A DNA stretch of 13,700 nucleotides from assembly GCA_049599895.1 (NCBI GenBank), contig JBMYPC010000084.1:1-13700 (forward strand). Reading direction: 5' to 3'. The position numbers and the translations under genes were made by a program. The notes under the pieces are model-generated. The model had not been told where the DNA came from and ran no database searches. It was given only the letters and a program-made list of their open reading frames with translations. How positions within the stretch are numbered: the first letter of the stretch is position 1; the number at the start of each line of letters is the position of its first letter. This DNA is from Bacteriovoracaceae bacterium (lineage in GTDB: Bacteria; Bdellovibrionota; Bacteriovoracia; Bacteriovoracales; Bacteriovoracaceae). Shown piece after piece: positions 1-13,700 of this stretch.

Positions 1-217
1 TCATCTCTTTTGAAGTGACTCTTTGACCATCCACAAATTCAAACTTAATTTTAGCTCGATCAAGCTCCTCTTTGATATAGGGGCCACCACCATGAACGAT
101 TAAGATTTTAAAATGAGGATAGTTCTTTTGAACTGAGGTTATATCTTTAGAAAATCTTCTAAGGTTTTCATCTTGAACAAGAAGAGATCCACCGATCTTA
201 ATAACAAGATCAAACAT
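1..217 (-). CDS. argB: Acetylglutamate kinase, N-terminal part (runs off the window edge; missing from the ORF track)
   Basis: Manual translation of the minus strand from ATG at 217 gives MFDLVIKIGGSLL...KILIVHGGGPYIKEELDRAKIKFEFVDGQRVTSKEM. It carries the NAGK signatures KxGG, VHGGGP and FxxGxRVT. It starts 2 nt after the argJ stop. Confidence 0.93.
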   Translation of the reverse strand, partial: MFDLVIKIGGSLLVQDENLRRFSKDITSVQKNYPHFKILIVHGGGPYIKEELDRAKIKFEFVDGQRVTSKEM

Positions 218-219
218 TT

Positions 220-1419
220 TTAATTATACTCGGTATTGATATCAACATACTTCTTTGTCAGATCACATCCCCAAGCGGTTGCTTCATAATCACCAGATTT
301 GAAATCAACATTAACTTCAATATGATCATCACCAAGACTTGTTCGAACTTCATAAAAGTCGAGAGGCTCCATCTCGCCTTCTTTTAAAATTGATATCCCT
401 TGAATGCTAAGGTTCATGGTTTCAAGGATTTCCTTTGGAGCTCCAAATTGACCAAGTCTTGAATAAATTCTTCCCCAGTTTGGATCTCCACCATGAATTG
501 CCGTTTTGACTAAGGGACTTGTTACCAGAGATCTTGCAAGTTCCTTAGCAAGGCATTGTTTAGGAGCTCCTTTAAGCTTCACTTCAATAAGTTTGCTCGC
601 TCCTTCTCCATCGGCGGCAATGCTTTTTGCCATATGGGTCGCAAGATCAAGAAGGGCCACCATAAACAAGTTTTTATCTTGGTCGTTAACGATTTCAACT
701 TCACTTGCACCATTGGCCATCATAAAAACAGTATCATTGGGACTTGTTTCTCCGTCGACACTGATCATATTAAAAGATTTTTCGACAACTTCTTTTAACC
801 AACTTTGCATAAGAGTGAGATCAAGAGAAACATCAGTTGCAATATAACCAAGCATGGTCGCCATATTGGGATGAATCATGCCTGATCCCTTGCAGATTCC
901 TGTCAGACGAATCTCTCCTTCACTTAAATTCACCGTCGTGGTAAACGCCTTTGGCACAAGGTCTGTTGTCATAATTGCTGTCGCAAATCTTTCAGCCGAT
1001 TTTCCCTTATTATTCACAAGATCAGGGATCGCCCTTTCAATTTTTTCAATAGCAAGAGGCATTCCAATCACACCTGTGGATGCCGTCGCAATTTGACTCG
1101 GAGTGAGTTTCATCTCCATGGCAAGAGCATGAACCATTCGAAGATTGTCCTCCGCTCCCTTAGGACCTGTTGCCGTATTGGCCTGTCCTGAATTTGTAAT
1201 AATGGCCTGAAGGTTGTCTGTAGGAAGAACTTCTTGGCAATACTGAATATGATGAGATTGAGCTGTATTTTTTGTGTAAACAGCCGCCGCTTTCGCAGGA
1301 TACTTACTATAAAGAACTCCTAAGTCTGGTCTATATTTTCGAATACCAGCATTAATACTGAAGCTTCGAAAGCCTTTTGGTAATGGGGTTTTACGTGTTC
1401 CAGGTCCAGGGATAATCAT
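220..1419 (-). CDS. argJ: Ornithine acetyltransferase / N-acetylglutamate synthase ArgJ
   Basis: Motifs NSGQAN, STGVIG, IMTTD, KGSGMIHPNMATML (autoproteolysis site with Thr nucleophile), DGEGA and DPNWGRI, with C-terminal GCDLT..YV.IN..Y. Start placed at ATG 1419 because TAAGGA (1431-1426) lies 6 nt upstream; the ORF track uses TTG at 1425. Confidence 0.96.
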   Translation of the reverse strand: MIIPGPGTRKTPLPKGFRSFSINAGIRKYRPDLGVLYSKYPAKAAAVYTKNTAQSHHIQYCQEVLPTDNLQAIITNSGQANTATGPKGAEDNLRMVHALAMEMKLTPSQIATASTGVIGMPLAIEKIERAIPDLVNNKGKSAERFATAIMTTDLVPKAFTTTVNLSEGEIRLTGICKGSGMIHPNMATMLGYIATDVSLDLTLMQSWLKEVVEKSFNMISVDGETSPNDTVFMMANGASEVEIVNDQDKNLFMVALLDLATHMAKSIAADGEGASKLIEVKLKGAPKQCLAKELARSLVTSPLVKTAIHGGDPNWGRIYSRLGQFGAPKEILETMNLSIQGISILKEGEMEPLDFYEVRTSLGDDHIEVNVDFKSGDYEATAWGCDLTKKYVDINTEYN

Positions 1420-1428
1420 TATCAATCC

Positions 1429-2463
1429 TTAAAGTAATCCTGTTGAGAGAGGTAACTGAAAATAGCGATTGGCATTTTCAATAGCTTGAGAAGCAGCTCC
1501 TTTTCTTAAATTATCAATTTGAGAAAAGAGAATCAGACGATCTTCAATCTCAGTGAAACTCATTCGACATTTTGAAGTATTTTGAATTTTTTTAAGAGAG
1601 AGATATGAAGCCTGCTTTTGAGGTTCGTCGTTGAGATTAATAACTTCAACCAGGTTATAAGAAGCATAAGTTTCTTTAAGACAACTTGAAATATTATCAA
1701 TTGTTATCCCCTCTTTTTTCTTAGCATAAATAGAAGCCAAAATTCCTCTTTCAATGGGAACTAAGGTTGTCGTAAAAGTAAAAGAAGCTGGCCTTCCTGA
1801 AAAATGCTCGAGGTATCTTTTAATCTCTGGAGTGTGTTGATGATGACCGATTTTATAAGGAAGAAGGTTTCCGCCTATTTCATTAAAATGTGTGGAGTCC
1901 TTTGGTGTTCTTCCAGCTCCAGATGTTCCTGACTTTGCATCTATAATAATATTTTCAGTCTCAATTAAATCGTTTTTTAAAAGGGGGATTAAAGGCAGAA
2001 GGCTTGCCGTCGGATAACAACCAGGGTTTGAAATAAAGTTGCCTGAAATTTCAGTTTGAAACGGAGAAAGTCCATAAACATTAGGATTCACTCGGCTGTC
2101 ACTTGTATGATCGAGGCCATAATATTTCTTTGATTCTTCTTTTGAAAGTCTAAAGGCTCCAGAAAGATCCACTAAACAGCCCTTAAAAAACAAACCTATT
2201 TTTTCAACTGTTTTAAACGATTGCCCTGCAGTTTGGGCCATAAAAATTAAGTCAATCTCACTTTGGACTTTAAGAAGTTCTTCAAAGTCAAGGGTCTTGG
2301 GAATTGAATCCTCTAAAAGATTAAGGTCATCACTTAACTTCCAATCTTTATTAGAAGAAGTGACATATTGAAGATCAAACTCTGGATGATTTTGAAGAAG
2401 CTTACAAAGCTCTAATCCCGAATATCCTCTTGCCCCAATAACGGCGACAGACTTTTTGGTCAT
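1429..2463 (-). CDS. argC: N-acetyl-gamma-glutamyl-phosphate reductase
   Basis: Rossmann motif IGARGYSG, catalytic NPGCYPTA, DAKSGTSGAGR, HQHTPEI and DNLRKGAASQA; sits in the arg cluster. Confidence 0.96.
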   Translation of the reverse strand: MTKKSVAVIGARGYSGLELCKLLQNHPEFDLQYVTSSNKDWKLSDDLNLLEDSIPKTLDFEELLKVQSEIDLIFMAQTAGQSFKTVEKIGLFFKGCLVDLSGAFRLSKEESKKYYGLDHTSDSRVNPNVYGLSPFQTEISGNFISNPGCYPTASLLPLIPLLKNDLIETENIIIDAKSGTSGAGRTPKDSTHFNEIGGNLLPYKIGHHQHTPEIKRYLEHFSGRPASFTFTTTLVPIERGILASIYAKKKEGITIDNISSCLKETYASYNLVEVINLNDEPQKQASYLSLKKIQNTSKCRMSFTEIEDRLILFSQIDNLRKGAASQAIENANRYFQLPLSTGLL

Positions 2464-2559
2464 AGTAAACCCACCCTAATACTTAACGCTAACAAGTCGA
2501 AAATATTCTGGGTAGAAAGAAATGATTAGAATTTTATTAGAACCCTATTCTGTGCTCTA

Positions 2560-3744
2560 TTATAATGATGTGAAAAACTTCTCTGTCTGATCAATCGCCT
2601 TTTCAAGAGACTCATCACTAATAAGAAGAGACGGTGCAAGTCTCAAAGCTCTTGCCCCAGCAGTTCCCCAAACAAGTCCATAATCGAGCATTTTAATAGC
2701 GCATTCTCGAGGGACATAAGGCCCATGAAGTTCAATTCCATACCATAGTCCAAGACCTCGAAAGTCTTTTACAACCTTAGGAAACTTTTCTTTTAAACCT
2801 TGAAGTTTAGAAATTAAAAACTTCTCGCGATCCTTAACATTTTGGCTTGCATTTGATTTTTTTAGAGTTGTGATAACAGTATTACCAACTTCACAAGCCA
2901 ATGCATTGCCACCAAAAGTCGTTCCATGCATTCCTGGCTCAATCACATCACTTAACTCTTCAGAACAAAGCATCGCTCCTACGGGAAATCCATTACCAAC
3001 ACTTTTAGCCGTAGTAACCACATCTGGCTTCAAATTAAAATTTTGATAACTCCAAAACTTTCCTGTCCGAAAAGCTCCTCCTTGAATTTCATCACAAACA
3101 AGAAGGGCCCCGTGCTCATCACACTTCTTTTGAATTGCCTCGAGAAAACTTTCTTCAAGTGGAACAAGCCCTCCCTCTCCTTGAACAACTTCGATAAAGA
3201 TCCCGGCAACATCTTTTCCAAACTTTTTATCGAGATCTTCAATGTCATTAGGATGCACATGATCAACCCAAGAAAGAAGATCTCCCAGTTGATCCTTTCC
3301 TTTATTCTGTCCAGTGAGACAAAGACTTCCAATACTTCGTCCGTGGAAACTTTGCCTTAAGGCCAAAACTTTTGATTTACCATTTTGTCTTTTATGGGAC
3401 CAAAACTTACAAAGTTTTAAAGCCGCTTCATTGGCCTCGGTTCCTGAATTACAAAAGAAAACTCGATTGAGCTTTTCATCGCCATCTTCTCTTGAATAAT
3501 CAATGAGGTTTTTTGCAAACTTCTCTTGCCAAGGACTTTTAAAAATATTTGAAATATGCATCAAGGTTTTAGATTGCTCTTCAATCGTTTTTGAAACTTC
3601 TGGATGGCAATGCCCTAAACTTAGAACAGCAATCCCACCAAGAAGGTCGATATATTCTTTGTCTTCAACATCATAGAGAAACTCTCCTTTTCCTCTTACG
3701 AAATCGACGGGAAACGGTCTATAGTTGGGATAGACATGACTCAT
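2560..3744 (-). CDS. argD: Acetylornithine aminotransferase (class III PLP-dependent)
   Basis: Motifs GIAVLSLGH, NSGTEANE, SFHGR, EVVQGEGG, DEIQ, TAKSVGNGFP (PLP lysine) and HGTTFGGN. SD CAGGAG upstream of the ATG; first gene of the arg cluster. Confidence 0.93.
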   Translation of the reverse strand: MSHVYPNYRPFPVDFVRGKGEFLYDVEDKEYIDLLGGIAVLSLGHCHPEVSKTIEEQSKTLMHISNIFKSPWQEKFAKNLIDYSREDGDEKLNRVFFCNSGTEANEAALKLCKFWSHKRQNGKSKVLALRQSFHGRSIGSLCLTGQNKGKDQLGDLLSWVDHVHPNDIEDLDKKFGKDVAGIFIEVVQGEGGLVPLEESFLEAIQKKCDEHGALLVCDEIQGGAFRTGKFWSYQNFNLKPDVVTTAKSVGNGFPVGAMLCSEELSDVIEPGMHGTTFGGNALACEVGNTVITTLKKSNASQNVKDREKFLISKLQGLKEKFPKVVKDFRGLGLWYGIELHGPYVPRECAIKMLDYGLVWGTAGARALRLAPSLLISDESLEKAIDQTEKFFTSL

Positions 3745-3809
3745 ACAGCACTCCTGAAAAAAATTTGTCTCTATGATAGCGTAATGACATGCATTTAGAT
3801 ACGAGAACC

Positions 3810-3838
3810 TTGACTGAGATCTTCGAAAAATCTACCAT
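3810..3838 (+). promoter_or_regulatory. Sigma70-type promoter for the dCMP deaminase gene (probably leaderless transcript)
   Basis: TTGACT (3810-3815), 17-nt spacer, TACCAT (3833-3838). The ATG at 3845 follows 6 nt later and there is no SD sequence. Confidence 0.6.
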
Positions 3839-3844
3839 TCATCC

Positions 3845-4405
3845 ATGAACGCTGACGTAAACTATATTAATGTAAAAAGCTCTCTCAGTTGGGACGAGTA
3901 CTTCATGCTGCAAGCAATGCTAGCAAGCTTTAAAAGTAAAGACCCTGTAACTAAAGTGGGTTGCGTCTTTGTTGATGAAAACAATCACCAGATCACAATG
4001 GGTTATAACGGCTTTGTCGCTGGAATTGATGAATCTCAGCTTCCCTGGGGAAAAGACAGCTCTGTTCCTCTCGAACATCAAAAGTATGGTTACGTTGTTC
4101 ACGCAGAGGCCAACGCAATACTCCATTCACCGAGAAGTCTTGTGGGATCAAGACTTTACGTGACACTCTTTCCCTGCCATGAATGTGCAAAGCTTATCGC
4201 CAGCTCGAAAGTATCTGAAGTCGTCTACCTCTACGATAAATATGAGGGTAGTTCATCAAATCAGATCTCTCGAAAAATTTTCGAACTCACCGGCATAAAA
4301 TACCGAAAACTCGATATGCCGACAGATTTGTTGGAGAAACTTCAAGACTACCTCGACATTCTTGTAACTACGCCAGAAATGCCATTAAATAATTCTGGTC
4401 TTTAG
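3845..4405 (+). CDS. dCMP deaminase family protein (ComEB/DCTD-like)
   Basis: Motifs WDEYFM, SKDPxTKVGC, GYNGF, and zinc-binding HAEANA and PCHEC; single domain of 186 aa. Confidence 0.92.
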   Translation: MNADVNYINVKSSLSWDEYFMLQAMLASFKSKDPVTKVGCVFVDENNHQITMGYNGFVAGIDESQLPWGKDSSVPLEHQKYGYVVHAEANAILHSPRSLVGSRLYVTLFPCHECAKLIASSKVSEVVYLYDKYEGSSSNQISRKIFELTGIKYRKLDMPTDLLEKLQDYLDILVTTPEMPLNNSGL

Positions 4406-4489
4406 TTCACTTTTATCTTTTTTGACTTAGAGCTTCTCTAGTAAAATCCTTATGTCTCATTAACACCTACCTTATCAAGGAGTGCCTCA

Positions 4490-5437
4490 GTGCCCCATAA
4501 AATCTTAGTTGCCGATGGTTTTCATAAAGAACTTTTTAAAGAACTCACTACAGTTGATGGATTTGATGTTCATCCTGAAGCGAAAGTTTCTCAAGACGAT
4601 CTTCCTACTCTTTTAAAAGACGTAGAAGCTCTTGTGATTCGATCAGCAACAACTGTTAATAAAAACCTTCTTGAAGCTGCGACAAACTTAAAACTTGTTA
4701 TCCGCGCTGGAGAAGGAACTGATAATATCGACAAAGCTCTTTGTGAATCAAAAAGTATTGCAGTTGAAAATACTCCTGGAGCAAATAATAACTCTGCGGC
4801 TGAACATGCTGTGGCCCTTATGATGTCTGTTTTAAGACATACCCCCAATGCTTCAAGCACAATGACAAATGGAGGTTGGGATAAATCAAAGTTTGTTGGA
4901 AATGAACTTTGGAAAAAGAAAGTTGGAATCGTAGGCTTTGGAAGAATCGGACAGATTGTCGCTAAAAGAATTTCAGGTTTTGAACCAGAGACTTTCTTTT
5001 TTGATCCTTTTGTTAGTGTTAGTCCAAGCCCTGACTATACAAAAGTTAATGACCTTGAAGAGATTTTTAAAACTTGTGACATCGTGACGATCCACACTCC
5101 TCTTCTTCCTCAAACGAAAAACCTTATCACTAAAGATCTTCTTGAAAAAATGCCAAAACATGCTGTTTTAATCAACGCTGCTCGTGGTGGAATTGTTAAT
5201 GAAGCGGATCTGATCTCAGTCCTTAAAGAAGGAAAGATTAAAGCCGCTGGTGTTGATGTCTTTGAACAAGAACCAACCACTGAAGACAACGAGCTTAGAA
5301 AGCTTTCAAATGTTGTCTGTACTCCTCACCTTGGGGCAAGTACTGAAGAAGCTCAGCTTCGCGTTGGTGAAATGGTGATTCATCAATTAAAAGAGTTTTT
5401 TAACAACAACAATGTTGTCAACGCTGTTAAAGCATAA
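4490..5437 (+). CDS. serA: D-3-phosphoglycerate dehydrogenase-like D-2-hydroxyacid dehydrogenase, short form without ACT domain
   Basis: Motifs LVIRSAT, RAGEGTDNID, NTPGAN, GIVGFGRIG, INAARGG, DVFEQEP and TPHLGASTEEAQ. GTG start with SD AAGGAG at 4477-4482. Substrate specificity is not provable from the sequence. Confidence 0.8.
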   Translation: MPHKILVADGFHKELFKELTTVDGFDVHPEAKVSQDDLPTLLKDVEALVIRSATTVNKNLLEAATNLKLVIRAGEGTDNIDKALCESKSIAVENTPGANNNSAAEHAVALMMSVLRHTPNASSTMTNGGWDKSKFVGNELWKKKVGIVGFGRIGQIVAKRISGFEPETFFFDPFVSVSPSPDYTKVNDLEEIFKTCDIVTIHTPLLPQTKNLITKDLLEKMPKHAVLINAARGGIVNEADLISVLKEGKIKAAGVDVFEQEPTTEDNELRKLSNVVCTPHLGASTEEAQLRVGEMVIHQLKEFFNNNNVVNAVKA

Positions 5438-5445
5438 GGATTAAA

Positions 5446-6720
5446 ATGAAGTCATTAGCAATCATCGGTTCGCAATGGGGAGATGAAGGTAAAGGAAAGA
5501 TCACAGATTTGATTGGGCAAAGATCAGATCTTGTCGTTCGCTATCAAGGTGGCAACAATGCTGGCCACACGATTATCGTAGACGATAAAAAAACTGTTCT
5601 TCACTTAATCCCTTCAGGCATTCTTCACGACCATGTTCTTTCAGTTATTGGACATGGAGTTGTTTTTGATCCCGGAGCCTTTGTTAATGAACTTAATGGT
5701 GTAAAAGAATCAGGAGTAAAAGTCACTCCAGAAAAACTTCTCATCTCTGGTCACTGTACAATCATTACTCCTTACAACAAAATTCTTGATGCCGCTCGAG
5801 AGTCTCAAGGACCTATCAAGATCGGAACAACAGGAAAAGGAATTGGACCTGCTTACGAAGACAAGGTTTCAAGAAAAGCAGTCAAACTCATTGATCTTCT
5901 CGATTATGATCGCCTTGTGAAAAAGCTTGATCAGAACATTATTGAAAAGAAAGTTCTTCTAGAAAAACTCTATCAAGTGGATTGTCCTAGTGTTGAAAGT
6001 GTTGCCAAAGAACTTTTTGAAGTTGGAAAACAAATAAAAGAATTTGTTGGCGATTCATTCAGCGTTATTGACCGTGCGATTCTCGCAAACAAAAAGATCC
6101 TCTTTGAAGGGGCACAGGGAGTTCTTCTCGACATCGACTATGGATCATACCCTTTTGTGACTTCATCAAATACATCTTTTGGTGGGATCTACACAGGAGC
6201 GGGAATTCCAGGAAGCCAAATCGATGAAGTTTTAGGAATCACTAAAGCCTATACAACTCGTGTTGGGAGTGGGCCATTTCCTTGCGAACTTGAAACACCT
6301 ATTGGAGAACATATTCAACAAAAGGGTGGTGAATTCGGAGCGACGACAGGTAGAAAAAGACGCTGTGGTTGGCTTGACCTTCCTCTTCTTAAGTACACAG
6401 TGAAAGCCTCAAACCTCACTTCACTTGCTCTCACAAAACTTGATATTCTTTCAGATCTTCCGGAACTTAAAGTTTGCACAGGCTATAAAACCATAACTGG
6501 TGACGTGGTTGATTGTGCTTACCCAGGACTGGACCTTTCTGAAGTTGAACCTATTTACCAAGAAATGACTCCATTTACTGATGACTTCAAAACCGAGGAT
6601 CTCAGTCAAGAACTAAAGAACTTCATCGGAAAAGTAGAGGAATTCGTCAATGTTCCAGTGGGAATTCTCGCTTACGGCCCTGAAAGAAAGCAAATTCAGT
6701 TTAGAAAAGACTATTTTTAA
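5446..6720 (+). CDS. purA: Adenylosuccinate synthetase
   Basis: Motifs GSQWGDEGKGK, RYQGGNNAGHT, GTTGKGIGPAY, FEGAQG, YPFVTSS, GATTGRKRRCGWLD and TKLDIL. SD TAAGGA overlaps the upstream stop codon. Confidence 0.98.
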   Translation: MKSLAIIGSQWGDEGKGKITDLIGQRSDLVVRYQGGNNAGHTIIVDDKKTVLHLIPSGILHDHVLSVIGHGVVFDPGAFVNELNGVKESGVKVTPEKLLISGHCTIITPYNKILDAARESQGPIKIGTTGKGIGPAYEDKVSRKAVKLIDLLDYDRLVKKLDQNIIEKKVLLEKLYQVDCPSVESVAKELFEVGKQIKEFVGDSFSVIDRAILANKKILFEGAQGVLLDIDYGSYPFVTSSNTSFGGIYTGAGIPGSQIDEVLGITKAYTTRVGSGPFPCELETPIGEHIQQKGGEFGATTGRKRRCGWLDLPLLKYTVKASNLTSLALTKLDILSDLPELKVCTGYKTITGDVVDCAYPGLDLSEVEPIYQEMTPFTDDFKTEDLSQELKNFIGKVEEFVNVPVGILAYGPERKQIQFRKDYF

Positions 6721-6749
6721 TTTTTTAGGCTTCTAAACCTTTGTTTTTC

Positions 6750-6776
6750 TAAGAATTATTCTTCAAATTCCGAATA
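6750..6776 (+). promoter_or_regulatory. Candidate sigma28 (FliA)-type promoter for the 1798-aa gene
   Basis: TAAG (6750-6753), 15-nt spacer, TCCGAATA (6769-6776), versus consensus TAAA-N15-GCCGATAA: 3/4 and 5/8 matches, with the CCGA core intact and exact spacing. Confidence 0.4.
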
Positions 6777-6803
6777 GTTAGGTGAATTAAACTTCGCTTA
6801 ACT

Positions 6804-9800
6804 ATGAAACGATTTTTTGAATCTCTATTCTTTTCCTCTATCTTGTTTTTGCTTCAAGCAACAGCTTATCCCCAAACGCAAAACTCTCAAGTTCATTTAA
6901 GTGAAAGACTTCAACTACTTCCAAGTTTTCTTGCTTCAGGAAGTATGAGCCGAGACGATCTTACCGCTCACCTTAATGGTCTAAAAGAAAATAAAAACCT
7001 TTTAACTGATCAAAAGTCTCTCTCGGCGCTGGATGCTCTTACCAATCTTTCCAACAAAGCAAAGAATCTTGAAGAATGTCTCGATCGTTATCAAAAACAA
7101 GATCCTAAGTTTTACAAAAAAGATCACATAATCTCTCAGTTTCTTGCTGGTTACGCAGATGATATCGTCGACTGCTTTCAAACAAGCGATCCCCTCGCAG
7201 GGATTCAAGATCTTGAAAGAGATATTAATGTCGTGGCCTTTCGCTTAAAACAGCCACCAGAAATGTCAAAAGATGAACTGCAAAAGCTTTCAGAAGAACT
7301 CTATGAAAGGCAAAAGAAAAAGCTTTTCTATACCAACTTCACAATGCTTGGAGACCTTGGAAAAGAATTCAAGCCAAGAGACATTGACTGGCTTAAAGAA
7401 AATTTCTTTGGAAAAGACTCTAAACATGATGCTCGAAAGGATCAGAGCTTTCTTCAAATCGCTTCTGAGTTTGCTGAGAACTATGAGGCAACTCTGAAAC
7501 GCTTAGGAGAAACAGATTCTGAATCTCATCGAAAGAAACAAAGAAAAAAACATTTTGCTCAAACAAGGCAGCAATTCAAAGATTATAGAGCGAGCAGACT
7601 TACTCTCAATGAACAAAATTATAAACTAAGAAATCGAATTCGATTTCTCGAGGTATTGCCAGAACTTCCCAATTTTGATTTTCCAAAACCTCCTATTTCA
7701 ACGATTATTGGTAAGCCTATCCATGCGAGAAAACCTGTTTTTAGAATCGTCCCTAAGGACATAGATCAAGGAAAAGTCCTATATGATTATCTCGCAAAAG
7801 GTAAAGAACCAGATGGTTGGACTCTTCTTGCTTCTGAAAAGCCAAAAACGTTAGGCGAAATGGCGGCAAGACTCTCAGCTGCAAAGTCTTCACTTAACTC
7901 TGCCTTTCAAGATGAAACACCTGGAGAAAACTCTGATCGACTCGATCTCATTGGTTTTACAGTTGATGACCTCTTTGAACAAGCGATTGTCAGTCAGATG
8001 AAAGTCAATAAAACAAGACGAGACCTTCTTTCAAATCCAGTTGCTCTAGGTTCGCTGGGATCACGCTATACAGTGAAGAAGAATCAAACAAATTCCATTG
8101 GAGAGAGTTTTGGAAATCTTTTTGGTATTTATACAGCGAGTGAAGGTGATGCCATTGTGGACAACGATGAACAAAAACTTATCGCTCTTCCCAGACAAAC
8201 AGATCAAGACTTTGATCGCTATTTAGGAGTCTATCAAGAATCAGTTCAAAAACTTGTTGAGGAAATGGAGAAATGGAAAGAAAAAGAAAAGCATATTAAC
8301 ACTCTAGACCCTAAAGGAAAGAAACATCACGAAGATTTTATAAAAAATATGCTTTATGCAAACCCTGAACTAGCCGGGGAATACTTAGCCGACAATCCAC
8401 ACATGGCCCCTTATCTTTGTGACATTGCAGTGAAAGCTCACCAGGAAAAAGATAAGGATAAAGAAAACTCACTCTTTTGGAAGAAAGTTGCAACCTGGGG
8501 AACTATTGCCGCAGGAGCTTTATTGTTAGCGGCCACTCTTGCAACCGGGGGATTAGCTCTATTGGGAATGGGAGCAATTGGTAGTTATAGCCTTGCAACT
8601 ATTGGAGTAGGACTGACTGCCGGTAGTTTTGCACTTGGAGCAGTCTCTGGGACGATAGCCTTGCGAGAAGGTTTTAACTTTAGTGAAGAAGCCGATCTTT
8701 TGGAAGCAAGATTGGTTGCTTATGGAGTTGGAGATCCAAAAGAAATTGCAGATCTCGTCAAACAAGCAAGGCAGTCTTATTGGACTGCTGCCGCCGACCT
8801 TTTACTTGCTCCAATTGATGGCGTTCAATTTTTTAAAAGCTTTAAACAGATCCGATCGATGAAGAAGCTTAAAGAGATGGCCAATGCAAGTCCTGATGAT
8901 ATCGCAAAGATTTTATCAAAAGAAAAGGCTTTGCAGACAAACACAGGGGAAAAAACTAAGAGAAACCCTCAAGTTGTTCAAAGCTCACAAGGCCCATTAA
9001 ATGGCCCATCCGGATCGACTTATAAGGCCAAGCCAATGATGGAAGTGACTGACGGAGGGACTCCTGTTCGTCAGTATGATGCTGAAAATGTCCATTATCT
9101 TAAAGAAAACCAAAAAGACATGTGGAAAGCTTATGTCGACAAAGAGGGACGCTTCACAAGAGCAAGTGGAAAACCTTTTCAATGTGATAACTGCATCTAT
9201 GTCATGGATACTAATGGAGAGCTCTATGTCTTTAAAGATGGTGGAAAATTTAATGGCATGGCCCATTCATCCTTTCTCAGCGGAGATCCTGTTGCAGGGG
9301 CAGGACATATGACAATTGATGAAAATGGCTTTTTGAAAATGATTAATAATAATTCAGGTCATTATAAGCCAGAAAAGATTTATCTTGATCAAGTCGAATC
9401 AGAACTCAAAAAAAGAGGCGCTAATTTAGATTCAACAGATATCGTTGTCACCTTTGATGAGTCCGTGACATCAGCGAGAAATTACGAACATCCCGATGAC
9501 GTTTTAGTACTTTCACAAAAAGTAAGACTTTCAAACAATGTTGATTTAAGTGCTTTTGCCCCCGAAACAAGACAACTTTTTAGAGAAGATGGTGTCTTAG
9601 ACTTTCAAAACCATCAAGCGCTCCTCTTTTATGAAGAAGGAATTCCAAGAGGAAACTTCACAGATGCTGCCCAATCCTATGGTATCAAGGTTGCGGGTCA
9701 AAAACCAATTATTAAAGCTCTTACCAGTCGTGAGAATTACCTTAAAAACAAAGCCGATACATTACTTCAAAAGTTTAAAGAGCCAAATCTCTCCCCTTCT

Positions 9801-12200
9801 GAAAAACTGAACATTCAAGAAGAGTTAAAAGATATCGCAACTGAGCAACAGTTTTACTCAGAAGCATTAGAATACTCTTCTCCAGAAAGGGCCTTTAAAA
9901 GTGGAAAGATCGGAATCATTGAATTTTGGGATAACAAAGTTGGAATACCTTTAACTAAAGTTCCAGAAGTCCAAGTTAAACAAGCAGATACTCTCACCAT
10001 TTTACGTTCCGATGATGCAAACTCAAGCTTCGAAGGTTTCTCCCTATCATTAAGAAGAGAGAGCAATACACCTTTTATTAAATTTACAGAAGCCCAAAAG
10101 AACTCATTTCAAGACATTCATAAAAAATATCAACAAGCAGGGCTGAACTCACAAGATGATGTTCTCAAACTCAAAAACGATTTAAGTTCCGCTGGATTTA
10201 GACAAGATCAAGTTGATTTCGCTGTTCACGGTGGTTATTTTGGAGAACTTCCAAAAAAGACACCCCCTCTTGACTTAATCACAGGGTCCACTCCAAAACT
10301 CAAGTCACAATTAGAAGAACTTGATGAGATTAAATATACAGAAAAAAATCCAAAAGATATGGACCCAAAAGAACGAGAAGACTTTAAAATAGTCGAAAAG
10401 GTAAAGACTAACAAAGCCGGAACGATTGCCAAAGCAAAGGACAGTCTTTCCCATCTTCCTGATGGCGATTACCTCTTTGTCATTGATCAATCTGGAAATC
10501 TCGCCTATTCCAATCGCTACATCAACCCACCAGAAGTCGAACTTGTTAAGCACCCTGCTCTTGTCAACTCTCTCAAAGAGATAAACCCTGATCCAAAAGT
10601 TATTGCAGCAGGGGAATTTCAGATTAAAGATGGAAAAGTTTATTTTATTAACAATAAGTCTGGTCACTACATGGGTGGAGCAGAGAGCTTTCAATTTGCA
10701 ATAAACAGACTTGAAGCTAGTGGGTTACCGAAAAGCCCTAATCGTATTGAAATGGACCTTTCCAAACTTGATCCAGAAGTAAGAAAAGAAATGAGTAATC
10801 ATACACTTGAAGGACGTGCAACACTTCTTTTTCGCGAAGTTGCGCAAGCTCCAGCAACTGTACAGAATCAAATTGAAGAAAGTGCACTTGCATACAACTC
10901 AGTACTTAATCGACTGTCAAAAATGTATCCCAATGTTGAAAAGCCCGTTGAGCAGATCTATAAGTTTTTCGATGATGCTTTCGAAGCGGATGAAGACCTT
11001 TCATTTGCGGCAATGACATTTTTTAACACACTTGGTTCAGAAGGCATGAACCCTCAAATTATGGCAGCAAAATCGTACGCTGACTTACTCGATACAAGAA
11101 TTGATATTCAAAACGGAGCAATTCGCCAAAGTGAAATTGACCACAAACTCAATGTCGACCGATCAAGAGCAGAAAATCAAGTCGAATCGATTAATGAAAG
11201 CATCGATCCCTTAACAACTCTGGTAGGAAAAGTTGAGGCCACTAAACTTAATAAGACCTTAGAAGACGCTGGAATAACATCAAAAATTATAGAAACAGAT
11301 AAGGGCTTTGTCCTCGAAGTTGACCCTAAAACAATTCCTTCTTTAAATGATTTTCTAAAATCCCAAGGCCATGACTCCCATCAATTTAAAGTTTTCTATG
11401 ACCCCCAATATTACTCAGAAAACCGTGATGTTCTAGGTTCTTTAAAACCAAATGGCGATATCTATTTAAACTATTCAGTACTTGATAAACTTGCAAGAGG
11501 CGAGACACCAATGACTCCTTTTCACGAGCTTCGCCACCTTTCAAGAAGCCTTAATCGAAACCTTGGAAAAACTGACGATATGGATGTTCATTATGAGAGC
11601 CTTCTAAAAAAAGAAACACGAAATCCCTACGAGAATATTGTTGACGGAGAAGAGCTTGCAACCTTTACTCAAGACATCAGTCGTTTCCCATTTGAAATCA
11701 ATGACTCTAGATCAATTCAAGCGATGGCCTTCCGTATAGAAACAATTGGGAACACGATTAAAGACTTCTCTTCTGATAGTATCTCTCATTTGCGAAAGCT
11801 CAATTCAGAAATTAAAGAGACAACAGACATTGGGAAGTTTCTCGATAAGAACTTGAAATTTAACTTGAAGCAAAAAGACCCTCCTCACCTTCTCTCTTTC
11901 GAAACAAATAACTCTAAGATTAATATCTTTTTAAGCCAAAAAGAATTTCAAAAATTAAAAAGTTTAGAAGACATTGAGTTTTTGGGTAATCAAAAAGAGG
12001 GTATTAAAGAGTTAAGAAGCTTTATAAGTAGTATCCTTAACAAGCAAATTAGCCTCAATACAAAAAGTGTTCAAGCGTCGCAAAGAGCCCAGGATATTAC
12101 CTATGTTGCCTCTCAATATAGTGATAAGCCCAACCCTGAGCAAGCGAGCAACCTTCGAAAAATTATCAAAGAACTCCAAGAATTAATTGGGGGGCATTAA
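6804..12200 (+). CDS. Large secreted multidomain protein, putative polymorphic toxin/effector (signal peptide, hydrophobic segment, two H...NxSGHY domains, HExxH module)
   Basis: Uninterrupted 1798-codon ORF. Signal peptide-like N-terminus MKRFFESLFFSSILFLLQATAYP; uncharged Gly/Ala-rich stretch at aa ~562-620; repeated motif set at aa ~760-875 and ~1176-1308; FHELRH at aa 1573-1578. The coding call is firm, the functional call is inference. Confidence 0.7.
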   Translation: MKRFFESLFFSSILFLLQATAYPQTQNSQVHLSERLQLLPSFLASGSMSRDDLTAHLNGLKENKNLLTDQKSLSALDALTNLSNKAKNLEECLDRYQKQDPKFYKKDHIISQFLAGYADDIVDCFQTSDPLAGIQDLERDINVVAFRLKQPPEMSKDELQKLSEELYERQKKKLFYTNFTMLGDLGKEFKPRDIDWLKENFFGKDSKHDARKDQSFLQIASEFAENYEATLKRLGETDSESHRKKQRKKHFAQTRQQFKDYRASRLTLNEQNYKLRNRIRFLEVLPELPNFDFPKPPISTIIGKPIHARKPVFRIVPKDIDQGKVLYDYLAKGKEPDGWTLLASEKPKTLGEMAARLSAAKSSLNSAFQDETPGENSDRLDLIGFTVDDLFEQAIVSQMKVNKTRRDLLSNPVALGSLGSRYTVKKNQTNSIGESFGNLFGIYTASEGDAIVDNDEQKLIALPRQTDQDFDRYLGVYQESVQKLVEEMEKWKEKEKHINTLDPKGKKHHEDFIKNMLYANPELAGEYLADNPHMAPYLCDIAVKAHQEKDKDKENSLFWKKVATWGTIAAGALLLAATLATGGLALLGMGAIGSYSLATIGVGLTAGSFALGAVSGTIALREGFNFSEEADLLEARLVAYGVGDPKEIADLVKQARQSYWTAAADLLLAPIDGVQFFKSFKQIRSMKKLKEMANASPDDIAKILSKEKALQTNTGEKTKRNPQVVQSSQGPLNGPSGSTYKAKPMMEVTDGGTPVRQYDAENVHYLKENQKDMWKAYVDKEGRFTRASGKPFQCDNCIYVMDTNGELYVFKDGGKFNGMAHSSFLSGDPVAGAGHMTIDENGFLKMINNNSGHYKPEKIYLDQVESELKKRGANLDSTDIVVTFDESVTSARNYEHPDDVLVLSQKVRLSNNVDLSAFAPETRQLFREDGVLDFQNHQALLFYEEGIPRGNFTDAAQSYGIKVAGQKPIIKALTSRENYLKNKADTLLQKFKEPNLSPSEKLNIQEELKDIATEQQFYSEALEYSSPERAFKSGKIGIIEFWDNKVGIPLTKVPEVQVKQADTLTILRSDDANSSFEGFSLSLRRESNTPFIKFTEAQKNSFQDIHKKYQQAGLNSQDDVLKLKNDLSSAGFRQDQVDFAVHGGYFGELPKKTPPLDLITGSTPKLKSQLEELDEIKYTEKNPKDMDPKEREDFKIVEKVKTNKAGTIAKAKDSLSHLPDGDYLFVIDQSGNLAYSNRYINPPEVELVKHPALVNSLKEINPDPKVIAAGEFQIKDGKVYFINNKSGHYMGGAESFQFAINRLEASGLPKSPNRIEMDLSKLDPEVRKEMSNHTLEGRATLLFREVAQAPATVQNQIEESALAYNSVLNRLSKMYPNVEKPVEQIYKFFDDAFEADEDLSFAAMTFFNTLGSEGMNPQIMAAKSYADLLDTRIDIQNGAIRQSEIDHKLNVDRSRAENQVESINESIDPLTTLVGKVEATKLNKTLEDAGITSKIIETDKGFVLEVDPKTIPSLNDFLKSQGHDSHQFKVFYDPQYYSENRDVLGSLKPNGDIYLNYSVLDKLARGETPMTPFHELRHLSRSLNRNLGKTDDMDVHYESLLKKETRNPYENIVDGEELATFTQDISRFPFEINDSRSIQAMAFRIETIGNTIKDFSSDSISHLRKLNSEIKETTDIGKFLDKNLKFNLKQKDPPHLLSFETNNSKINIFLSQKEFQKLKSLEDIEFLGNQKEGIKELRSFISSILNKQISLNTKSVQASQRAQDITYVASQYSDKPNPEQASNLRKIIKELQELIGGH

Positions 12201-13510
12201 ATCTGCCCTAAAAGAATTCCCTCTCGAGAAGAGATTAACTCAACTTCGTGAATCTGATTATGAAGCTCTAGGTCTGTTTCAACCTGAACCTTAAGGTAAT
12301 TCGTCGTATAGCCTTCAAAAAGACCTTTTTTATTTCTCTTTTCAAAAAGAACTTGATTGAAATTCCCAACTTGATCTTTTGCAAAATCAGATAATTTCTT
12401 AGCACCAAGTTCATTCAATGCCTTCACACGTTCTTTTTTAAGTCCATGTTGAATCTGATCTTCAAGTCTTGCCGCAGTGGTATTTTTTCTTTTTGAAAAA
12501 GGAAATACATGAAAATGAGTTAAAGGCGATGAACTCAAGAAGTCATAAGTCTCTTGGAACTGCTTCTCAGTCTCACCAGGATAGCCAACAATAACATCCG
12601 CTCCGATCCCACAATTGGGAAACTTAGAAGTCACCATCGAAATGATGTCTTGATATTGCTCAATTCGATACTTTCTTCGCATGGAAGTTAAAATTTCATT
12701 GGAAGCACTCTGAAGTGGGATATGGAAATGGTCCATGGTTTTTGGACTGTCTTTTAAGACTTTTAAAAGCTCAGGCGTAATCGTATTAGGTTCAACACTT
12801 GAAAGCCTTAATCTCTCAAGTCCCTCAAGATCGAGAACTCGCTTTACTAGCTCTTCGAGCTTTTGCCCTGATGTTGAAGCATATTCTCCAATATTCACAC
12901 CGGTGAGAACGATTTCTTTATAACCCTGAGAAAGAATTTCTTTAGCCGTATTGACCGCTTCACTGATTTCGATTGTCCGGCTTCGCCCTCTGGCCTGAGG
13001 AATAATGCAAAATGAGCAGACATAGTTGCAGCCATCTTGAATCTTTAAGAAGGCCCTAGTCCTTGAATCCGCCGAAGTCGTCGCTGCCCCCCAAAACTCA
13101 TTGGTTTTATCCACATGAACTTGCTCAGCATCGGCTTCTTCGATGAAGTCAAAAACCTTGTACTTTTCACTAGTTCCTAGCACAAGATCAATACCCTGCA
13201 TCTTAGAAATTTCTTCTGGGCTCATTTGAGCATAGCAGCCAGCAACAACAATTTTCCCCTCAGGAGAAGCCTTGAAGGCCTTTCTAATACTATTTCTACA
13301 GGTGGAGTCAGCTCCATCGGTAACCGTACAGGTATTGATAAAAGTGACGTCTGTGGACTCTCCAAAAGGAACAACCTTGTAACCTCGCTCTACAAAGCCC
13401 TGGGCGATACTTCCCGACTCACTAAAGTTGAGCCTACAGCCCAATGTGTGAAAACTCACGGTTTTTTGGTCAGCAGATTGTGGATAAGCCTCATTACTAT
13501 CATTTTCCAT
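12197..13510 (-). CDS. mtaB: tRNA N6-threonylcarbamoyladenosine(37)-C2-methylthiotransferase (radical SAM)
   Basis: UPF0004 domain cysteines TLGCRLN, INTCTVT and AGCYAQ; radical SAM motif RTRAFLKIQDGCNYVCSFCIIP; HFHIPLQS, HVFPFSKR and GYTTNY, which are typical of MtaB rather than MiaB or RimO. Confidence 0.93.
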   Translation of the reverse strand: MENDSNEAYPQSADQKTVSFHTLGCRLNFSESGSIAQGFVERGYKVVPFGESTDVTFINTCTVTDGADSTCRNSIRKAFKASPEGKIVVAGCYAQMSPEEISKMQGIDLVLGTSEKYKVFDFIEEADAEQVHVDKTNEFWGAATTSADSRTRAFLKIQDGCNYVCSFCIIPQARGRSRTIEISEAVNTAKEILSQGYKEIVLTGVNIGEYASTSGQKLEELVKRVLDLEGLERLRLSSVEPNTITPELLKVLKDSPKTMDHFHIPLQSASNEILTSMRRKYRIEQYQDIISMVTSKFPNCGIGADVIVGYPGETEKQFQETYDFLSSSPLTHFHVFPFSKRKNTTAARLEDQIQHGLKKERVKALNELGAKKLSDFAKDQVGNFNQVLFEKRNKKGLFEGYTTNYLKVQVETDLELHNQIHEVELISSREGILLGQI

Positions 13511-13577
13511 AGTCTGAAGTACCTACCACAAATTTATAAAAAAAGACCAATTACCCCCAAAAAATACTCGGAGTTAA

Positions 13578-13606
13578 TTGACATTTTTGTCAAAACACCT
13601 TAATTT
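13578..13606 (+). promoter_or_regulatory. Sigma70-type promoter for tRNA-Lys
   Basis: Perfect TTGACA (13578-13583), 17-nt spacer, TAATTT (13601-13606), 26 nt before the mature tRNA 5' end. Confidence 0.7.
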
Positions 13607-13632
13607 CGTCCTTACGTTTTAAACAGTTCCGT

Positions 13633-13700
13633 GGTCTCGTAGCTCAGTTGGTTAGAGCATCTCCCTTTTAAGGAGAGGGTCCTGTGTTCGAGTCACAGCG
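13633..13700 (+). tRNA. tRNA-Lys(UUU), 3' end cut by the window edge
   Basis: Cloverleaf: acceptor 5' GGTCTCG, TA, D arm GCTC-AGTTGGTTA-GAGC, anticodon arm TCTCC-CTTTTAA-GGAGA (anticodon TTT at 13667-13669), variable loop GGGTC, T arm CTGTG-TTCGAGT-CACAG, then CG starting the 3' acceptor strand. Confidence 0.97.

Follow-up and report, generated by a model that had tools for sequence, protein, structure and literature searches.

A Bdellovibrionota carrier family with exchangeable enzymatic tails includes a predicted Sec-exported effector of a Bacteriovoracaceae bacterium

A 13,700-nucleotide stretch of DNA from a Bacteriovoracaceae bacterium (the window) encodes a 1798-residue protein that the initial annotation had called an orphan, and this label does not hold: the gene belongs to a phylum-wide family whose amino-terminal carrier region was matched in 103 of 401 Bdellovibrionota genomes, a count that includes the host genome and six seed genomes. 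Members of the family share the carrier and differ in what follows it, tails have been exchanged as cassettes, residues of catalytic type are conserved within the tail domains, and one of these domains, which we designate D, also occurs on classical toxin carriers. The best reading is of a lineage-specific, Sec-exported, immunity-free polymorphic effector system that would be aimed at prey, in which the protein appears to work like a polymorphic toxin, yet without an immunity gene or any known trafficking domain. The gene, its modules and its neighbours are as follows.

6804..12200, plus strand: whole gene, 1798 aa, comprising carrier, D1, middle region, D2 and zinc-peptidase-like module
6804..6869, plus strand: predicted Sec signal peptide, aa 1 to about 22, without a lipobox (sequence and hydropathy)
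6873..8903, plus strand: Bdellovibrionota carrier, aa 24 to about 700, predicted all-helical (profile, 103/401 genomes)
8484..8663, plus strand: Gly/Ala-rich uncharged segment, aa ~561-620, putative membrane-inserting hairpin (hydropathy, family ORFs, weak matches)
9078..9449, plus strand: D1, aa 759-882, an unnamed H..(A)GE..N.SGHY conflict domain with H821 and S851 near-invariant
9459..10373, plus strand: middle region, aa 886-1190, no credible homologue
10380..11123, plus strand: D2, aa 1193-1326 plus a helical extension to about 1440, with R1238, H1250, E1271 and H1333 invariant
11190..12197, plus strand: zinc-peptidase-like module, aa ~1463-1798, with H1574-E-L-R-H1578 and E1616/E1617
5446..6720, plus strand: purA, housekeeping gene on the upstream side, from which the organism was placed
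12197..13510, minus strand: mtaB-like radical SAM gene, convergent, overlapping the stop codon of the effector gene

The reading frame from 6804 to 12200, flanked by purA and the convergent mtaB-like gene, is intact and without internal stop codons, and the motif residues H821, H853, H1250, H1288 and H1574-E1575-x-x-H1578 lie at the positions originally assigned to them. Kyte-Doolittle hydropathy (window of 19) exceeds 1.2 only at the amino terminus and in windows starting at residues 561 to 602, in agreement with the proposed signal peptide and uncharged Gly/Ala segment; on sequence and hydropathy the amino terminus is predicted to be a Sec signal peptide. No Pfam or NCBIfam family matches the 1798-residue protein at cut-off and nothing among PDB sequences falls below E 0.15, and thus the Rhs, PAAR, LXG, haemagglutinin and RTX repeats that the first inspection had failed to see were not detected here either. 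The gene is single-copy in its own genome, with no paralogue found by tblastn.

A Bdellovibrionota-like host had been suspected, and PurA is indeed 66-67% identical to three Bacteriovoracaceae records, whereas the remaining 77 records listed reach 51% at most. The whole stretch is covered with zero differences by a single contig of a seawater run (X1), which is possibly the source of the DNA; among the runs listed as containing the stretch there was no RNA run, and a marine run from another study (X2) contains identical short pieces of the 5' and 3' parts, unjoined. The modules have GC3 values of 0.27-0.33 against 0.25-0.36 for the neighbouring genes, and their GC content is likewise within the neighbours' range, and composition thus gives no hint of recent import. 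Neither a promoter-like nor a terminator-like site was found between 6500 and 7000. No effector homologue adjoins purA at two other purA loci (L009 and L010), and at a third (L011) the sole trace is a weak D-like fragment lying 7 kb upstream. We note that the minus strand of the window at 2-3744 carries an arginine-biosynthesis cluster (argD, argC, argJ and argB-like, named from their translations) in this predator-family genome, and that the same genome encodes several giant lipoprotein-like ORFs of 1700-3700 aa (C17:9855-20999, C102, C65 and others).

The carrier and peptidase families surfaced only through genome searches; a word-index search with carrier residues 24-700 among proteins of 988-3147 aa recovered the query alone, and the first genome search found the carrier in 7 of 41 genomes (again counting the host and six seed genomes) before the profile extended it across the phylum. 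Conserved positions in a 60-row alignment include C92 (59/60), C124 (59/60), P521 (60/60), P532 (59/60) and C539 (60/60), and the carrier bears an NP..P..C motif followed by a hairpin of GGxLxxTGxGA type. Among 67 5'-complete carrier-family ORFs, a set that includes the effector gene itself and two duplicates, 60 have a hydrophobic amino terminus, 63 have a nearly uncharged stretch of at least 35 residues, and none has a lipobox pattern. In some homologues a Lys-rich stretch comes after a third hydrophobic helix. Cargo-free members are common, many of them ending soon after the hairpin (514-760 aa), while the extended members examined reach 1888 aa. At one locus (L232, genome G097) a cargo-free carrier ORF (2375-4042) is followed after a gap of 225 nt by a D-domain ORF (4267-4686) without a signal-peptide-like start, a split carrier-plus-D arrangement.

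An AlphaFold model of the carrier (692 aa) is all-helical with a pLDDT of 60.5 and low confidence over the hairpin; this low-confidence model has no match in the PDB by Foldseek at E 0.001 and none to a ClyA, colicin or translocator fold, and its VIA matches (Z up to 9.3) were discarded as generic helical bundles. An ESM Atlas search with one short carrier returned PT-TG at 0.85, which we treat as a lead only. The segment at aa ~561-620 is a putative membrane-inserting hairpin. It matches SmhB (E 1.6e-4), NheB, Ssp4 and an RTX amino terminus weakly (E 1.6e-4 to 5e-3), and these matches to pore-forming toxins are below cut-off, composition-prone and may reflect composition. The likeness to ClyA-family B components (SmhB, NheB) and to the RTX pore-forming amino terminus thus lies in weak profile matches to the hairpin only; unlike those proteins, the carrier is without a fold match, no A or C partner genes are seen, and enzyme tails are attached.

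It had been proposed that homologues might share this amino terminus and carry different carboxy-terminal domains, and such homologues were found: carriers either end or append different enzymes, in open frames of up to 1896 aa, so that the architecture is variable, and the His and Glu residues of the tail domains are conserved. Forty long open frames were picked from the carrier matches and, together with earlier loci, gave 43 extended members that were scanned; ten have recognisable cargo, several of the assignments falling below family cut-off, and 33 have tails without annotation. The cargos are PP2C (L132), metallophosphoesterase (L134 and L147), PRTase (L148), a PARP-like (ART-like) domain (L163), a SCO1664/PI-kinase-like domain (L129 and L143), papain (L138), an HExxH Mx1-like peptidase (L137) and the D domain (L131). 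L137 and L138 share 84% identity across aa 1-676 but not their tails, which are unrelated (HExxH Mx1-like in the former, papain in the latter), and both adjoin a RecG gene, with 97% identity between the two RecG proteins; this is a cassette swap. The L139/L140 alignment stops at about aa 880, and L146 and L158 have flanking genes in common and rearranged tails. Not every pair of carriers has swapped, since L161 and L162 are alike end to end and L089 and L108 align over most of their length. Many of the cargos require ATP, NAD+, PRPP or phosphoproteins, and these cytoplasm-type cargos sit on proteins with signal-peptide-like starts.

A helical module of about 65 aa, AH..G...NYT..QL..K..IL..AGF, recurs in twelve tails (L134, L139, L140, L144, L145, L148, L152, L154, L156, L157, L159 and L163), directly after the carrier or between cargos, and is a candidate pre-cargo or recombination unit. 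Residues 1089-1148 of the effector's middle region resemble it weakly (6.8 bits, exceeded by 1 of 1000 shuffles); the four weak matches to the middle region in 400 genomes were all unrelated proteins on inspection. By eye, the unannotated tail of L142:1754-6019 may resemble PcfJ-like plus leucine-rich repeats, and the carboxy termini of L119 and L163 small nuclease-type toxin ends.

The two His-His toxin-like domains recognised at the outset are real as modules, but D1 and D2 prove to be one family (cross-HMM scores of 55-57 bits). Across 244 distinct D copies, from part of which the conservation profile was built, 235/237 conserve the first His, 226/243 the SGHY serine (S851) and 217/243 the second His; however, none of 13 D2-subfamily relatives keeps the second His, these having R1238, E1271 and H1333 in common instead, and a His-His pair is therefore not the defining signature. 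Residues 737-1333, searched against 1.84 billion representatives, had 2095 matches, of which the best 150 listed match D1 or D2. In 50 matches that were Pfam-scanned, D occurs on TPS/haemagglutinin (CdiA-type), WXG100, eCIS-core, T9SS and PT-HINT proteins, and D proteins often have 2-6 D copies together with other toxin domains (glutamine deamidase, ART). On a Nocardia plasmid, D is the carboxy-terminal domain of a 502-aa protein encoded after two WXG100 genes and before a 195-aa gene, by analogy a classical toxin-immunity layout. Within the Bdellovibrionota, D was found in 64 of 301 genomes, mostly within short proteins, and 27 of 29 distinct 5'-complete D proteins have a hydrophobic start. 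Metagenome locus scans for D yielded no relatives, and an ESM Atlas search with D1 returned hypothetical clusters only. We also note that an unnamed viral protein (BFVD entry G8DGH9) matches the D1 model by Foldseek at E 1.6e-5, the single BFVD match, and that the D1 motif seems to us to resemble the core of plant IQM (IQ-motif-containing) proteins.

The D1 model suggests what D might do. The best fold match of the D1 model (pLDDT 86.9), in two VIA runs, is human PHPT1 (2nmm), a weak match (Z 5.0, under the level that VIA calls reliable; rmsd 3.2; 84 of 113 residues aligned) that is nonetheless the sole chain at Z of at least 5 among 48,161, the next scoring 3.6. Accounts of PHPT1 give His53 as the general base (PMC11277029) and Ser94, with backbone amides, as binding phosphate (PMC4817053). 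Counted from the start of the aligned range, H821 and S851 stand at 46 and 76 residues in D1, and His53 and Ser94 at 41 and 82 in PHPT1; the correspondence of H821 to His53 and S851 to Ser94 is suggestive only, its register coming from the aligned ranges and not from a residue-level superposition. The same is true of the link as a whole, since Z is middling and neither Foldseek nor any sequence profile joins the families: Foldseek against the PDB with the D1 model gave nothing under E 0.15, PF05005 was in none of 78 members (among 25 families listed) and had no match in the host genome at E 10, and the D profiles recover no PHPT1 chain. D may thus recall PHPT1/Janus-Ocnus (PF05005) proteins in the fold of D1 and in the active-site loops of His53 and Ser94, which H821 and S851 would echo, and differs in having no sequence-level match and in its setting: PHPT1 is a cytosolic enzyme of eukaryotes, D a conflict domain that is exported and often present 2-6 times in one protein. 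D1 and D2 are likely phosphohydrolase domains, and a PHPT1-like hydrolysis of phosphohistidine, on two-component kinases and the PTS, may be their activity.

Should the effector be delivered as we propose, it is nearly an even question whether D1 and D2 are instead nucleases, or other enzymes that cleave phosphodiesters or NAD, whose fold is similar only on the surface, a conditional alternative that does not add to those considered below. A Z of only 5.0 leaves room for it, DarT scores Z 2.7 against the D1 model, and the conserved H853, Y854, E1271 and H1333 are without a tested PHPT1 counterpart; the solitary position of PHPT1 among the chains compared and the coverage of 84 of 113 residues argue the other way, as do the invariant His and near-invariant Ser, whose positions, judged from the ranges, appear to fit His53 and Ser94.

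The carboxy-terminal module was matched in 35 of 401 Bdellovibrionota genomes, and HExxH together with a Glu about 40 residues on (matching E1617) is kept in 24 of 24 non-seed loci, among 30 returned. This retention, like that of the first His of D, shows the motifs to exceed chance. E1616 or E1617 would be the third zinc ligand, at gluzincin-type spacing, and the module represents a conserved Bdellovibrionota zinc-peptidase-like family for which proteolysis is predicted. It is like the gluzincin-type metallopeptidases in its HExxH and downstream Glu, the Tox-MPTase domains being, we presume, the apt comparison, and unlike them in having no Pfam, NCBIfam or PDB sequence match; a word-index search with aa 1450-1798 among proteins of 191-611 aa found nothing. 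The module also stands alone behind signal-peptide-like starts and on a second carrier. This second Bdellovibrionota carrier type (L167-L177, P0097), unrelated to the first, has a signal peptide, several cysteines and a C..G.W.S motif and bears the same peptidase or D modules; in P0097 D precedes the peptidase, the order seen in the effector gene.

No small gene lies 3' of the effector gene; the minus-strand mtaB-like gene overlaps its stop codon and leaves no room for an adjacent immunity gene. The gene following 39 long carriers is on the opposite strand in 29 cases, small and on the same strand in six, large and on the same strand in three, and absent in one, and no common small gene family was found downstream of these 39; a shared neighbouring immunity gene is absent from the carrier family. 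Only one small partner recurs, a gene for a J-domain protein whose start is signal-peptide-like, behind six short carriers (L093:6062-6730, L117:2421-3053, and downstream in L122-L125). Such a start is unusual because the DnaK partners of J-domain proteins are cytoplasmic, and the exported-looking protein might either target prey DnaK or serve the carrier as a chaperone.

The effector system is like the polymorphic toxins (CdiA, Rhs, LXG/WXG100, MafB) in joining a conserved amino-terminal region, which in those toxins serves trafficking, to exchangeable carboxy-terminal enzymes, and in having D in common with CdiA-, WXG100-, eCIS-, T9SS- and HINT-type proteins. It differs in several respects: none of the trafficking domains in Pfam or NCBIfam matches the carrier, several modules follow one another, the family is without a conserved adjacent immunity gene, short cargo-free members are common, and the carrier is found in the Bdellovibrionota (the phylum covered by the genome-wide search). 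A hydrophobic hairpin ahead of an enzymatic tail is also, as we understand it, a feature of Tse6 and of prePAAR-Rhs proteins with Eag chaperones, to which the J-domain gene behind short carriers, as a possible chaperone partner, offers a parallel; unlike these, the effector has a signal peptide and not PAAR or VgrG, the window is without a chaperone gene, and TssC was not found in the host genome (97% complete). The earlier description of a poorly described Sec-exported effector of cassette type is supported by the common carrier with differing tails, Sec export itself being predicted.

On balance we think it probable that the Sec-exported carrier inserts its hairpin in a prey membrane and that the tail enzymes reach and disable prey proteins. 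The effector would be exported by Sec and then pass the outer membrane, perhaps through the type II secretin (GspD is above cut-off in the host genome, hrcV below it); the hairpin would insert into the prey membrane and the tail be translocated; and the two likely phosphohydrolase domains and the predicted zinc protease of the tail would act on prey proteins, D hydrolysing phosphohistidine of two-component kinases and the PTS and the peptidase cleaving prey proteins. If the protein leaves the producer unfolded, with cytoplasmic targets out of its reach, an immunity gene would be unnecessary. Against this explanation stand the many cargo-free members, the 33 of 43 tails without annotation, and the six of 39 long carriers with a small same-strand gene downstream. 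A stronger version, in which the carrier is a self-contained device that, with neither a T3SS nor a T6SS, passes enzymes over the prey inner membrane, and D is a bacterial PHPT1-fold toxin that dephosphorylates prey histidine kinases and the PTS, we regard as unlikely. In the literature covered, mostly open-access and judged largely from search results, we found no description of the carrier or of a PHPT1-fold toxin domain; the supplements of large toxin-domain surveys lie outside that scope and could hold either under another name. Other secreted Bdellovibrionota effectors are proposed in PMC12419801, in the accessible part of which the carrier family is unmentioned.

The main rival holds that the protein stays in the producer's own membrane as a periplasmic helical sensor or anchor with two or three membrane helices, its tails acting on the cell's own signalling or on imported prey material. 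We consider this unlikely, even though an immunity gene would then be unnecessary, several cargos are of signalling type (PP2C, kinase-like, phosphoesterase), and a third hydrophobic helix and Lys-rich stretch occur in some homologues, since D and the peptidase also stand alone behind signal-peptide-like starts, D travels on five classical toxin carriers, and rapid exchange of tails at one locus typifies conflict systems. Use as a secreted polymorphic toxin against rival predators, kin or grazing protists, and not against bacterial prey, is quite unlikely: competition is what polymorphic tails usually point to, D1 has its closest fold match in a eukaryotic enzyme, and a eukaryotic site of action is conceivable for the papain, PARP-like and PI-kinase-like cargos, but kin-directed toxins need immunity genes, none of which is conserved, and the family also has members in Bdellovibrio, which is known to prey on Gram-negative bacteria. 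A structural surface or envelope protein (adhesin, S-layer or TolA-like), as the NCBI name 'tolA protein' on three short members and the long helical amino terminus might suggest, is highly improbable given that the short members scanned (L122 and L090) have, like the 1798-aa protein, no Pfam match to the TolA/TonB family, that catalytic-type residues are conserved, and that the tails are enzymatic and swapped.

Each of the three short Bdellovibrio carriers that bear this name is followed by a J-domain-family gene, and the predatosome table for strain HD100 lists Bd0676, 'tolA protein', adjoining Bd0677, 'protein with DnaJ domain' (PMC2797640). By name and gene order, not by alignment, Bd0676-Bd0677 appears to be the HD100 carrier member and its partner; a search for the two tags returned only that paper as concerning Bdellovibrio, by title. 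The values tabulated for Bd0676 are 0.91-0.92-fold on prey entry and 0.25-0.29-fold in host-independent (prey-free) growth (PMC2797640), and the lack of induction on prey entry, for a gene linked by name and order, counts against the explanation based on delivery into prey, whereas the roughly fourfold drop in prey-free growth counts for it. According to the same source, Bdellovibrio depends on Sec for the secretion of degradative enzymes that are to reach the prey cytoplasm, a compartment kept apart from the predator (PMC2797640).

For the crossing of the prey inner membrane, a carrier that occurs across the phylum and exchanges enzymes of cytoplasmic type offers a concrete candidate. We know of no established answer to how secreted Bdellovibrio enzymes accomplish this, and the family has an apparent member in the genetically tractable HD100, Bd0676-Bd0677. 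If the stronger version were true, D would silence prey signalling and sugar uptake, and if D is a PHPT1-fold enzyme it would represent a new toxin chemistry spread over many secretion systems. The carrier family, with 33 of 43 extended tails unannotated, is in addition a source of undescribed enzymes.
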